Part shown: positions 1 through 5,038 of the stretch, piece after piece
Layout: each line of letters starts with the position of its first letter
How positions within the stretch are numbered: the stretch's first letter is position 1
Translations under genes and position numbers: made by a program
The notes under the pieces: model-generated
Seen by the model: the letters and a program-made list of their open reading frames with translations, nothing else
Database searches by the model: none
What the model was told of the DNA's origin: nothing
Assembly: GCA_054661495.1 (NCBI GenBank)
Contig: BAAFSQ010000508.1
Span: 1 to 5,038, forward strand
Direction of reading: 5' to 3'
Source of the DNA: Zygophlyctis sp. KS116
Taxonomy: Eukaryota > Fungi > Chytridiomycota
DNA length: 5,038 nt

Positions 1-2
1 GG

Positions 3-178
3 ATCGCACCTGCTCGTACTTTTCCAAACAAGAAGCAGAAGGTTAACTAAAAACGATTTTGATTACGATTATTAGCTTGAGAAAGTTTTATTTGGAAAAT
101 TGAGGATTGTCCACTACGAATTTAATGCGCGTTCAATGAGCAGGTAAGTATACCAATGAATAATCTGTCAAAAGCTGA
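3..178 (+). CDS. Possible 3' end of an unidentified gene entering from the left edge (IAPARTFPNKKQK|LEKVLFGKLRIVHYEFNARSMS...)
   Basis: Frame 3 is open over 3-41. A candidate 34-nt intron at 42-75 (GTTAAC...TATTAG) rejoins an open frame at 76-143. The protein ends at TAA 145-147, or at TGA 176-178 if a 31-nt intron at 144-174 (CAG/GTAAGT...AAG) is spliced. No product recognised. Confidence 0.3.
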
Positions 179-263
179 TGGATTGATATTGTTTATATGT
201 ATAGATAGATGATCCTACTCAAAATCACACAAAAAGATAAAACAGTAGATTTAAGAATCCCGA

Positions 264-1179
264 TTAGAAGTTGACGAATTTCAATCTGGGAAGATGCCTA
301 CCGGTAAACTCCTCTTTTGCCTTGATCTCATTCTTAGGAATAACTTTTGCAGCAACACTAAAATAAATCATTCATTTCTTACTCTGCCGACTGCTGAGCT
401 TTTAGTCCGAATCTTAAACAATATGCAGTAAAATACTGATTTAATAGCTCCAAATCTGGAAAATGTAAATTTAGGGGCAGATTATCCATATTAATAACAT
501 TCTGTGATTATTTTTAATTAAATACATTGTGTTGAGTACTTTGCAAGATCGTATCATCCACTGTAAAGTTACATAATACCACCAATTCAGATCCAAGAAT
601 AGATTGAATTCTATTTATTAAAATACCAGGAATAGTCATTAAAGCAATTGTCTGATTCATGTCTTGATTACAAAATAATTCTTTTAGCATTGGCACGTTC
701 ATACTAGTGCCACAAATAACAATCAGATCAAAAGATTGAATGTAATTGGGATCATGAAAATTCCAAGATACTTTAATACCTTTAAATTGGACAGGTGCAT
801 GATTTTGGAAATCTGTTCTCCTGCTAATAATTTCTAATTGATCATTTTGTAATAGATTATCAAAAGATAAATGATCCAACAGTGACCAGCACAAACTTTC
901 ACTCGTTTCAGGAAAAAGATCATAAAGTACAATACCCACTTTGATCTCTGTATCTAGAGATTTTATAGTTTTCATAGAGTTGTCTACAGTTGGTCCGGAC
1001 AAGTGCCTATGCTGATTGGCCAATTTTCGCGTCAAAATCATCTTTTCAATCATCCACCGTGTCTGATAAACGATGGATTCCTGCTTTAGGTGAAAACAAT
1101 GGCGTTTAGAGATCAGATCAGGAGCATGAGCAGCCAAATCAGTACTTTTAAAGTTTAGGTTGATGGATGACTGTAGCAT
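264..1179 (-). CDS. NOXRED1: NOXRED1-like / P5CR-type N-terminal Rossmann-fold protein, 3 exons (1179-526, 501-383, 357-264), ~288 aa
   Basis: First ATG is at 1179 (the ORF-track start at 1239 is TTG). The order KVGIV...LEIISRR...GIKVSWN...DLIVIC...IPGILINRIQSILG parallels the NOXRED1 domain as I recall it (KVGII...LRISTRRP...GIKCFYHN...DVIFLC...IPLPRLKLLL). Two short GT-AG introns extend the frame to TAA at 266-264. Confidence 0.6.
358..382 (-). other. Spliceosomal intron, 25 nt (NOXRED1-like intron 2)
   Basis: GTAAGAAATGAATGATTTATTTTAG. Removal bypasses an in-frame TAA and gives about 30 further codons. Confidence 0.7.
502..525 (-). other. Spliceosomal intron, 24 nt (NOXRED1-like intron 1)
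   Basis: GTATTTAATTAAAAATAATCACAG. It contains the in-frame TAA that ends the ORF call, and the downstream frame is open (NVINMDNLPLNLHFPDLELL...). Confidence 0.75.
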
Positions 1180-1229
1180 AAAGAAAGTTGTTGAAGGGCT
1201 AAAAATTTTGCGCGTTTTTTTCTCTTGAA
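1180..1229. promoter_or_regulatory. 50-nt divergent (bidirectional) promoter region between NOXRED1-like and ATP21
   Basis: ATGs at 1179 (-) and 1230 (+) point away from each other. The spacer holds TTTTGCGCGTTTT (1206-1218) flanked by A/T tracts. Confidence 0.55.
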
Positions 1230-1564
1230 ATGACTTCAATTGGAATTAGTTCGGCTGGTTTAAATGTATTTAAGAGTATTTTAACATTCAGGCTCTTAGA
1301 TGGTCCGCTCTAGGTCTTGGACTATATTGGGGATATTCTCGTCATAATTCTCTGACTCTATTTGTAGCAGAACGTACCGCTGCTCAGGAAAAAGCTCATT
1401 ATGAGGAAATGGTAAATGAAGCTAAAATAGCTTTTGAGACTCAGTACAATAAGGAACAGTCAGCTCTCGCTAAACAGCAAGGAATCGAGTCAATAGATGC
1501 TAATTCCTTCAAGTTTGATGCTGAAAAATGGATCAATTTTGCTATTGCTCAAACAGAAAAATAA
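1230..1564 (+). CDS. ATP21: Mitochondrial F1Fo ATP synthase subunit e (Atp21/Tim11), 2 exons (1230-1265, 1292-1564), 102 aa
   Basis: Spliced product: MTSIGISSAGLN|ALRWSALGLGLYWGYSRHNSLTLFVAERTAAQEKAHYEEMVNEAKIAFETQYNKEQSALAKQQGIESIDANSFKFDAEKWINFAIAQTEK. It matches the fungal subunit e signature N-x-LR(Y/W)SALGLGL-x-x-G with a GxxxG dimerisation motif, a following coiled coil (EAK) and a C-terminal FD-x-E-K segment. Confidence 0.92.
1266..1291 (+). other. Spliceosomal intron, 26 nt (ATP21)
   Basis: GTATTTAAGAGTATTTTAACATTCAG, with a TTAAC branch-point-like site. It is required to join the ATG exon to LRWSALG. Confidence 0.9.
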
Positions 1565-1579
1565 AGCCGCATGTCTGAT

Positions 1580-4174
1580 CTACCATCCTTGGTATTTTAT
1601 ATTTCTCTCTAGTGGCTTCAAGGGAGCCAAACTAATTATTCCCTTTTGTCCTTTAAGTTTTCTGTATTGAGCAAATTAGAATATACCTCTTCTTTGGGGC
1701 TGTAGGCTCTAAAGAGATGTCTTTACTCTTTTCTGAATTTAGATGATTTTCTTCATCTTTATCGATACTTGGTTCAAGTTTAGAGAGATTTTCGTGAATT
1801 TGTAGATCGAGATTGGTATCTTTTGGTTTTTCTTGATTTACTAGAGGATGTTTTTCTTTCATGTGACGGTTGAGGCGACTATGATCTATATATGTTTTAT
1901 CACAATATGAACACGGAATTCGTTCATTCTAGGATTAGTAAATATAATTTACCAAACTATCAGTCTTGGGCCTTGTCCGACAGGATGAATTTAGATCAGA
2001 AAAGGTAAAAGTTTGAGTGAAACAATCAATCGTGTATTTGAATGGTGTCTGAGTTCCTATACTGGGCATGGTATGGTCCTTTCTATTGGGCAAATTATCA
2101 AGGATCATATGGTTTAATAATTCTTCATTCTTTTCGTGTTTTAATGAATCAAGTGTTTTAGAAACTACTGAGGATGAGAGTGCATCAATCAAGTCTGATA
2201 TTCTTTTACGCATTTGTACGTGTTGAAGTTGAAGATTTTGGATCATGGAATCTGAAGCAATTCTTTGGTTTAGTAATTTTTCCTGTTTATGGGAAATAGA
2301 AGCTGCATTTTCAAAGTGGCCAAATAAAAGCACTTCTAAACGCTGTATAATTTTCAAATTCTGACTTGATTCTGGGACTAAGATGTAAATATTGTTACCT
2401 TTTTGGTATATATACTTTCTTTCTATAAGAGATTCCCGTAACAATTCATTTTCAGCTTCAAGTAGCTGAATTTTTGAGTTAAAGAAAGAAATAGTGTCGA
2501 GATAACCTTTTATTAATATTAATGGGCGCTTACCGTCATAAGGGTAAGCAGGATCCGTATTTATGCCCACGCTTGTTTCAGAGCGCAAATCAGTTTCATT
2601 TTCCATTTGAATATCATCGCTAGATGGATCATTTTGTTCATCCATGTTACAAACATCAAGTTTACCCAAATTTTGTACATCCATGTTACAAACACCAAGT
2701 TTAACCGAATCAGATTCTGAATTAGCCAACTCAATGGAAATTGACTGATTTAATTCAGAAAATTCGTCGATTTGATTCGCAAACATATTGATATTTGTCA
2801 ATGGATGCCATGTTTTCCTTCTATGCTTTCCTGGGTTACTTATTCCAGATGAATCTAAGATGAGTTTATTGAAGCTGATCAAGTTGTGTTCAATGCTTAT
2901 TTTGTTTCCTCTAAGGGGATCTTCAATTTTCGTTGTGTTTTCAGTAGTTTTCATCATATCTAATTGTTCTCTTAAAGCAGTGATTTCTTTTTTATAGCGC
3001 TTTAATAAGACATTGTCTGCCTCTATTTCATTTAACTTTGGCTTATTTTTTATAGTTTTAGCTCTAGTAGCAAATTTCAATGTAGATATTGTTTCTTCAG
3101 AGTATTGATTGGATGGAGTTATAGTACAAATAATCAAAGTTTTAGAATTTCCTCCTAAAGCAGGTTGTAGTATACGAGTCAACTTTGAATCTCTATAAGG
3201 AATGTGTTTTCTAGGATTTTAAATAATTTTTCTTTTCTTTACTCTTGTGCGCTTGATAATTTCCCAATAACAGTCCCTAGAGCCAATAAACTCTTATTAA
3301 TATTTCCAGCTTCCTTTAGCCTAACTCCTTCAGCTCCAGTGTACCCAACTCTTTCTGAACCTGCTAAATCCACTAAATTCTACAACTCTTATTCTTAATA
3401 TTTTTACCAATGTTGAAACACGAACTGATTCATCTGATTCATCCAACTTTACTTTACTTTCAATAATCTTTCTTTAATCTTTTCATATTTACTATTCTAA
3501 ATATCGAATGTGATCTACTACTCTTTTCATTTACATTTGTCTCTCCTACAGCTCTATTTTCTATAATTTAGAAGAAAAAAATTACTATTCCCTTGCAACA
3601 TCAATTCCAAAACCTGATCTTGACTATATACTACTATTTGAGATAAATTCCCAACATAAACATCTCTCTACCTATTATTACAAAATATTTACATTATGAT
3701 TTTCATGAATCTTTAGACCAGTATTTTCTGGCTGTAGTAAATCATTAATAACTTCATTATAGATTTCTAAATAGCAAACACGCAATAGATACTCCCGTTC
3801 AGGATTCTATAGAGTCATTTAAATCATTCAAATACATTTTGAATACATTTAAATATATCTGCAATTGCTTTTGGAATAATGCCAATACTAGATGAACTTC
3901 CAATCATTGTATGAGTTTTTCCGGATGAAGTTTGTCCATAAGCAATAATCGTAGCATTAAAACCATTCATTACACTTGATACTAAATCTCTTGAACTTGA
4001 TTCATAAATGTAATCATCGTTATCTACATCAAAAACTCTATCAAATGAAAACGAGACTTTTGTTTCCTTGTTATACAGTGTATTTTGTAATCTAGTCCAA
4101 GAACAAGAATGTCCTTGTAACAGTTCCCGAGAATTTAGCGGACGAAGACGAACAGAGACTTGAATATTGTCCAT
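1580..4174 (-). CDS. CENPE: Kinesin-7 (CENP-E-like) motor protein with a C-terminal C2H2 zinc finger; exons 4174-3836, 3806-3693, 3667-3586, 3560-3493, 3467-3408, 3379-3243, 3210-1953, 1928-1687, 1661-1580; ~793 aa
   Basis: Splicing restores a complete N-terminal motor (~4174-3051): [15 protein letters not shown]-loop [26 protein letters not shown], switch I NEKSSRSH, switch [46 protein letters not shown]. The GQTSSGKT P-loop, the neck NKPKLNE...LLKRYKKEI and a downstream RRxTW motif are kinesin-7 traits. The last two exons are less certain than the motor exons. Confidence 0.88.
1662..1686 (-). other. Spliceosomal intron, 25 nt (kinesin intron 8)
   Basis: AG/GTATATTCTAATTTGCTCAATACAG. Removal gives ...APKKR|[26 protein letters not shown] with TAG at 1582-1580. 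Confidence 0.7.
1848..1913 (-). other. C2H2 zinc finger coding segment within the kinesin tail
   Basis: [22 protein letters not shown] fits C-x2-C-x3-Y-x5-L-x2-H-x4-H. Confidence 0.85.
1929..1952 (-). other. Spliceosomal intron, 24 nt (kinesin intron 7)
   Basis: G/GTAAATTATATTTACTAATCCTAG, with a TACTAAT branch point and in-frame stops. It joins the long ORF in frame to the zinc-finger exon. Confidence 0.8.
2631..2706. repeat. Two-copy 39-bp-period tandem duplication in the kinesin stalk
   Basis: 2631-2667 versus 2670-2706 match at 34 of 37 positions. They encode [11 protein letters not shown] / [11 protein letters not shown]. Confidence 0.9.
3211..3242 (-). other. Spliceosomal intron, 32 nt (kinesin intron 6)
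   Basis: GTAAAGAAAAGAAAAATTATTTAAAATCCTAG. It joins KLSSAQE to [12 protein letters not shown]. Confidence 0.9.
3380..3407 (-). other. Spliceosomal intron, 28 nt (kinesin intron 5)
   Basis: GTAAAAATATTAAGAATAAGAGTTGTAG. It joins VRVSTL to [10 protein letters not shown]. Confidence 0.93.
3468..3492 (-). other. Spliceosomal intron, 25 nt (kinesin intron 4)
   Basis: GTAAATATGAAAAGATTAAAGAAAG. It joins [10 protein letters not shown] to IIESK. It has an AAG acceptor and is purine-rich. Confidence 0.88.
3561..3585 (-). other. Spliceosomal intron, 25 nt (kinesin intron 3)
   Basis: GTAATTTTTTTCTTCTAAATTATAG. Removal gives [21 protein letters not shown]. Confidence 0.93.
3668..3692 (-). other. Spliceosomal intron, 25 nt (kinesin intron 2)
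   Basis: GTAAATATTTTGTAATAATAGGTAG. It joins LKIHENHN to RDVYVGNLS. Confidence 0.9.
3807..3835 (-). other. Spliceosomal intron, 29 nt (kinesin intron 1)
   Basis: GTATTTGAATGATTTAAATGACTCTATAG. It joins DIFKCIQN to [18 protein letters not shown]. Confidence 0.93.
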
Positions 4175-4276
4175 GTCTAGAAGCGGTTTAATTAGTAATT
4201 ATAGAATTGATCCGCCGTTTTTGATTTTTCTTTCAGTCTAAAAACCGTCGGCCAGCGCCTGCGGTTGTGCTTCATA
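4175..4276. promoter_or_regulatory. 102-nt divergent promoter region between kinesin-7 and inhibitor-2
   Basis: ATGs at 4174 (-) and 4277 (+). The spacer is locally CpG-rich (GCGGTT twice, CCGCCGTT, AACCGTCGGCCAGCGCC) against an AT-rich background. Confidence 0.6.
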
Positions 4277-4654
4277 ATGTCACCCAAAAGTATTCTCAAG
4301 AAGAAGGTAAAGTCCCAGTCAAAATCCATTGTCTGGGATGAAGATGCCATTGCACAGCATGATCTAACAAGAGGTGGAAGAATGAAAATAGATGAACCAA
4401 AAACTCCATTTATTCATTATTCTATTGAATCTGACACTGTAATTGGAACTTCAATGGATCCTCCGCCGATAGCATTAGAAGAGGCTGTAGAAAAAATTAA
4501 AATTGATGCTCGTGAAAATGGTTCAGATTGGTCTTCGGAAGAGGAAGAGAAAGTAGATCAAGATGAAATATCAAGAAAGAGTAGAGATGATTTTAATAAG
4601 AAAAGAAAGTCTCATTATCAAATGAAAAATGCACTCTGTAAAAAAGATGTTTGA
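4277..4654 (+). CDS. PPP1R2: Protein phosphatase 1 inhibitor-2 (IPP-2 / Glc8-like), 125 aa as unspliced
   Basis: All the family motifs occur in order: KSILK (SILK), KSIVWDE (RVxF-like), MKIDEPKTP (regulatory Thr), an acidic stretch, and FNKKRKSHY. The true start is the ATG at 4277 (4265 is TTG). A terminal intron may alter the last residues. Confidence 0.93.
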   Translation: MSPKSILKKKVKSQSKSIVWDEDAIAQHDLTRGGRMKIDEPKTPFIHYSIESDTVIGTSMDPPPIALEEAVEKIKIDARENGSDWSSEEEEKVDQDEISRKSRDDFNKKRKSHYQMKNALCKKDV

Positions 4655-4835
4655 TTATTTAATTTTGCATCAAGAATTCAGATTTTGCAGAAAGTATGAT
4701 TGTGGAATATTCAAAAATTTAATAGAAAATTATTATATAATTCAAAATTCCCAACAGTCTAGACTAGAAATTGTAGTACTAATGTAGTCTGTTGTTTTAA
4801 CGGCAAGGTCAAGAGTTAATTTTTGAACAAGTAAA

Positions 4836-5038
4836 ATGTCAATCTATAATCAGCAGCAGAGATACTCTGATGGAAACTATCGCATTTGGTTTTTTCTCTA
4901 TGACACTGAGACTGATAGACAATACAGGAGGACGACTGTTACTGCTGTGAATCTTTCTCTTGCTGCCGATCTTTCAGCCTTTAAAGACGCAGTTAAAGAA
5001 AAGCATTCAAATCCTCTCGAAAATGTGGATGCGCAAGA
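4836..5038 (+). CDS. Crinkler (CRN)-like protein N-terminal ubiquitin-like header domain, truncated by the window edge
   Basis: Open from ATG 4836 to the edge: MSIYNQQQRYSDGNYRIWFFLYDTETDRQYRRTTVTAVNLSLAADLSAFKDAVKEKHSNPLENVDAQ. It resembles the WF-x-L-x-D...Y-x-x-T...V...AD-x-x-x-F(R/K)DAVK...L-x-x-VDA header seen in chytrid and oomycete CRN-like families. Confidence 0.7.
   Translation, partial: MSIYNQQQRYSDGNYRIWFFLYDTETDRQYRRTTVTAVNLSLAADLSAFKDAVKEKHSNPLENVDAQ

Follow-up and report, generated by a model that had tools for sequence, protein, structure and literature searches.

The window, by which we mean the whole stretch of 5,038 nucleotides analysed here (Zygophlyctis sp. KS116, contig BAAFSQ010000508.1), very probably carries on its minus strand, from 4174 to 1580, a single gene of nine exons and eight introns of 24-32 nt, which encodes a 793-aa kinesin with an N-terminal motor of the kinesin-7 (CENP-E/KIN-7) kind (Table 1). 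The size agrees with the approximately 790 aa that an initial annotation of this DNA had estimated. When frame and phase of the nine exons were checked, zero internal stops were found, and the introns match the length class of the genome (24-30 nt, mode 25). Our RNA source was a single freshwater metatranscriptome run, the contigs of which map to parts of the motor, outside 1594-3285, and have I1, I4 and I5 spliced out. The assignment of I6 as an intron is supported by the related strain L002, which carries a 4-nt deletion inside I6 that would be tolerable only in an intron. Reading through the intron stops with a ciliate-type genetic code was considered and rejected: exon 7 stays free of TAA and TAG for 419 codons in a genome of 33% GC, and such a code is also contradicted by the introns that are skipped in RNA. 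All searches were run exon by exon, and an orthologue that is encoded by one ORF, P0005, was used as a stand-in for the joined tail and finger.

Table 1. Exons and introns of the kinesin gene, in the coordinates of the window
Feature	Position	Strand	Length	Description
Exon 1	3836..4174	-		Start codon at 4174; N-terminal motor including P-loop
Motor exons 2-6	3243..3835	-		Micro-introns I1-I5 interspersed
I1	3835-3807	-	29 nt	
I2	3692-3668	-	25 nt	
I3	3585-3561	-	25 nt	
I4	3492-3468	-	25 nt	
I5	3407-3380	-	28 nt	
I6	3211..3242	-	32 nt	Excision links ...SSAQ(E) to a 12-residue stretch
Exon 7	1953..3210	-		Motor end (alpha-6), neck, tail up to I7
I7	1929..1952	-	24 nt	Phase 0; GT..AG, in-frame stops
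Exon 8	1687..1928	-		Single C2H2 finger, then acidic, poorly conserved linker ending APKK
I8	1662..1686	-	25 nt	Phase 2; GT..AG
Exon 9	1580..1661	-		PKK-R-KLKG formed at junction; C-terminus ...KY[EQD]GW; stop TAG 1582-1580

The motor is kinesin-7-like and shared with a long paralog

Together, the exons cover positions 1-327 of the Pfam Kinesin family (PF00225), each scoring well above the cut-off, with exon 1 accounting for positions 1-116 (E 8.6e-27) and exon 7 for positions 275-327 (E 5.6e-21). The motor starts at residue 3 and is complete, having P-loop, switch I and switch II, with the corresponding residues, DLAGSE among them, in exons 1, 4 and 6; it is followed by a neck with an LLKRYKKEI-type motif and by a long tail helix that is predicted in the orthologue. 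Among solved structures, the best match of exon 1 is CENP-E with 90 bits versus 69 for kinesin-1, and when the scores of four exons were summed, CENP-E (1t5c) reached 229 bits versus 201 for the next best motor. For the motor end and neck alone, kinesin-2 constructs outscored the truncated CENP-E construct. The nearest named relatives of this part are CENP-E, KIN-7L/N and NACK1/2, accompanied by unnamed kinesins of zoosporic fungi, and among the best 120 relatives listed, those with a name are nearly all CENP-E, KIN-7 or NACK, with one KIF3/17. These data support the CENP-E-like kinesin-7 label of the initial annotation for what appears to be a kinesin-7-type motor, classified by best matches rather than by a tree.

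The same genome also contains, on contig C115, a long coiled-coil CENP-E-like paralog. The window is 94% identical to it in nucleotide sequence over 4255-3489 (approximately 770 nt, introns included), then 81% identical, after which similarity ends, and the tail beyond position 2940 is unrelated to the paralog. No finger was found in the long paralog, and searches of the own genome with the tail and the finger exon yielded no second copy of either. The pattern of identity strongly supports the view that part of the long coiled-coil CENP-E-like gene was duplicated to give rise to this gene, or that gene conversion keeps the two alike, and equally strongly suggests that motor and neck are common to both paralogs, with the stalk having been swapped for an unrelated, lineage-restricted tail.

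A probable 24-nt intron separates the tail from a C2H2 finger

I7 contains the sequence TACTAAT at 1940-1934 as well as TAA and TAG in frame. Once it is excised, the tail exon, which ends with ...KTDSL at 1953, continues in frame into the 27-residue stretch that starts at 1928 and holds the finger; no ATG is found from the stops inside I7 to the finger, and the first ATG encodes a Met within the finger helix. Both the in-frame junction and the missing start codon had been noted by the initial annotation and are borne out, the junction by the sequence and by the conserved position of the intron. I7 fits the criteria for micro-introns of this genome (GT..AG, 22-34 nt, 5' GTA[AT], A-rich patch at -9..-7), and its PWM score lies at the 89th percentile among 152 ORF-joining introns harvested from the genome and at the 99.4th percentile when compared with random GT..AG segments. 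With 24 nt it is among the shortest of its class, this length being found in 4 of the 152 harvested introns.

An intron at the same codon is present in five further loci from four other lineages, with lengths of 24 nt (L002), 25 nt (L025/L030), 25 nt (L028) and 26 nt (L026), and in every lineage with the intron GT..AG ends flank the gap of 24-26 nt between the tail and finger ORFs. Since introns of 25 and 26 nt place tail and finger in separate frames, the two can be joined by splicing alone. In L027, which has a longer stalk, I7 has shrunk to an in-frame remnant of 12 nt, and P0005 is accordingly one ORF that runs from the tail into the finger. The proposed TACTAAT branch point fared less well: the sequence is there, but the strain L002, which is 97% identical, has TAATAAT in its place, so that TACTAAT appears to be dispensable rather than a conserved requirement. 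Because the RNA contigs map outside the junction, the evidence for I7 splicing is comparative. Collectively, it strongly supports the conclusion that 1952-1929 is a spliceosomal intron, whose excision would put the tail in frame with one classical C2H2 finger.

The finger is predicted to have the classical fold and is under purifying selection

The finger occupies residues ~690-713, with the predicted zinc ligands C692, C695, H708 and H713 encoded on the minus strand at 1913-1911, 1904-1902, 1865-1863 and 1850-1848, respectively. Its spacing, C-x2-C-x12-H-x4-H, fits the C2H2 pattern exactly and does not vary among 6 loci. When exon 8 was searched alone, Pfam zf-C2H2 (PF00096) matched with E 8.4e-5 and 23.2 bits, which is below the cut-off of 25.2, and in a six-frame scan of the genome the match reached 25.4 bits and thus exceeded it; weak Pfam matches of the finger exon include zf-C2H2_jaz and zf-Di19. 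AlphaFold2 predicts a beta-beta-alpha fold of two short strands and a helix with pLDDT ~85-92 in two independent models, in line with Pfam and with the earlier description as a classical C2H2 finger. The pattern C-x2-C-x12-H-x3-5-H occurred 0 times in ~400,000 six-frame residues from a 200-kb sample of the same genome, which, together with the Pfam scores and the predicted fold, places the finger beyond chance. The best solved sequence matches are fingers of ZFP57 (E 1e-4), with HIC2 and CTCF also among the best, whereas a Foldseek search of this very small domain against the PDB returned nothing significant, the nearest entries being CHHC, UBZ and C2H2 fingers.

Across lineages, 20 of the first 27 residues of exon 8 are invariant, and so are the finger helix positions -1, 3 and 6 (D, R and R). 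In the finger codons pN is 0-0.15 versus a pS of 0.44-0.90, and between L025 and L027 the 27 codons differ by 9 synonymous and 0 non-synonymous changes. Most of the 27 codons compared precede the only ATG, and the data point to strong purifying selection on the finger codons, including those upstream of that ATG. Searches for further family members gave little: a metagenome scan with a finger-exon profile produced 105 pattern matches, 0 of which were confirmed, and when the finger exon and its profile were run against word indexes, nothing was recovered beyond ORF fragments from the few loci described here.

A probable second micro-intron leads to a conserved C-terminus

The tail has a length of ~340 aa. 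Its exon 7 part consists of a variable acidic region, a conserved helix of ~105 residues and a conserved linear motif of 13 residues, and is followed by the finger, the acidic linker, PKKRKLKG and the ...KYxGW end. In the model of the orthologue the helix has a pLDDT >95, and the region of the linear motif is predicted to be disordered. Only 4 relatives were found when the tail was searched among 1.84 billion representatives, and its look-alikes in the ESM Atlas were generic coiled-coil clusters of low recognition and uninformative.

In all relatives I8 splits the same Arg codon and measures 24-26 nt. Where this length cannot be divided by 3, or stops lie inside the intron, the conserved last exon can be reached by splicing only, and the conserved exon 9 peptide is present in six out of six loci. 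There is thus strong support for regarding I8 (1686-1662) as a second intron that would add a last exon to the gene. Judged by its motif, the PKKRKLKG formed at this junction may be a nuclear-import-like signal. Apart from the motor, conservation in the protein is highest in the finger, in this NLS-like motif and in the C-terminal peptide. The initial annotation had overlooked I8 and the terminal exon, as well as the origin by partial duplication, the restriction of the family to few lineages and the dispensability of TACTAAT.

Comparison with known kinesins and zinc fingers

With CENP-E and other kinesin-7 proteins the window gene shares a motor that begins at the very N-terminus, CENP-E as the best solved match overall and a long paralog with the same 5' end. 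It differs from them in its length of just 793 aa and in its tail: where CENP-E proper has a very long coiled-coil stalk and, at the C-terminus, a region that binds the kinetochore, the window kinesin has an unrelated sequence that bears the C2H2 finger. Kip2, Tea2 and KipA are short-tailed fungal kinesin-7s in which the motor is preceded by an N-terminal extension; they carry cytoplasmic +TIP cargo and are not known to have a zinc finger, and these descriptions, for example the extension and the +TIP cargo, set them apart from the window kinesin.

Chromokinesins comprise the kinesin-4 KIF4, which has a Cys-rich domain, and the kinesin-10 proteins Kid/KIF22 and NOD, which bind DNA via a helix-hairpin-helix. 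The logic we propose for the window kinesin, a plus-end motor combined with a nuclear-import signal and a tail that possibly holds chromatin, would be the same, by functional analogy only, as the motor belongs to a different, kinesin-7-like family and a lone classical C2H2 finger serves as the tail module. The finger itself has the spacing of ZFP57 and CTCF fingers (C-x2-C-x3-Y-x5-L-x2-H-x4-H) and the same predicted beta-beta-alpha fold, but is single, is located on a motor protein and is not part of a TGEKP-linker array.

Zinc-binding domains on kinesins have been noted before: one source includes 'ZF' among the kinesin accessory domains (PMC1434745), and a wheat RING E3 survey mentions a kinesin motor domain (PMC8169666). 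Plant kinesins with zinc-finger or RING tails resemble the window kinesin in having a zinc-binding domain in the tail, but these domains are of the RING or other types as far as stated, not C2H2 beta-beta-alpha fingers, and the tails are unrelated to that of the window. None of the best 120 kinesin-7-like relatives listed has a C2H2 Pfam match, and a literature search for kinesin and C2H2 returned nothing relevant, which agrees with the earlier remark that no kinesin-7/C2H2 architecture was known to have been described. We did not find the combination of a kinesin motor, a classical C2H2 finger and a nuclear-import-like signal described for any kinesin.

Discussion

The fusion of a kinesin tail to a zinc finger, which was the central claim of the initial annotation, is supported by the conserved intron, the frame-shifting introns of 25 and 26 nt, the single ORF of P0005 and purifying selection. 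Considering that the RNA contigs map outside the 1953/1928 junction and that 24 nt is short for an intron of this genome, we asked how a reading would fare in which I7 is mostly retained, so that TAA 1937-1935 ends a finger-less kinesin of ~690 aa and the form with the finger is a minor or regulated isoform. Retention would lead to an immediate stop in 4 of 5 lineages and hence make a clean switch, but I7 outscores most accepted introns of the genome, one lineage has hard-wired the fusion through loss of the intron, and outside the motor conservation peaks precisely in the finger, NLS-like motif and C-terminal peptide; predominant retention is therefore improbable. Still less probable, to the point of being hard to defend, is that the finger ORF represents a small gene in its own right or a dead remnant beyond the kinesin stop, namely the 69-aa ORF that begins at an internal ATG. 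Prokaryote-style gene calls on metagenome contigs do assign it an ORF of its own (52-98 aa), yet the sole ATG lies inside the finger helix, past both cysteines, the residues in front of it are nearly invariant with almost no non-synonymous change, the gap to the tail ORF is tiny and has intron ends in every lineage, and P0005 is continuous. Least credible of all is an assembly chimera in which a CENP-E-like 5' end was joined to unrelated DNA across the repeat shared with C115. The near identity of the first ~770 nt to the paralog would favour such an artefact, as would the contigs of three relatives that break inside or just after the motor. Against it, three lineages (one being the window together with L002, the others L025 and L026) each have motor, tail and finger on a single contig. 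The independent metagenome scaffold L002 has the same order of an upstream IPP-2 gene, motor, tail, finger and downstream genes, L025 and L026 carry the motor end and the tail in one exon, and at the 5' end an RNA contig (4045-4195) has 0 mismatches to the window, while the paralog differs at 7 sites there.

Assuming that the spliced, finger-bearing protein is the main product, the neck and long helix would probably make it a dimer, like other N-terminal-motor kinesins, which are plus-end-directed dimers. The basic motif might then allow nuclear entry, where the two fingers of the dimer could tether the tail to a nuclear ligand as the motors walk along spindle microtubules. For this ligand we tentatively favour nucleic acid or chromatin, which would imply a chromokinesin-like role, and we give about the same odds to a partner at the spindle or kinetochore that is protein, ubiquitin or RNA. 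It may well be, in fact, that the finger recognises protein, ubiquitin or RNA, in the manner of UBZ, CHHC or U1-type modules, and docks the motor not to DNA but to a partner at the kinetochore, on the spindle or in an RNP. A lone C2H2 finger is usually a weak DNA binder, and the window finger is single, outside any array; its nearest, non-significant structural neighbours include the UBZ fingers of RAD18 and WRNIP1 and the CHHC fingers of Gtsf1 and U11-48K, and zf-C2H2_jaz and zf-Di19 are among its weak Pfam matches. The best sequence matches, on the other hand, are to the DNA-reading fingers of ZFP57, HIC2 and CTCF, and the spacing and core are those of classical DNA-binding fingers with invariant D, R and R in the helix, although neither point is decisive. 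Going further, one could speculate that this small lake chytrid-like clade made its own chromokinesin out of a copied CENP-E motor and neck, a single, invariant, DNA-reading C2H2 finger, present twice in each dimer, and a nuclear-import signal. We regard this as rather unlikely, but if true, a kinesin-7 motor would grip chromatin directly and independently of the HhH tails of kinesin-10 and the Cys-rich tails of kinesin-4.

The locus also carries a practical warning, as micro-introns can hide such architectures from standard gene calling. With introns of 24-26 nt, standard gene callers report the protein as two pieces, a 'kinesin' and an orphan ORF of 69 aa, and the architecture is consequently hidden in the protein sets that were searched, where it appears as separate ORFs only. 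Kinesin tails decide the cargo of the motor, and new tail modules are a source of new motor functions. In the present case the origin is unusually clear: a CENP-E-type gene appears to have been copied in part and not long ago, and the copy, the 5' part of which would still exchange sequence with its parent, has kept the motor and gained both a zinc-finger tail and a motif that resembles a nuclear-import signal. Should DNA or chromatin prove to be what the finger binds, early-diverging fungi, in which mitosis has been little studied, would have invented a chromokinesin independently.

A spliced kinesin gene with eight micro-introns

The contig C508, which constitutes the entire 5,038-bp window, belongs to an assembly of 12.7 Mb and approximately 33% GC. 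This genome uses the standard genetic code and contains at least seven division-2 chitin synthase genes and about twenty kinesin loci; among the matches listed, the closest named kinesins come from zoosporic fungi. Frame and phase bookkeeping, carried out for each exon, resolved a minus-strand kinesin gene with its start codon at 4174 and 793 codons in nine exons, free of internal stops and interrupted by eight introns.

Introns of the window kinesin gene
Intron	Coordinates	Strand	Length (nt)	Features
I1	3835-3807	-	29	
I2	3692-3668	-	25	
I3	3585-3561	-	25	
I4	3492-3468	-	25	
I5	3407-3380	-	28	
I6	3242-3211	-	32	
I7	1952-1929	-	24	GT..AG; TACTAAT inside; TAA and TAG in tail frame
I8	1686-1662	-	25	phase 2

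As a reference, we collected 152 GT..AG segments that join ORFs in 200 kb of genomic sequence; their lengths peak at 24-30 nt (mode 25), and they share a 5' GTA(A/T) and an A-rich patch at -9 to -7. Against these introns the score of I7 falls at the 89th percentile, and against random GT..AG segments at the 99.4th. In a freshwater metatranscriptome run, contigs skip I1, I4 and I5, and a 151-nt contig perfectly matches the 5' end of the gene, where seven sites distinguish it from the long paralog. Despite its AAG end, with a purine at -3, I4 is skipped in an RNA contig; 3' splice signals are loosely defined in this genome. The tail/finger junction was unobserved in RNA because the run holds no contig within 1594-3285. 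The kinesin stop (1582-1580) lies 15 nt from that of a convergent plus-strand gene (1562-1564), whose product is ATP-synt_E-like in relatives, so the 3' UTRs must overlap.

Motor family and origin from a long paralog

CENP-E was the best solved match of exon 1, by 20 bits, and ranked second among solved motors for exons 2 and 6; its rank fell for the motor end and neck, a region truncated in the CENP-E crystal construct. Across the four exons CENP-E totalled 229 bits, versus 201 for the next solved motor. Among the matches listed for exon 7, the nearest named relatives were 'centromeric protein E', KIN-7L/N and NACK1/2, the nearest unnamed kinesins came from Hyaloraphidium, Gonapodya, Batrachochytrium, Neocallimastix, Caulochytrium and zoopagomycetes, and none of 120 carried a C2H2 Pfam domain. 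Membership in kinesin-7 is favoured by these comparisons but not proven.

On contig C115 (locus L003), the same genome contains a kinesin gene of approximately 4.6 kb that lacks a finger and extends through a lengthy series of coiled-coil ORFs. Window positions 4255-2983 on the minus strand align with L003 1246-2479 at mosaic identity: DNA is 94% identical over 4255-3489, a stretch that takes in 81 nt ahead of the ATG, and 81% over 3379-2983, and no similarity to C115 was found beyond 2983. Within this region, 3976-3668 shows no differences, two introns included; exon 3 differs at 21 of 82 nt, and exon 5 exceeds its counterpart by 22 nt. From this pattern we conclude that the window gene arose by partial duplication of the long CENP-E-type gene, joined to an unrelated tail. 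The mosaic, with its signs of conversion at the 5' end of the gene, looks like gene-conversion tracts between the paralogs rather than uniform divergence. No further copy of the tail or the finger exon was found in the genome.

The C2H2 finger and comparative evidence for splicing

Directly after I7, in the frame of the tail, lies a C-x2-C-x12-H-x4-H finger, with no ATG ahead of its two cysteines. The initial annotation, which had described a 24-nt intron with TACTAAT whose removal joins the stalk in frame to a finger, and no in-frame ATG between the intron stops and that finger, was thus correct at the coordinates it gave. Pfam zf-C2H2 scored the finger exon at 23.2 bits (E 8.4e-5), below the 25.2 cut-off, and at 25.4 bits, just above it, in a six-frame genome scan; the bare pattern had no occurrence in about 400,000 six-frame residues from 200 kb sampled in this genome. 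Two AlphaFold2 models predict two short strands and a helix (pLDDT 85-92).

A 69-aa ORF, which gene callers produce from the finger's internal ATG, led us to L002, a metagenome scaffold of 97% identity. When the 343-aa tail was searched exhaustively against 1.84 billion representatives, no more than four relatives emerged; their contigs (L025/L030, L026 and L027), together with L028, share the downstream gene order of the window, with tail exons 26-39% identical. The finger comes after the tail in each of the loci. I7 occupies the same codon in L002, L025/L030, L028 and L026, at 24, 25, 25 and 26 nt, respectively, and in the 25- and 26-nt versions tail and finger stand in different frames that only intron removal can join. 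In L027, 12 nt of I7 are left in frame, and its protein, P0005, runs as a single ORF from the conserved tail via the finger to a PKKR motif. Across lineages the 27-codon finger core shows pS of 0.44-0.90 and pN of 0-0.15 (nine synonymous and no non-synonymous changes between L025 and L027). With the only ATG located after most of these codons, their translation has to come from an exon lying further 5'. L025 and L026 carry motor end, tail and finger on one contig, with motor end and tail in one exon. Taken together, and independently of RNA, these comparisons make a kinesin-tail-finger fusion by I7 splicing highly probable.

The L027 intron was lost by internal deletion (around 1418-1429), and what is kept, the first 12 nt of the L025 intron (GTTAGTTTTCAG), is translated as VSFQ, a clean natural case of a micro-intron turning into coding sequence. 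The L025, L026 and L027 contigs all break 5' inside or just past the motor, a pattern to be predicted if those genomes, too, carry a nearly identical motor paralog at which short-read assembly halts.

Tail anatomy and C-terminus

In the predicted model of the intron-less orthologue, the tail comprises, in order, a helix of about 105 residues (pLDDT >95), a disordered stretch holding a conserved 13-residue motif, the finger and a disordered acidic linker. Opposite window position ~2424, L002 carries 129 additional nt in frame (43 aa; 2535-2663) repeating the start of the conserved helix, so that a 19-residue stretch occurs twice in its protein, P0002; either the tandem duplication is genuine or the window's assembly has collapsed a repeat. 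The variable part of the tail also contains a short internal repeat (2640-2720, minus strand; two ..VCNMD.. units), whose ~41-nt units cross-match in blastn against L002.

The initial annotation had overlooked I8, a phase-2 micro-intron conserved after APKK at 24-26 nt in all loci, and the last exon of 26 codons. The I8 junction yields PKK-R-KLKG, a motif resembling a classical monopartite nuclear-import signal, and the conserved C-terminus reads ...KY(E/Q/D)GW. Beside the basic motif, the last exons of L025, L026, L027 and L028 have T-P-x-K in three cases and T-P-x-Q in the fourth, where the window (1625-1611, minus strand) and L002 have A-P-L-K. We take T-P-x-K to be a site of CDK-consensus type; cell-cycle control of nuclear import could thus operate in the relatives and have been lost in the window and L002.

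Proposed role of the fusion

Full-text literature searches turned up no kinesin described as carrying a C2H2 finger; other zinc-finger or RING domains are already on record for kinesins. In public data the architecture is so far limited to five lineages, each represented solely by contigs from metagenomes or sequencing runs. What this analysis shows is the exon structure, the finger and its conservation, and the duplication; the mode of action is inferred. The protein would work as a dimer directed to plus ends and would enter the nucleus, where the fingers may anchor it to a ligand. The best solved sequence matches of the finger are fingers of ZFP57, HIC2 and CTCF, and helix positions -1, 3 and 6 are invariantly D, R and R. 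Foldseek gave no significant match for this very small domain, and its nearest, non-significant neighbours were CHHC, UBZ and C2H2 fingers alike. We tentatively prefer chromatin or nucleic acid as the ligand, a reading that we hold at a little less than even probability; a partner that is a protein, ubiquitin or RNA is about as likely.
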